Source: Clostridia bacterium (GTDB lineage Bacteria > Bacillota > Clostridia > UMGS1883). Taken from it: a stretch of DNA of 61,188 bases. The stretch lies in assembly GCA_045660765.1 (NCBI GenBank), contig JAZREK010000067.1:1-61188 (forward strand), in the 5' to 3' direction. The position numbers and the translations under genes were made by a program. The notes under the pieces are model-generated. The model had not been told where the DNA came from. It saw nothing but the letters and a program-made list of their open reading frames with translations, and did not search any database. This document shows, piece by piece, positions 1-61,188 of this stretch. How positions within the stretch are numbered: position 1 is the stretch's first letter; each line of letters begins with the position of its first letter.

Positions 1-969
1 AAGTGTTTCTTCAATAATAAGGGCAAGGTCAGCCTTTTCCTGTTCATTCTTCGCTTCGTTAAGGTACATAAATACTGTAACGAAAGGTGCCTGACCGTTA
101 GTTGTCATAAGAGTTACAACCTGATACTGAATCATCTGTACACCGTTTTTAACTTCTTCACGAAGTCTCTTTTCAGCAATCTGAGCAATTTTCTCTTCAT
201 CATACTTTTCGCCGATGAGAGCCATCTCTTCTTCAACCTGCTTGCGAATTTTCTGACGGCTGATGTCAACAAAAGGTGCAAGGTGTGTAAGAGAAATACT
301 CTGTCCACCGTACTGACAAGATGCAACCTGCGCAATAATCTGTGTCGAGATATTACAAGCTGTTGAGAAGCTGTGAGGCTTTTCAATCATTGTACCGCTG
401 ATAACTGTGCCGTTCTGAAGCATATCTTCAAGGTTTACAAGGTCACAGTTGTGCATATGCTGTGCAAAGTAGTCAGCATCGTGGAAATGAATAATACCCT
501 GTTCGTGCGCGGCAACGATGTCAGGAGAAAGAAGAATTGTTCTTGTAATATCCTTACTAACTTCGCCTGCCATATAGTCACGCTGAACACTGTTAACGGT
601 AGGATTCTTGTTTGAGTTTTCCTGCTTAACTTCTTCGTTATTGCATTCGATGAGGCTTAAAATCTGTTCGTCAGTTGTATTAGACTTACGAACGAGCGCA
701 CGGTTGTAACGATATGTAATGTATCTGCGAGCTACGTCAAATGCGCGCTGATTCATGATCTGATCCTCGACCATATCCTGAATTTCTTCCACGCTTAATG
801 AACGGTTCATATTTGCAGCCGCACTTTCAACGTCTTCCGCAATACGCTTAATCTGGATTGCACTCATTCTGCTGCTGGGAACTACGCTTTCGTTTGCCTT
901 GGTAACAGCGATGACGATTTTCTCGGCATCAAATGTTACTTCAGCACCACTTCTTTTTATTATTTTCAT
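1..969 (-). CDS. nrdD: Anaerobic ribonucleoside-triphosphate reductase (class III), 5' part; runs off the window start
   Basis: Absent from the ORF track because it is open at the window edge. The reverse strand from ATG at 969 reads MKIIKRSGAEVTFDAEKIVIAVTKAN (ATP-cone); later motifs include NSVQRDYMAGEV, GIIHFHDADY, IAQVASCQYGGQS and GQAPFVT. RBS GGAGGGG. Confidence 0.93.
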   Translation of the reverse strand, partial: MKIIKRSGAEVTFDAEKIVIAVTKANESVVPSSRMSAIQIKRIAEDVESAAANMNRSLSVEEIQDMVEDQIMNQRAFDVARRYITYRYNRALVRKSNTTDEQILSLIECNNEEVKQENSNKNPTVNSVQRDYMAGEVSKDITRTILLSPDIVAAHEQGIIHFHDADYFAQHMHNCDLVNLEDMLQNGTVISGTMIEKPHSFSTACNISTQIIAQVASCQYGGQSISLTHLAPFVDISRQKIRKQVEEEMALIGEKYDEEKIAQIAEKRLREEVKNGVQMIQYQVVTLMTTNGQAPFVTVFMYLNEAKNEQEKADLALIIEETL

Positions 970-1012
970 GGTTTCCCCTCCAAAACATTATTTATCAAAG
1001 TCGTGTACACTA

Positions 1013-1064
1013 ATTATAACAACATATAGTTGCGTTGTCAATACCAAATAACAATATATTGGTG
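1013..1064 (-). promoter_or_regulatory. sigma-A promoter of nrdD overlapped by tandem NrdR boxes
   Basis: Minus strand TTGACA (1036-1041), 17 bp, TATAAT (1013-1018). NrdR-like 16-mers at ~1018-1033 (GCAACTATATGTTGTT) and ~1049-1064 (CACCAATATATTGTTA) are 31 bp apart, the typical NrdR box spacing. Confidence 0.8.
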
Positions 1065-1225
1065 TTTTTTAGTTTTTTGTAAAAAATGCCGGTTTTTGCC
1101 TATATATAGCGGTTTTTGAAGGTTTTTATCCCCTCTTGTAACATAAACTTAACACAAAAAAGCACAATATCTTGTGTCTAAATATAGTACAAGACACTTT
1201 CTGTACATATTTTTTGAAAAATTTA

Positions 1226-1254
1226 TTTACTAATCGCACATTATATAGTATAAT
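1226..1254 (+). promoter_or_regulatory. Putative sigma-A promoter of hpf
   Basis: TTTACT, 17 bp, TATAAT, about 90 bp upstream of the hpf ATG. Confidence 0.55.
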
Positions 1255-1342
1255 AAAGGTAAGAAGAGTGAATCTCTTCAAAACAAAGCCGACAAAGTCG
1301 GTATATATTGTACCTCTTTTCGGCTATTAAGGAGGATCATAT

Positions 1343-1870
1343 ATGAAGACTAACATCTATGCAAGAAAAGTTGAGCTCGGTAATGAAAAGAAGGAAATGC
1401 TCATCAAGAAAATCGACAAGTTGGGCAAGTTCTTCAATGACGAGGCCTCCGCTGACATTGTGGTAAGCGAGCAGAAGGACAAGATGATTGTGGAAGTTAC
1501 AATCCGTACGGCAGATATGATTTACCGCGCGGAAGAGCGCAACGAGGAAGTTTATAATGCTGCAGACGATATTGTAGATTCAATCACACGTCAGATAAGA
1601 AAGAATAAGACACGTCTTGCAAAGCGTCTTCGCGAAGGTGTATCCAAGGAGATTGATTTCTTTTTAGACGTACCCGAACAAGATGATGACGAAATCAAGA
1701 TTGTTAAAACCAAAACTCATCAGGTCAAGCCCATGAGCGCGGAAGAAGCAGTTTTGCAGATGAATCTTCTAGGACATTCTTTCTACATTTTCAAAAATGC
1801 ACAAACAAACACAACAGATATAGTTTATCGTCGCAAGGACGGAAACTACGGACTTATTGAGACGAACTGA
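1343..1870 (+). CDS. hpf: Ribosome hibernation promoting factor (long HPF/RaiA)
   Basis: RQIRKNKTRL and C-terminal KPMSAEEAVLQMNLLGHSFYIF...VYRRKDGNYGLIE; RBS AAGGAGG. Confidence 0.95.
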   Translation: MKTNIYARKVELGNEKKEMLIKKIDKLGKFFNDEASADIVVSEQKDKMIVEVTIRTADMIYRAEERNEEVYNAADDIVDSITRQIRKNKTRLAKRLREGVSKEIDFFLDVPEQDDDEIKIVKTKTHQVKPMSAEEAVLQMNLLGHSFYIFKNAQTNTTDIVYRRKDGNYGLIETN

Positions 1871-2433
1871 TGATAAATATAAAGGAAGCAATTATTGTCG
1901 AGGGAAAATACGACAAGATGCGACTTGAACGCATCTGCTCCTCGCCCATTTTTACGACAGAGGGCTTTCGTGTTTTTAACGACAAGGAAAAGCGCGCATT
2001 TCTTAAAAGACTTGCAAAAGAGCGCGGAATACTGATTCTTACCGATTCGGACAGGGCCGGTTTTATGATTCGCAATCATATAAAGTCATTTATTGATAAT
2101 GGCGAAATAAAGCAAGCGTACATCCCTGAAATATTTGGTAAGGAAAAGAGAAAGAGCACCTCTTCAAAAGAGGGCAAGCTTGGTGTTGAAGGTATATCTG
2201 AAGAAGTACTTTCCGAGATACTTTCAAAATACGCAAGCAATGAAATGCGTACAGATAAAATAACGAAAACAGATTTATACGATGCAGGCTTGTACGGCGG
2301 CGCACAAAGTGCCGCCGCACGTGCATCTTTGTGCAAAAGCCTGGATATTCCCACAGGTATTTCCACAAATGCGCTTGTGGATGCACTGAACGCACTTATA
2401 ACAAAGGAAGAATTTTTATGCATGACAACGTAA
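1870..2433 (+). CDS. rnmV: Ribonuclease M5-like (Toprim + DUF4093)
   Basis: IIVEGKYD, ILTDSDRAG and LGVEG motifs. Confidence 0.85.
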   Translation: MINIKEAIIVEGKYDKMRLERICSSPIFTTEGFRVFNDKEKRAFLKRLAKERGILILTDSDRAGFMIRNHIKSFIDNGEIKQAYIPEIFGKEKRKSTSSKEGKLGVEGISEEVLSEILSKYASNEMRTDKITKTDLYDAGLYGGAQSAAARASLCKSLDIPTGISTNALVDALNALITKEEFLCMTT

Positions 2434-3116
2434 CACCAGAGCTTCATAAAAAACACAGAGACCGCGTGAAAGACAAATTCCTGAAAGAGGGATTTGATGC
2501 ATTCACCGATTACGAGGTGCTCGAATTGGTGCTTTATTACTCAATTCCCCAAGGCGACGTAAATCCGATTGCACATATGTTGCTTGACAAATTCAAAACA
2601 CCAAGCGCAGTATTTAATGCATCCATTGAACAGCTTTGCGAGGTTAAAGGGGTTAAAAAGCATACCGCAACGCTTATCAAAATGATTCCCGCGCTGGCAG
2701 GTTACTACACATCGCTTTCAGCGAGGGAAAAGAAATTTATACAGACTTCGCAGGATGCAGGACAATTTGTATGCAGTATGATAGGTTGCGAAAAGCACGA
2801 GGTCTTTGCGATAATATGCCTTGACACACAACGGCGCGTTCTTGCTTTTGAAATTCTTGACGAGGGGACTGTATCGCAGGCAAACGTTCATCCAAGGAAG
2901 GTTGTGGCGTGTGCGCTGAAGCATAACGCGTCGGCAGTTATACTTGCCCACAATCATCCGTCATCGGGAGCATATGCTTCGGAGAACGACAGGGTTCTGA
3001 CTTCGCAGCTTTGTAATATTTTAGAAGGAATGGATATTGAAGTAATTGACCATATTATTTCCGTATCCACCGAAAAATTTGTAAGTATGGCAGACAGTGG
3101 TCTTATGCCAAATTGA
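2418..3116 (+). CDS. radC: RadC family protein (HhH + JAB domain)
   Basis: HRDRVK, ELVLYYSIP, VILAHNHPS and IDHII motifs; start reassigned to ATG 2418. Confidence 0.9.
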   Translation: MHDNVTPELHKKHRDRVKDKFLKEGFDAFTDYEVLELVLYYSIPQGDVNPIAHMLLDKFKTPSAVFNASIEQLCEVKGVKKHTATLIKMIPALAGYYTSLSAREKKFIQTSQDAGQFVCSMIGCEKHEVFAIICLDTQRRVLAFEILDEGTVSQANVHPRKVVACALKHNASAVILAHNHPSSGAYASENDRVLTSQLCNILEGMDIEVIDHIISVSTEKFVSMADSGLMPN

Positions 3117-3130
3117 AAGGATTGATAAAA

Positions 3131-3565
3131 ATGACAATTGAGCAGTTGCAAAAAGACATGATTGCCGCTATGAAATCAGGCGAAAAGGTAAAAAAGAACG
3201 TTATCTCTTCTCTTATCGCGGCAGTAAAAAAGTATGCTATTGACAACGGCACACGCGACAACATCACAGAAGAAATTACAGATATGGTAATTCTGAAGGA
3301 ACTTAAATCAGCAAAAGAGCAGCTTGATACCTGCCCGGCTGAAAGAGAAGACCTTATCGCAGAATACACAACAAACTACGAAATCATCAAGGAATACGCA
3401 CCTGCGCAGATGGGCGAAGAAGAAATCAAAGCGCTTCTCCTTGAAAAATACGCTGACGTTATTGCTACCAAGAATAAGGGTATGATAATGAAAACCGTTA
3501 TGGCAGAACTCAAGGGCAAGGCTGATGGTAAGGTAATCAACAAGGTTGTAGCTGACCTTTGCTAA
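3131..3565 (+). CDS. yqeY: GatB/YqeY domain protein
   Basis: LQKDMIAAMKSG...GMIMKTVMAELKGKADGKVIN. Confidence 0.85.
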   Translation: MTIEQLQKDMIAAMKSGEKVKKNVISSLIAAVKKYAIDNGTRDNITEEITDMVILKELKSAKEQLDTCPAEREDLIAEYTTNYEIIKEYAPAQMGEEEIKALLLEKYADVIATKNKGMIMKTVMAELKGKADGKVINKVVADLC

Positions 3566-3708
3566 AAAGAAGCGTGCCGCTTCACCCACTTCGCGTTCCA
3601 ACCCAATTATAACTGACAAAGGTTGCGCGCGATAAACACTCACAAATTCCTATACGGCAAAAAATACTGCAGCAAGGAATTGCTGCAGTTAATTTATAAG
3701 GTGAAATT

Positions 3709-4398
3709 ATGTTAAATATAGAAAAATCACTCACTCCCCGACTTCGTATGATTGCAAGTCTCGTGCCGAAGTGCAAGTCGCTTTGTGATATTGGTACCGA
3801 CCACGCGTATGTTGCAATTTATCTTGCGAAGAAGGGCATAGCTGACAAAATAATAGCCGCCGACATAAAAAAAGGGCCTCTTGCACAAGCCGATAATAAT
3901 ATTGCTCTTTTCGAGGTTTCGGACAAGATTGAAACCCGTCTTTCAAATGGTTTTGAAAAGATTTCCGACGGCGAGGTTGAATGTGCTATAATTGCCGGAA
4001 TGGGTGGAGAAACTATTGCCGAAATCCTTGAAAATGAAAAAGGATGCAAATATTTCGTACTGCAGATGCAGACTGCACACAAACATTTGCGCGAATATCT
4101 TTCATCACACGGATACGTAATCTGTGACGAGGCAGTATGCAAGGAAGAGCGTAAAATGTATACGGCTATGCTTGTTATGCGCGGAGAGGGGCAAAACCTT
4201 TCTGAAGTTGAAAAGGAAATCGGTCCCGTCTTAATAAAAAAGAAAGAACCACTCTTTTTCGATTATGTTCGGTACAGACTTTACGAAATCAACACAGTCC
4301 TTGAAAATATGAAGGATAGTACAAGTGAAAAGAAAAGCTATTTTCTTCACCTTAAGGATGAGTATGAGAAACTTTTAAAGGAGGAGCACAATGGTTAA
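3709..4398 (+). CDS. trmK: tRNA (adenine(22)-N1)-methyltransferase
   Basis: DIGTDHAY, GPL and IAGMGG motifs; usual synteny with nif3. Confidence 0.92.
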   Translation: MLNIEKSLTPRLRMIASLVPKCKSLCDIGTDHAYVAIYLAKKGIADKIIAADIKKGPLAQADNNIALFEVSDKIETRLSNGFEKISDGEVECAIIAGMGGETIAEILENEKGCKYFVLQMQTAHKHLREYLSSHGYVICDEAVCKEERKMYTAMLVMRGEGQNLSEVEKEIGPVLIKKKEPLFFDYVRYRLYEINTVLENMKDSTSEKKSYFLHLKDEYEKLLKEEHNG

Positions 4399-5179
4399 GC
4401 TTTCCGAAATAACAGATTTAATTGAAAACAAATTCCCTCCCGAATTTGCGGAGGATTTTGATAATATCGGGCTTCTTGTCGGCAGGCGCGATAAAGAGGT
4501 TTCAACAGTTATTTTGTGCCTTGACGCAAACAAGTTCGTGGTGCAGGAAGCGATTGACAAAGGTGCAGAGCTTATAATCACTCATCATCCCGTTATATTT
4601 AATCCGATAAAAAATGTAAACGATGATACCGATGCAGGCGAAATGCTTGTTTCTGCTCTTGAAAACGGAATTTCCATATACAGCGCGCACACAAACTTTG
4701 ACAGCGCGCCCGGTGGACTTACCGATACTGTTTGTCAGATGCTTGACCTCTCCCCGATTTCAAATCTTGAAGGGAATTTAGGAAGACTTTGCAAAACGGA
4801 AAAAGGCACTACTGCAAAATCTCTTTGTGACAGGATAAAAAAAGAGTTTGGTATTGAAAAACTTTTCTCAACATTTACTACAGATAAAGAAATCAATACA
4901 GTTGCAGTTTGCAACGGCGGTGGTGGCGGAGAGCTTGTCGATATCGCAAAATCTCTCGGTGCAGATGTTTATATTTCGGGCGACCTTAAGCACCACGAAA
5001 TGGGCGCACTTAAAATTGATGACACAACTGATTTTATCGAGATGCGCCATTTTGACAGCGAGAAGATTGCGCCGTATATAATTAAGGAAGCTTTGTTAAA
5101 AGCGTTTGGCAAAAATCTTGAGATGATTGTGAGTCAGGCGGAGGTATCTCCTCTTATTGACACGGATAATATTTTATGA
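4391..5179 (+). CDS. Nif3-like dinuclear metal center protein
   Basis: DNIGLLVG, IITHHP, HTNFD, GDLKHH and HFDSE motifs. Confidence 0.92.
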   Translation: MVKLSEITDLIENKFPPEFAEDFDNIGLLVGRRDKEVSTVILCLDANKFVVQEAIDKGAELIITHHPVIFNPIKNVNDDTDAGEMLVSALENGISIYSAHTNFDSAPGGLTDTVCQMLDLSPISNLEGNLGRLCKTEKGTTAKSLCDRIKKEFGIEKLFSTFTTDKEINTVAVCNGGGGGELVDIAKSLGADVYISGDLKHHEMGALKIDDTTDFIEMRHFDSEKIAPYIIKEALLKAFGKNLEMIVSQAEVSPLIDTDNIL

Positions 5180-5194
5180 TAAACTAACCAACAT

Positions 5195-5527
5195 TGAGTA
5201 ATCTGAACGGTCGCGGCAGTATTTATACTGATGAGGAAAGTCCGAGCTTCATAGGACAGGATGCCGGAGAAATCCCGGTGGAGGCGACTTTAAGGAAAGT
5301 GCAACAGAAATAAACCGCCTGCTTTTGCAGGTAAGGGTGGAAAGGCGGGGTAAGAGCCCACCGACATTGCGGTAACGCTTTGTGCCATGTAAACCCCATC
5401 CGAAGCAACGTCGACAGGATTGGTTGGTCCGACCTATAATCCGAAGGACGGCTGGAGCCATATAGAGATATATGGCGTAGATAGATGACCGTTTTAAATG
5501 ACAGAACTCGGCTTACAGGATTACTCA
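5195..5527 (+). ncRNA. rnpB: RNase P RNA (type A)
   Basis: GAGGAAAGTCCGAGCT, AAGTGCAACAGAAA and ACAGAACTCGGCTTAC; the ends TGAGTAATC and GATTACTCA pair as P1. Confidence 0.97.
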
Positions 5528-5530
5528 TAC

Positions 5531-5563
5531 AAAAAAGGAATGTGCTTTGCACATTCCTTTTTT
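5531..5563. terminator. Bidirectional intrinsic terminator
   Basis: AAAAAAGGAATGTGC-TTT-GCACATTCCTTTTTT between convergent rnpB and the next CDS. Confidence 0.85.
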
Positions 5564-5587
5564 AGTATTTGAAAACAAGCTATAACT

Positions 5588-6946
5588 TTATTTCTTTGTG
5601 ACAGTTGCCTCTTTAACCAGCGGATTTACATGATCACTTTCAATTGTGATATTGTAATCTCCATATGAAAACTTATAAAAACATAGAGGGTAGAATTCAT
5701 TTTCTAAATCATTTACAAACTCGTATTCACCAAGAATATTTTTCAGTTCTTCAATTGTATAAGTTATCTTATCCGGGGTTTTTAACCATTCACTTAAATT
5801 TAGAAGGATATGACTGCAAGTCACATTTTGAGGCACATCATCATTTATGTCATAATTGTAGTTGTCGTGGTCATAAAACAAAAGTGACTTCAAGGCATCA
5901 TGTCTGTAGTATTTACCGCCAAGCCAATATTCAGCCCCAACTATTTCGCCATATATTCTTGTATTCTCTTCTTTTGTTTTGCCGATACAATTGAGTAAAT
6001 CGAGACCTTCATATCCGCTTTCTAAAGGAATAATAATAACTGTTTGGGTATCCGCATTCCAATCCACAGTAAAGCCGAAACTTTCTGCCACAAACCTTAT
6101 CGGCATAAGAGTTCTTCCGTTTATAATCTGCGGTGCAACATCTAAGTTCTTTTCTATTCCGTCTAAATATGCGACATTGCTGTCTATTGTAAGTTTAATA
6201 GTTTTACCACTATATTTTAGCTCGGTAGTTCTGGTCAATTCATCCCATGCAACACTTCCCCCCATCATCTCAACAACGGCTCTTATCGGGACAAGCGTAC
6301 GACCATTCTGGATAACAGGTTCCTGATCAAATTCGACTTTGCAGCCGTTTAATATAACGCCCACACTTTCAGGTATGAACTGAGATATATCCATGCTTGC
6401 GGATCCTTCTCCATCGGCTCCACTCCAATAGTGAATGTTTAATACATTTCCCACAATCTTCAGTTCATCTACCCAGCTATAATCAGGATTATCCTCTCGG
6501 TATAATTCATTTCCGTTCTTATCAATGACTACTAAATCCGGTCCATAAAAACCGCTTATGTAAACATTACCATAACCGTCAAATTCAAGGCAGTTTCCTG
6601 CTCCGACATCACTTATCGTCCACTTGATATATCCACTGTTTATATCAAGTGCGTACAACACATGATTTACAGCAACATAAACTGTGTCACTATTTATGTA
6701 AATATTCGATATTGTCTCAACTTCCGGATTTATTGAAGCTGTTTCGGTAGTATAACTCCACAAAAATGCGCCATCTTTATATGCCTTGATTTCCCCATGA
6801 CATTCAATTACCAGTCCGTCATATAAGTTTGCATCTTCAATTATCTCATATCTGACATCGATCGCTTGCTCATTAGCATTAACAGTTATAAACAAAGACA
6901 TAGCCGCAGATAACAATAAGCAAACTGATAAGATCACTTTTTTCAC
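5588..6946 (-). CDS. Secreted protein: beta-propeller-like N-terminus + copper amine oxidase N-terminal (stalk) domain
   Basis: Signal peptide; LYALDINSGYIKW (PQQ-like repeat); PVIQNGRTLVPIRAV and PQIINGRTLMPIRFVAESFG stalk motifs. Confidence 0.7.
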   Translation of the reverse strand: MKKVILSVCLLLSAAMSLFITVNANEQAIDVRYEIIEDANLYDGLVIECHGEIKAYKDGAFLWSYTTETASINPEVETISNIYINSDTVYVAVNHVLYALDINSGYIKWTISDVGAGNCLEFDGYGNVYISGFYGPDLVVIDKNGNELYREDNPDYSWVDELKIVGNVLNIHYWSGADGEGSASMDISQFIPESVGVILNGCKVEFDQEPVIQNGRTLVPIRAVVEMMGGSVAWDELTRTTELKYSGKTIKLTIDSNVAYLDGIEKNLDVAPQIINGRTLMPIRFVAESFGFTVDWNADTQTVIIIPLESGYEGLDLLNCIGKTKEENTRIYGEIVGAEYWLGGKYYRHDALKSLLFYDHDNYNYDINDDVPQNVTCSHILLNLSEWLKTPDKITYTIEELKNILGEYEFVNDLENEFYPLCFYKFSYGDYNITIESDHVNPLVKEATVTKK

Positions 6947-6968
6947 AAATTAACCCTCCTACAATATT

Positions 6969-7907
6969 TTATATCAAACCAAGTTGTTTCAGTATAAACA
7001 CCCACAAGAATACTGTTATGATGCAAAAAGCGGTGCAAAATGCGACAATCTGCGCCGCAAGGTCGCCGTCTCCACCCATTTCAAGTGCCATAGGATATGA
7101 AGACACTGCCGTGGGAGAAGCAAACGCCGCGATAAGAAGTGCCATATCGCCTTCCCTCATTCCCATAAGTGCAGCAACTGTAAATCCGACAAGGGGCATT
7201 ACTATAAGTTTTCCCGATATTGCGGCTATAAGCTGTTTAAGATTTCCCTTTATTGTGCTGAAATTAACAGATGCACCTAAAAGAATAAGCGCAAGAGGTG
7301 TTCCGATTTTGGCAACATCCCCAATTGCGTTTTCTATTATAGTCGGAAGTTTGATTCTCGTTACAAGCACAACAATACCTATTGCAGATGCAATTATAAG
7401 AGGATTTTTTATAATGCCTTTTAATATTTTTTTGATGCTGGGTTTTCCGCCACGGAACACTTCAAGAGCCACTACTGCAAAAACATTGAGAACAGGAACA
7501 ACAATCGCCACAGCTATTGCTACCTTACCCAATATTTCGTCACCGCAAATAAGTGTGCAGATTGGAAGTCCGAAAATAACAAAGTTACTGCGGCACGCCC
7601 CCTGTACCATAACACCGCGTTTTTTATTATCTTTTTCAAAAAGCATCACATAAAGAACCGATGCAATATTCATAAAGATAATTATCGCCACGATGTAAAG
7701 AGCCGTTTTTATATCCTTTACATCTTCTACTGACGATTTATATATATTATTGAATATCATAGCCGGAAGGAACACTCTGAAAACCGCGGCATTCATTTTT
7801 TTAACCGTGGGGGTATCAAAAATATGTACCCTCAGCAAAAATCCGCCGAGGAGCATCAGTATCAGAAGGGGTGCTACGACATTAAATGATACTATTAAGT
7901 TAGCCAT
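6969..7907 (-). CDS. AEC (auxin efflux carrier/malate permease) family transporter
   Basis: About 10 TM segments; RSNFVIFGLP, KNPLIIAS and SPTAVSSY motifs. Confidence 0.88.
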   Translation of the reverse strand: MANLIVSFNVVAPLLILMLLGGFLLRVHIFDTPTVKKMNAAVFRVFLPAMIFNNIYKSSVEDVKDIKTALYIVAIIIFMNIASVLYVMLFEKDNKKRGVMVQGACRSNFVIFGLPICTLICGDEILGKVAIAVAIVVPVLNVFAVVALEVFRGGKPSIKKILKGIIKNPLIIASAIGIVVLVTRIKLPTIIENAIGDVAKIGTPLALILLGASVNFSTIKGNLKQLIAAISGKLIVMPLVGFTVAALMGMREGDMALLIAAFASPTAVSSYPMALEMGGDGDLAAQIVAFCTAFCIITVFLWVFILKQLGLI

Positions 7908-9100
7908 TATTTTTCACCTACTACAATATGAATATATCCATCTGTTACCATGGTTATATTCCCCTTTTCGTCTGTACGATGTATCTTTATCCCGTGATTT
8001 TCCAGGCGATTTAATACAAGTTTGTTAGGATATCCGTATTCATTATCCTTGCCGACAGATATTATGGCATCGCGCGGTTGCAGTGTTTTAAGAAAACCTG
8101 AAGAAGTTGAAGTGAAGCTTCCGTGATGACCTACTTTCAAAACATCTGTTTTTAAATCTTTTTCATTTTCCCGGATTTCGCGTTCTGCGTCTGATTCCGC
8201 ATCGCCACAAAGCACAGCACTTACTTTATTATACACAATTTTAAGCACTACCGAATAGTTATTCATTCGCATATACGGTCTGTTTTCAGGAGAAAGAACC
8301 CTGACATTACAAGAAGAAACGGGGATCGTATCTCCCTGTGATACAAGATTGATTTCAATCTCCTTATTTTTAATAGCATTTATCAAATCGTCAAAAGATT
8401 TAGTGTCATGAATAACGTTTGAGGTATAAAACTCCCCAATTGTAAATTTGTTTATTATATAATCCAATCCGCCTATATGGTCGCTGTGAGGATGGGTAGC
8501 AACCACATAATCGATATGAGAGTATCCCTTTTCCCTTATAAAGTTTTCAAGGGTTTTTCCGAAAGAGCCTTCACCCGCATCTATGAGCATACACTTTCCA
8601 TCAGTAAGCTCAATAAAAGTGCTCTCTGCCTGACCACAATCAAGAAAATGAACCTTCATCAGCGGTCTTTTTGAGCTGATGCTTGCAATACGGTCCTTTC
8701 CTCTCCATATCACGCTGCAATCAAGACTGTCCGCAACAATTTTCAGAGAAACCATAACAACGCCTTCCCTGACAACAGGTTCAAGATTAAAAGGCAGTTC
8801 TTGTCCATCTTTTATGACTACAGATTTTTCAAGGTCTATAACCACGGTTTTATCGTTATACAGGCACGTTGCTTTTATCTTTTCTTCATCCCATGAAACA
8901 CTTGCGCCCAAACTTTCAAAGACCTCATCCATAGGCACGAACGCCATATCCTCGACAAAAGTCGCCTTCGTGGATGTTTTAAGTTCTTCTCCGTTAATTA
9001 AGATTGTGATATCCTTTGCGGCAAAAGCCACAAAAGACAGTGAAAAGGCAATTACGGCAACTAAAATTATACTTGCCGTAATTTTGATATTAAGTTTCAT
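7907..9100 (-). CDS. Secreted stalk-domain + ComEC/Rec2-like metallo-beta-lactamase fold hydrolase
   Basis: Signal peptide, stalk domain, then VHFLDCGQ, LIDAG, THPHSDHIGG and KVGHHGS. Confidence 0.85.
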   Translation of the reverse strand: MKLNIKITASIILVAVIAFSLSFVAFAAKDITILINGEELKTSTKATFVEDMAFVPMDEVFESLGASVSWDEEKIKATCLYNDKTVVIDLEKSVVIKDGQELPFNLEPVVREGVVMVSLKIVADSLDCSVIWRGKDRIASISSKRPLMKVHFLDCGQAESTFIELTDGKCMLIDAGEGSFGKTLENFIREKGYSHIDYVVATHPHSDHIGGLDYIINKFTIGEFYTSNVIHDTKSFDDLINAIKNKEIEINLVSQGDTIPVSSCNVRVLSPENRPYMRMNNYSVVLKIVYNKVSAVLCGDAESDAEREIRENEKDLKTDVLKVGHHGSFTSTSSGFLKTLQPRDAIISVGKDNEYGYPNKLVLNRLENHGIKIHRTDEKGNITMVTDGYIHIVVGEK

Positions 9101-9103
9101 ATT

Positions 9104-10063
9104 TTAACTCCATACATCACGACAATCTTTTCCGTTTATAAATGTTTCTATGTTTTCAGCCGTCATTGAAACACATCTTTTTCTTGCCTCGACGCTTGCC
9201 CAAGCTATATGAGGCGAGTATAAAATCTTCTCGCTGTTTTTCACAGAAAGTATCGGAGCGTCTTTCTCGGGAGGTTCGACAGAATAAACATCAATAGCCG
9301 CACCTGCGATAAGACCGCCATCTATTGCATCTGCAAGGGCTTTTTCATCAACAATCGCCCCTCTGCCGACGTTTACAATAAAAGCATCTTTCTTCATCAT
9401 AGAAAGCTCTTTTTCGCCGATAAGACCCGTAGTTTTCTCGTTAAGAGGTGCATGAACCGTTATTATATCAGATTCACGAAGGAGCTTTTCAAGCGATACA
9501 TTTTCATACTTTTCTTCACGCACGACTCCGCTTATGCTTGAATAAAAAACATCAGCTCCAAAGGCAGACGCACAATCAGCAACTGCTCTGCCGATTGCAC
9601 CCATTCCTATGATGCCCCACTTTTTACCTGATATTTCAAAAAACTTTCTTCCGAGATGATTTGCTATTCCGCTTTCTGAATATGCACCGCTTTTTACGAA
9701 GTCATCGTAATAGCGAACATTTTCAATAAGGGCAAAAAGAAGAGTGAATGTATGCTGGCAGACACTTTCGGTACAATATCCGGGAACGTTTCTTACACGA
9801 ATGTTGTGTTCTCTGCAATATTCAATATCAATATTGTTAAAGCCAACTGCAAACACACATATGAGCTTTAAATTTTCTGCAATTGACAAAACATCACGCC
9901 CAAGTTGAACCTTGTTAGTTATTACTACATCTGCATCTTTTATACGCTGGGGAATTTCTTCTTTTTGGGTGGAATGATACAAAACACAATCGCCAAGACG
10001 TTCTATGGAAGAATACTCCATATCCTCGCCCATTGTGCCGGTATCAAGTATAACGATTTTCAT
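9104..10063 (-). CDS. D-2-hydroxyacid dehydrogenase (glycerate dehydrogenase-like)
   Basis: GIIGMGAIG, VNVGRG and PHIAW motifs. Confidence 0.9.
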   Translation of the reverse strand: MKIVILDTGTMGEDMEYSSIERLGDCVLYHSTQKEEIPQRIKDADVVITNKVQLGRDVLSIAENLKLICVFAVGFNNIDIEYCREHNIRVRNVPGYCTESVCQHTFTLLFALIENVRYYDDFVKSGAYSESGIANHLGRKFFEISGKKWGIIGMGAIGRAVADCASAFGADVFYSSISGVVREEKYENVSLEKLLRESDIITVHAPLNEKTTGLIGEKELSMMKKDAFIVNVGRGAIVDEKALADAIDGGLIAGAAIDVYSVEPPEKDAPILSVKNSEKILYSPHIAWASVEARKRCVSMTAENIETFINGKDCRDVWS

Positions 10064-10932
10064 CAGTTTTCCTCCAGTTTTTTGAGTTCTTTAAGGTCTT
10101 CTGAATTCTCGTTTTGTCTATTGTTTTTAAGAATCTTTATATCTTTGAAGCTGAATTCCTCAACACTTGCTTCACCTTCGCCGTCAAGCTTTACTTTAGC
10201 AATTCCCTTAAGTATTGTTGCACTCTGAACGATACCTTTTCCATGAGGAGTTGATACTACTGCACCAACAGAGGGAGCAATTTTAGAAAATTCGTCGTAG
10301 CAATTCTGCTCATATTTAAGACAGCACATAAGTCTCCCACAGTTGCCGGAGATTTTTGTAGGATTAAGTGAAAGCCCCTGTTCCTTCGCCATTTTTATAG
10401 ATACGGGATGGAATCCGTCAAGATAAGTGCTGCAACAAAGGCCTCTTCCACAGATGCCGATACCGCCAAGCATTTTTGCTTCGTCGCGGATTCCAATCTG
10501 GCGAAGTTCAATTCTTGTTCTGAAAACAGATGCAAGATCCTTTACAAGCTCGCGGAAATCGACTCTTCCTTCTGCAGTAAAGTAGAAAAGAACCTTGTTC
10601 GAGTCAAAAGTATACTCTACATCAACAAGCTTCATTTCAAGCTTATGCGCGGCAATCTTTTCCTCGCAGATTGCAAAAGCTTCCTTTTCCTTTTTCTTGT
10701 TTTTTTCAACCTGTTCTTTATCAGCACTTGTAGCGATACGAACAACCTCCTTAAGAGGAGATACTATTTCGCTGTCCTCTACTTCACGCACAGAAATTGA
10801 AACAGTTCCGTATTCAAGTCCTCGTGAGGTTTCAACTATTACTGCGTCACCGAGTTTAGGTTCTACTTCTCCCGGCGCAAAATAATAAGCCTTACCAAGT
10901 TCTTTAAATTTAACTCCTACTACCTTTACCAT
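10063..10932 (-). CDS. ricT: PSP1-domain protein RicT/YaaT
   Basis: RVDFRELVKDLA, CGRGLCC and KISGNCGRLMCCLKYE; directly downstream of holB. Confidence 0.93.
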   Translation of the reverse strand: MVKVVGVKFKELGKAYYFAPGEVEPKLGDAVIVETSRGLEYGTVSISVREVEDSEIVSPLKEVVRIATSADKEQVEKNKKKEKEAFAICEEKIAAHKLEMKLVDVEYTFDSNKVLFYFTAEGRVDFRELVKDLASVFRTRIELRQIGIRDEAKMLGGIGICGRGLCCSTYLDGFHPVSIKMAKEQGLSLNPTKISGNCGRLMCCLKYEQNCYDEFSKIAPSVGAVVSTPHGKGIVQSATILKGIAKVKLDGEGEASVEEFSFKDIKILKNNRQNENSEDLKELKKLEEN

Positions 10933-11911
10933 GGATATCCTCCCAACAATTTATCAGCATATTTGTAATCCAAAGCTCATAATTCATAGATTTATTGAGC
11001 CCACTACGTGTAAATGCCGCTCTTTCTATTATACTAATTACAGACGACAACGTAACTTTTGAAGCAAACGCTTCAATAAGCGCCATCTCATCCTGATTTA
11101 TGACGCGACCACCAACCTTGATTGCCATAGCGTCGCGCATGAAACTTGTGAATAAGTCAAAATACAAATCACAGTTAGCATAGCTACCCTTGGTTTTTAC
11201 TCCAAAAAGCTCTGCTATTTTAATAACTGAAAGCCTGTCGTCTGCAAGTCTGCTTACGGCACCAAACAGTTTTTTTCTTGTTTCAAAAAACTCCTCATCC
11301 TCGCAGATTGACATCGCCCTTCCGATAACGCCCCCGCTGTAAAGGGAAATAAAGGGGATAATGTCTTTCTTCAGCGGATACTGGCGGAGCATATATTCTC
11401 CAATTTCCTTTTCGGAAAAAGGCTCGAAAACAACCTTTGTTCCGCGTGAACGTATTGTCTGCAGAAGGTTCTTTTCATTTTCCGAAAGAAGTATTATTAC
11501 GGCATATGATGGCGGTTCTTCAAACGATTTTAAAAGTGCGTTCTGTGCACCGTCATTCATATTGTCTGCATTGCGTATTATACAAATCTTCTTTTCCGAA
11601 AGAGCAGGTCTTATATAAAGTTCTTCATTCATTTCACGGATATCATCAACCGTTATGGTGTCTTCTCCGCCGATTATAATAAGGTCGCTGTGGGTCATAG
11701 CAGAGTGTTTTTTGCAGTCGGGACACTCACCACAGGGTTTTACTTCTCCCGTACAGTGAATTGTGTTTGCAAAAATTCGTGCCGCGGTATACTTTCCTAC
11801 GCCCTTTACACCCTCGAATATATACGCCTGCGAAAAGCTTCTTCTTCGCGCACTTGTTATAAGCGTCTGAAACGCCTTTTGAGTTGTAAGGTAATTAGCC
11901 AATTCCCTCAT
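10910..11911 (-). CDS. holB: DNA polymerase III subunit delta'
   Basis: GVKGVGK, CGECPDC zinc motif, QNALLKSFEEP and TIRSR. Confidence 0.9.
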   Translation of the reverse strand: MRELANYLTTQKAFQTLITSARRRSFSQAYIFEGVKGVGKYTAARIFANTIHCTGEVKPCGECPDCKKHSAMTHSDLIIIGGEDTITVDDIREMNEELYIRPALSEKKICIIRNADNMNDGAQNALLKSFEEPPSYAVIILLSENEKNLLQTIRSRGTKVVFEPFSEKEIGEYMLRQYPLKKDIIPFISLYSGGVIGRAMSICEDEEFFETRKKLFGAVSRLADDRLSVIKIAELFGVKTKGSYANCDLYFDLFTSFMRDAMAIKVGGRVINQDEMALIEAFASKVTLSSVISIIERAAFTRSGLNKSMNYELWITNMLINCWEDIHGKGSRS

Positions 11912-11946
11912 CCTTCGGTGTTAAGCACACGTATAGCCTCGTGTAC

Positions 11947-13953
11947 TTAAAAATATTTTTTCTGAAGATGTTTTGCAATTCTTATTATTACAGCATTTAT
12001 TACGAGCGCAAACACACCTGCTACCAACGCTATTATAAGTCCGTTTATCACTCTGCTGTAGATAATCTGCACGCCTGTAAATACGTGACAGAAACTATTT
12101 ATTACTGATGCAAAAAGTATGGAGCTTCCCGTTGCAAAAATCCATGTAAACAACGGAACTCGTACATTTTTCAAATAGTAAACAAACAACATAAGACAAG
12201 GCCATCCTACCAAAAATTCTTTTGTACGAGGACGTGCTGTCATAAATTCAGTGATAGTATTTCGCATTAAAGATTCTGCAGAAGAAATGCTTGAAACGTT
12301 TCCGCTACGGATAAGGTATATTGCTACTATTCCGCCCATTACTGCGGCAAGTATCATCCAGTATACCTTTATTTCCATCTGGAGAATCTGGATTGTTTTT
12401 TTAACATAGTTATTATTCTTTTCAGTAAACATGATTCCATATGCTATGGCCGCATATATAACCGGCAAAACAAGCGAAATTTTAATTCCCTTAAAAATAA
12501 GCGAATTTATATAGTAGTCAAGACCTGAAAGAAGAGCTGACTGAACTAATCCGCTAAGAGCCAGAGTCACAAGCGAAATAAGCATCGTTGTTATAAGAAG
12601 CATAACAAAGGAAAGCTTCTCCTTCATTACCTTGGCATATGCCATTACCACGGTAATTGCAAAGCAAGGTGCTACTGCTGCAAAAAGCGAGGGATAAAGA
12701 TAAACTATTCCTTCAGGAGCTTTAAGCGAGAAAAGAATACTGAAAAGTGCTCCTGCACATGCTACTATCTCGAGTTTCTTAAATCGCTGTCCGAAAAGAA
12801 GTTCAAGGAGTGTTAATCCCATACAAATCATAAGAAGCATTGCAATGGCAGATATGGCGCGTCTGTTCACGCTATAGTCAAATACCGTATTGTATTCGCC
12901 GGTGTTATAACCAATTTGCGAAAGCTTGTCTATCGCCATTTTAGTTGCCATATTTGTTTTGTCGCTTTTATCTTTAAATGTTGTTGTAGTGCTTACAAAC
13001 TGATTTATAACAACAAATCTAATGTTTCTGTCTATAACAGAATTTGTGATTTGGTGGTATCTTGTTTCCACAAGATTTTCCGCACCCCAGTCTACAGTTT
13101 CATAGCTTCTGAGGATTTTACCGCCTGCCGCACTTGTAAGCTGGTCATAACCGATAGGCTTCTGATTTGAAAGCTGATCCTGGTTTTCGGTAACTATAAG
13201 ATATAGCCCTTTTTCTTTTATAAGATTACATATAGCTTCATAATTGTGTTTTGCAGAGGCTGACTTATCCTCGTTGTTATAATTCTCTTTAAGGTTTATA
13301 TATTTTACGTTGTATGTGTCGATGATTTTTTCGATATGTGAAACATATTCTGTGTTAGAAAAGCTTCCGAGCATCATCGAAATAACAACATCAAATCCAT
13401 TGTCATAAGCGTACTTTAACTTTCTTTCGTCAAAACCTGTTGTTACCTTCCACGCATCACTTACACCCTCATAAAGCACATATACATCTGCACCTTCGGG
13501 AGTTTCTTTTTTTATAAATTCATCCGCTGTAAATTTAGACGGAATCCATTTTGCAAGGTAATTTTTGGATTCAGGACGCTTGGTAATAAGAACATAACTG
13601 TCGTTATGGATTTTACTGTCACCTGAAAGTTGTTTTATAATAGCTTCGCTTTCGTCGTCATATTTGTGACAAAGAACATTGTATTTAATACCTGTCACAA
13701 AGCCTTCGTTTATAAGCGAATTGATGCTCTCTTCCGAAACAAAGAGTGTTTTTACTCCCATTTCCTTATTTTCGTCCAATGTTTTTTTGAATTCATCGGC
13801 GCTGAGAACCATTTCTGAATTGTTGTAGTTAAGTGCAAAGATGACATCGTTATTTTCTTTTTCATTCTTCACACGCTGGGAAAATGCCGGTACCAGCATT
13901 GCCACAAGGATAAGCATTATTAATATGCGGATTATTATATTCTTCTTACTCAT
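11947..13953 (-). CDS. DUF5693-like membrane protein (large extracellular domain + multi-TM C-terminus)
   Basis: N-terminal anchor; DRNIR, FKGIK, YLIRSGN, RPRTKEFLVGWP and NSFCH motifs recalled as typical of DUF5693. Confidence 0.7.
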   Translation of the reverse strand: MSKKNIIIRILIMLILVAMLVPAFSQRVKNEKENNDVIFALNYNNSEMVLSADEFKKTLDENKEMGVKTLFVSEESINSLINEGFVTGIKYNVLCHKYDDESEAIIKQLSGDSKIHNDSYVLITKRPESKNYLAKWIPSKFTADEFIKKETPEGADVYVLYEGVSDAWKVTTGFDERKLKYAYDNGFDVVISMMLGSFSNTEYVSHIEKIIDTYNVKYINLKENYNNEDKSASAKHNYEAICNLIKEKGLYLIVTENQDQLSNQKPIGYDQLTSAAGGKILRSYETVDWGAENLVETRYHQITNSVIDRNIRFVVINQFVSTTTTFKDKSDKTNMATKMAIDKLSQIGYNTGEYNTVFDYSVNRRAISAIAMLLMICMGLTLLELLFGQRFKKLEIVACAGALFSILFSLKAPEGIVYLYPSLFAAVAPCFAITVVMAYAKVMKEKLSFVMLLITTMLISLVTLALSGLVQSALLSGLDYYINSLIFKGIKISLVLPVIYAAIAYGIMFTEKNNNYVKKTIQILQMEIKVYWMILAAVMGGIVAIYLIRSGNVSSISSAESLMRNTITEFMTARPRTKEFLVGWPCLMLFVYYLKNVRVPLFTWIFATGSSILFASVINSFCHVFTGVQIIYSRVINGLIIALVAGVFALVINAVIIRIAKHLQKKYF

Positions 13954-15448
13954 TTTCTACCTCCTGTGCGTTTTTTCCCTTAAGAATTATTTTTACGATA
14001 CCTGTCTTCCAAAGTGCTCCGCAATAGATAAGTCCGCAAAGCACAAGCGGAAGAAGGAACATTATTTTATCGTTTGCAACATTCGGAACCGCCACCTTGA
14101 AAGCAAAAAACACAATCAAGGCAAATATTCCTGATATTATGATTTTAGAAACATTTTTCAAAAATGCTTTATCCATATAATTTCCGGTAACCTTCTTTAT
14201 TGCAAGTGCAATATTTACCGCGTAAAGTGTAAAGAGAACTGTAGTAGTTGATGCGATTGCAACAACTCCGTATGGTGCTATAAAAAAGTTTACTATCGGT
14301 TTTGTCAGAAGCACCAGAATAGTTCCTATAACCGTGTATGAATAGCGATTGTCAAGATAAAGAATCTTGTTGAAAAGCTCCTGACACACATAACCAAACG
14401 CTCCAAGGGTATATATTGCAAAAAGAATACCCGTTGTTTTGGCAAGTTCCGCTGTAAATTCGCCACGCTCGTAAAGAAGCGAAATAACATTTGTACCGAA
14501 GCAACTTGTTACCAGAATAAAGGGAACAAAGATTGAAAGCATAATGATTATCATATTCTGCAACAACCTTTTAACGTAGTCTATATTTCCTTCTTCGTAA
14601 TTTTTACTGATAGACGGGAAAACTACGTTACTCATAGCAACAACAAACACGCTTGCGATTGTAATGAAAAGGTTTGACGCATAATTGATAGTCGAAGCAA
14701 CACCACTTTCCCCACTTACGAACGCTTTATCAATCATAAACGAAACCTGAAACATCATATTCGAGATAAATATCCAGAGAATTTCGCTGTTTTTACCGCT
14801 TTTCTTTTTGCTCTTTTCACCCTTTACAATAAATCTGTAACCTTTTTTGTAAAAGGACGGAAGCTGTATCACGATATGAAGGAACCAACCGATTGTCGTT
14901 ACAATACCGACTGTTACTATGTCGATATTCGGAACAAAAAGCGAAGCTATAATAACGACATTGAACGGAAGGCTCATTATCGAGCTGATAAAAAACACCT
15001 TGTTGTTCTGAAGTACCCCCGAAATGATATATGCAATAAGCACAAACCAAAGCGACGGGAGCATTATATACATAAGTTTTACCGCAAGGTCAAAGTCTGC
15101 ACCTTCTACACCGGGAAGAAGAATTTTTACAATCGGCCCTGAAAGAATGTACAAACAGACAGTGGCAATAAGTGTTACCAGAGTTGTCTTTCCGACAAAA
15201 GATGATACGTATGCACGTTTTTGCTCTTCCTTGTTATTTTCCTCTTTGTTGAGGTTTTTAATAACGAGCGTTGAAAGAGCGACACCAATACCCGTAAAAA
15301 TGAGGTTAACCAATCCGAAAACCTGAAAATATATATCTGTATATACACTTGCACCGAAAACTGATGCAAATACAATATCACGGAAAAAGCCTATTCCCTT
15401 GGCTAAAAATATTCCCATTACAACCATGATGTAAGCCATGGAGTTCAT
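13946..15448 (-). CDS. murJ: MurJ/MviN-family lipid-linked precursor flippase
   Basis: AKGIGFFRDIVFASVFG and LLYERGEF motifs, about 14 TM segments; start reassigned to ATG 15448 (RBS AAGGAGG). Confidence 0.8.
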   Translation of the reverse strand: MNSMAYIMVVMGIFLAKGIGFFRDIVFASVFGASVYTDIYFQVFGLVNLIFTGIGVALSTLVIKNLNKEENNKEEQKRAYVSSFVGKTTLVTLIATVCLYILSGPIVKILLPGVEGADFDLAVKLMYIMLPSLWFVLIAYIISGVLQNNKVFFISSIMSLPFNVVIIASLFVPNIDIVTVGIVTTIGWFLHIVIQLPSFYKKGYRFIVKGEKSKKKSGKNSEILWIFISNMMFQVSFMIDKAFVSGESGVASTINYASNLFITIASVFVVAMSNVVFPSISKNYEEGNIDYVKRLLQNMIIIMLSIFVPFILVTSCFGTNVISLLYERGEFTAELAKTTGILFAIYTLGAFGYVCQELFNKILYLDNRYSYTVIGTILVLLTKPIVNFFIAPYGVVAIASTTTVLFTLYAVNIALAIKKVTGNYMDKAFLKNVSKIIISGIFALIVFFAFKVAVPNVANDKIMFLLPLVLCGLIYCGALWKTGIVKIILKGKNAQEVENE

Positions 15449-15602
15449 CGGGCAAACCTCCTTTTTTATGCACATAATCATACATAATATATTATATACT
15501 ATAATGATATAATAGTCAAGTTTTAGCCGTTTGTTTGATGCTTGATAATTTTGCTTTTTAGTGGTACAATTAAAGACAAGTAATCAGGCAGGAGGTGATT
15601 TT

Positions 15603-16790
15603 TTGGACAGAGTAATACTGCATTCTGACTGCAACTCGTTTTTCGCGTCTGTTGAGTGTGCATTAAACCCCTCGCTTGCCGATGTTCCCATGGCTGTCGG
15701 CGGAAGCGTAGAGGCAAGACACGGAATAATTTTAGCCAAAAACGAGATTGCGAAAGAATATAATATCCAGACTGCAGAAACAATATATTCTGCCAAAAAG
15801 AAGTGCCCCGAGCTTGTTATTGTTCCTCCTCATCACGACCTGTATGAAAAGTACAGCGAGAGGGTTAATAAAATTTACTTGGAATACACCGATATGGTCG
15901 AGAAATTCGGTATTGATGAAAGCTGGCTTGACGTTACGGGTTCGCAAAGGCTTTTCGGAAACGGAGAAGAAATTGCAAATACTATCCGCAAAAGAGTAAA
16001 AGAGGAAATCGGCATCACTATTTCAGTTGGTGTATCGTTTAACAAGGTTTTTGCAAAGCTTGGCAGTGACTACAAAAAGCCCGATGCGACAACCGTGATT
16101 TCAAAAGAAAATTTCAAGGATATTGTCTATCCCTTGCCTGTCGGAGACCTGCTTTTCGTCGGCAGAAAGACAAGAGAAGTGCTTTCAAGACTTAATATAA
16201 AAACGATTGGCGACCTTGCCCAGAGCGATGTAGAAAGACTTAATAAACTACTGGGAAAGCAAGGCGAAATGATATACCGCTATGCACGCGGAGAGGATAA
16301 TTCCCCCGTTGACCCACATTCGCACGACGAGGTAAAATCCGTCGGTAACGGGATGACTTTTAAGCGTGATTTGCGAGGGGAAAAAGACATTCTGTGCGGA
16401 ATTGCACACCTTAGCGAAAGCATCGCCGTAAGGATGCGCAGAAAAGGTGTAAAATGCACCGTCGTTCAGGTAACGATTAAAGACCCCGACCTGATTTCCA
16501 TTCAACGTCAGGAAAAGCTGTCTTCCCCTACCAATCTTGCAAAAGACATTACCGAAAAGGCAATGGAAATTATAAAGCGAAGCTGGAATATGAATAAGCC
16601 AATCCGTATGCTGACGGTAACGGGAAATGGGATCATTCCTGAAGATAGTGCACAGCAGATAAGTTTTTTTGACGAAGAAAAAAATCCCAAGCAGGAAAAC
16701 CTTGAAAAAACACTTGATAAAATCCGTGAAAAATACGGCAAAGATTCCGTTGTCAGCGCAAATGTAATAAATAATGATTTAGGAATATAA
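15603..16790 (+). CDS. dinB: DNA polymerase IV (Y family)
   Basis: ILHSDCNSFFASVE, GIDESWLD and AKLGSDYKKPD; TTG start after GGAGGTG. Confidence 0.93.
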   Translation: MDRVILHSDCNSFFASVECALNPSLADVPMAVGGSVEARHGIILAKNEIAKEYNIQTAETIYSAKKKCPELVIVPPHHDLYEKYSERVNKIYLEYTDMVEKFGIDESWLDVTGSQRLFGNGEEIANTIRKRVKEEIGITISVGVSFNKVFAKLGSDYKKPDATTVISKENFKDIVYPLPVGDLLFVGRKTREVLSRLNIKTIGDLAQSDVERLNKLLGKQGEMIYRYARGEDNSPVDPHSHDEVKSVGNGMTFKRDLRGEKDILCGIAHLSESIAVRMRRKGVKCTVVQVTIKDPDLISIQRQEKLSSPTNLAKDITEKAMEIIKRSWNMNKPIRMLTVTGNGIIPEDSAQQISFFDEEKNPKQENLEKTLDKIREKYGKDSVVSANVINNDLGI

Positions 16791-16830
16791 AAAATGGACT
16801 GTAAAAAATGTTTTTTACAGTCCATTTTTT
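16789..16830 (+). terminator. Intrinsic terminator after dinB
   Basis: AAAAATGGACTGTAAAAAA-TG-TTTTTTACAGTCCATTTTTT. Confidence 0.8.
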
Positions 16831-17079
16831 GTGGGGATAGGAAAAAATGTTCCAGAACGGACAAACTGAGCCAAAGCGTATGCTTTGGGCTACCCGACGG
16901 CGTATACAGATACGCCGAGAGGCGAAGTCTGTTCGTAACAAAAAGGCTTGAAATCCAAGGAAAATTGAATAAAATGAAATTTTTCAACCGAAATACAGAA
17001 TTTTAAGATTTACACGTTATCTGCATTCTGTATTATTCTTGCCTTTTTGTGTTCTGGACTTTTTTTACATCCCCTTTTG

Positions 17080-18150
17080 TTATTTAGTTTCAAATATCAT
17101 AGTTCCACGTGCGATGCCCCATTGATGATCGGGCATATAATAGCGGAAACTTATACCAAGCAGGTCCATACCTGTTTTCCAATCTATCGGCATATACACA
17201 ACATTTTTGTAGTGCAAAAGAGGATAGTAACTGTCCCCGTATTCAAAAAGTTGTCCGTTAATAGTCAGCTTGCCGTGATAGGAATACGCAGTATCATACA
17301 CTCTTTCTTCCATTGAGTTTTCGCCCGTTATATCTTCGAAAATTTCTCCGCCACCAGTAAGAACAACGCCTGTTTCTTCGCTCCAGTCACAGTTTATACC
17401 AAGCATTCTGCAACCGTTGTATGTAAGAGGCAGATAAGTCATTCCGCGGTAATTTATAAAGGGATGCTCAAGAGTGTCATTTTCGTAAAATCTTCCGTTT
17501 ATTTCAACATTGTTTTCGCTGAGAAGAACATCATACTCGCCTTCGACATAATTTTCTTCGTAGCGATGATACTTGTACTTGAAATCTTGTATCAGATTGC
17601 CTTCTTTATCAATATATCCACTCTTCGTACGAGGAGTACGGTTGTAATCGTATTCTGTAATTCCTACACGCGCCAGCCCGTTTTCAAAGGAATCTCCCGA
17701 GCCGTAAATATGGGGGATTACCGTGTTTCCGTCTCTGTCGATATATCCTATCGCCCAGTTTTCGTCCGCTACTACGGCAAGACCTTCCGCAAAGTCCTTT
17801 GCAGAACGATACTTTGCCTCAATCACCACATTCCAGTTTTCGTCAAAGTAGCCGTAACGACCGCCAAGCTCGAACAGCGCTCTTCCGTCTATTGGGGGTT
17901 TTATCCAGTCATATTTCTGCTCGACGATAATTTGTCCGTTCTTATCGGTTACGCCGTAGCCATCGTGAATATATGTAGGCCCGCCTGCACCGGGAGAAGG
18001 AACCTGACGGCGGTTGCATACAATGTTTACATTTTCAAGTTCTTTTACTATATGAAACTCCCAATCGAGTGTTTCTGCAACGGCAAACACCTGTAAAAAC
18101 AGCATCATTACGATTAAGATTGCGGTGATTTTATAAAGCCGTTTTCTCAT
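17080..18150 (-). CDS. Secreted WG-repeat protein
   Basis: Signal peptide; repeats YGYFDENWNVVI, FAEGLAVV, GYIDRDGNTVIP and FENGLARV. Confidence 0.8.
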   Translation of the reverse strand: MRKRLYKITAILIVMMLFLQVFAVAETLDWEFHIVKELENVNIVCNRRQVPSPGAGGPTYIHDGYGVTDKNGQIIVEQKYDWIKPPIDGRALFELGGRYGYFDENWNVVIEAKYRSAKDFAEGLAVVADENWAIGYIDRDGNTVIPHIYGSGDSFENGLARVGITEYDYNRTPRTKSGYIDKEGNLIQDFKYKYHRYEENYVEGEYDVLLSENNVEINGRFYENDTLEHPFINYRGMTYLPLTYNGCRMLGINCDWSEETGVVLTGGGEIFEDITGENSMEERVYDTAYSYHGKLTINGQLFEYGDSYYPLLHYKNVVYMPIDWKTGMDLLGISFRYYMPDHQWGIARGTMIFETK

Positions 18151-18152
18151 GG

Positions 18153-19988
18153 TCAGTCCTCCTTGTGAAAGTAATTATAAATATTCTGTGCGTCCTTCTG
18201 ACCTATTCCCTTAACCTCGGCAAGCTCTGCTGCCGATGCGGTTTTTATCTTTGCGATACTCTTGAAATGTTTCAGAAGGGCAATTCTTTTTTGTTTTCCG
18301 ATACCCTCGATTTTTTCGAGTTCGCTTTCAATTGTATTTTTTCTATGCAGACTGCGATGATATTCAATCGCGAAGCGGTGCACCTCTTCCTGAATATGCG
18401 CGACAAGGTTATACACCGAACTTACGGGGTTTAGGTACACTTCCCCCTCCGCGCCAAGAAGTGCGCGTGTGCGATGTTTATCATCCTTGACCATACCGAA
18501 AACGGGAATGTCTGCGCCTATTTCGTCAAAAAGGGTACGGATTGCTGAAAGCTGTCCCTTTCCGCCGTCAAGAAGTATCAGGTCGGGCAATTTTGCAAAT
18601 TTGCCGTCATTCTCGCGCGATTCGTGAGTCAGTCTGCGGTAAATTACCTCGCGCAGGGATGCCGTATCGTTCGCGCCCTCTATTGTTTTGATTTTGAAAC
18701 GGCGATACTCCTTTTTGCAGGGTTTTCCGTTTTCAAAAACTATCATTGATGCAACGCTGTCGCTACCGCTTGTATGTGATATATCGTAAGATTCAATTCT
18801 GTCGGGAATCACGTCAAGACCAAGTATCTGCGCAAGTTCAGTTACAGATGCCTGTATCAGTTTTTCGCGCACCTTGACAGTTTTATAGTTTTCGATATTT
18901 TTAAGCGCGTTCTTCTGCGCCATATCGACTGTTTTTTTGTTATCTCCACGGACAGGGACTTTTATGTATGCCCTCTTTCCTCTTTTCTGCGACAGATATT
19001 CCTCAAGCGCACCTGAATCCTCGATATTATGCGAAAGCAGTATTGTTTCGGGAATAAAATTGTCACGACTGTAAAAGCGCGGTAAAAACTCGGTTAAGAG
19101 TGCGCTTTCTTCGTGATTTACAGCATCCGATAAATCGAAACTGTCGCGCCCGATAAGCCTGCCTCCGCGGATATAGAAAACCTCCGCAGATGAAAGCGAA
19201 TCAACCGATGCAACTGCAACAACATCAACATCTCCACCGCTTTCGGTAATAACTTTTTGAGTTTCGCCAAGTCTTTTTACCGATGCAATTCTGTCGCGAA
19301 GGAGTGCGGCGCGTTCAAACTCGAGATTCCCTGACGCTTCACGCATTTCTTCTTCAAGACTTAAAAGCACATCCTCATCCTTACCTTCAAGAAAGCGGAT
19401 TATGTTTTTGAAAATCTTTTTATACTCGTCAGGTTTTGTATTTCCCTGACAAATCCCGCTGCAACGCCCCATGCGATAATAAAGGCAGGGTCGCTCTTTA
19501 TTAAGGTCGCGCGGAAACTGCTTTTTACAATGAGGAAGCATAAAAATATTGCGAAGAAGTTCCATCGTTTCCTTGATTGAATAACCACTCGGATATGGTC
19601 CGAAATAGCGTGCTCCGTCATTTTCGATTTTGCGGACATAGAGCATACGCGGATAGTCCTCGTTTATCGTAATCTTGATATACGGATAATGTTTATCGTC
19701 CTTTAAAAGTATGTTATAGCGAGGTTTGTTTTCCTTGATAAGATTTGACTCAAGGACAAGTGCCTCCATCTCGCTGTCGCAGATGATATAGTCAAGGTCA
19801 TGTATCTTTGAAACCATAACCGAGGTTTTGACACTGTGATTGGCGCTTTTCTGAAAATACTGTCTTACACGTGCGCGCAGACTTTTAGCCTTACCGACAT
19901 AGATAATTCTTCCCGAAGCGTCTTTCATGGTATATACGCCGGGTTTTTGAGGCAATTTATTAAGTTTTTCTGCAATAACCTCGTTCAT
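18153..19988 (-). CDS. uvrC: Excinuclease ABC subunit C
   Basis: GIY-YIG (PGVY..IIYVGKAKSLRARV), YDISH, LILLDGGKGQ and C-terminal HhH. Confidence 0.96.
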   Translation of the reverse strand: MNEVIAEKLNKLPQKPGVYTMKDASGRIIYVGKAKSLRARVRQYFQKSANHSVKTSVMVSKIHDLDYIICDSEMEALVLESNLIKENKPRYNILLKDDKHYPYIKITINEDYPRMLYVRKIENDGARYFGPYPSGYSIKETMELLRNIFMLPHCKKQFPRDLNKERPCLYYRMGRCSGICQGNTKPDEYKKIFKNIIRFLEGKDEDVLLSLEEEMREASGNLEFERAALLRDRIASVKRLGETQKVITESGGDVDVVAVASVDSLSSAEVFYIRGGRLIGRDSFDLSDAVNHEESALLTEFLPRFYSRDNFIPETILLSHNIEDSGALEEYLSQKRGKRAYIKVPVRGDNKKTVDMAQKNALKNIENYKTVKVREKLIQASVTELAQILGLDVIPDRIESYDISHTSGSDSVASMIVFENGKPCKKEYRRFKIKTIEGANDTASLREVIYRRLTHESRENDGKFAKLPDLILLDGGKGQLSAIRTLFDEIGADIPVFGMVKDDKHRTRALLGAEGEVYLNPVSSVYNLVAHIQEEVHRFAIEYHRSLHRKNTIESELEKIEGIGKQKRIALLKHFKSIAKIKTASAAELAEVKGIGQKDAQNIYNYFHKED

Positions 19989-19999
19989 AAAATCACCTT

Positions 20000-21364
20000 T
20001 TATATAGTGATGCCAAGCATAATAACTGCAATTTCAAAATAGATAAGAAGCGAAATTGCATCCACTATTGTTGTAATAAACGGACTTGCCATTACGGCAG
20101 GGTCAAGTCCCATTTTATCGGCAAAAAGAGGAAGCGTACAGCCGACAATTTTTGCTACGATAACATCAAGCAGAAGCGTGATGCTTATCACGAGAGCTAC
20201 TGTTGTTCCAAGATTGTCAAACCAAATAAGTTTTGCCATATTCACAGCCGCGAGTGCTATTCCGCACAAAATTGCGACACGAAGTTCTTTCCAGATTATA
20301 CGCAAAATGTCTGAAAATTTTATTTCCCCGATTGAAAGTCCGCGGATTACCGTTACTGATGCCTGACTACCGCAGTTACCGCCTGTACCCATCAGCATAG
20401 GGATTGCGGAAACAAGGGCAATCTGTGCAGAGAGTGCGTTTTCAAATCGTGTTATTATCATTCCTGTAAATGCCGCCGAAATCATAAGTATAAAAAGCCA
20501 CGGGATACGACTTTTGAAAATTTCAAATACGCCTGTTTTGAGATAAGGCTTTTCAAGGGGCATAATAGCACCCATTTTTTCGATATCTTCCGTTGTTTCT
20601 TCCTGAAGTACATCTACAACGTCGTCAATTGTCACGATACCGACAAGGCGGTTTTCTTCGTCTACTACGGGCATTACGGAGAAGTCGTATTTTACGAAGT
20701 CGAGCGATACTTTTTCCCTGTCCTCTGTCGTGAGGGCGCAAATCACTTCCTCTGTCATAATTTCACTGATTTGCGTATTCTCTTCTGCAAAAAGAAGCTG
20801 ACGCATCGTCACGATACCAAGGATTTTCCTATTGCGGTCTGTTACATAACAGGTGTTAATTGTTTCCTTATCCACACCCGTTCTCCTGATGTTATTTATG
20901 GCATCCCTGACGGTCATATCGGGGCGAAGACGCACATACTCGGTAGTCATAATACTGCCGGCGCTGTCTTCGGGATATTTTAAAATTTCGTTTATGAGCT
21001 TTCTCTTTTCTGGGCCTGCCTGACGAAGGATCCTTTTTACTACATTTGCAGGCATTTCTTCTACAAGGTCAACTGCATCATCGACATAAAGTTCGTCTAT
21101 CACGGCTTTAAGTTCGCTGTCGCTGAAGCTCTGAATAAGAATTTCCTGATGATCCTCGTCCATTTGCGCAAAGGTTTCCGCCGCAAGCTCTTTCGGAAGA
21201 AGCCTGAACATAAGCGGAATCTGCTCGTTTTTACATTCACCCAACACAGCGGCGATGTCTGCCGCGTGCATAGTTTCCATAGTGTCTCGTACGGAGGCGT
21301 ACTTTTTGTTTTCTATCAGATTTTCAAGCACTTCTCCGAGGAGTTCTTTTTTGTTTTCTACCAT
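20000..21364 (-). CDS. mgtE: Magnesium transporter MgtE
   Basis: YPEDSAGSIMT, CBS pair, GTGGNCGSQ and DPAVMASPFITTIVD. Confidence 0.95.
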   Translation of the reverse strand: MVENKKELLGEVLENLIENKKYASVRDTMETMHAADIAAVLGECKNEQIPLMFRLLPKELAAETFAQMDEDHQEILIQSFSDSELKAVIDELYVDDAVDLVEEMPANVVKRILRQAGPEKRKLINEILKYPEDSAGSIMTTEYVRLRPDMTVRDAINNIRRTGVDKETINTCYVTDRNRKILGIVTMRQLLFAEENTQISEIMTEEVICALTTEDREKVSLDFVKYDFSVMPVVDEENRLVGIVTIDDVVDVLQEETTEDIEKMGAIMPLEKPYLKTGVFEIFKSRIPWLFILMISAAFTGMIITRFENALSAQIALVSAIPMLMGTGGNCGSQASVTVIRGLSIGEIKFSDILRIIWKELRVAILCGIALAAVNMAKLIWFDNLGTTVALVISITLLLDVIVAKIVGCTLPLFADKMGLDPAVMASPFITTIVDAISLLIYFEIAVIMLGITI

Positions 21365-21411
21365 ACAATCCCTCTTTCCTTATTTTTAGAGGGACGAAGT
21401 CTACTCTGCGT

Positions 21412-21477
21412 CTATACTAAAAAACAGACGCAGAGTTTCCTACTTCGTCCTGTTATACTGTTGCCTCCTGCGTCCAT
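21412..21477 (-). CDS. Putative mgtE leader peptide MDAGGNSITGRSRKLCVCFLV
   Basis: Own RBS GAGGTG 6 nt before the ATG; 21 codons embedded in a long hairpin upstream of the mgtE RBS. Confidence 0.55.
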   Translation of the reverse strand: MDAGGNSITGRSRKLCVCFLV

Positions 21478-21495
21478 TTTCTCACCTCTTTTATT

Positions 21496-21705
21496 TTAAT
21501 TTTCTTCTTCCGGGGTAAATCTCAGCACTTTTTTACCGTTTACCAAAACTTCCTCGTTCCACATTGATTTCGGGCGAACCCATATTCCGCATTCGTCATA
21601 CAGCGCCTGGTACACCACCATATCTTCAAGTGTTTCGGAGTGTTTTGCAATTGCAAGCACTTTATATTTATTCCCCTTGTAATGAGTATATATTTTGTTT
21701 ATCAT
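21496..21705 (-). CDS. DUF1653 family protein
   Basis: YTHYKGNKY..AKHSETLE..VVYQALY..WVRPKSMW. Confidence 0.9.
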   Translation of the reverse strand: MINKIYTHYKGNKYKVLAIAKHSETLEDMVVYQALYDECGIWVRPKSMWNEEVLVNGKKVLRFTPEEEN

Positions 21706-21707
21706 AT

Positions 21708-22121
21708 TTATCCTCTGTTTTTTTCCGGAAGCGTGTTTTCCTGATTTCTGTACATTACAAATTTACAGAATAAAAATTCAAGAACAAAGTTTGAAAGCAT
21801 TGTCACGGCAAGGACTATGTACTCGTTAATACCTGCCGTTTCTGCTATATGCCCCATATAAGTGGATGTTGGGGTAAAAACTGCATAAAATCCAAAAAGT
21901 TTCGCCATTGCTACAGGAATATTTACCGCTGACTTAAAAGTGTACTGTCTGTTTAATGTAAAATTCCAAATTATAGACAGTATAAGCGAAAACAGATAAG
22001 ACGGCCAATATATCCAATTAAAAACCTCGTTAAAAACCGCAAATGAACCAACCTGTATTAATCCTGCAGAAATAGAGAAAAGAGTAAATTTTATCATTTG
22101 AACAACTTGTGCTTTTTTCAT
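21708..22121 (-). CDS. GtrA-family membrane protein
   Basis: Four TM segments; IKFTLFS and WNFTLNRQYTF. Confidence 0.8.
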   Translation of the reverse strand: MKKAQVVQMIKFTLFSISAGLIQVGSFAVFNEVFNWIYWPSYLFSLILSIIWNFTLNRQYTFKSAVNIPVAMAKLFGFYAVFTPTSTYMGHIAETAGINEYIVLAVTMLSNFVLEFLFCKFVMYRNQENTLPEKNRG

Positions 22122-22339
22122 AATGTTTCCCTCTTTAAAAGTTTTTTTATTTTTTCTTCTATCAGTTCTTTTCTTTTTTTCGTTTCCTCTGAATCTATGA
22201 TATAATCCCCTTTTTCAAAGCGGATTACATCGCCTTCCTTGCCGTTTGGAATTTCATCTTTCAAAACGTCAATAGTTCCGCCTTCTTCTTTTTCAAGAAC
22301 GGCAAATCCACCTTCAAATCTGTCTAATATATATTTCAT
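22118..22339 (-). CDS. DUF3006 family protein
   Basis: MKYILDRFEGGFAVLE...KEGDVI...EET; start reassigned to ATG 22339. Confidence 0.85.
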   Translation of the reverse strand: MKYILDRFEGGFAVLEKEEGGTIDVLKDEIPNGKEGDVIRFEKGDYIIDSEETKKRKELIEEKIKKLLKRETL

Positions 22340-22352
22340 ACTATAATCCCTA

Positions 22353-23357
22353 TTACGATCTGTGTTGTGTATAAGTTTCGCTGAAAATATGACTTCCGTC
22401 ATTTTTTTCAGTATCTGTATGGTAATAAAGATACTTATGCTCTGCCGGAGCCATTGCCGCCTTGATAGACTTTATTCCCGGGTTACAGATAGGTCCTGCC
22501 GGAAGGCCTTCATATTTATATGTGTTATACTTTGAATCAATTTCAAGATCTCTGTACAAGACACGTTCAACATTATAAAGTCCGTCTGAAATCGCATACA
22601 CAACGCTGGCATCTATCTGAAGCTTCATATCTATTTCAAGTCTGTTTTTAATAACGCCTGAAATAAGGGCACGCTCTTCGTCAAGTTTTGCTTCGCGTTC
22701 AATAAGAGCTGCTCTGTTAATTGCTTCATCCATACTCATACCATCGGGAAGATCGCCTTTGACAATATCGTACTGGGCCTCGAACTCGGCAAGAAGAGCA
22801 TCTATAACCTCGTGCGCGGGAGTTTCCAAAGCGAATGCGTAAGTGCTTGGGAAAAGGTATCCCTGAAGCTTGTATTTCACATCTTCATTTTCAGGAATCT
22901 GTGCAATAAAGTCATAGTCAAACGTTCCGGTTGCAAGTTCATTCAAGAAAGACTCGGCAGAACATATTCCAAGCTCTTCGCAACGTACCGCTATCATTTC
23001 TGCACTGTAACCTTCGGGAATTGTAAGCTTCGCACCTTTTTTCTGCTCTACGGGGCGAGAAAGTGTTTCAATTACATCTTCAATACACATTTTCTCGTAA
23101 AGAAGATATTTGCCGTAATTGAGCTTTCCGCGATGTTCGGACTTTCTCATTTTAAGCTTAAAAGTGATTTCATAGTCAATTACGTTCTTTTCCTTAAGAA
23201 GCTTTGCAATGCTGGATTCTGACGCACCCTGCGGAATTTCCACTATTACGGGCGTGTCGGATGAATCAGTGCGCGTATATTCCAAAAACATAGAAAGTCC
23301 TGTCCACGCTAATATAACAGCCACAATAAGAAGCAAGATCAGTAGATATTTTTTCAT
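22353..23357 (-). CDS. mltG: Endolytic transglycosylase MltG
   Basis: TIPEG, QGYLFPSTY, ALIEREA and SKYNTYKYEGLPAGPICNPG; N-terminal TM. Confidence 0.93.
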   Translation of the reverse strand: MKKYLLILLLIVAVILAWTGLSMFLEYTRTDSSDTPVIVEIPQGASESSIAKLLKEKNVIDYEITFKLKMRKSEHRGKLNYGKYLLYEKMCIEDVIETLSRPVEQKKGAKLTIPEGYSAEMIAVRCEELGICSAESFLNELATGTFDYDFIAQIPENEDVKYKLQGYLFPSTYAFALETPAHEVIDALLAEFEAQYDIVKGDLPDGMSMDEAINRAALIEREAKLDEERALISGVIKNRLEIDMKLQIDASVVYAISDGLYNVERVLYRDLEIDSKYNTYKYEGLPAGPICNPGIKSIKAAMAPAEHKYLYYHTDTEKNDGSHIFSETYTQHRS

Positions 23358-23375
23358 TTTTTCATCCTCCGTAAG

Positions 23376-23410
23376 AAACCCTGTGCCATTAAACAATAGC
23401 ACAGGGTTTT
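23376..23410 (-). terminator. Intrinsic terminator-like hairpin
   Basis: AAACCCTGTGC...GCACAGGGTTT immediately after the stop codon of the 23412-24116 CDS. Confidence 0.65.
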
Positions 23411-23411
23411 A

Positions 23412-24116
23412 TTATTTCAGAAATTTTGAACTTTCAAACGTAACATTGGACATTAGTCCTATACCTTCAAACACAACGGAAACAGCATCAGTCATACCAC
23501 TAATCTGTTCAATGACGATTTCGTCTTTACAAAGCATCACCGCACCTATCGGAGCACCGTGGCGTCGCGAATACCTTGCCACAAGAGAATCTATATCCTC
23601 TGCAATTACCTGACCTTCGCGGAAAGATGAAAATCCAAAAGATTCAGAATAGTATGCAATATTATCTCGGATTTCATAGATTACAAATGCATGACCTGCT
23701 CCGGGATAAGCGGCACTATAGCCCGATTGTATAGGAAAACTTATTACAATGTTTTCAAGATTGTTTCCGTATTTTTCTACAAGCTTGTTAAGACAGTCTG
23801 CCCCGCTTTCTCGGTAGACAGAATATCCGCCACTTGTCGTTGTTACATTTTCAAAATTTGAGTACCATTGATTTCCGTTTCCGCGCAAATCAAATCCATC
23901 CTGAAATATTCCCATGGCGCGAAGTACGCATCTTACATATGTTCCGCAATATCCGCTGAAACTTCTACCATGGTATGTGCGTGCCTGTGAGTATATTGTC
24001 TGTCCGTAAGAAGACAATTCTGCAGGCACTTCATAAAACTGTGCATTTACAGTATTTGCAGTTACAAGCATTACTACAAGCATTGCCACTGCTTTTTTAA
24101 TTTTTTTCAAAAACAT
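23412..24116 (-). CDS. Secreted protein, putative CHAP/NlpC-P60-like Cys-His hydrolase
   Basis: Signal peptide; GYCGTYVR, GNGNQW, GHAFVI and a following YSES resemble CHAP Cys/His/Glu motifs. Confidence 0.5.
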   Translation of the reverse strand: MFLKKIKKAVAMLVVMLVTANTVNAQFYEVPAELSSYGQTIYSQARTYHGRSFSGYCGTYVRCVLRAMGIFQDGFDLRGNGNQWYSNFENVTTTSGGYSVYRESGADCLNKLVEKYGNNLENIVISFPIQSGYSAAYPGAGHAFVIYEIRDNIAYYSESFGFSSFREGQVIAEDIDSLVARYSRRHGAPIGAVMLCKDEIVIEQISGMTDAVSVVFEGIGLMSNVTFESSKFLK

Positions 24117-24166
24117 GCAATCTCTCCAAATTTATTTTTTCCGCAGTTTTCCTGCGAACGGGTAAC

Positions 24167-24240
24167 ATTCTACCATCAATTTGTAACAATTGCAAGTGTT
24201 TTTGTAATATTTTTTTAATATTTTTTAATATTTTCTTAAC
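24167..24240 (-). promoter_or_regulatory. sigma-A promoter with upstream phased hexamer array
   Basis: TTGCAA (24190-24195), 17 bp, TAGAAT (24167-24172); TGTAAY/TTTAAT-like hexamers at 24182, 24203, 24214, 24224 and 24235. Confidence 0.5.
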
Positions 24241-24271
24241 AAATTGCGCTATTTTTCGCTATTTTTGCGTT

Positions 24272-26155
24272 TTATTTTGTAACAATTTCGTTTTTGAACC
24301 ACTCTATCATTCCTTCATACAACGGAATTTCGCAAGAGAGTCTTTCCCTGAGCGCATATATTTCTTCAACAAGTTTATCAGAATCATTTATGGGTTGTTC
24401 TATATAAATCTTATCATGCTTTGTAGATGTATGCTTCTGTTTATCAAGAAGTATCTCTTCGTACATCTTTTCTCCGGGACGAAGTCCGGAGAACTCGATT
24501 TTAATATCCACGCCGGGAACGTATCCGCTATATTCAATAAGATTTCGTGCAAGGTCAACAATTTTTACAGGTTCTCCCATATCAAGGATGAAGATTTCTC
24601 CACCTTCCGCGAAAGCACCTGCCTGCATAACAAGCTGTGCCGCTTCGGGAATAGTCATAAAGAAACGGTTTATTTCAGGATGTGTAACCGTTATAGGGCC
24701 ACCTTCCTTAATCTGCTTTTTGAAAAGCGGAATAACACTACCGTTACTGCCGAGGACGTTACCGAATCTTACTGCGGTGTAAATTGTCTTGCCACCGTTT
24801 TTCTTCTGGGAAAGTGCAAACTGCTGAATTACCATTTCTGCAATACGTTTACTTGCACCCATAATATTTGTGGGATTTACCGCCTTATCAGTTGAAATAA
24901 GAACGAATCTTTCAACGCTGAACTTTTCACAAGTTGATGCCACATTATATGTGCCATAGACATTATTTTTGATTGCTTCATCAGGGCTGTCTTCCATAAG
25001 AGGAACATGTTTGTGTGCCGCTGCGTGGAACACAACCTTGGGCTTATATGCCTCAAAAACTTCCGAAAGTCTCTTTTCATCGCGGACAGAGCCAATCAGA
25101 ACCTCAAGCTTAAGTTCGGGATAATTCTTTCTGAGTTCTATCTGAAGGTCGTATGCATTATTTTCATATATGTCAAATATTATAAGACGTTTGGGACTAT
25201 ATTTTGCAATCTGGCGGCAAAGTTCACTGCCTATACTTCCGCCACCGCCTGTAACGAGGACGGTTTTTTGACAGATATAATCAAAAACATCTTTACCGTC
25301 AATAATTTCTTCTTCTCGACCTAAAAGTTCCTGCGGTGTAACCTCACGAATCTGACTTACACTGGCTCTACCGATTGCAAGGTCTATAAGAGAAGGAACT
25401 GTTGAAGTCTTGAGCCCTGTTTCACGACATATCTGCATAATTGCTCTGTGATCTTCTTTTTTACCTGAAGGAATAGCTATAACAATTTCTTGTACATTGT
25501 ACTGCTGGGCTGCTCCTACAATTTTATCACGACCACCTACGATCGGAACATCGGATATAACCATTCCGTGCTTTCTCATATTGTCATCAATAGCAACAAC
25601 AGGTCGCATATTATTATCCTTGACCATACTTTTGATAAGCAAAGAACCTGTGTCCCCTGCGCCTACAATCATAACACGAGTTTTGTGAGCCGAGGCTTTT
25701 TCTTCCGTTCTTTTTCTTGCGTAGATACGATAGTATTTACCTGCATATCTTTCAAGAGTAAATCCGCAAATAGATATAATTCCTATCAGAACGAAATCTG
25801 AAAATGCGAAAATCTTTTCATTAAGAACGAGCACTCTGGAAAGAGCGTATGCAAGAAGTGTTCCGCCGGTAATGGATAAATACATTTTTATGTATTCCGT
25901 AAATTCGGCATAACGCCAGCTTGTCGCATAGCTTCCCGAAAGTCCCATAGTCGCAGTAACCGAAAGGCAAAGAATTATAAGTTCTTTGTACTTACCGGCA
26001 TAAAAGGAAATGGGGTTTATAAAGAAATCATCCATTCGTAGCATAAAAGCAAACAATGCTGCAACGATCATTATAATAGCATCTAAAATTATCATTGCGA
26101 AAATACGATTAAAGTTATTCATTTGCAAGGTTGATGAATATTTTTTGGAAAACAT
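24272..26155 (-). CDS. CapD/PglF-type membrane UDP-GlcNAc 4,6-dehydratase (polysaccharide biosynthesis protein)
   Basis: Four N-terminal TMs; IVGAG, VTGGGGSIGSEL, HAAAHKHVP, STDKAV, RFGNVLGS and GLRPGEK. Confidence 0.9.
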   Translation of the reverse strand: MFSKKYSSTLQMNNFNRIFAMIILDAIIMIVAALFAFMLRMDDFFINPISFYAGKYKELIILCLSVTATMGLSGSYATSWRYAEFTEYIKMYLSITGGTLLAYALSRVLVLNEKIFAFSDFVLIGIISICGFTLERYAGKYYRIYARKRTEEKASAHKTRVMIVGAGDTGSLLIKSMVKDNNMRPVVAIDDNMRKHGMVISDVPIVGGRDKIVGAAQQYNVQEIVIAIPSGKKEDHRAIMQICRETGLKTSTVPSLIDLAIGRASVSQIREVTPQELLGREEEIIDGKDVFDYICQKTVLVTGGGGSIGSELCRQIAKYSPKRLIIFDIYENNAYDLQIELRKNYPELKLEVLIGSVRDEKRLSEVFEAYKPKVVFHAAAHKHVPLMEDSPDEAIKNNVYGTYNVASTCEKFSVERFVLISTDKAVNPTNIMGASKRIAEMVIQQFALSQKKNGGKTIYTAVRFGNVLGSNGSVIPLFKKQIKEGGPITVTHPEINRFFMTIPEAAQLVMQAGAFAEGGEIFILDMGEPVKIVDLARNLIEYSGYVPGVDIKIEFSGLRPGEKMYEEILLDKQKHTSTKHDKIYIEQPINDSDKLVEEIYALRERLSCEIPLYEGMIEWFKNEIVTK

Positions 26156-26190
26156 AGCTTCCCTCCATAACACCATAAATTCTCATTATA

Positions 26191-26219
26191 ATTTTATCTT
26201 AAAATGCCTTTTATGTCAA
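26191..26219 (-). promoter_or_regulatory. sigma-A promoter of the capD-like gene
   Basis: TTGACA (26214-26219), 17 bp, TAAAAT (26191-26196). Confidence 0.65.
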
Positions 26220-26224
26220 GTTTT

Positions 26225-26542
26225 ATAACAAAAACGGGTATCGTAATAACCGATAGCCATTGGAGCATTATCCGAACCTGCCCAAAATGGCTGAAAATAG
26301 GCTTTTTCTTCGTTATCGGTCTTAAAATACACAAAGTATTTCTTCGCCCTGTTGCCTTGAAAAATCTCAATTTTGAGCCATTTGGGGTTTAAAGAATTTT
26401 TTGCTAACTATTTTTCGGTGTAACAAGGCAAAAACGAAGCCCATACTGTCGTATGGGCTTCGTTTTTAACACAGTAGCAACGAAAAAGCGGACGCAAAAA
26501 ACAGAGTTCGGATAATACTCCAATGGCTACCCGTTTTGTTAT
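26225..26542. repeat. Branched palindromic intergenic element, copy A (MITE/REPIN-like or structured RNA)
   Basis: Inverted repeat TAGCCATTGGAGCATTATCCGAAC (26254-26277) / GTTCGGATAATACTCCAATGGCTA (26506-26529) encloses two long hairpins; same architecture as 47469-47747. Confidence 0.75.
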
Positions 26543-26548
26543 GCAGTT

Positions 26549-27391
26549 TTACCACATCCTTATTACTGTTCTTGATTCCTCAAGAATACTTGCTTCCCAA
26601 TCTAGGAAATCGGAAGGACAAGGTTCGGTGACATTATAAATTTCTTTTCTTTCGTCAATCCACCTTATCAATTCGCCGTTATGGAAATAGAAGCGGTTTT
26701 CTTTTTCAGCATTAGAAACAAATGCAAAATATAGTTCTTCCTCGTCAAAATAGTAAATTCTAGTGTAGTTAAGCCTATCATCCGCGGGAACTTCTATTTT
26801 CTTTAATTCGCCTTTGTAGAAATAATAAGACGCATTTGAAGAACCGATGTATCCAATCTCAAGTTTCAACTGCTGTGTCTCGTTATACATGGCTCTTATC
26901 TTCTTCACAGCCGCCTCGACATCTCCCGTAGTCAGAATCCTGTCATCTTCTGCAGTTACAGGGAACTCTTCTTTAGGCTGAGGAATAATCTCTTCCTCAA
27001 TTTCGGGGGCAGGTTTTTCATCAGGCTTGGCAGAATCAGTTTTTTCCGCAGTTTCTTTTTCTTCTACTGTAGCTTCTTTTTCTTCTACTGCAGTTTCTTT
27101 TTCTTCTACTGACGTAGTCGTATCCTTATCCTCGTCACCTGACATTTGTCCCAGAACAAAACAAGCAATACACAAAAGTCCGATAAATGCACCTACTAAA
27201 ACTGCCAGAGCTATGTTTTTACCCGTTGAAGAGTCACTTTTTTTTATTACTCGGTGAGGTTCATATAGTTCCGTTCGTGTTTCTTCCGGCATTATAAATT
27301 CATCAGTCTGAGTTAAGGCACCGCCGCAGTACTCACAAATCGCACTATTAGAGCTTTGTGCCTCTTTTCCACAATTAACACATTTTTTCAT
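26549..27391 (-). CDS. Zinc-ribbon membrane protein with acidic repeat linker
   Basis: CVNCG...CEYCG, a single TM, three VEEKE(T/A)-type repeats and an extracellular C-terminal domain. Confidence 0.75.
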   Translation of the reverse strand: MKKCVNCGKEAQSSNSAICEYCGGALTQTDEFIMPEETRTELYEPHRVIKKSDSSTGKNIALAVLVGAFIGLLCIACFVLGQMSGDEDKDTTTSVEEKETAVEEKEATVEEKETAEKTDSAKPDEKPAPEIEEEIIPQPKEEFPVTAEDDRILTTGDVEAAVKKIRAMYNETQQLKLEIGYIGSSNASYYFYKGELKKIEVPADDRLNYTRIYYFDEEELYFAFVSNAEKENRFYFHNGELIRWIDERKEIYNVTEPCPSDFLDWEASILEESRTVIRMW

Positions 27392-27422
27392 AACGAATCT
27401 CCTGTGTTCAAAATTAATCCGT

Positions 27423-29783
27423 TTAAATTCTGGGCGTTACACCGATTGTGTTGAAGTTTTCGATTATTTTATCGATATGCTTCTGGATTTCTTCCATTGA
27501 AAGTGTTCTCTCGTCGGATGAGAACGCAAAGCGGAGTGTTATTGACATTTCGCCGTTCATTTCGTAAGTATCAACAAGAGTTACACCGTCAAGTTCTGCA
27601 ATTTCTTCGTTTTCCCAAGCCTTTGCAATTTCGCTGTACTTCTTGCCGTTTGTAACAAGAGAAAGGTCATAGTCAACGCCGGGGAATTTTGAAGGCTCTC
27701 TAAACTTAAGAGCAGTCATTGCAGCCTGTTCAAAGTCTGCCATATCAATTTCGATACATACAACAGATGCGTTCTTGTCAATCTTTTTAAGATTTGACGG
27801 ATGAAGTGTACAAAGAACACCAACCTTCTGTCCGTTTACGGAAATCTCTGATGTATTCTTCGGATGCTGCCAGTTATACTGAGGCTCAATTCTTGTAAAC
27901 TGAGGCTCTGCATGGCGAAGCTGACCACAGATGTATCTTACGATTTCAACAGCCTTGAAGTAAAGTTCCTTTTCACTTGATGTCTTGTCAAAAAGAGTGA
28001 TACCAAGACGTTCCTTTTCGTTTGCAAGCTTTTCTTCTGTAAGACCATCAACTACTCGACCGATTTCGAAAATGCCATACGCAGGTGCGTACTGCTTATT
28101 TTCGTAGGCAAATGTGAGGAGTGTGGGAAGCATACTCTTACGGATTGTTCCGTTTTCGGGTGTTGCAATATTAAGGATTGTAACATTTTCGGGAACTTCG
28201 ATACCGAGCTTCTTGTACTTGTTACCGTCGCACCAGATGTATGAGTGTACTTCGTTCATCATATAGCGCTGAACAAGGATATCCTTAATCCAATCGCTGT
28301 CGCGGTGCATAACGGTTGCTCTTACGGGAGTAAGCGCACTCTTTGTTGTTGTGATTTCAAAGTTATCATATCCGTAGATACGAGTGATTTCTTCGATAAC
28401 GTCCGCCTTGATTGTAACGTCCTTTGTAGCACGCCATGAGGGAACTGTTACGCTGAAATCTTCGCCGTCAAGCTTTGCGTTGAAGCCAAGAAGATTAAGT
28501 GTTGAAAGAATCTGCTCGGTAGGAATATCAATACCTGTGTAACGGTCTACATATGCCTTTGTGAATGTAAGATCAATCTGGTCATACTTCTGTACATATT
28601 CATCAGTAAGCTGTGATGAAACCTTTGCACCGGGATCAATTGCAAGAAGAAGATTAAGGAATCTCTTTACTGCTGTAAGTGTCATTTCGGGGTCGAGGAT
28701 CTTTTCGTAACGCATACTTGCATCAGTACGAAGACCAAGCTTTGTTGATGACTTACGCACGCTTACACCATCAAAGTTTGCACTTTCAAGCACAACAGAT
28801 GTAGTACCATCAATAATTTCTGAATCAAGACCGCCCATAATACCTGCAATTGCAACGGGTGTGTCGTTGTTGTAGATAAGAAGTGTATCTGTGTCAATGT
28901 CGCGCTCTGTATTATCAAGAGTTGTAAACTTCATTGCGCTTTCGGGTGTTCCAACCTTGATTGCGTCAATCTTTCTTGCATCAAATGCATGAGTGGGCTG
29001 ACCAAGTTCAAGCATAATGTAGTTTGTAAGGTCGGCAAGAAGATTGATTCCGCGCATACCGCAGTAGTAAAGACGGATACGCATATTCATGGGACTTACA
29101 CTTTCATTGATGTCAGAAACTTCAAGGCAAGAATATCTGTAAACGAGGTCATTTCTTGTAACTGTTACAGGGATTTTCTTGTCGCCATTATAAACGGGTT
29201 CTGTAAGTGCAAGAGGCTTAAGCTCCTGATTTGTAAGAGCCGCAAATTCACGCGCAATACCGTAATGTCCCCAAAGGTCAGGGCGGTTTGTAAGAGATTT
29301 GTTATCAACCTCAAACACTACGTCATCAATATCGAAAATTTCTTTAAGGTTTGTACCGTTTTTAAGTGAAGAATCAAGTTCCATGATTCCGCTGTTTTCG
29401 TCGCTGATACCAAGTTCAGCTTCGCTACAGCACATACCTTCTGACATATAGCCTGCTACTTCTCTTTTTGCGATTTCAAGACCGGGCACGCTACCGCCAA
29501 CCTTGGCAAAAGCTACCTTAAGACCAAGTCTTGCATTGGGTGCGCCACATACGCAATCGTAAATTCTGTCGCCACCGTCAACCTTTAATATATGAAGCTT
29601 TTTGGAGTTGGGGTGTTCCTCGAAAGAAACGATTTCACCAACTACAACGTTGTTTACTTCTTTACCTTTGAAATAAATATCTTCAACCTCGGCAGTAGAA
29701 AGAGTAAACTTCATAATGAGTTTCTCAAGGTCCTGTCCTTCAAGGTTAACATATTCTTTTATCCAATTCATTGAAACTAACAT
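27423..29783 (-). CDS. pheT: Phenylalanine--tRNA ligase beta subunit
   Basis: VCGAPN, SEGMCCS, NRPDL, GQPTHAFD and EEITRIYGY. Confidence 0.97.
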   Translation of the reverse strand: MLVSMNWIKEYVNLEGQDLEKLIMKFTLSTAEVEDIYFKGKEVNNVVVGEIVSFEEHPNSKKLHILKVDGGDRIYDCVCGAPNARLGLKVAFAKVGGSVPGLEIAKREVAGYMSEGMCCSEAELGISDENSGIMELDSSLKNGTNLKEIFDIDDVVFEVDNKSLTNRPDLWGHYGIAREFAALTNQELKPLALTEPVYNGDKKIPVTVTRNDLVYRYSCLEVSDINESVSPMNMRIRLYYCGMRGINLLADLTNYIMLELGQPTHAFDARKIDAIKVGTPESAMKFTTLDNTERDIDTDTLLIYNNDTPVAIAGIMGGLDSEIIDGTTSVVLESANFDGVSVRKSSTKLGLRTDASMRYEKILDPEMTLTAVKRFLNLLLAIDPGAKVSSQLTDEYVQKYDQIDLTFTKAYVDRYTGIDIPTEQILSTLNLLGFNAKLDGEDFSVTVPSWRATKDVTIKADVIEEITRIYGYDNFEITTTKSALTPVRATVMHRDSDWIKDILVQRYMMNEVHSYIWCDGNKYKKLGIEVPENVTILNIATPENGTIRKSMLPTLLTFAYENKQYAPAYGIFEIGRVVDGLTEEKLANEKERLGITLFDKTSSEKELYFKAVEIVRYICGQLRHAEPQFTRIEPQYNWQHPKNTSEISVNGQKVGVLCTLHPSNLKKIDKNASVVCIEIDMADFEQAAMTALKFREPSKFPGVDYDLSLVTNGKKYSEIAKAWENEEIAELDGVTLVDTYEMNGEMSITLRFAFSSDERTLSMEEIQKHIDKIIENFNTIGVTPRI

Positions 29784-29825
29784 TATAATACCTCCTAGGC
29801 ATAAAAGAGTCAGACTCCATATGCC

Positions 29826-30857
29826 TTACTCGTTTTTAAACTGTGAAAGTGACTTAAGTGAGCCACTGTTGAATGTTCTGATATCTTTTACGCCATACTT
29901 CATCATCGCAAGTCTTGTAAGACCAAGACCGAACGCAAAGCCAGTATATTCTTCGGGATCAATACCGCCGTGTGTAAGTACGTTGGGATGAATCATACCG
30001 CAGGGGCAAAGTTCAAGCCAACCTGAATTCTTACAAGAGGGGCAACCTTCACCGCCACAGTTAAGACACTTGATATCAAGTTCGAAACCGGGTTCCACGA
30101 ACGGGAAGAAACCGGGACGAAGACGAACTGTTACATCCTTCTGGAATACTTCTGAAAGCATAGTCTTCATAAAGTAGATAAGGTTTGAAATAGAAATATC
30201 CTTATCAATCATGATACCTTCCATCTGGAAGAATGTGTTTTCGTGACACGCGTCAGTTGATTCGTTACGGAAACAACGTCCGGGGAAAATCGCACGAAGA
30301 GGTGCGCCATACTTCTTCATAATAGCGTTCTGCGCCGCAGATGTATGCGTCTTAAGAAGCTGATTTTCTGTTGAAAGATAGTATGTGTCCTGCATATCAC
30401 GTGCGGGATGATGCTTGGGAATGTTGAGTGCTTCAAAGCAATGATAGTCGTCAACAATTTCCGAATAGTTTTCAATTGCAAATCCCATACTTGCGAAAAT
30501 GCGTTCAAGATCACGCTGAACAAGTGTGATGGGATGATATGAACCTGTCTTGATGTCATAAGGAAGAGACTCATCATACTGTTCTGCGCTGTCGATGAGC
30601 TTCTGCTGTTCTGCTTCAAGAATAGCTGTTCTCTTTTCGGAAATCTCGTTTTCGATTTCAGTTTTGAGAACATTTACCCCCTGACCAAATGCTTTCTTTT
30701 CTTCGTTGGGAACATTCTTAAGCTCGCTCATAAGTGCGGCTACAAGACCTTTCTTTCCCAAGAACTCAACTCGTAATTCCTCAACCTGTTCGGAAGTAGT
30801 TACAGAGCTGATTTTTTCGTCAAACAGTGCTTTAACCTCTGTTACTTTACTGCTCAT
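29826..30857 (-). CDS. pheS: Phenylalanine--tRNA ligase alpha subunit
   Basis: HHPARDMQDT, FFPFVEPG and GFAFGLG; true start ATG 30857 (RBS AGGAGG). Confidence 0.97.
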   Translation of the reverse strand: MSSKVTEVKALFDEKISSVTTSEQVEELRVEFLGKKGLVAALMSELKNVPNEEKKAFGQGVNVLKTEIENEISEKRTAILEAEQQKLIDSAEQYDESLPYDIKTGSYHPITLVQRDLERIFASMGFAIENYSEIVDDYHCFEALNIPKHHPARDMQDTYYLSTENQLLKTHTSAAQNAIMKKYGAPLRAIFPGRCFRNESTDACHENTFFQMEGIMIDKDISISNLIYFMKTMLSEVFQKDVTVRLRPGFFPFVEPGFELDIKCLNCGGEGCPSCKNSGWLELCPCGMIHPNVLTHGGIDPEEYTGFAFGLGLTRLAMMKYGVKDIRTFNSGSLKSLSQFKNE

Positions 30858-30899
30858 ACGAATAACCTCCTTTATATATGTAAAAAATTCTGATACAAA

Positions 30900-31140
30900 C
30901 AAAAAGACTCCCATCCCACAAAGGGACGAGAGTTCTCGCGGTACCACCCTTATTCAAAGCAAGATTGCTTTGCACTTTCATCGCTTTATCGCAGCGTAAC
31001 GCCTTACTTAACGCAGAATGCTTTTCGCAAGGGGCTCCCGCGCTGAAATTCAAATTTGCGCACAATGGAAAAGCTTTCAGCCAGTGACTTTTCCTCTCTT
31101 AAAAGTGCGGTGCAAATCCTACTTACACGCGTTCATCACC
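30900..31140 (-). promoter_or_regulatory. T-box riboswitch (Phe)
   Basis: Stem I with AGAGA and GCTGAA motifs, specifier UUC (plus-strand gaa 31045-31047), T-box AGGGTGGTACCGCG (~30938-30951) and terminator; promoter TTGACA, 17 bp, TATTAT at 31151-31179. Confidence 0.92.
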
Positions 31141-31221
31141 ATACTAGGGTATAATATCATATAGGAAAGGTATTGTCAATAGGGATTATTTACAGCAGGT
31201 TTTATGTCTGGATATTTCAAA

Positions 31222-31258
31222 CAAAGCCTCTCCTGACAAAAGTCAGGAGAGGCTTTTA
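31222..31258 (-). terminator. Intrinsic terminator
   Basis: AAAGCCTCTCCTGAC-AAAA-GTCAGGAGAGGCTTT downstream of the kinase fusion gene. Confidence 0.85.
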
Positions 31259-31277
31259 TAATATGTTTTATTAATAA

Positions 31278-33665
31278 TTAAAAAATAACTTTAGAACCGC
31301 ATGATGCTGAACAAACATTTGCCGCTCTGTCAAAGCCGTATTTGTCGTAATACTTTTCATTAATTACTGAAATTATGCTTTCTGCCTTGGATTTTTCAAC
31401 AAGTGCCACAACGCATCCGCCAAGGCCTGCGCCAACAAGAGAACTTCCTAAAACACCGTCTGTTTCATTAAGAACATCGCACAGATAGTCTATCTTTTCG
31501 GTAGAGCAATCATATGCACCACATTGAAGCGAAACATCAGCATTTTCTTCAAGAAGCCTGTCAAGCATTTCATCAGTAACTCTGCCTCCGTTAACTCTGT
31601 CTCCGTCGTGGCTTTTCTTCATTAACTCACCAAGTTCTTCATACTTGGAATCGCTTAAAAGTTCCATACACTTTTCCGCTCTGGCACACTCGGAAATACC
31701 GAAAAGGCATACTCCCCGAAGATCGTATATTCCCGGGTCTGCATGGTTTGAAAAAATCTGATTAATTCTTTCCTTATGTTCGGGAAGAAGCAGTTCTATG
31801 CCACCACGGGTCATTGTTTCCGGAATTGCTTTGAGAATTTTATATATGTCACTATATGGTCTAACTTTTGATATATCTCTGAATTCAACAAATCCATAAT
31901 CGGGGAAAAGTCTTTTTATAAGCATAAAAGAAAATTCGTATGCCGCAACTTTAGCGTTGAATTTATCTTTACTTCCTTCAGATTTTCTTGACTTTATCAT
32001 ACTATTGGCAACAATCACCGAGTATTTGTCTGAAAAAGCTGCACTTTTACCAACCTTAAAAGGTTTGAAATCAAGATGTACTATCTGGCCGGTTTTTCCG
32101 AACTTCATCGCCGCATGATCACCTGCGCCACCTCTTGATCCGACGAACCATTCGCCTTCGCCGCAAAGTGATACAAAATCGTTGTCAGATATATTAAGAC
32201 AGTTAAGCGCAACAATTGCCTCCATAGTTGCAACAACGATACTTGAAGACGAGGAAAGTCCTGCCGCCACAGGTATCATTCCTGATACTGCAATATTCAT
32301 TCCGCAAAGAGGTTCTTCGTTTTCAAACTGAACTCGAAGCAGCGCACTTTTTATATAATTTGACCAACATCCGCCACTTTCCGAAAGTTCTCTTGCAACT
32401 TCTTCATCGGCAAGATAATCAAGCCACTTTGTATATTTTTTATCCCCCATGGCCTTTTGTATAGAAAAAGTTTTATCTGCGAATGTCGGATCTGTATTCG
32501 TGATATTTATCATATCATCATTATCGCGCGGAGACACAACAAAAACAACATCCTTGTCAGTTGTCATTACATTTATACCGCCACCTCTGTGGTCGATGTG
32601 TCTTCCAACAAGATTTACCCTGCCCGGAGAACGTGCAATCACAACTTTTTGGTCACCAAACTTTTCGGCAAAAAGCTTGAGCACCTCTATATAGCGCAGT
32701 TTCTGATTTTCAACGTTTTCACCGTAAAGAAGCTTGAATTCATCATCAAGCTTTCCGTTTTTGATGTCATCAACAAACTGAGATGCCTCCCTCATAAAGC
32801 GTCTGCTGATTTCACGCAATTCTGGTTTTGTGCTGTAGGTAAGCATATCATCCGAAGATTTTATTTCATAAATTACAGCGTCATCATTTGCAGAAAACTT
32901 TTCAAGTGCATCTGTTAAATATATTTCTCCCTGAGCATTGTCAGAGCCTATACTCTCAATAACACTAACAGCCTCATCTACATCAAAACAATAAAGGCCG
33001 GCATTAGCATATTTTGTATTGAGCACATCATCTGCTGTAAATTTCTTTCCACAAAGAGTAATTGTTCCGGAAGGCTTACTCATTAATGCCAGTTTCAATA
33101 CTTTTTGAGCTTTTTTGCTATTCAGTCGGATTTCCTTCAGAGTTTCTTCATAACAATCTTTTGAAACTTCCGAAAGCTTCATAAGTGCCGCATCAGCAAA
33201 CTCTACTATACCATACGGTTTATCCCCAACAGTTACAACACGTCCCCCGTTGAAGTTTGCCGCAAGAGGCTGAACGCCCCAAACAGATTTTGCATCTTCG
33301 GATCTTAACAGCAAATCATGTATTACAGAAGTTGAAATGATTTTATCACCCATAGAAATAATTACAGGGCCTGAATACCCAACACTCTGCAGAGCCTTAA
33401 GTCCGCACATTGCGGCATGTCCTGTTCCTTTTTGTTCCTTCTGGTAAGCGTAAACAATTCCCTCTTCACCATCGAGGCAATCCATCACACTATAAGCATT
33501 ATGTCCTATAACGATTACAAATTTTGTAACGCCTGCTTGTTTCATGCTGTTAATTATTCTTTTAATTGTAGGAATCCCTGCACAATCAAAGCACACTTTA
33601 TTTTTGGAGTCATCCCCCATTCTAGTACCTTTTCCTGCACAAAGTATGATCGCAGCAGCATTCAT
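31278..33665 (-). CDS. Bifunctional GlmU-like nucleotidyltransferase + GalK-like GHMP sugar kinase
   Basis: N-terminal ILCAGKGTRM, EQKGTGHA and NAQGEIYLTD; C-terminal SPGRVNLVGRHIDH, PVAAGLSSSS and GAGLGGC. Confidence 0.85.
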   Translation of the reverse strand: MNAAAIILCAGKGTRMGDDSKNKVCFDCAGIPTIKRIINSMKQAGVTKFVIVIGHNAYSVMDCLDGEEGIVYAYQKEQKGTGHAAMCGLKALQSVGYSGPVIISMGDKIISTSVIHDLLLRSEDAKSVWGVQPLAANFNGGRVVTVGDKPYGIVEFADAALMKLSEVSKDCYEETLKEIRLNSKKAQKVLKLALMSKPSGTITLCGKKFTADDVLNTKYANAGLYCFDVDEAVSVIESIGSDNAQGEIYLTDALEKFSANDDAVIYEIKSSDDMLTYSTKPELREISRRFMREASQFVDDIKNGKLDDEFKLLYGENVENQKLRYIEVLKLFAEKFGDQKVVIARSPGRVNLVGRHIDHRGGGINVMTTDKDVVFVVSPRDNDDMINITNTDPTFADKTFSIQKAMGDKKYTKWLDYLADEEVARELSESGGCWSNYIKSALLRVQFENEEPLCGMNIAVSGMIPVAAGLSSSSSIVVATMEAIVALNCLNISDNDFVSLCGEGEWFVGSRGGAGDHAAMKFGKTGQIVHLDFKPFKVGKSAAFSDKYSVIVANSMIKSRKSEGSKDKFNAKVAAYEFSFMLIKRLFPDYGFVEFRDISKVRPYSDIYKILKAIPETMTRGGIELLLPEHKERINQIFSNHADPGIYDLRGVCLFGISECARAEKCMELLSDSKYEELGELMKKSHDGDRVNGGRVTDEMLDRLLEENADVSLQCGAYDCSTEKIDYLCDVLNETDGVLGSSLVGAGLGGCVVALVEKSKAESIISVINEKYYDKYGFDRAANVCSASCGSKVIF

Positions 33666-33789
33666 ATTTAATCCTCCTGTAAAATTCGGCATTTATCCTA
33701 ATTTTCTGTTTTGGACCAATTTTAGGCATTATACGTTTTCATTATAACATTAAAATTCTTATGTTTCAAGCCCCGTATTTTTTCACAGC

Positions 33790-33995
33790 AAAAAGAAAGA
33801 CACCAACCTAAAGGTTGATGTCTTCTTTTTATGGTGCGAGAGACGGGACACAGTCGCTTCGCGCCTTGCCTGCTTGACGACCGCTACACTTCGTTCACGG
33901 TGCCCGTCTGCGCACCAGCTTCGCTAAAAACGATTATCAATCGTTTTTTACACTCGCTGCCCCCTTGGGGTTCAAGTCCCGTCTTCTCTCTGCAA
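33790..33995 (-). repeat. tRNA-derived structured element downstream of tRNA-Leu, with its own terminator
   Basis: Sense copy of the tRNA 3' end (33832-33849), antisense copy of the T-arm/acceptor (33968-33990) and a terminator (33790-33830) similar to the tRNA's own (34001-34042). Confidence 0.7.
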
Positions 33996-34000
33996 AGCAT

Positions 34001-34042
34001 AAAAAATAAAGGCACCAACTTTCGTTGATGCCTTTATTTTTT
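34001..34042 (-). terminator. tRNA terminator
   Basis: AAAAATAAAGGCACCAAC-TTTC-GTTGATGCCTTTATTTTT. Confidence 0.8.
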
Positions 34043-34043
34043 A

Positions 34044-34126
34044 TGGTGCGAGAGGCGGGACTTGAACCCGTATGGTCTCCCACACGCACCTTAAACGTGC
34101 GCGTCTGCCGATTCCGCCACTCTCGC
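34044..34126 (-). tRNA. tRNA-Leu (anticodon AAG)
   Basis: GCGAGAGTGGCGGAATCGGCAGACGCG-CACGT-TTAAGGT-GCGTG-TGGGAGACCATACGGGTTCAAGTCCCGCCTCTCGCACCA: long variable arm and encoded CCA; upstream TTGACA, 17 bp, TATAAT. Confidence 0.93.
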
Positions 34127-34289
34127 ATATCGGATGTGTCATCTCGTGACAACAGAGATTATTATAACAGAGGGTTTTAAGAATGTCAACATCTTTTTTC
34201 AAAAAATTTTATTTTTTTCTTTTTTATTATTTAAGGCCGAAAAAGAAAGAGGTTGTCCGCTTCCGGACAACCTCTTAATATTGTATATT

Positions 34290-36152
34290 TTACTGAGCAG
34301 AAGGTGTTACTACGATTGTCTTTGCAACGAATGCACCGTTTGTATATGCGCCTGTTGCGATGATGTAATCGCCCTTCTTAAGATTCTTGAATGCGATTTC
34401 TTTACCTGTTTCGCCGTCAATAATCTTTGCAGAGAATGTTGTTCCCATCTTGCTTACAAAGATCTGTTCGCTTACACCGTCGTCTGTGATGACGTTAATG
34501 TATCCGTAAGCTGTGCTGATGCTTTCAACGCTACCACTCTTTGTAGTTGTGCTTGACGCCTGTGTCTGTTCAAGTTTCTTTACTGTTGAGCCTGAAAGAG
34601 TAAGTGTAACTACATTACCAAGACGAAGGTCATAGATTGTAGCCTTGTTTCCTGCAACAACATATTCAGCATCCATTGCAACTGCATATTCTGTTTCTGT
34701 GCCACCTTCTGAAATTGTAATTGTTGACTGAGAAGCGATTTTAATTGCTGTTATTGAACCTGTTGCACTACCCTTAACGCTTGTAGCAACAATCTTTGTG
34801 ATTGTACCGCGTTTTACAGTAAGAACAACCTTATCGCCGGGAAGAACATCACTAAGTGATGCCTTCTGAGAATCGCGACGAACTGTTACATCTTCTGAAA
34901 CGGGATATTTAGAAACAGTTTCTTCTTCTGAAACTTCTTCAACAGTAGTAACGGAAAGAGATACGGGTTCATCAAGGATTATTGCCTTAACTGTACCCTG
35001 AACTGTTGCTTCCGCTGTAAGGCGGTCAATTGAAACAATATCATCACCAAGGAGGTTTACTACGATGTAGTCGCCAACCTTTACAGACTTCATTGCATCT
35101 GCAACACCATCTGTTGTAACCTTGATTTCGTTATTTCCATAGAAAGAAATGCTTTCGCCGGTCTTTTCTTCCTTAATGGTAATTCTTACATAGTTGTCTT
35201 TTGTAACAATTGCTTCAACAGTACCTTCTGTCACTTTGTTTGTGATAGGAGTAATTACATCAATTGAGTAAATATCCTTGCCGTGTCTTACAACAACAAT
35301 CTTGCTTTCTTCAAGGATATCTTCTGCAACGCCTTCTTTACCGTCTATAACAATCTTTGCATCTTCCGGAACGATGTAGTTCTTGTCGTTACCCTTGGAA
35401 TTTTCAAAGTAGATTGCTCTACCTTCCTTAACAACGTCAAAAACAACGCCTGCTTCAACGCTGACTTCAAGCTTTGTCATAATTCTGTGAAGAAGAACAC
35501 AAACCTGAGCTCTTGAAAGAGGTGCATCTGCGTCGAAAACGATTGTGCCGTCATCCTTCTGGACACCGTTCATGAAACCGTTCTTCACAACATATGCTAT
35601 ATAACCTGCATCGCTGTCGCTGATATCTTCCTTATCTTCGAATTCAAGATCTTCAGCATTTGTTTTTTCGATTTCAGCATCCATAAGGTTTGCAAGAAGA
35701 ATTGCAGCATCACTTCTGGGGAACTCGTCAGCATACTGATCATCTTCAAGGTAAGATACTATTTCATCTTCTGCAATGATTCCTTTATAAAGAAGGAATG
35801 AAAGTTCCTTTTTGAAAGAATCGTATGCGCCAAGGTCAAGTTCTTCCAAAGTGTACTGATATTTGTCATATGCAAAATCTACGATTTCGCCATATTCTTC
35901 GTTAGAAAAACCGGCAACTCGAGAGAAAAGGATAAGTGCCTCAATCTTGGTGATCGCCTTATCAGGTTTGAATGTACCGTCTGTATAACCCTGGATAATA
36001 CCAAGTTCAGTCATTTCACTAATCTGTTCTGCAGCCCAATCGTGATCGGGTGAAAGAACGTCGGGGAATGCTTTCTCCGCCAGTGCCATAGGCACCATGC
36101 AAGAGAGTGCTAAGCTAAGTGCAATAATAACGGACAGAAATTTATTTTTCAT
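34290..36152 (-). CDS. S-layer homology (SLH) domain surface protein
   Basis: Signal peptide; FPDV..HDWA..GIIQGYTDGTFKPDKAITKIE and LSRAQ SLH motifs; repeated beta-rich C-terminal modules. Confidence 0.85.
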   Translation of the reverse strand: MKNKFLSVIIALSLALSCMVPMALAEKAFPDVLSPDHDWAAEQISEMTELGIIQGYTDGTFKPDKAITKIEALILFSRVAGFSNEEYGEIVDFAYDKYQYTLEELDLGAYDSFKKELSFLLYKGIIAEDEIVSYLEDDQYADEFPRSDAAILLANLMDAEIEKTNAEDLEFEDKEDISDSDAGYIAYVVKNGFMNGVQKDDGTIVFDADAPLSRAQVCVLLHRIMTKLEVSVEAGVVFDVVKEGRAIYFENSKGNDKNYIVPEDAKIVIDGKEGVAEDILEESKIVVVRHGKDIYSIDVITPITNKVTEGTVEAIVTKDNYVRITIKEEKTGESISFYGNNEIKVTTDGVADAMKSVKVGDYIVVNLLGDDIVSIDRLTAEATVQGTVKAIILDEPVSLSVTTVEEVSEEETVSKYPVSEDVTVRRDSQKASLSDVLPGDKVVLTVKRGTITKIVATSVKGSATGSITAIKIASQSTITISEGGTETEYAVAMDAEYVVAGNKATIYDLRLGNVVTLTLSGSTVKKLEQTQASSTTTKSGSVESISTAYGYINVITDDGVSEQIFVSKMGTTFSAKIIDGETGKEIAFKNLKKGDYIIATGAYTNGAFVAKTIVVTPSAQ

Positions 36153-36374
36153 TTCTATCGTCCTCCTTCCTATACTTGATTATATAATAACATATGAATT
36201 ATTAAATTGCAATACAAAAACACAAAAAAATGTGCTTTTCCGTTCATTTTTTTGCACAAAAAGCACTACATTTTGTATTTGTGCACATATTGTAAACTTT
36301 CGATATTTTATTTGCACTTAATCGTTGTTTATGATATAATGATTTTTAACCCTTATGAAAGGAAATTGATAGTT

Positions 36375-38618
36375 ATGTTATGTTCACGATGCAACAAAAA
36401 CGTTGCTGTTATATTTGTAACCCGTATGGAAGGCGGAAAATCCATTAACGAAGGTCTTTGTATGCCGTGTGCAAGAGAGCTTGGCATAAACACCATGCAA
36501 CAAATGGCAGGCGGTCTTGATATGGGCGATATGGAAAACCTTGAATCGCAGATGATGGGTATGTTTGAAGAAATGGATATGGAAGACGGTGGCGAGGGCA
36601 ATCCCTTTGCAAGTTTCCTTTCAAACATTTTCGGCGGAGGCGCACCGAAAGCACAGGGCGAAGCTGAAGATAAAAAATCCGGTAAAAAAGACAAAAAACC
36701 TGACAAGAAGAAAAAGTTACTTGACACATACGGCGTAAACCTTACCGCAAAAGCAAAAAACGGCGAGGTTGATATGGTTGTAGGACGCGAGCGCGAGATT
36801 GAAAGACTCGTTCAGATATTAAACCGCCGCACAAAGAACAACCCTGCACTCCTTGGCGAACCCGGTGTTGGTAAGACCGCTATTGCAGAAGGATTTGCAG
36901 AAAGAATAGTGTCGGGTAATGTTCCCGAAAAGCTTTTGGACAAAGAGGTTTACCTTCTTGATTTTACCGCTATCGTGGCAGGAACACAGTACCGCGGTCA
37001 GTTTGAAGCGCGTCTTAAAGGAATAATAGAAGAAACAAAAAAACTCGGCAATATTATTTTAGTTATCGACGAGCTTCACAACATTGTCGGCGCAGGAGAT
37101 GCTGAAGGTGCGATGAGTGCCGCAAACATATTAAAACCTGCTCTTGCACGTGGGGAAATTCAGGTAATCGGTGCAACTACACTTTCGGAGTACAGAAAAT
37201 TCATCGAAAAAGATACGGCACTTGAAAGACGTTTTCAGACCGTTCTTGTAGAGGAGCCATCGCCCGAAGAAACCGTCGAGGTTCTTCGCGGCATAAAAAA
37301 ATATTATGAAGATTACCACAAGGTTAAAATTTCAGACGAGGTTATAAATACTGCCGTGAATTTATCACGCAGATATATTACCGACCGCTTCCTTCCCGAT
37401 AAGGCAATTGACCTTATCGACGAAGCAGGCAGTCGCGCAAATCTTAAAAACGCTATTTTGGTGCAGATTGCCCGCGTACAGAAAAACCTCGGTGAAGTCG
37501 AGGCACAGCTTGAAGAAGCCAACGCACCAAAAGAAGAAAGCGAAGAAAAAGATTACGAAAAACTCGCAACATTAAAGTCGCAGGAATGTGCGCTCGGCGA
37601 GGAGCTTGAAAATCTTAAATCCCAGCTTGCTGACGTAAGCCTTACCCCCGAGGATATTGCTTATGTAGTAGAGTCCTGGACAAAAATCCCCGTACAGAGA
37701 ATTACTCAGGCTGAAACAGAGCGTCTTTTAGGTCTTGAAGACAGACTTCATAAGAGGATTATCGGTCAGACAGAAGCCGTGAGCGCTGTAAGCCGTGCTA
37801 TCCGCAGGAATCGTGCTGCACTTTCAAAAAAGCTTCGTCCTGCAAGTTTCATCTTTGTTGGCCCGACAGGTGTAGGTAAAACTGAACTTGTAAAACAGCT
37901 TGCAATAGAGCTTTTTGACAGCGAAGATGCACTTATCCGAGTTGATATGACGGAATTTATGGAAAAGCATTCCGTTTCAAAACTTATTGGTTCGCCTCCC
38001 GGATATGTCGGTTATGATGATGCGGGACAGCTTACCGAAAAAGTCAGAAGAAAGCCGTATTGCGTAATTTTATTTGATGAAATTGAAAAGGCGCATCCCG
38101 ACGTTCTTAATATAATGCTTCAGATACTTGACGATGGCAGAGTTACCGATAGCCACGGCAAAGTCGTAAGTTTTGAAAATACCGTTATTGTTATGACAAG
38201 CAACGCCGGAAGTGACTGGAAAGGTAGCGGAATCGGTTTTGCCGAAAGCGTTTCCAAGCAAAACAAAGACAAGGTTCATCGCGCGCTCAAGAGCATATTC
38301 AGACCTGAATTTCTAAATCGTGTTGATGAAATTGTTGTATTTGACGAGCTTTCAAAAGAAGAAATGGAGAAAATCCTTGATATTATGCTTGGAGAACTTT
38401 CCGAAATGCTTGAAAGCAAAGGTATTACGCTCGATGTTTCAGATGATGCACGTGAAATGATAGTTACTGATGCTCTCGTCGAGCATCTTGGTGCAAGACC
38501 TCTCCGCCGACTTATCGGTCGCAAGATTGAGGATAAACTAGCAAACATTATAATCAGCGGTTCTTATAAGGACACTGTAAAAGTTACTACAAAAGATGGA
38601 GAGATAGTGTGTGATTAA
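36375..38618 (+). CDS. ATP-dependent Clp protease ATPase (ClpE/ClpC type, N-terminal zinc finger)
   Basis: MLCSRC...[21 protein letters not shown] and [11 protein letters not shown]; start reassigned to ATG 36375. Confidence 0.92.
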
Positions 38619-39540
38619 AAGAATGGTTTTTCTGTACCACACACAGAAAAACAAGGAAGATTTATTACAATATGAACGTGTTATGCGCGCACTTTTACGA
38701 AAATTCAGGAAAAGTCCTTTATTTTCGTATCTGCAGATTGATACTTCGCTTCCTTGTCGCGACAGGATGTGCGAACTGATACAAAACGAGGTTTCTCGTC
38801 GCGGAGCAATTTTTATCGAAAGCGACGCTCAAAGTATTCCCGCATCTATGAATCTGCTTGAATCCGCGCTTGGAATTCAGGCTTCGGCACACTTTGTTTC
38901 AGGTCGTGCAATTTGCTACGCCGAGCAAAGTTGCGTTGCAGATATTAGTGAAAGCACTGTTTCCTACACAAATACATTCAAAAAAGAGGACGTTAAAAAA
39001 GCAACCTCGATTGCTATTGAAACTGCAAAGAAAAGAAAACGTTCTTTGTCAATATGCCTGAATGGTTCAAATGCGCTTGACCACGCGTTCCTTTGCGAGG
39101 CAGAAACTGTTTTGAGCAAGGAAAAGCATATTAAATCAGAATTTATTTCTCTTGACGAAATGATTTTGCTATGTCTTAAGACAGTTCCCGAGTTTGATGT
39201 CGTGCTGACAATGAAAGATTACGCATCTTTTATTTCAATGCACCTTAACCCGATGCCCGAAACGCCTTCGGGATATATAGTAAGTTATGGTGAAAAACGC
39301 AGGGTGTATCGCAGGCAGATTCTTCCGAACGAAGAAACAGGCAATCTTCACCACCTTTCTTCACTTTTATCGTTAGCGGCAGTTTTTGAAAATGAATTTG
39401 AGATGAAAAGCGCGGCAGACTGGTTCAGGAGAGCGATTTCTCTTGCTTTCTTAAAATCAGCCTCGGATTCTTTTGAAAATTTCATCTCTGAAGTTATAAA
39501 AGAAATTAAAATGCCTATCCGAAAACGAAGGACGGAATAA
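38611..39540 (+). CDS. Divergent isocitrate/isopropylmalate dehydrogenase-fold protein, probably inactive
   Basis: AIETAKKRKRSL, LDEMILLCLKTVPEFDVVLT and LSSLLSLAAVF align by eye with LeuB segments, but the catalytic motifs are degenerate. Confidence 0.55.
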   Translation: MIKRMVFLYHTQKNKEDLLQYERVMRALLRKFRKSPLFSYLQIDTSLPCRDRMCELIQNEVSRRGAIFIESDAQSIPASMNLLESALGIQASAHFVSGRAICYAEQSCVADISESTVSYTNTFKKEDVKKATSIAIETAKKRKRSLSICLNGSNALDHAFLCEAETVLSKEKHIKSEFISLDEMILLCLKTVPEFDVVLTMKDYASFISMHLNPMPETPSGYIVSYGEKRRVYRRQILPNEETGNLHHLSSLLSLAAVFENEFEMKSAADWFRRAISLAFLKSASDSFENFISEVIKEIKMPIRKRRTE

Positions 39541-39541
39541 T

Positions 39542-40357
39542 ATGAAAATTAAAATTAAAGATTTTGTCCCCGAACACACTTTCCTTTGCGGGCAATGCTT
39601 CCGTTGGGAAAAAGAGTCTGACGGAAGTTTCATAGGAATTGCAAACGGACAGGTTGTCAGGATAAAATCAGACGGAGACGACACTTTTATCGAGGGAATA
39701 ACCAAAGAAGATTATGAATCTTTCTGGGAAAAGTACCTTGATATAAAACGCGACTACTCTGCTATAAAAAAAGCAATAAACATAAACGAAACAATGAACA
39801 AATCAATACAATTCGGGTACGGAATAAGAATACTTCGTCAGGAATTTTTCGAAACACTTGTTTCATTTATAATATCACAGCGCAGTTCAATTCCGAAGAT
39901 AAAAAGCTGTGTCAACAAGCTGTGTGAACTTTATGGAAGCGAGATAGAGTTTGAAGGCAGAAAATACTACGCCTTCCCCACTCCCGAAAAATTAGCCACT
40001 GTCTCCGAAGACGATTTGCGTGCAATTGGTGTCGGGTATCGTGCTCCGTACATCTTAAAAGCTGCAAATGCGGTTTTAAAGGGCGAAATTGTTGCTTCGG
40101 AACTGGAACATTCCGATACTCAGGCAGCGCGCGAAAAGCTTTTATCCCTTTACGGCGTTGGCGACAAGGTTTGCGATTGTGTACTGCTTTTTTCACTTGG
40201 CAAATACGACCTCTTTCCTTCTGACGTGTGGATAAAACGCGTTATGGCGGAAGAATTCAATTCCCTTGACGCAAAAAAATCAGGAGAAGACGAATTTGGT
40301 CTTTACAGCGGTTTTGCGCAACAATATCTTTTCTATTGGAGGAAATACAATGTTTAA
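39542..40357 (+). CDS. 8-oxoguanine DNA glycosylase (OGG1-like)
   Basis: CGQCFRW, GIRILRQ, FIISQ, GVGDKVCDCVLLF and AQQYLF. Confidence 0.9.
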   Translation: MKIKIKDFVPEHTFLCGQCFRWEKESDGSFIGIANGQVVRIKSDGDDTFIEGITKEDYESFWEKYLDIKRDYSAIKKAININETMNKSIQFGYGIRILRQEFFETLVSFIISQRSSIPKIKSCVNKLCELYGSEIEFEGRKYYAFPTPEKLATVSEDDLRAIGVGYRAPYILKAANAVLKGEIVASELEHSDTQAAREKLLSLYGVGDKVCDCVLLFSLGKYDLFPSDVWIKRVMAEEFNSLDAKKSGEDEFGLYSGFAQQYLFYWRKYNV

Positions 40358-40838
40358 GAATTTTTACGCAGATGCGTATTTTGACAAAATAACGGATGTT
40401 TCTCCTGAATATCTCAAAGAGAGAGGTATTCGCGGAATTATCCTTGATATTGACAACACTCTTATCGGTCATAACGTTCCCATCCCCGACGATAAAGTTC
40501 TTGCACATTTAAGGCTTTTTGAGTCCGAGGGGTTTAAGCTTTGTGTCGTTTCAAACAACGAATACGACAGAGTAAAAAACTTTGCCGAAAAGATTGAGGT
40601 TGAGTATTTTGTGCACAAGGCATTAAAGCCACGCGCACTCGGGTATAACCTTGCTTCAAAGGAAATGAGTCTTCCCGCAAATGAAATTGCCGCTATCGGT
40701 GATCAGATTTTCACAGACGTATGGGGCGCAAGAAGAGCAGGTTGTTTTGCAATTCTGACAAAACCGCTTCATACAGGTGGCGAAGGCTTCTTTATAGCAC
40801 TTAAAAGAATTTTGGAAAAGCCATTTTTAAGAAAGTGA
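40350..40838 (+). CDS. yqeG: YqeG family HAD IIIA phosphatase
   Basis: LDIDNTL, VSNN, ALKP and IGDQIFTDVWG; start ATG 40350. Confidence 0.9.
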   Translation: MFKNFYADAYFDKITDVSPEYLKERGIRGIILDIDNTLIGHNVPIPDDKVLAHLRLFESEGFKLCVVSNNEYDRVKNFAEKIEVEYFVHKALKPRALGYNLASKEMSLPANEIAAIGDQIFTDVWGARRAGCFAILTKPLHTGGEGFFIALKRILEKPFLRK

Positions 40839-40846
40839 GGGTATTT

Positions 40847-42829
40847 ATGAAAAAGTTTTTAGCAATTTTTTCGTTTGTTCTGATTCTTCTCGCATTTTCA
40901 GTATCTGCTTACGCTATTGATGTTGTAGTAGATGGCGTAAAAGTTAATTTCGACGCTTCTTCGGGTGCTCCTTTTATTGAAAACGGACGTACACTCGTAC
41001 CTCTTCGTGCCTCTATGGAGGCGCTCGGCGCAGAAGTTACGTGGGACAGCGAGCAAAGATGTGCCATCGTAAAAAAAGGCCCGACAACAGTTGTGTGCTA
41101 TATTGACGAGGCGTGCATTTACAGAAACGGAACAAAAATCCAAAACGATGCCGCTGCGCAGATAAAAGATTCCCGTACATATCTCCCCATAAGAGCTGTT
41201 GCCGAAGCTTTTGATGCAACAGTATCTTGGGATGGCAATGTTTTAATTTCAACAAGCGCTGCAGGAAATCTTGTTTATTCAATTGAAAACAGCGGTAAGC
41301 ACGTATCAAATGTGTGGAAAAAGTGGGAAGCTGCACTTGCAACAAAGAAAAACGGAAAATATCAGAGTGCCATTGATCAGTTCATAGAACTTGCTCCCGA
41401 TTTCCTTGCAAAGCATGACTCTAACAGCGATGCTATGCTTTACAAACACCTTGGTGAATGTTACAGTGCTCTTGGCAAAAACGAAGAAGCTGCCGCTTGT
41501 TTCAAGCGCGAGGCTTATTATTGGACTCTTGCAGGCAAAGAGCAGGAAACAATTGATGCTACAAGACGTGGAACTCTTATAAATTCGTCTGTTCAGATGT
41601 ATGCAAAGACATACAATGACAATTACAAGACAAGAAAAGATTTCGGCGAGATGTACGAACCTGCAAACGGTCTTTATATCGGAGCTTATGCAGAAGGAGA
41701 CAGCGCCGTTCACAATCCCTGGTCGATGGACAAGTTCTATATGAACGAATTCCCCAAACTTGTAGATCGTGATATGTCGGCATATCTTCTTTATATGCCG
41801 AGCACCACTCCCCTTTCAAATTATCAGAGCCATATAAATATCGCCATTCAGAAAAATAAGATTATTCAACTTGCAGTTGAACCTGTGAATTTCTTCCAGA
41901 TTCAGCCAAACGATCCGACTTACATAAAGCTTGCGCAGGATATGGAGCAAAGCGAAGCAAAATTCTTTTTACGTTTCGCGTGCGAAATGAACGACAATTC
42001 TTGTCCATGGTACACAACTGATTATAATCTTTATATCGAAAAATTCAGAATTGTTGCAGATATTTTCCACACCTATGCTCCTTCTGTCCCCGTTGTGTGG
42101 TCGCCTAACTTCTATCCGGCAAACAATATGCACCTTTACTATCCCGGTGATGCATATGTTGACTACGTAGGAATTTCATCATATATGAATCATCAGCCTG
42201 AAACCGATCCTCTCGGCAAAGGTGTTGACAGAAACCGTTGGAGCGAGCAGCTTGATACTATCGTAAGTCTTTACGGACATAAAAAGCCTATTATCATATC
42301 CGAGGGTGGTGCTTCATACATTGACTATACCACTTGGAAGGATATTACCCCGTTTGCTTCAACACAGCTTTACGATTTTTACACATACCTTCCGATTAAG
42401 TACCCGCAGGTAAAAGCCGTATTCATTTTCGATCAGGATAAGAACTCGAACAATGGTTGTTACAGATTCTCGCTTTCAAACAATGCGCAGTATCTTGACG
42501 CTTTCAAGCGTGGAACACGAAGCGAGCAGTATCTTGCTACTCCCGATGAATATGCAAATCTTCCGCAGTATTATGAACTTGGAACAAACGTATCGGTAGA
42601 GCCGAAGGTTGTTGAAATTTCTTCGTTCATCAAAACACCTGCGAACGATACAAGCCACGTAATATACAGTATTTACGGTACTGATATTGCTACATCGTAT
42701 GGTATTCCTTATAGTGTGAATATTGATTTTGCGTACTATTCCGGAACTACCGTTCCGCTTAAGGCTACAGCTTATAACGCTGCCGGATATAAAGTAGCGG
42801 AAAAGACATACTATATAAAGGTAGACTGA
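40847..42829 (+). CDS. Secreted stalk domain + TPR-like + GH26-like glycoside hydrolase
   Basis: Signal peptide; GRTLVPLR and RTYLPIRAVAE stalk motifs; LRFACEMN, WSPN, YYPGDAYVDYVG and IIISEGG. Confidence 0.8.
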   Translation: MKKFLAIFSFVLILLAFSVSAYAIDVVVDGVKVNFDASSGAPFIENGRTLVPLRASMEALGAEVTWDSEQRCAIVKKGPTTVVCYIDEACIYRNGTKIQNDAAAQIKDSRTYLPIRAVAEAFDATVSWDGNVLISTSAAGNLVYSIENSGKHVSNVWKKWEAALATKKNGKYQSAIDQFIELAPDFLAKHDSNSDAMLYKHLGECYSALGKNEEAAACFKREAYYWTLAGKEQETIDATRRGTLINSSVQMYAKTYNDNYKTRKDFGEMYEPANGLYIGAYAEGDSAVHNPWSMDKFYMNEFPKLVDRDMSAYLLYMPSTTPLSNYQSHINIAIQKNKIIQLAVEPVNFFQIQPNDPTYIKLAQDMEQSEAKFFLRFACEMNDNSCPWYTTDYNLYIEKFRIVADIFHTYAPSVPVVWSPNFYPANNMHLYYPGDAYVDYVGISSYMNHQPETDPLGKGVDRNRWSEQLDTIVSLYGHKKPIIISEGGASYIDYTTWKDITPFASTQLYDFYTYLPIKYPQVKAVFIFDQDKNSNNGCYRFSLSNNAQYLDAFKRGTRSEQYLATPDEYANLPQYYELGTNVSVEPKVVEISSFIKTPANDTSHVIYSIYGTDIATSYGIPYSVNIDFAYYSGTTVPLKATAYNAAGYKVAEKTYYIKVD

Positions 42830-42899
42830 TTTCTAATATTTTCAAAAAAATACTTGCATTATGCAATATATAATGATATAATACGCTTGACGAAACAAA

Positions 42900-42926
42900 G
42901 GAGTGGGTTGCAAAACCCGCTCTTTT
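42900..42926 (+). promoter_or_regulatory. rimP leader hairpin
   Basis: GAGTGGGTTGCAAAACCCGCTCTTT, matching the GAGTGGG...CCCRCTC hairpin commonly seen upstream of rimP in Bacillota; a TTGCAT...TATATA promoter-like sequence lies upstream. Confidence 0.6.
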
Positions 42927-42950
42927 GCATTATATGAAAGGGTTGATAGC

Positions 42951-43406
42951 TTGGCTAAGATTGACGAAGCACTTGAAAAAATTGCCGCGGATGTCTGCGA
43001 AAGACACGGTGTATACGTTTACAACACCGAGTACAAAAAAGAAGGCAGCGAATACTATTTGCGCCTTTATATTGACAAAGACGGCGGCGTAACCATTGAG
43101 GACTGCGAAAATGTAAGCCGTGAAATCAGTCCCATGCTCGATGATTTGACTTTCATTAAGGAAGCATACATCTTCGAGGTATCCTCCCCCGGCATTGACC
43201 GAGCACTTACTCGTGACTGGCATTTTGAGAAAGTTATGGGAGAGGATATTGACATCAAACTGTTTGCCCCAATCGACGGAATGAAAGAAATTTCAGGAAA
43301 ACTTACAAAGTATGAAGACGGCGCAATAACAGTTGTTGTTAATGACAAAGAGATTATAATTGAAAAAGGTAAGGCGGCTTCAGTTCGTCTTGCATTTACA
43401 TTTTGA
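42951..43406 (+). CDS. rimP: Ribosome maturation factor RimP
   Basis: LRLYIDK..GVTIEDCE..EVSSPGIDR; TTG start. Confidence 0.93.
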   Translation: MAKIDEALEKIAADVCERHGVYVYNTEYKKEGSEYYLRLYIDKDGGVTIEDCENVSREISPMLDDLTFIKEAYIFEVSSPGIDRALTRDWHFEKVMGEDIDIKLFAPIDGMKEISGKLTKYEDGAITVVVNDKEIIIEKGKAASVRLAFTF

Positions 43407-43425
43407 TAGGAGTGTTTAAGAAAAA

Positions 43426-44472
43426 ATGAACAAAGAACTTATACTCGCACTTGAAGCACTTGAACAGGAAAAGCGCATCAAAAAAGAAGTTATGTTTGAA
43501 GCTCTTGAAGCAGCTCTTGTTACTGCTTACAAAAAGAACTTCGGCAGCGGTTACAACTGTTTCGCAGAGGTTAACCGTGAAACAGGCGATATGCGTGTTT
43601 ACTGTTCAAAGACAGTAGTTGAAGAAGTTGAAGACCCCTGCATCGAAATCACACTTGAAGAAGCACACTCAGTTAACAAGCGCTATAAAATCGGCGATGT
43701 TGTTGATTTTGAAGCTTCTCCTGCAAAGTTCGGCAGAATTGCAGCACAGACTGCAAAGCAGATGGTTGTTCAGAAAATCCGTGAAGCAGAACGCGGAAAT
43801 ATGTATGACGAATACAGTGATAAAGAAAACGATGTTATGAGTGGTAAGGTTGAAAAGCTTGACCGCAGAGGTATTATGATTGACCTCGGTACAGCAGAAG
43901 CTCTCCTTGCTCCTTCAGAACAGATTCCCGGTGAAGATTACACTCCCGGTAAGAGACTTAAGGTATATGTATTTGAAGTTAAAAAGACTACAAAGAGTGT
44001 AAACCTTAACGTATCAAGAACACATCCCGGTCTTGTTAAGAAGCTTTTTGAACAGGAAGTTCCCGAAATTGCTGACGGAACTGTTGAAATAAAGAGCATC
44101 GCTCGTGAAGCAGGTAGCCGTAGCAAGCTTGCCGTATATTCTGAAAACCCCAATGTTGACCCTGTTGGTGCATGCGTTGGTCAGAGAGGTATCCGTGTAG
44201 CAGGCATCGTACAGGAGCTTAACGACGAAAAGATTGATGTTATACAGTACAGCGAAGATCCCGCAGAATACATCAGTGCAGCTCTTAACCCCGCAAAGGT
44301 TGTAAGTGTTGAAATCGACGAAAAGAACAAATCAGCACTTGTAACTGTTCCCGAATTCCAGCTTTCTCTTGCTATCGGTAAGGAAGGTCAGGACGCTCGC
44401 CTTGCGGCAAGACTTACAGGTTGGAAGATTGATATTAAGAGCGATAAAAACGCAGAGGAGATTGAAGGATAA
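43426..44472 (+). CDS. nusA: Transcription termination factor NusA
   Basis: FGRIAAQTAKQ, AREAGSRSK and LAIGKEGQ. Confidence 0.97.
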   Translation: MNKELILALEALEQEKRIKKEVMFEALEAALVTAYKKNFGSGYNCFAEVNRETGDMRVYCSKTVVEEVEDPCIEITLEEAHSVNKRYKIGDVVDFEASPAKFGRIAAQTAKQMVVQKIREAERGNMYDEYSDKENDVMSGKVEKLDRRGIMIDLGTAEALLAPSEQIPGEDYTPGKRLKVYVFEVKKTTKSVNLNVSRTHPGLVKKLFEQEVPEIADGTVEIKSIAREAGSRSKLAVYSENPNVDPVGACVGQRGIRVAGIVQELNDEKIDVIQYSEDPAEYISAALNPAKVVSVEIDEKNKSALVTVPEFQLSLAIGKEGQDARLAARLTGWKIDIKSDKNAEEIEG

Positions 44473-44720
44473 TGTCTACTCCCCTTCGAATGTGCGTTGT
44501 ATGCAGACAAATGAAGGAAAAAGCCGAGCTTTTACGAGTAGTAAAAAACGATAACGGTTTTTCTGTTGACCCGATGGGTAAAGCTCAGGGTCGCGGTGCA
44601 TACATATGCAAAGCTGGCGATTGCTGTGAAAAATTTGAGAAACAGCGTTCGTTTGAACGTGCCTTTCGCTGCACGCTCGGGCAAGATGTAAAAGAAGCCA
44701 TTAAAAAGGAATTGATTTAA
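44472..44720 (+). CDS. ylxR: YlxR/RnpM RNA-binding protein
   Basis: PLRMCVVCR and GRGAYIC; operon position. Confidence 0.92.
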   Translation: MSTPLRMCVVCRQMKEKAELLRVVKNDNGFSVDPMGKAQGRGAYICKAGDCCEKFEKQRSFERAFRCTLGQDVKEAIKKELI

Positions 44721-45040
44721 TGAACGATAAAGTACTTGGAATGATAGGATTGGCAGTACGCGCAGGCAAAGTTGCCTTCGGCGTATTTTTGACGGAAAAA
44801 GCTCTCGACGAAGGCAGAGCATGTCTTGTCATCGCATCGGAAGATATTGGTGCGAGCAACCGTCGCAAAATAGAAGGAAAATGCCACAGTTACGATACTG
44901 ATTTGGTGTTTTATTCCGACAAAGCGTCACTCAGCCGTGCTCTCGGCAAAAAAGATGTTCCCGTAGTTGCAGTTTGTGACGAAGGATTCGCCAAAGCTAT
45001 CTTAACTAAGTTAGCATCAGTAAAGCCCGAAACACACTAA
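44720..45040 (+). CDS. ylxQ: L7Ae-family protein YlxQ
   Basis: LGMIGLAVRAGK and LSRALGK; operon position. Confidence 0.88.
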   Translation: MNDKVLGMIGLAVRAGKVAFGVFLTEKALDEGRACLVIASEDIGASNRRKIEGKCHSYDTDLVFYSDKASLSRALGKKDVPVVAVCDEGFAKAILTKLASVKPETH

Positions 45041-45061
45041 ATTATACGGAGGTGCCAATAA

Positions 45062-47335
45062 ATGATTGCAAAACAGAAAATCAGCGCAATAGCAAAAGAT
45101 ATAAACATTCCCGGCAAGGAAATCGTTAAAATGCTTGCAGACGTAGCAGGTATTACAAAAAGCACTGCTGCTTCTCTTGATGTAGAGGAAATGAGTCTTG
45201 TAATGGAATATTACACACAGAAATTCGATGACGGCACAAGCATCGAAGAATATGTTGAATCACAGATGCAGAAGGTTCAGGCTGAAAAAGAAGCTGAAGC
45301 AGAAAAAGCTCCCAAGGTTACTGAAATTCCCGTTGAAGAAACTATCAGCGAGGATATTCCTACACAGAAAACTGTACGTTACGTTGACACACGTTCAAAC
45401 GCAGTTGACCTTGATATGCAGCTTGCAAAGGAAAAGGCAGAAGAGCTTGCTCCCGAAATAAAGGACACTGAAACTAACAAACAGCGTCTTAAGAAAAACA
45501 AAAACAAGCAGCAGCCCCAGAAGAAAAATCAGCCCAAGCAGCCTGAAATGCCCAAACCCAAGAAGGAAGAAAAGAAAGAACCCCTTCATGTTGTTATTCC
45601 CGACACAATTACTGTCGGTGACCTTGCACAGAAGCTTAAGGTTGGTGCTACTGAAATTATCAAACGCCTTATGCAGCTTGGTATTATGGCGGCTATCACA
45701 CAGGATATTGAATACGATGTAGCGGCTCTCGTTGCTGAAGATATGGGTGCGGAAGTTGAAAGAGAAATCATCGTTACTGAGGAAGATAAGCTCCTCAGCG
45801 ATTTCGAAATTCCCGATGAAGAAAAAGACCTTCTTCCCCGTCCTCCCGTTGTCTGCGTAATGGGTCACGTTGACCATGGTAAGACAAGTCTTCTTGACGC
45901 AATCCGCTCTACAAACGTTACTGCAAGCGAAGCAGGCGGTATCACACAGCATATCGGTGCTTACATGGTAAATGTAAACGGCAATCAGATTGCGTTCTTG
46001 GATACTCCCGGTCACGAAGCGTTCACTGCAATGCGTGCACGTGGTGCTCTTGTAACAGATATTGCAATCCTCGTTGTTGCGGCAGACGATGGTATCATGC
46101 CTCAGACAATCGAAGCTATCAACCACGCAAAAGCTGCTGAAGTAAGCATTATCGTTGCAATCAACAAGATTGATAAAGACGGCGCTAATCCTGACAGAGT
46201 TAAGCAGGAACTTACAGAGCACGGCCTTGTTCCCGAAGAATGGGGTGGCGATGTAATCTGTGTTGAAGTTAGTGCTAAACAGCGTATGAATATAGATTCA
46301 CTTCTTGAAATGGTACTCCTTACTGCAGAAGTTAAGGAACTTAAGGCTAACCCCAACCGCCATGCAAGAGGTACAGTTATCGAAGCTAAACTTGACAAGG
46401 GTCGCGGTCCTGTTGCAACCGTTCTTGTACAGAACGGTACTCTTCGTCAGGGCGACATCATCGTAACAGGTACAGCTGTTGGTCGTGTAAGAGCAATGGT
46501 TGATGACCATGGTAAGAAGATTAAAGAGGCACTTCCCTCAACACCTGTTGAGATTGTAGGTCTCAGTGAAACTCCCGACGGTGGCGATCCCTTCTTCGTA
46601 GTAGAAGATGAGCGTGCCGCTCGTAATGTTGTTGAAGCAAGAAAGCAGAAGATTAAAGACGAGGCTAACAAGGCTAGACAGCGCGTTAACCTTGAAGACC
46701 TCTTCAGCCAGATTCAACAGGGTGACGTTAAGGATCTTAACATCATCGTTAAGGCAGACGTTCAGGGTAGTGTTGAAGCCGTAAGACAGAGTCTTGAAAA
46801 AATTTCAAACGAAGAAGTACGCGTTCGCGTTATCCACGGTGCAGTTGGTGCTATTACTGAAAGTGACGTTACACTTGCATCTGCATCAAATGCAATTATC
46901 GTAGGTTTCAACGTTCGTCCCGACGTTGGTGGTAGAAATGCTGCTGAACTCAACAAGGTTGATATGCGTATGTACCGCGTAATTTACGAAGCTATCGAAG
47001 AAATCGAAGCTGCTATGAAGGGTATGCTTGCTCCTACATTCCGCGAAGCGGTTATTGGTCATGCGGAAATCCGTCAGACATTTAAGGTTAGCGGTGTAGG
47101 TACAATCGGTGGTTGTTACGTTACAGACGGTAAGATTCAGCGTAACTGCAGCGTAAGAATCGTTCGTGACGGTATCGTTATCCACGAAGGCGAACTTGAT
47201 TCACTTAAGCGTTTCAAGGACGACGTTAAGGAAGTTGCAAGCGGCTACGAATGTGGTATGGGCTTCGTACGTTTCAACGACATCAAAGAAGGCGACGTAG
47301 TAGAATGCTACATTATGGAAGAAGTAAAGAGATAA
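45062..47335 (+). CDS. infB: Translation initiation factor IF-2
   Basis: [25 protein letters not shown] and [11 protein letters not shown]. Confidence 0.98.
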
Positions 47336-47468
47336 GTCGAATGAGAAATTTCCTTTTGGAAACATTCTCATTCGAGAGAAGGGCTTACGCTCGCGCGGTG
47401 CTCACCGCACCAGCCCTTGCAAGGAGCCTAATGCGAGGTACACGCCCTCGTATTAGGCGATTTTTGTA

Positions 47469-47747
47469 TTAACCAAAAGCGAATAGTCCGAACCTGCCTT
47501 AAACGGTGGAATTTCGGTATCTTTCGGCTTGTCATCCTTGCAAGGCGCAAAGCCTTGCTTCCTCTTTCGCACCAAAATCTACTCAAAATTTCATCCGTTT
47601 AAGGTCAATGGAATTTTCAGAGAGCGGATTTTTGATTGCGGAAGGCAAAAACGCAGGTAATCCTGACGGATTACCGAGTATTTTAACACATCGAAAGCGG
47701 AAATCCGCCTCTGAAAATCAGAGTTCGGATTATCCACTTTTGGTTAA
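47469..47747. repeat. Branched palindromic intergenic element, copy B
   Basis: Inverted repeat TTAACCAAAAGCGAATAGTCCGAAC / GTTCGGATTATCCACTTTTGGTTAA encloses two long hairpins; junction and loop motifs are shared with copy A. Confidence 0.75.
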
Positions 47748-47814
47748 GGGGAAAATCCCCTTAATAATCCCCTTGTCTTTTGAGGACAATATATTATGAA
47801 AGAAGGGAATTATC

Positions 47815-48159
47815 ATGTCTTTTAAAAGAACTGACAGAATTTCAGAGGAAATAAAAAAGGAGCTTTCAAGTGTCATTCGTGACCTTAAAGACCCCCGTAT
47901 TCCCATGATGACAAGTGTTGTGAATGTAAATGTCACAAACGATTTAAGCTATGCGAAGGCATATATCAGCGTTATGGGAACTGACGAAGAAAAGAAGGCT
48001 GCTATAAAGGCACTTTCTCAGGCGGCAGGATATGTTCGCCGTGAAATAGGCGGACGAATCAAACTTCGTTGCGTGCCTGAATTCACTTTTGAGCTTGATA
48101 CTTCAATTGAGTATGGCGCACACATCAACAAGCTTCTTAACGATATAAGTAAAAACTGA
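47815..48159 (+). CDS. rbfA: Ribosome-binding factor A
   Basis: KDPRI, DLSYAKAYIS and PEFTFELD. Confidence 0.96.
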   Translation: MSFKRTDRISEEIKKELSSVIRDLKDPRIPMMTSVVNVNVTNDLSYAKAYISVMGTDEEKKAAIKALSQAAGYVRREIGGRIKLRCVPEFTFELDTSIEYGAHINKLLNDISKN

Positions 48160-48165
48160 AAGTAA

Positions 48166-49125
48166 GTGACAAATATGAAAGAAGTAATCGCTCAATTAAA
48201 AAACAGTAAAAGTGTTGCTATTTTCGTTCACGAAAATCCTGACTGGGATTGTATAGGTAGCGGATTTGCACTTCGCAATGCACTCCGCACAAGTGGTATC
48301 AAGGCAGACCTTTTCACGGAGAAGGAGCTTTCAAGGCATCTTTCTTTTCTTGAAACAGATGTTATCACTTTCAGCGAAGATGCAACGGCTCCCGATTATG
48401 ATTGTTACTGTGCCCTCGACGTAGGTAACAGCGACAGAATCGGCAGTTGGGGTAAGTTTTTTGCAGAAAAGGACAATACAGTTTGCGTTGACCACCATCA
48501 TCCTAACGGGGAATTTGCAAAGATAAGTCATATCGAGCCTTCCCGCAGTTCTACGGGTGAGCTTGTGTATGAGCTTCTTACAGAAGGCGGTTTTGAAATA
48601 ACAAAAGAAATTGCCGAGTATCTTTACTGTGCAATGTCAGCCGATACAGGTTCATTTCAGTATGCGTCTGTAAATCGCAGAACTTACGAAATACTGATTG
48701 ATTTGTACGAAACAGGAATTAACACGACATACCTTTGCAGTATGCTTTACGAAAGAAATTCCATCACACAGCTTCGTCTTCAGGCAGAGCTTATTAACTC
48801 AATCAAGTTATACAAGGACGGAAAAATTGCAACTGCAAAGATAACAAACGAAATTATGGAAAAACATGGTGCTACACGTAATGATACCGAGGCACTTGCG
48901 CAAATTCCCAGAAGTATAGACGGTGTTATGATAAGCGCATTTTTAAAGGAACTTCCAGAGGGAGATATCCGCGTAAGTCTGCGCAGTCTTGGAGATTATA
49001 ACATTGAACCTGTTGCAAGGATGTTCGGTGGCGGCGGCCACAAAAAAGCGGCAGGTTGCACATTCAAAAACTCTTCGATTGATGATGCTGAAAAGGCACT
49101 CGTTGAAGAACTGGAGAAATTATGA
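48166..49125 (+). CDS. nrnA: Bifunctional oligoribonuclease/PAP phosphatase (DHH family)
   Basis: HENPDWD, VDHH, DTGSF, VSLRS and GGGHKKAAG. Confidence 0.9.
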   Translation: MTNMKEVIAQLKNSKSVAIFVHENPDWDCIGSGFALRNALRTSGIKADLFTEKELSRHLSFLETDVITFSEDATAPDYDCYCALDVGNSDRIGSWGKFFAEKDNTVCVDHHHPNGEFAKISHIEPSRSSTGELVYELLTEGGFEITKEIAEYLYCAMSADTGSFQYASVNRRTYEILIDLYETGINTTYLCSMLYERNSITQLRLQAELINSIKLYKDGKIATAKITNEIMEKHGATRNDTEALAQIPRSIDGVMISAFLKELPEGDIRVSLRSLGDYNIEPVARMFGGGGHKKAAGCTFKNSSIDDAEKALVEELEKL

Positions 49126-50024
49126 AAGAATACAGCGGAATTATAATTTTCAATAAGCCGATTGGTATATCCTCGCACAGATGCGTGGGTATTGTTCGTC
49201 GTGCCCTGAATATGAAAAAAGTCGGTCATACAGGAACTCTTGACCCCGACGCAAGCGGAGTTCTCCCCATCCTTGTGGGAACTTCTACAAGAGCGGCTGA
49301 ATTTTTGACCGCCGAGGATAAGAGATACCGCGCAAAAGTTCTGCTCGGGACAAGAACGGATACCCTTGATATGGCGGGCACTGTTCTTGAAGAAAACGAG
49401 GTCAATGTTACCGAGGATGAAATTAAAAATGCCGTAGCAAAGTTTGTCGGCGATATTTCACAGATTCCCCCGATGTACAGCGCAATTCAGGTAAACGGGC
49501 AACGTCTTTACACCCTTGCGCGTCAGGGGATTGACATTGAGCGTGAAGCACGTGATATAACCGTATTTTCAATAGAAATTCTTGAAATTACACTTCCCTA
49601 TATCACTATCGACGTTCATTGCAGTAAGGGCACATACATCCGCACACTTGCAAGTGATATCGGTGATGCGCTCGGATGCGGTGCTTGTATAAGTGAGCTT
49701 GAAAGAACTTCATCAGGCGATTTTACGATTGAAAACTCAATTACTCCCGAAGAGCTCAATGCTCTTGCGGAAAAAGGAGAAGCACACAAGGCACTTCTCC
49801 CGCTTGATTCATTTTTTAAAAATTATGACGCAATCTATCTTGACAAAAAACGCGCTGATCGCGTTAAAAATGGTGTTTCCATATTCTATCGCGGAAGAGA
49901 GCTTGGTAAATCCTATCGCCTTTATGACGATAACGGCGAATTTATCGCTCTTGCACGTTTTGAAGTGTCTGAAGAAGATGAAAGTCGTGAATGTCTTAAA
50001 CTCATAAAGGGGTTTTATAAATGA
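49122..50024 (+). CDS. truB: tRNA pseudouridine(55) synthase
   Basis: KVGHTGTLDP, PPMYSA and CSKGTYIRTL. Confidence 0.96.
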   Translation: MKEYSGIIIFNKPIGISSHRCVGIVRRALNMKKVGHTGTLDPDASGVLPILVGTSTRAAEFLTAEDKRYRAKVLLGTRTDTLDMAGTVLEENEVNVTEDEIKNAVAKFVGDISQIPPMYSAIQVNGQRLYTLARQGIDIEREARDITVFSIEILEITLPYITIDVHCSKGTYIRTLASDIGDALGCGACISELERTSSGDFTIENSITPEELNALAEKGEAHKALLPLDSFFKNYDAIYLDKKRADRVKNGVSIFYRGRELGKSYRLYDDNGEFIALARFEVSEEDESRECLKLIKGFYK

Positions 50025-50890
50025 TTGAAAAAGGCAGCGCAATAGCACTTGGTTTTTTTGACGGCGTTCACTTGGCGCATCAGAAAATAATAAGCAGTGC
50101 AATAAGCTATGCAAAACTGAATAACCTTTCCCCTATTGCGCTCTCTTTTGATCGTTCTCCGATGGAATTACTTTCAGGAGAACACATACACTATTTAACA
50201 AGCAAAGAGGAAAAGGCACAAATTATAGCCGAGCTTGGTGCGAGCGCGGAATTTTTGCCGACAGATAAAGAGCTTCTTTCTATGGAGGCGGAAGAATTTA
50301 TTGAAAAAATCCTTGTCGGCAAATACAATATAAAATATGCAGTATGCGGATATAATTACCGTTTCGGCAGAAACGCACGCGGTAATACCGACCTGCTTTT
50401 AAAAGAAGGCAAGCGACACGGATTTGAAGTTTTTGTTTCTCCTTGCGAGATGTATGATGACGAAAGCATCTCTTCAAGTCGAATACGAAACCTGCTTGCT
50501 GACGGAAATATAGCTCTTGCAAATACTCTTCTGGGCAGAAATTTCTTTATAAAAGGAATTGTTGAAGAGGGTAAAAAACTTGGCAGAAAGCTTGGTTTTC
50601 CCACCGCAAACGTTTACGTTGATGATAAGACGGCAAAGCTTAAAAACGGCGTTTATAAGACGAGTGTCACCGTAGACGATAAAATTTTTAAGGCTATCAC
50701 AAATGTTGGAACAAACCCCACAGTTTGTGATAAATCTCTCCGCGCAGAAACATATATCCCCGACTTTTGCGGAGATTTATACGGAAAAGAAATCAAGATA
50801 GAATTTCTGGATTTTATTCGTAGCGAAAAAAAGTTTGACAGTATAGAAGAACTGACAGAGCAAATCAGAAAAGATTTGACGAAAATATAA
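50021..50890 (+). CDS. ribF: Bifunctional riboflavin kinase/FAD synthetase
   Basis: GFFDGVHLAH, ISSSRIR and GRKLGFPTAN. Confidence 0.95.
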   Translation: MIEKGSAIALGFFDGVHLAHQKIISSAISYAKLNNLSPIALSFDRSPMELLSGEHIHYLTSKEEKAQIIAELGASAEFLPTDKELLSMEAEEFIEKILVGKYNIKYAVCGYNYRFGRNARGNTDLLLKEGKRHGFEVFVSPCEMYDDESISSSRIRNLLADGNIALANTLLGRNFFIKGIVEEGKKLGRKLGFPTANVYVDDKTAKLKNGVYKTSVTVDDKIFKAITNVGTNPTVCDKSLRAETYIPDFCGDLYGKEIKIEFLDFIRSEKKFDSIEELTEQIRKDLTKI

Positions 50891-50904
50891 AGAGGAAAAT
50901 TATT

Positions 50905-51753
50905 ATGAAAACAGGTCTTGTTTTAGAGGGCGGTGCAAGTCGCGGTTACTTTACCGTTGGTGCACTTGATGCCTTGATTGATATTGGTTTTAAGGCAGAT
51001 TTACTCGTCGGCACGTCTGCAGGTATTGCAAACGGTGTTTCGTTTGCGTCAAATCAGCGCGGACGCGGACTTGAAATCGGTCTTCGCTACTTAAACGATA
51101 AAAGATATATGGGAATGAAGCATCTTCTTAATCCCAAAAAGCGTAGCTTTTATAATGTTGAATTTATATTCGGTGAAATTCCGAATAAGCTGGTTCCCTT
51201 TGACAAGGAAAGTTTTGATAATTCAGGTTGTAAGGTTGTGGCGGCGCTTACCAACATCAAAACCGGCAAATGCGAATATCACGAAGTTGAAAGCGACGAC
51301 AAGGAATGGAAAGTTGTCGTGGCAAGTTGTGCTCTTCCGATAATGTTCCAACCCGTTGAAATTGGCGGAAACCTTTATATGGACGGCGGAATCACCGAAC
51401 CTATTCCCTTCCGCAAAGCACTTGATGAAGATTGCGACAAAACTCTTGTAATCCTTACAAGAGAGCGCAGCTACATAAAGGAAAAGGAAGCAGGTCTCGG
51501 CATAAGCGGATTTTTATACAGAAAATACAAGAATCTCAAGAAGGCGTTCGAAGTCCGTACCGAAATGTACAATGACCGTCATCACGAGCTTTTGGAACTT
51601 GAAAAAGAGGGCAAAATTATTCTGATTGCACCCGAGGAAGATACATCCACGTGGAAAAGAACAGAAAAAAGGCCTGAAAAAATTCAGGAAATGTATGACA
51701 AAGGCTACGCTATGGTTATGAAGTACAAGGATAGGATAATGGGAATGTGCTAA
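50905..51753 (+). CDS. Patatin-like phospholipase
   Basis: LEGGASRG, GTSAG and DGG motifs. Confidence 0.9.
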   Translation: MKTGLVLEGGASRGYFTVGALDALIDIGFKADLLVGTSAGIANGVSFASNQRGRGLEIGLRYLNDKRYMGMKHLLNPKKRSFYNVEFIFGEIPNKLVPFDKESFDNSGCKVVAALTNIKTGKCEYHEVESDDKEWKVVVASCALPIMFQPVEIGGNLYMDGGITEPIPFRKALDEDCDKTLVILTRERSYIKEKEAGLGISGFLYRKYKNLKKAFEVRTEMYNDRHHELLELEKEGKIILIAPEEDTSTWKRTEKRPEKIQEMYDKGYAMVMKYKDRIMGMC

Positions 51754-51989
51754 AGCAGCACCGACCACAAAACGCGAAGCAAGGTAAAGATTTTTATTTT
51801 AATGAGATATTTATCAACGTGCGTTTGAATATTTATTGAAGGAATCCGCTTTTGCGGATTCCTGTTTTTATGCGTTTTGTTAGGCGCAAACTTCGCCTCG
51901 CGAAGTATCTTTATACATCTGCGGACTCAGTTTACGCCTTCTGCACTACTTTATCCCATTCCCCTTACAAAACATCTTAAACCCAAAAA

Positions 51990-52024
51990 TAAAAGTTGAG
52001 GAGAAATATCTCCTCAACTTTTAT
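51990..52024. terminator. Terminator hairpin after rarA
   Basis: TAAAAGTTGAGGAGA-AATA-TCTCCTCAACTTTTA. Confidence 0.75.
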
Positions 52025-53280
52025 TTTTTGTCTTTTATACTATCCCAATATGCTTTTGTCTGCTGTTCAATCTTACTGTCGCCGTAAACATAGTATTTAC
52101 TGTTTTTGAGAGTATCGGGAAGATACTGCTGTTTTACATAGTGATTGGGATATGCGTGCGGATATTTATAATCCGTTCCGTGACCGAGCTTTTTCGCTCC
52201 GCTGTAATGCGCATCTTTAAGGTGCATCGGGATATCGCCCATCTTACCGCTTTCAATATCAGAAAGTGCCGCATCAATCGCGCAGATTGCACTATTTGAT
52301 TTGGGTGCGGTTGCAAGCATTATAACCGCTTCTGCAAGGGGGATTCGCGCTTCGGGGAAGCCGAGCTGAAGTGCCGCATCCACGCAGGATTTTGTAATTA
52401 CAATCGCGTTGGGGTACGCAAGTCCGATATCCTCCGCCGCCATGACAAGTATTCTTCGACAGATGCTTTGCAAATCGCCTGCACTTACAAGGCGTGCAAG
52501 GTAATGAAGTGCCGCGTCGGGATCACTTCCGCGGACGGATTTCTGAAACGCGCTTAAAACGTCATAATGACTGTCACCGTCACGGTCGTGGCGGAATGCT
52601 TTTTTCATTGTTACCGCTTCTGCTGTTTCAAGATTTATTACAATATTCTGATTCTCGTCGGGCGAGGTGGACATTACTGCAACTTCAAATGCATTAAGTG
52701 CCTTTCTGACATCTCCGCACGCGGTTGCCGCAATATGTTCTGCCGCGCCATCCTCTAAAACTACGGGGAAATCAAGCTTTTCCTTTGCTCTTTGAAGAGC
52801 GAGTTTGATTTCTTCCGTTTCAACGCTGTAAAATTCAAACACGGTTGAACGGGAAAGGATTGCGTTGTATATGTAAAAATACGGGTTTTCAGTTGTTGAG
52901 GCAATAAGCGTTACCTTTCCGTTTTCGATACATTCAAGAAGTGACTGCTGTTGTTTTTTATTAAAGTTCTGAATCTCGTCAAGGTAGAGTATTACGCCGT
53001 CTGCGCCGAGCATTGATTCAGCTTCCTGAAGCATCGCCTTGATATCCGAAACAGAGGCATTGGTAGCATTGAGTTTATAAAGCGGCTTATTCGCATTTTT
53101 TGCGGCAATATTGGCAACAGTCGTCTTTCCGATGCCGGACGGTCCATAGAAAATCATATTGGGAATATCGCCACTTTGTATAATGTTATAAAGGATTTTT
53201 CCTTCGGAAAGAATGTGTTTCTGTCCTACAACATCCTCGAGTGACTGCGGACGAATTCTGTCTGCCAATGGACTTCTCAT
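52021..53280 (-). CDS. rarA: Replication-associated recombination protein A
   Basis: PLADRIRP, GPSGIGKTT, SAFQKSVRGSDPDAA and EDIGLA; start ATG 53280. Confidence 0.94.
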   Translation of the reverse strand: MRSPLADRIRPQSLEDVVGQKHILSEGKILYNIIQSGDIPNMIFYGPSGIGKTTVANIAAKNANKPLYKLNATNASVSDIKAMLQEAESMLGADGVILYLDEIQNFNKKQQQSLLECIENGKVTLIASTTENPYFYIYNAILSRSTVFEFYSVETEEIKLALQRAKEKLDFPVVLEDGAAEHIAATACGDVRKALNAFEVAVMSTSPDENQNIVINLETAEAVTMKKAFRHDRDGDSHYDVLSAFQKSVRGSDPDAALHYLARLVSAGDLQSICRRILVMAAEDIGLAYPNAIVITKSCVDAALQLGFPEARIPLAEAVIMLATAPKSNSAICAIDAALSDIESGKMGDIPMHLKDAHYSGAKKLGHGTDYKYPHAYPNHYVKQQYLPDTLKNSKYYVYGDSKIEQQTKAYWDSIKDKK

Positions 53281-53383
53281 TGCTTTTCCTCCTTTCAGAT
53301 GGGTAAAAAATACTACATCTATTATACAAAGTTTTTCTTTCAAAAACAAGTGTTTTATGTTAAAATATCATTGAGGTGATTTT

Positions 53384-54013
53384 ATGCGAAGAAAGGAACG
53401 GGCACAGGCATTTTTTGACATACTTGAAGAGCTTTATCCCGAGGGGATATGTTCGCTTAATTATACTAATCCGCTTGAGCTTCTTATTGCCACACAACTT
53501 TCTGCGCAATGCACCGATGCAAGAGTTAATATAGTGACAGAGGATTTATTCAAAAAATATCCCGATGCGCTCTCTTTTGCAAATGCAGATTTAAAAGAAC
53601 TTGAACGAGATATTCACTCTATTGGTTTTTATCATAACAAGGCAAAAAATATTATTGCTTGCACCAAAAAAATCCTTTCGGATTTTGACGGACAAGTTCC
53701 TGACAATATGGATGACCTTCTTTCTCTTGCGGGGGTTGGCAGAAAAACGGCGAACCTTGTTTTAGGCGATATTTTCGGCAAGGGCGGTATGGTTATTGAT
53801 ACACACGCGAAAAGACTACTAAAGCGAGTAGGATTGACTCGTGAAACTGAACCTGTAAAGGTTGAAAAAGACACCGAAAATCTTCTTCCCCGCGAAAAGC
53901 ACAGCGATTTTTGCCACCGTCTTGTGCTTCATGGAAGAGCATATTGCACAGCAAGAAATCCCAAGTGCGAAAATTGTCCCGCATCTTCTGTTTGCAAAAA
54001 AGCAGGAGTATGA
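53384..54013 (+). CDS. nth: Endonuclease III
   Basis: LSAQCTD, HhH GVGRKTAN and the 4Fe-4S motif CTARNPKCENCPASSVC. Confidence 0.95.
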   Translation: MRRKERAQAFFDILEELYPEGICSLNYTNPLELLIATQLSAQCTDARVNIVTEDLFKKYPDALSFANADLKELERDIHSIGFYHNKAKNIIACTKKILSDFDGQVPDNMDDLLSLAGVGRKTANLVLGDIFGKGGMVIDTHAKRLLKRVGLTRETEPVKVEKDTENLLPREKHSDFCHRLVLHGRAYCTARNPKCENCPASSVCKKAGV

Positions 54014-54093
54014 AAAAATATGTTGAAAATACCCTTTAAATGATTTATAATATACTTATATGATTATAGCCTTGTGGCAGAATGGAGTTTTTT

Positions 54094-54984
54094 ATGAGTA
54101 ATAACAAAAAAAGATTATTCGACCCTAATATGGCTCCTCTCACCTATTTCTCTGACGACGATTTTTACGCTGATGATGAATTGGAATTTAAAAAATTAAG
54201 TTTCGGAGAGCGTGCGAAAGAATCTTTAAAAGAATATTGGAGGAACAGCAAATCCATGATTGCAAGCTCGACAGCTCATTTGCGTTCTCCTTCTACAATA
54301 ATCGTAATTTTCCTTCTTATCGCAGTTTACGTTCTTTTAGGGGTTGCTGGAAAGATTGGTTTTTCTTTCTACAATAACAATACTGTAAAAGAAATAACAA
54401 CCAGCCTTGATATTATCGTTAATGCTCTGTTCGGCTTCTTTTACGGACCTATCACTTGCTGTATCAGTATGATTCTCTGCTGTATAGTAAAGATGATCAC
54501 ATCCGGTGATGGTGTTTTTATTGGTTATATTATCGGTTCTGCCGTTGCAGGATTTCTTCACGGTTGGATTTTATACAGAAACAAAACCGCTTGGTTCGGA
54601 ACACGTTTCCGCGGTTTTTATACAGATCTTTGCCTGAAAGCTTTTATGGTAAGATTCGTAGTTTCTGCTTTTGTTAACATTTTCCTGATGGCAATAGTCT
54701 ACAAGCTTCTTGTTGATTATCCTATATATGCATTCATTATGCATTACTCAAAGTCTAAGGTTGAACTTACCGCATTTTCTGATTTCTTTACAATTTTCTT
54801 TGTCAACCTTTTCTTTGAATCACTTATCGTTTTCGTTGCGCTTGCTGTCGTAGATTTTATTGTTGTAAGAGCGTTCCCGTCTTTAACCGAGACACCGTCT
54901 CTTATGATAGACGAAGATGGCGAACTTATCAGCCTCGAAGAAGAATTCTTGACCGGCGCAGTGCCTGTTCCTGAAGACGAATAA
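54094..54984 (+). CDS. ECF transporter S-component-like (FolT-like) membrane protein with acidic terminal extensions
   Basis: About 6 TMs with LFGFFYGP and GFLHGWILYR; long acidic N- and C-terminal tails. Confidence 0.55.
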   Translation: MSNNKKRLFDPNMAPLTYFSDDDFYADDELEFKKLSFGERAKESLKEYWRNSKSMIASSTAHLRSPSTIIVIFLLIAVYVLLGVAGKIGFSFYNNNTVKEITTSLDIIVNALFGFFYGPITCCISMILCCIVKMITSGDGVFIGYIIGSAVAGFLHGWILYRNKTAWFGTRFRGFYTDLCLKAFMVRFVVSAFVNIFLMAIVYKLLVDYPIYAFIMHYSKSKVELTAFSDFFTIFFVNLFFESLIVFVALAVVDFIVVRAFPSLTETPSLMIDEDGELISLEEEFLTGAVPVPEDE

Positions 54985-55016
54985 ATTAAAAGCAGTTTAA
55001 ATTGGGAGGGTTTTTC

Positions 55017-55547
55017 TTGGATTACAGTTTTGACGAAAAAGTAGACGTGAAACTGATTGCACTTTTTATTATTGACAACTTCAAAATGCCCGTCCCCAAT
55101 TCGTTTATTGTGGATACTCTTTCACTTGAGCCGTTTGTAAATTATTTTGATTTACAGCATCAGATCGGGGAACTTGAAGACGAGGAACTTGTTACTTATT
55201 ATGTTGAGGACAGTAACAGATTTTACTCTCTTACCGAAAAGGGTTCACAAGCTCTCGAATTTTTTGGAAACTGGATTCCAAAAACAGTTCGTGAAAGGCT
55301 TTTGAAAGCAATCAAAATCAAAATCAAAGACCTTAAAAACGCACTCAGTGTAAAAGCTGATTATGAAAAGGTAAATGATATCGAGTATCTTATTTCCCTT
55401 GGCATTACTGAAGGGAACTATGATATGTTCAAAGTTTCGTTATCAGTTGGTGATGAAATGATGGCAAAAAAAATGTGTGCGGCATTTAAAAATGATCCGC
55501 AAAAAATTTATTCCGAGTTTTTATCGGTACTTACAGAAAATTTATAA
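55017..55547 (+). CDS. DUF4364 family protein (winged-helix-like)
   Basis: KLIALFII, NYFDLQ, YSLTEKG..LEFF and FKNDPQKIY; TTG start after GGGAGG. Confidence 0.8.
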   Translation: MDYSFDEKVDVKLIALFIIDNFKMPVPNSFIVDTLSLEPFVNYFDLQHQIGELEDEELVTYYVEDSNRFYSLTEKGSQALEFFGNWIPKTVRERLLKAIKIKIKDLKNALSVKADYEKVNDIEYLISLGITEGNYDMFKVSLSVGDEMMAKKMCAAFKNDPQKIYSEFLSVLTENL

Positions 55548-55550
55548 AAC

Positions 55551-55583
55551 AAAAAACCTTGAGTAATAACTCAAGGTTTTTTT
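55551..55583. terminator. Bidirectional terminator
   Basis: AAAAAACCTTGAG-TAATAA-CTCAAGGTTTTTT between convergent genes. Confidence 0.8.
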
Positions 55584-56236
55584 ATGTTTACAATATACAA
55601 AATGTTTTCGCGAATTTCAAATGAAATATCGTAGTCTGCGTAATGCATTGCATAGGTTTTTCCCTCGCCTTTATAAGACGGTGTCGGGTTATGCGAAAGA
55701 ACGTTTATAATTTCTTCTTTCGTTTTTTCAGCAATAGCATCAAAAAGTTCGGTTTCAACTACTACCTCTATTTTTCTTTCCGACAGGTTTTCGGTAAATC
55801 CTCCCGAAGCATCGGGAAACGAGTCGGCATACGCAAGGTATGGCTTTATATCATAAATCGGTGTACCATCCATCAGGTCAGCTCCGCTTATATAGAGTAT
55901 AGGGCCATATTCCTTTGTGTATTCTATTTTCTCGAGCTTCACACAAGATAATCCTATCGGATTAGGACGAAACGGTGAGCGCGTTGCAAACACGCCCATA
56001 CGCTTATTCCCGCCAAGCAGAGGCGGTCTTACAGTAGGAGACCATTCCTTCCCTTTATGCTCGGAAAAGTTCCATAAAAGCCATATATGTGAATAATCCT
56101 CAAGTCCGCGGAAAGCTTCGCGTACACGGTATTCTTTTTCAAAAATTATCTGCCCCGTAGTTTCTACAATTCCGCTTTGACGAGGAATTCCGAACTTTTC
56201 GCGAAAGGGCGTTTTTATATGAGCGATTACTTTCAT
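55571..56236 (-). CDS. trmO: tRNA (N6-threonylcarbamoyladenosine(37)-N6)-methyltransferase TrmO/TsaA
   Basis: KFGIPRQS, GVFATRSPFRPNPIGLS and DGTPIYDIKPY. Confidence 0.93.
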   Translation of the reverse strand: MKVIAHIKTPFREKFGIPRQSGIVETTGQIIFEKEYRVREAFRGLEDYSHIWLLWNFSEHKGKEWSPTVRPPLLGGNKRMGVFATRSPFRPNPIGLSCVKLEKIEYTKEYGPILYISGADLMDGTPIYDIKPYLAYADSFPDASGGFTENLSERKIEVVVETELFDAIAEKTKEEIINVLSHNPTPSYKGEGKTYAMHYADYDISFEIRENILYIVNIKKP

Positions 56237-56237
56237 A

Positions 56238-58031
56238 TTATTCTACCACATAATCGTATGCACCGGTTTTGCTGTTGTAACGACAGCTCATTGACCAGAA
56301 GAAACTTTCTGAATACAAATACGGACTCATATTTCCGCCATAGGCACCCGATTTTGTCGGACGAAGGCTGAACTCTGTTTTGCCCATTGCAATCTGCGCT
56401 ACAAGGCATTTTCTGTACATATCCGCACTTGTTATATTATTGGGGTCAATTTTTTCCCATTCGGGATCATATTTTTCAGGCATGGGATAACCATCCCATA
56501 TTCTGTTTTTCGCTAATGCCTCCACGCCAACCAAGAAATAAGAATGACTGAGCTGGGGTTTACTTGATACGGGATCATCCCATGTAGCATCAACAAAAAG
56601 CCACTCGCCATCTATATACACATTATTCCATGCGTGGCCTATAAGCCCGTCACTGCCCGAGGTTTCACCTGATACATAAAAGCAGGGAATTCCGCTTCTT
56701 AAATACATTTCCCTGATAAGAAGTGCATAGTGATGACAAACTCCGTATTTTGAAGCAAGAGTTATATTATTATCAAAACGATATGTTTCCTCTGCAGAAG
56801 TTCTTGCTGCCATTGCCTCATCAAGTTTTGCCTGAGTTATTCCCGGATATGGCGTAACTGTCGGGTCATAAGTTATAGTATTTACTATATAGTCGTGTAT
56901 TGCACGGGCGGTATCCTTTGGATTTTCGCGCTGAAGTCCGCCCAGCACATTGCCAACCATATCTACTTCCTTATGGATAACTGCAGGATATCTTTCTACC
57001 GGCAGTACGAAATCGCTTCCCTCTTCATACGCGCCTATTGCTTCAAGACTTACTAAATGGAATTTTCCGTCTATCGTATAAAGACTGTTATAACACGCTG
57101 TTCTGTAGTTAAAATAGAGTATTTCCGGTGCAAGCTGCGCAGTCCCCATCACAATTCCCGAAGGCATTGCGTAAGAAAAGTCAATTGCATAGGCAACATC
57201 ATTGGGGTAACCTTCCTTGATATCAAGGAAGTAATTACGACCTTCTTCTCTGTTGAAAGAAAAAATTCTGCCGTTGTTTTCGCCGTGTGTAGTCTTGAAA
57301 AGTTCGGGGATCATAAAATACTTTCCGCCGATTTCAACTATTCCGTAGCCGTAAACTCCGCCGATGTTAAGCCTTTTATCAGTAGTCTTTACCGTATAGT
57401 CAGTGGGAGCCTCCACAATGGTAAAGTTTCTGCGTTCATCCTCGTTAAGGAGTCTTGTCACAAGCGCCGCAGTTTCTGCACGGGTTATATTTTTATAAGG
57501 TTCAAACGCTGCATTGCTTCCGCTGCCAGTAAGTATTCCGGCACGGTAAAGCTTGTATATTTCCCCACAGTAAGGGGTCATTTCATTAACGTCGCAAATT
57601 GCATACACATTATTTTTAGCTTTATAAAAACTTTCAGGTTTTACTACACCGAGAAGCCCTGCAACCTCTGCGCGGCTTGCTCCCCTTGTGAAGCTGTCAA
57701 ACTGACCTTCCTTTATAATCCCGCTTTGAAGAGCTGCATCAACTGCTCCGTCATACCAATTCTCGCCTGCGGGATTTATCTTAAGTCCTGCAAGCCTTAC
57801 TGCTATTGTGAGAATTTCCGCAACGCTTATTGAAGAATCCGGGGAAAAAGTATTTTCGCTCGTTCCCTTCATTATTCCATTTTCCACACAGTCCAGTACG
57901 TAATGGTAACCCCAGTGAGTATAGTCTATATCGGTAAAGCCGGGATTATTTTGGTATGAATAGTAAGCTCCTGCCGGCACACAAGACACCAGCATAGCAA
58001 GGATAAGTAATACTGAAAATATCTTTCTCAT
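56238..58031 (-). CDS. SLH-domain surface protein with transglutaminase-like cysteine protease domain
   Basis: Three SLH repeats; Cys-His-Asp triad motifs GVCHHYA, HAWN and VDATWDD. Confidence 0.85.
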   Translation of the reverse strand: MRKIFSVLLILAMLVSCVPAGAYYSYQNNPGFTDIDYTHWGYHYVLDCVENGIMKGTSENTFSPDSSISVAEILTIAVRLAGLKINPAGENWYDGAVDAALQSGIIKEGQFDSFTRGASRAEVAGLLGVVKPESFYKAKNNVYAICDVNEMTPYCGEIYKLYRAGILTGSGSNAAFEPYKNITRAETAALVTRLLNEDERRNFTIVEAPTDYTVKTTDKRLNIGGVYGYGIVEIGGKYFMIPELFKTTHGENNGRIFSFNREEGRNYFLDIKEGYPNDVAYAIDFSYAMPSGIVMGTAQLAPEILYFNYRTACYNSLYTIDGKFHLVSLEAIGAYEEGSDFVLPVERYPAVIHKEVDMVGNVLGGLQRENPKDTARAIHDYIVNTITYDPTVTPYPGITQAKLDEAMAARTSAEETYRFDNNITLASKYGVCHHYALLIREMYLRSGIPCFYVSGETSGSDGLIGHAWNNVYIDGEWLFVDATWDDPVSSKPQLSHSYFLVGVEALAKNRIWDGYPMPEKYDPEWEKIDPNNITSADMYRKCLVAQIAMGKTEFSLRPTKSGAYGGNMSPYLYSESFFWSMSCRYNSKTGAYDYVVE

Positions 58032-58047
58032 CAGTGCATCTCCTCAG

Positions 58048-58083
58048 CCGAAATCCCGCCGTTTAAGACAGGTTCGGATTATT
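58048..58083 (-). repeat. Truncated remnant of the palindromic element family
   Basis: Reverse complement AATAATCCGAACCTGTCTTAAACGGCGGGATTTCGG matches 47482-47517 at 32/36 positions. Confidence 0.7.
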
Positions 58084-58084
58084 G

Positions 58085-59734
58085 TCAGTCAGCAAATACC
58101 ATTACTTGCTTCTTAAAGCCATCCATTTTTGTTTGTGCTTCCTCCCTAGTTTTTCCACATACGCCAAAGTAGAACTTAATCTTCGGCTCTGTGCCTGAAG
58201 GACGAACTGCAAACCAGCTTCCGTCAGAAAGGAAATATTTAAGCACATCACTCTTGGGAAGGCCATCAATACCTTCGCTGTAATCAAGCATTTTTTCAAT
58301 TTCAAGCGGAAGGGACTCTTCCCTGAATTTTTTCATGATTGATTTGATTTTTTCTACACCCTCAATACCTGTAAGGGTTTTTGTTTCAAGTGATTCAAGG
58401 AAGTATCCGTACTTTTCGTAAAGCTCGATAAGACCATCGTAGAGCGTCTTGCCCTGTGATTTGAGGTCAGCAGCAAGCTCGGCAACAAGCATTGATGCAA
58501 CAACAGCATCCTTGTCACGCGCATAGCTTCCCTTTAAGTAGCCATAGCTTTCTTCAAAGCCGAAGAGGTACTTGTCAAACTTACCCTCTGCCTCAAATTC
58601 TTTAATCTTTTCGCCGATAAATTTGAAGCCGGTAAGAACATCCATCGTTTCCATACCGAAACTGTCGGTTATTGCACGAACCATCTCGGTAGTAACGATT
58701 GTTTTAATAACCACACCCTCTTTGGGAAGTGTGCCGTCTGCCTTTTTGCTTCTTAAAATAAAATCACAAAGGAGCGCACCTATCTGATTTCCGTTAAGCA
58801 CCGCGAATGTACCATCAGATTTCTTTACAACAACACCAATTCTGTCGCTGTCAGGGTCTGTACCGAAAATGATGTCGGCATTCTGCGCTTTTGCATACTC
58901 GATAGCAAGAGTAAACGCTTCTGCATTTTCGGGGTTGGGACTTTTAACTGTCGGGAAGTTTCCGTCAGGCGCTTCCTGTTCGGGAACTACGAAAACATTT
59001 TTAACACCGATTTCATCAAGCACGCGACGAACAAGCTTGTTTCCGCTACCGTGAAGAGGGGTATATACAACCTTGAAATCCTCGGGGATTTTAATTCCGA
59101 GTGACTGTTTTTTAATAGCTTCAATATATGCCTTGTCTACATCTTCGCTGATTGATATGTAGTCCGGAGTTTCAGTAATTTTTATACCTTCGAAAATATC
59201 TATCTTCTGGATGTATTCAACAATCATATCTGCAACTTCAGGAGAAATCTGGCTGCCATCTTCTCCGTAAACCTTATACCCGTTATACTCCTTGGGATTG
59301 TGGCTTGCAGTAATAACTATACCGCGAGTACATCCAAGATGGCGAAGTGCAAACGAAAGTTCGGGAGTGGGACGAAGCGAATCAAAAAGATATGTCTTGA
59401 TACCGTTTGCACAAAGAACCTTCGCACATTCGAGAGCAAAAGAATCCGAATTATTTCTGGAGTCAAATGCAATTACTACACCCTTTTCCGAGGCTTCCTT
59501 TCCCTGCTCGCTGATTTCAAGAGCGAGTCCCTGTGTAACACGTCTTACAACGTAATTATTCATACGATTGGTACCTGCACCCATAATTCCGCGAAGGCCT
59601 GCTGTACCGAATTCAAGTTCACGATAAAATCTGTCTTCGATTTCTTTTTCGTCAAGCACGCGAAGTTCTTCTTTTACCGCTTCCTCCACTTTGTCTGATG
59701 TAAGCCACTTTTCGTATTCTGCTTTATAACTCAT
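58085..59734 (-). CDS. pgm: Phosphoglucomutase/phosphomannomutase
   Basis: FGTAGLRG, TASHNP, DPDSDR, GFEESYG and RPSGTEPK. Confidence 0.93.
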   Translation of the reverse strand: MSYKAEYEKWLTSDKVEEAVKEELRVLDEKEIEDRFYRELEFGTAGLRGIMGAGTNRMNNYVVRRVTQGLALEISEQGKEASEKGVVIAFDSRNNSDSFALECAKVLCANGIKTYLFDSLRPTPELSFALRHLGCTRGIVITASHNPKEYNGYKVYGEDGSQISPEVADMIVEYIQKIDIFEGIKITETPDYISISEDVDKAYIEAIKKQSLGIKIPEDFKVVYTPLHGSGNKLVRRVLDEIGVKNVFVVPEQEAPDGNFPTVKSPNPENAEAFTLAIEYAKAQNADIIFGTDPDSDRIGVVVKKSDGTFAVLNGNQIGALLCDFILRSKKADGTLPKEGVVIKTIVTTEMVRAITDSFGMETMDVLTGFKFIGEKIKEFEAEGKFDKYLFGFEESYGYLKGSYARDKDAVVASMLVAELAADLKSQGKTLYDGLIELYEKYGYFLESLETKTLTGIEGVEKIKSIMKKFREESLPLEIEKMLDYSEGIDGLPKSDVLKYFLSDGSWFAVRPSGTEPKIKFYFGVCGKTREEAQTKMDGFKKQVMVFAD

Positions 59735-59837
59735 AATACCACCTCTATCAAATTATTTTTAAGTAATATATGTATTGTTGTTACTTTCTATTACTTTTAT
59801 TTTACCTCAAAAAAAATCAAAAAGCAATATGATTAGG

Positions 59838-59871
59838 AAAAAACGCTGTGGAATATCCACAGCGTTTTTTT
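59838..59871 (-). terminator. Intrinsic terminator of the small QN ORF
   Basis: AAAAAACGCTGTGGA-ATA-TCCACAGCGTTTTTT. Confidence 0.8.
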
Positions 59872-59872
59872 G

Positions 59873-59995
59873 TTAGTTAAAACGAATGTTGTTGTTTTCA
59901 GAATTCTTTTTTTCGTTTTTGTTTTCCTTCTGATTCTGGTTCTGATTCTGATTCTGGTTCTGGTTCTGATTCTGGTTCTGCTTATTCTTTTCCAT
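59873..59995 (-). CDS. 40-aa Gln/Asn-repeat peptide MEKNK(QN)8QKENKNEKKNSENNNIRFN
   Basis: RBS AAAGGAG, ATG, in-frame CAG-AAY repeat with synonymous variation, TAA followed directly by a terminator. Confidence 0.75.
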   Translation of the reverse strand: MEKNKQNQNQNQNQNQNQNQNQKENKNEKKNSENNNIRFN

Positions 59996-60072
59996 GTCTA
60001 TCGCTCCTTTTTTAATTCGAGAGTTTTCTCTCAAATCTATTTTGCGCGATAGAGCGACAAATATGCATTTTA

Positions 60073-61149
60073 TTATTTCCAGATTTTTTCAATAACATCG
60101 CCTACCGCAGATGCTATCGCAAAGAAACCGAGATCATTGGGATGAGTTTTATCAATCGTGCCTTCGTTTTTACAAAGAGCCATCAAATCTTTACCATCAA
60201 GGAAATAAACATTCTTATCTCCTGCCGCTTTTGCATTTTCATAAGTTTTCTTTACAATATCGCACCAGTTTCCTCTCTGGGGAGGCTGGAAATAGCGTGG
60301 AGATGTCATTATGATTATGGGAAGATCAGGATGTTTTCCCCTTATTTTCCTGAACATTTTGGGATGAGTTTCTTTAAGGTACTCAATTGTCGGAGCATTG
60401 TGTTCATAGTCAAAAACGAAAATTGACATATCAAGATTTGAGATGTATTCTGCTATTTCGTCCTCTGCCCTTGCACTACCTGAAAAGCCGAGGTTTATGT
60501 AGTCGCAGTTAAATCTTCTTGAAATAAATCCCTGATAGCTGTTTCCTGCACGGGAAGCACATCCTCCCTGTGTGATTGAAGAGCCGTAATATACGATAGG
60601 CTTTTTATCTATATAAGGAGTAGCTTTTTCAAGATTTGCGTTTTCATCAAGTCCGATATAGAGCTTTTCCACGCCTCCGTAAAGAGGGAAATTTACTGTT
60701 ATATCGCGCATATTATTATCTTTGAATTCGCCCTTTAACGATTCATAGCCTGATTCAAGGTCCGGCGGAGCAACAAAAGTGTGCTGATACACATCTCCTT
60801 CGCCATCTCCGTAATTTACGTACATATCAAGTCCAAGTGCACCTGTAACTGAAAATTTAGCCATATCACGAAGTGCATCGCAAAGCTTTACGCTGATTGC
60901 GACATAGGGACTGTCAGTACGAAAGCGTACGCGACCACCTGCAGTATTAGCGTGAAGTGCCAATACACCGTCATTTTTTGTGCTTTTCGCAACTTCCTCG
61001 GGCATGCGGCGGAATTTTCCGTTTTCCTTATACACACCGTAAATTTTAAAAGGTTCCTGCTCAATATCGTAAAACTTAAGACCCTCGCGTTCTACTTTTC
61101 TTTCAACTTTAAAGTTCTTATCAATTGCCTCAAGACTTTTCTTCTGCAT
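60073..61149 (-). CDS. SGNH/GDSL hydrolase family protein
   Basis: YGSSITQG, NLGFSG, DYEHN and DKTHPNDLG. Confidence 0.88.
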   Translation of the reverse strand: MQKKSLEAIDKNFKVERKVEREGLKFYDIEQEPFKIYGVYKENGKFRRMPEEVAKSTKNDGVLALHANTAGGRVRFRTDSPYVAISVKLCDALRDMAKFSVTGALGLDMYVNYGDGEGDVYQHTFVAPPDLESGYESLKGEFKDNNMRDITVNFPLYGGVEKLYIGLDENANLEKATPYIDKKPIVYYGSSITQGGCASRAGNSYQGFISRRFNCDYINLGFSGSARAEDEIAEYISNLDMSIFVFDYEHNAPTIEYLKETHPKMFRKIRGKHPDLPIIIMTSPRYFQPPQRGNWCDIVKKTYENAKAAGDKNVYFLDGKDLMALCKNEGTIDKTHPNDLGFFAIASAVGDVIEKIWK

Positions 61150-61188
61150 TTTGTTTTCCCCTTTTTACTTTATTGCTTTATTTTTCCA

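What the first reader, a model, noticed from the sequence alone, without database searches (positions are those of the whole stretch)
26225..26542. Dispersed family of branched palindromic elements with conserved junctions and compensatory stems (copy A)
Seen: copies A (here) and B (47469-47747) share one architecture. Outer stem ...TCCGAAC-CTG, arm 1 (CCCAAAATGG..CCATTTGGG in A; CCTTAAACGG..CCGTTTAAGG in B), a short linker ending GAA, arm 2 (TTTTTTGC..GCAAAAAA in A; TTTTCAGA..TCTGAAAA in B), then CAG-A-GTTCGGA. The arm-1 tip is CTT-N-6bp-RCAAA-6bp-CTTC in both (stems AAATAC/GTATTT vs CAAGGC/GCCTTG). Arm 2 has AAGGCAAAAACGMAG-stem-C(TGWC)G-stem...TTTTAACACA in both. Stem sequences differ but pairing is kept, which indicates selection on a single-stranded fold rather than recent duplication. 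No transposase lies in the window and I saw no clear target-site duplication. Inference: a non-autonomous element mobilised in trans (for example by an HUH/RAYT- or IS200-type nuclease), or an undescribed structured ncRNA family. This is my best candidate for an undescribed system here.
Basis: partly seen in the sequence, partly recalled or inferred. Interest (0 to 1): 0.75.

Follow-up and report, generated by a model that had tools for sequence, protein, structure and literature searches.

The report
Y-shaped mobile repeat of gut Clostridia
The two look-alike structures are copies of a small non-coding jumping DNA element that litters the genomes of uncultured gut Clostridia, keeps a conserved Y-shaped fold, and has no identifiable enzyme to move it.

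Summary
Copies A and B share about 57% of their bases but the same 276-277-nt three-way fold. They belong to a dispersed family. I count 37 loci in this 1.68-Mb assembly, plus short derivatives. The covariance model hits 71 of 87 genomes of the order. All named hits are gut MAGs labelled Acutalibacteraceae, Oscillospiraceae or Clostridia.

It is a mobile, non-autonomous DNA element of the MITE kind. It has long terminal inverted repeats and TA on both flanks. One relative has a clean empty site. Copy A sits in the stem of a host terminator, and that stem re-forms when the element and one TA are removed.

Pairing is strongly conserved: 66 of 84 pairs show compensatory changes. Both strands fold equally well, so nothing points to an RNA of one polarity. 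There is no Rfam match.

The RAYT/IS200 idea is not supported. No cognate transposase was found among IS630, IS4/5, IS110, IS607 and IS3. B-type copies lie mostly just upstream of ribosome-binding sites, in one orientation; this is unexplained.

Earlier notes of this scan found the same family in two other genomes.

The parts
26254..26529 (+). Copy A (my subfamily A): 272-nt element 26256-26527 plus the flanking TA on each side
   Evidence: Covariance model R1 matches positions 1-277, 234.8 bits. Ends were read.
26254..26280 (+). Copy A, 5' half of the outer stem (terminal inverted repeat); pairs with 26502-26529
   Evidence: I1: 30-nt arms, 90% complementary. Helix 1.
26281..26387 (+). Copy A, arm 1 (base CCCAAAATGG/CCATTTGGG; tip hairpin AAATAC-ACAAA-GTATTT)
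   Evidence: I2; helices 2-4.
26396..26501 (+). Copy A, arm 2. Its tip is a perfect 17-bp hairpin (26430-26467) with an A-run before it and a T-run after it, so it looks like a bidirectional terminator
   Evidence: I3; I4 is 17 nt, 100% complementary; helices 5-7; score 10 on both strands.
26502..26529 (+). Copy A, 3' half of the outer stem
26225..26253 (.). Host DNA: 5' part of a terminator-like hairpin split by the insertion of copy A (the other part is 26530-26542)
   Evidence: With the element and one TA removed, the flanks fold into an 18-bp hairpin (-22.3 kcal/mol on +, -23.4 on -). The orthologous site in relative G015 has a plain hairpin and no element.
26530..26542 (.). Host DNA: 3' part of the split terminator-like hairpin
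47470..47746 (+). Copy B (my subfamily B): 273-nt element 47472-47744 plus flanking TA. Outer stem 47470-47496 / 47719-47746; arm 1 47497-47604; linker 47605-47612; arm 2 47613-47718
   Evidence: R1 matches 1-277, 323.5 bits. Fold. Column mapping from alignment A3. The site is empty in relatives G014, G015 and G016.
58047..58087 (-). Degenerate B-type remnant (outer-stem/arm-1 piece), directly upstream of a GAGGAG-ATG gene start
   Evidence: nhmmer, E 2.1e-5, profile positions 17-57. Sequence.

Best explanation
Copies A and B belong to a large family of non-autonomous mobile DNA elements of the MITE kind. The elements are 273-277 nt long. Each element has a roughly 27-bp outer stem made by its terminal inverted repeats. 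That stem closes a three-way junction carrying two long hairpin arms.

Shown: the element inserts at a TA dinucleotide and ends up with TA on both sides. It was mobile during the diversification of this genus, because orthologous sites are filled in one species and empty in another. It decays by internal deletion to pieces of 60-250 nt. It is spread through an order of uncultured gut Clostridia. Its pairing is kept by compensatory changes while the sequence, including the termini, drifts.

Inferred: it is moved in trans by a transposase that cuts at the ends and joins them to a TA. An IS630/Tc1-mariner-like DDE enzyme is the textbook candidate (my odds about 0.3). The fold persists either because the element must fold back to be recognised, or because insertions whose two ends snap together leave the host's terminators and stop-codon/ribosome-binding-site junctions working.

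In this window, copy A split the terminator hairpin of the gene at 26549-27391 (- strand). Copy B entered the infB-rbfA spacer.
For: Copy number: blastn and nhmmer find 50 non-overlapping hits in the 1.68-Mb assembly. Model R1 gives 60 matches, which I count as 37 distinct loci; only 150 of 907 candidates were scored.

Subfamilies: the 11 B copies are 92.4% identical (median), the 3 A copies 88.0% and the 3 C copies 83.0%.

Ends: all 11 full-length B copies read TA-ACC...GGT-TA. Among 47 full-length copies from other MAGs, TA is at the 5' end in 37 and at the 3' end in 36, and 45 of 47 are 273-277 nt long.

Empty site: G015 has ...CTT-TA-[element]-TA-ATATT where G000 has ...CTC-TA-ATATC.

Copy A: removing the element and one TA rebuilds an 18-bp hairpin. 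G015 has a hairpin there and no element.

Copy B: the site is empty in G014, G015 and G016.

Deletion derivative: at one orthologous site G015 has a full-length copy and G000 a 60-nt piece that starts at an internal repeat of the terminal 9-mer.

Distribution: 71 of 87 genomes of the order and 14 of 18 genera. Named hits are gut MAGs.

Covariation: with 27 sequences, 93.9% of cells are paired and 46 of 84 pairs have double changes; 0 of 500 shuffles reach this. With 65 distinct sequences the figures are 93.8% and 66 of 84, again 0 of 500. Sliding the partners by 1-3 columns drops pairing to 35-50%.

Known kind: Correia, ERIC and RUP elements are described with TIRs, TA termini, TSDs and stem-loop transcripts, and for most no transposase is known (PMC2229807, passages read).
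Against: No autonomous partner was found. DDE_3 (IS630) is absent from this assembly and present in only 2 of 87 genomes of the order. The one I inspected has unrelated ends.

In five genomes rich in copies, no two TIR matches lie 1-3 kb apart: matches that pair up are about 250 nt apart and the rest stand alone.

At least six subfamilies with unrelated terminal sequences coexist in this one genome. On the classical model that would need several cognate transposases.

Some older copies are flanked by AA/TT or CA/TG. These are palindromic, not direct, repeats, which a simple TA duplication does not predict.

The CM-fitted alignment A6 leans towards the structure. The sample was also selected on the arm-2 motif.

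The assemblies are MAGs (this one is 85.5% complete), in which insertion sequences often fail to assemble.
Confidence: 0.8

Rival explanations
1. The element is recognised by its structure. An enzyme recognises the folded shape (single-stranded DNA or a cruciform, with the conserved three-way junction) rather than the terminal sequence, and cleaves at the base of the outer stem next to TA.
For: Size is held to 273-277 nt in 45 of 47 copies. Even the terminal pairs covary freely; pairs 3-7 of the outer stem each show 2-3 Watson-Crick types. Bases around the junction and the arm bases hardly vary (the pair closing the junction and the bases of both arms). Subfamilies with unrelated termini share one genome. 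No sequence-matched IS was found.
Against: No candidate enzyme was found. The Y1/HUH genes do not track the element. Integron-like or other structure-specific recombinases were not searched. Quasi-palindrome template switching could produce compensatory changes without any selection. Part of the sequence invariance in arm 2 comes from how the sample was picked.
Confidence: 0.2
2. REPIN-like element moved by a REP-associated tyrosine transposase (RAYT) or an IS200/IS605 Y1 enzyme.
For: The genome has two Y1_Tnp genes. One is a 303-aa protein with NCBIfam REP_Tyr_transpos at 75.5 bits against a cut-off of 80. A C-type element ends 3 nt from its stop codon. Insertion 3' of TA, with the element itself ending in TA, would fit the empty site as well as a TA duplication does.
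Against: That RAYT gene is bracketed by inverted copies of a different repeat (TGCTGCACAGTTTGGGGACGGGGCA). Its core has 59 hits at up to 2 mismatches in the genome. Y1 genes are in 42 of 71 genomes with the element and 7 of 16 without. Genomes with 13-22 scored copies, such as G084, G004, G028 and G012, have no Y1 gene. Only 1 of 20 RAYT loci elsewhere has an element within 2 kb. The elements have long terminal inverted repeats, not the like-oriented subterminal hairpins of IS200/IS605.
Confidence: 0.05
3. The element works mainly at the RNA level, as a cis-acting leader or spacer element, or as an ncRNA gene family, that happens to be multicopy.
For: B-type copies lie just upstream of gene starts in one orientation. 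A start codon opening a long ORF lies within 45 nt of the 3' end in 19 of 25 copies and of the 5' end in 5 of 25. With an SD-like motif also required, the counts are 20 of 47 against 3 of 47. Ten of the 11 B-type copies (10 full-length, one truncated) with a callable upstream ORF are co-oriented with it. The fold is conserved.
Against: There is no Rfam match and no promoter-like site inside either copy. The minus strand folds at least as well in 14 of 17 copies. In the geometrically defined outer stem, G-U and A-C cells are equal at 34 each. Neighbouring genes are unrelated to each other. Sites are polymorphic between close species. Non-B subfamilies tend to the opposite orientation: 7 of 9 in strongly skewed regions. 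Orientation is confounded with replication direction, because skew and gene strand correlate at r = 0.84.
Confidence: 0.1
4. The element moves through a circular double-stranded intermediate made by a serine recombinase or transposase of the Tn4451/TnpX or IS607 kind, with TA as the crossover dinucleotide rather than a duplication. The GA-flanked clostridial transposons are recalled from memory, not from a call.
For: The joined ends would form a perfect palindrome around TA. One locus (C86:21332-21413) has a right end and a left end sharing a single TA.
Against: No true IS607 was found: 0 of 87 genomes reach the cut-off. Weak hits are roughly 500-aa serine recombinases in 50 of 87 genomes, and this genome has none. 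Abutting ends are also what a second TA insertion next to the first would give.
Confidence: 0.07

Closest known systems
Correia / NEMIS elements of Neisseria (bacterial MITEs)
   Same: Non-coding, multicopy and mostly intergenic. They have terminal inverted repeats, TA at the termini with target duplication, transcripts that fold into long stem-loops, and frequent placement just upstream of genes. No cognate transposase is known (PMC2229807, passages and Table 1; PMC10969869, passages).
   Different: The element here is 273-277 nt, against 100-200 nt. It has a conserved three-way junction with two long arms instead of a single stem-loop. No promoter-like site was found. IHF sites and RNase III cleavage were not tested. 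The host is gut Clostridia.
RUP of Streptococcus pneumoniae (IS630-Spn1-related MITE)
   Same: Firmicute host, insertion at TA, terminal inverted repeats, no coding capacity (PMC2229807).
   Different: RUP ends resemble a resident IS630. Here IS630-type genes are in 2 of 87 genomes, and the one inspected has unrelated ends. RUP is 107 bp.
ERIC/IRU of enterobacteria
   Same: TA termini, a folded transcript co-transcribed with neighbouring genes, and orientation that matters for its effect on them (PMC2229807).
   Different: ERIC is 127 bp with a 7-bp TIR. No RNA data are available here.
REP/REPIN elements with RAYT
   Same: Palindromic dispersed repeats kept as hairpins. A RAYT-like gene is present in the genome.
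   Different: REPs are short. The RAYT here has its own GGGGAC-type REP family. There is no co-occurrence or linkage with the 276-nt elements.
SPRITE (pneumococcal Rho-independent-terminator-like element)
   Same: A mobile repeat carrying a terminator-like hairpin. Copy A's arm-2 tip is a perfect hairpin between an A-run and a T-run. SPRITE is mentioned in PMC10969869.
   Different: B-type copies have only a weak T-tract on either strand. Terminator activity was not tested.

Membership tests
Bacterial MITE (Correia/ERIC/RUP type) | Terminal inverted repeats | tested here: met
   Copy A has 30-nt arms, 90% complementary. The outer stem of 27 pairs is 89.6% paired in 27 sequences and 92.4% in 65.
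Bacterial MITE (Correia/ERIC/RUP type) | Target-site duplication, shown by filled versus empty orthologous sites | tested here: met
   TA flanks all 11 B copies. Empty site in G000 C17 against the filled site in G015. The host hairpin is rebuilt after removing copy A and one TA. A few old copies have AA/TT or CA/TG flanks.
Bacterial MITE (Correia/ERIC/RUP type) | Small, non-coding, many dispersed copies | tested here: met
   37 loci by R1, plus short derivatives. Only spurious 58-62-aa ORFs overlap copy A. The ATG in the B linker is missing from A, C and most other genomes' copies (read in alignment A3). The size, 273-277 nt, is above the roughly 100-200 bp of the described families.
Bacterial MITE (Correia/ERIC/RUP type) | Cognate autonomous IS with matching ends | tested here: not met
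   None was found. This is also true of most described bacterial MITEs, and MAGs lose IS copies.
IS630/Tc1-mariner-derived MITE | TA duplication plus ends like a resident IS630-family element | tested here: inconclusive
   TA: yes. DDE_3 is in 0 of 1 (own genome) and 2 of 87 (order). The G073 IS630 ends are unrelated. ISfinder was not available.
REP/REPIN with RAYT | RAYT gene flanked by the repeat, and co-occurrence of the two across genomes | tested here: not met
   The RAYT is flanked by a different repeat. Y1 is in 42 of 71 genomes with the element and 7 of 16 without. 1 of 20 RAYT loci has an element nearby.
IS200/IS605-derived PATE | No terminal inverted repeats; subterminal hairpins at both ends; no duplication | tested here: not met
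   The ends pair with each other over about 27 bp. TA is on both sides.
Any Rfam RNA family | Score at or above the family's gathering threshold | tested here: not met
   There are no matches at the finding. The best sub-threshold match is Thr_leader, 29.8 bits against 55. Nothing better than E 1.2 for copy B.

The most novel reading that the evidence does not exclude
These elements are moved by an as yet unidentified enzyme that reads the shape of the folded element, not its terminal sequence. The shape is a roughly 276-nt three-way junction formed by single-stranded DNA or by a cruciform. That would explain four things: the fixed size, the conserved junction, the free covariation of the termini, and the coexistence of many end-sequence variants in genomes with no matching insertion sequence. 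A related bold reading is that the fold is selected because it makes the insertion 'invisible'. It would bring the upstream stop codon or terminator half and the downstream ribosome-binding site back together in the transcript.
Probability: 0.2. Interest if true: 0.8.

Novelty: new variant of a known kind. Interest (0 to 1): 0.5.

Why it matters
This repeat is one of the commonest non-coding features in a whole order of uncultured gut Clostridia, and it seems not to be named in print. Searches for Acutalibacteraceae or Oscillospiraceae together with MITE terms found no paper. A 2024 review of prokaryotic MITEs has no occurrence of 'Clostridi' or 'Firmicutes'.

It breaks MAG assemblies, because many copies sit at contig ends. 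It can be mistaken for a riboswitch or an ncRNA. It also sits inside essential operons and terminators, where it may alter expression.

Two features make it a good system for asking how MITEs without a known transposase move, and why their folds persist. One is the strict size and Y shape held by covariation across end-sequence variants. The other is the strong bias for one orientation just upstream of ribosome-binding sites.

Tried and rejected
- **RNA evidence:** no RNA holder was listed for window 46900-48300.
- **Strand-specific fold:** my first count (131 G-U against 51 A-C cells) was biased, because the inner pairs came from a plus-strand prediction. In the outer stem, where every position was counted, it is 34 against 34. 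The minus strand is the more stable one in 14 of 17 copies. Rejected.
- **Head-to-head dimer origin** (arm 1 as the reverse complement of arm 2): local alignment scores never exceed the best shuffle; z runs from -0.1 to 3.3. Rejected.
- **Orientation explained by terminator strength:** a crude hairpin-plus-T-tract score gives 10/10 for copy A and about 5/5 for most B copies, with no consistent strand difference. Not supported.
- **Conserved small ORF from the linker ATG in B:** the ATG is absent from A, C and most copies in other genomes. Rejected.
- **Stop-codon targeting:** the left TA(A/G) closes an open frame of at least 35 codons (or the whole shorter flank) in 13 of 32 copies, against 6 of 32 for the mirrored control. 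In G000 it is 4 of 10 against 2 of 10. Suggestive only.
- **Partner enzymes not found or not associated:**
  - IS630;
  - Y1/RAYT;
  - IS110 in 16 of 87 genomes;
  - DDE_Tnp_1 in 16 of 87;
  - a TIR-like match beside a DDE_Tnp_1 gene on G028:C68, which is only a mini-element;
  - IS607;
  - in G000 itself, only four IS3-family genes on small contigs, no ISL3 or IS256, and one sub-threshold TnpB-like hit.
- **Vectors:** no match in the phage or plasmid collections, and none to the arm-2 motif in viral contigs.
- **GC skew against gene direction:** the two are too correlated (r = 0.84) to separate replication from transcription as the cause of the orientation bias.

Full report

Yes. Both have the outer stem TCCGAAC-CTG ... 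CAG-A-GTTCGGA. Both have an arm 1 with a conserved tip, CTT-N-6bp-RCAAA-6bp-CTTC, on different stems. Both have a short linker ending GAA. Both have an arm 2 carrying AAGGCAAAAACGMAG, a hairpin, then TTTTAACACA.

Each stretch folds far better than dinucleotide shuffles, and it does so on either strand. Copy A gives z -12.05 on the + strand and -11.79 on the - strand. Copy B gives -8.97 and -10.78. No shuffle did as well. Rfam has nothing there at gathering scores. Sub-threshold matches are only hairpin-like noise; the best is Thr_leader at 29.8 bits against a threshold of 55.

**2. It is a large dispersed family.**

The window is contig C67 of a 1.68-Mb assembly in 113 contigs, 85.5% complete.

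- blastn and nhmmer find 50 non-overlapping hits on both strands, many at contig ends.
- I built a covariance model, R1, from 27 copies with an 84-pair structure. It gives 60 matches in the genome, which I count as 37 distinct loci. Only 150 of 907 candidates were scored.
- I sorted the copies into subfamilies under my own labels. There are 11 full-length B copies (median identity 92.4%, range 81.9-96.8), 3 A copies (88.0%) and 3 C copies (83.0%). Types D to G have unrelated outer-stem sequences but the same length and Y shape.
- A and B are 56.8% identical.
- Shorter derivatives keep one or both ends. They are roughly 60-nt hairpins and pieces of 160-250 nt.

**3. It is mobile DNA that inserts at TA.**

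- All 11 B copies read TA-ACC...GGT-TA. The base outside each TA varies and the base inside does not.
- In relative G015 a B-type copy sits at ...CTT-TA-[element]-TA-ATATT. The orthologous G000 site reads ...CTC-TA-ATATC.
- For copy A, the orthologous G015 site has a plain hairpin and no element. In the window, removing the element and one TA lets the flanks fold into an 18-bp hairpin. Its energy is -22.3 kcal/mol on the + strand and -23.4 on the strand of the flanking genes; the G015 hairpin gives -22.7. So copy A went into a TA in the 3' arm of the terminator-like hairpin after the gene at 26549-27391.
- The infB-rbfA spacer that holds copy B is short and empty in G014, G015 and G016. It has diverged too far there to read the junction base by base.
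- At another orthologous site G015 has a full-length copy and G000 only the last 60 nt. That piece begins at an internal repeat of the terminal 9-mer, which fits a deletion between direct repeats.
- Caveat: some older copies of types A, C, D and G are flanked by AA/TT or CA/TG. These are palindromic rather than direct repeats.

**4. Distribution.**

- R1 finds the family in 71 of 87 genomes of the order at E up to 1e-5. That is 14 of 18 genera and two of three families. Only 22 candidates were scored per genome, so the counts are floors.
All 80 listed loci are MAGs labelled Acutalibacteraceae, Oscillospiraceae, Ruminococcaceae, Feifaniaceae, Eubacteriales or Clostridia. They come from human, horse, sheep, goat, deer and cattle gut.
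- One copy in another family (G028) is 92% identical to copy B, while infB is 77% identical. This suggests transfer between lineages, or a binning error.
- Nothing similar turned up in the phage or plasmid collections or in viral contigs.

**5. The fold is conserved by compensatory change, with no preferred strand.**

On the MAFFT alignment of 27 copies, 93.9% of cells pair and 46 of 84 pairs show changes on both sides. None of 500 shuffles reaches these values. Sliding the partners by one to three columns drops pairing to 34-52%.

On 65 distinct copies from many MAGs, aligned by the model, 93.8% of cells pair and 66 of 84 pairs show double changes. Again none of 500 shuffles reaches this. That alignment leans towards the model, and the sample was picked on the arm-2 motif, so the invariance of that motif means little.

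The termini covary as freely as the arms. The bases around the three-way junction hardly change. Length is 273-277 nt in 45 of 47 copies.

I first thought G-U pairs favoured the plus strand, but that count was biased by how the inner pairs were chosen. In the outer stem, G-U and A-C cells are equal at 34 each. The minus strand is at least as stable in 14 of 17 copies.

The data therefore do not single out an RNA of one polarity. They fit a fold needed on either strand, a cruciform, or a mutational bias that corrects quasi-palindromes.

**6. Where the copies sit.**

B-type copies are packed between genes.

- Ten of the 11 B-type copies (10 full-length, one truncated) with a callable upstream ORF point the same way as that gene (crude ORF calls).
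- A start codon opening a long ORF lies within 45 nt of the 3' end in 19 of 25 copies (G000 plus relatives). The same holds for the 5' end in 5 of 25.
- In the independent MAG sample, an SD-like motif plus a start codon lies within 30 nt of the 3' end in 20 of 47 copies, and of the 5' end in 3 of 47.
- The left TA(A/G) doubles as the stop codon of an open frame in 13 of 32 copies, against 6 of 32 in a mirrored control.

So a typical B insertion went into the TA of a stop codon, or just ahead of the ribosome-binding site, in one orientation.

I could not explain the orientation. There is no promoter-like site in either copy. There is no consistent strand difference in terminator-likeness. There is no conserved ORF. 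Gene direction is too tightly linked to GC skew to separate transcription from replication (r = 0.84).

In strongly skewed regions, 12 of 13 B loci are co-oriented with the skew, while 7 of 9 non-B loci are opposed to it.

Copy A carries a perfect 17-bp hairpin between an A-run and a T-run. It lies at a gene end. B's equivalent hairpin has a weak T-tract, and B lies within operons.

**7. Who moves it?**

This is unknown.

- IS630-type DDE_3 genes are the textbook agents of TA duplication. They are absent from this assembly and present in 2 of 87 genomes. The one I inspected has unrelated ends.
They are in 42 of 71 genomes with the element and 7 of 16 without it. Several genomes with 13-22 scored copies have none.
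- The 303-aa RAYT-like gene of this genome is bracketed by its own GGGGAC-type REP family. Only 1 of 20 RAYT loci elsewhere has an element within 2 kb.
- IS110 and DDE_Tnp_1 are each in 16 of 87 genomes. No true IS607 was found.
- This genome shows only four IS3-family genes on small contigs.
- In five copy-rich genomes, no two end-pattern matches lie 1-3 kb apart: matches that pair up are about 250 nt apart and the rest stand alone.
- MAGs lose insertion sequences, so absence is weak evidence. Even so, six or more end-sequence variants in one genome sit badly with sequence-matched transposases.

**8. Comparison with what is known.**

The closest kin in behaviour are the TA-flanked bacterial MITEs: Correia/NEMIS, ERIC and RUP. 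They have terminal inverted repeats, TA termini, duplications and folded transcripts. They are often placed next to genes, their effects depend on orientation, and most have no known transposase (PMC2229807, passages and Table 1 read; PMC10969869, passages read).

The differences here are:

- about twice the size;
- a conserved three-way junction rather than one stem-loop;
- a strict length;
- covariation across subfamilies whose ends are unrelated.

I found no paper linking MITEs with Acutalibacteraceae or Oscillospiraceae (listings only). The 2024 review has no occurrence of 'Clostridi' or 'Firmicutes'. Supplements were not read.

Two earlier notes of this scan, on other genomes, describe the same family and reached the same MITE-like, Correia-like reading. 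I treated them as leads and tested the claims here.

**9. Verdict.**

It is a real and unusually well-conserved family of a recognisable kind, not a new class of system on present evidence. My confidence that it is a non-autonomous mobile DNA element inserting at TA is about 0.8. That the enzyme is IS630-like is about 0.3. The most novel reading still open is recognition by shape, at about 0.2.

Noticed in passing
L001 (G000:C14:2487-5822) 970-1881 (- strand), with repeats at 1003-1027 and 1937-1962; 59 further sites genome-wide: A 303-aa RAYT-like gene (Y1_Tnp plus a C-terminal HTH) is bracketed by inverted copies of a GGGGAC-type repeat. That repeat's core has 59 hits in the genome. Many are REPIN-like doublets, and one is a tandem array of 52-nt period (C100:9830-9990). 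This is a second, separate repeat system.
   Followed up: partly
window 47337-47469: A hairpin-rich stretch of about 130 nt lies between the infB stop and copy B. It includes a terminator-like hairpin at 47426-47458. Parts of it recur at 74-85% identity in three other G000 contigs and in several relatives. This is a third repeat family, and it is absent from the short infB-rbfA spacer of G014-G016.
   Followed up: partly
G028:C69:19296-19573 compared with window 47470-47746: A B-type copy in a genome of another family is 92% identical to copy B, while infB is only 77% identical. This points to horizontal spread of the element, or to a binning artefact.
   Followed up: no
G000 contigs C108, C16, C23, C20, C25, C67 (copy A) and others: Non-B subfamilies are mostly oriented against the local GC skew and gene direction (7 of 9 in strongly skewed regions). 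B-type loci go with it (12 of 13). The opposite biases are unexplained.
   Followed up: partly
G000:C96:9228-9507, C31:37761-38039, C27:23604-23884: All three full-length G-type copies sit inside longer copy-specific palindromes. Two of these (C96, C31) are followed by T-runs, so they look like host terminators split by the insertion, as with copy A.
   Followed up: partly
G000:C84:940-1300 (L037): An A-type copy lies between two tRNA genes. The left flank ends in ...CCA of a tRNA with a TTC anticodon, and the right flank starts a tRNA with a CAT anticodon. Two more family members lie on the same 4.1-kb contig.
   Followed up: no
G000:C86:21332-21413: A truncated right end and a left end abut through a single shared TA (...CTTTTGGT-TA-ACCAAAAG...). 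This is either an insertion next to an older copy or a relic of a joined-ends form.
   Followed up: no
G000 contigs C66, C68, C37, C93: Four IS3-family transposase genes lie on contigs of 2-3 kb. They are the only DDE transposases detected in this assembly among the families searched.
   Followed up: partly
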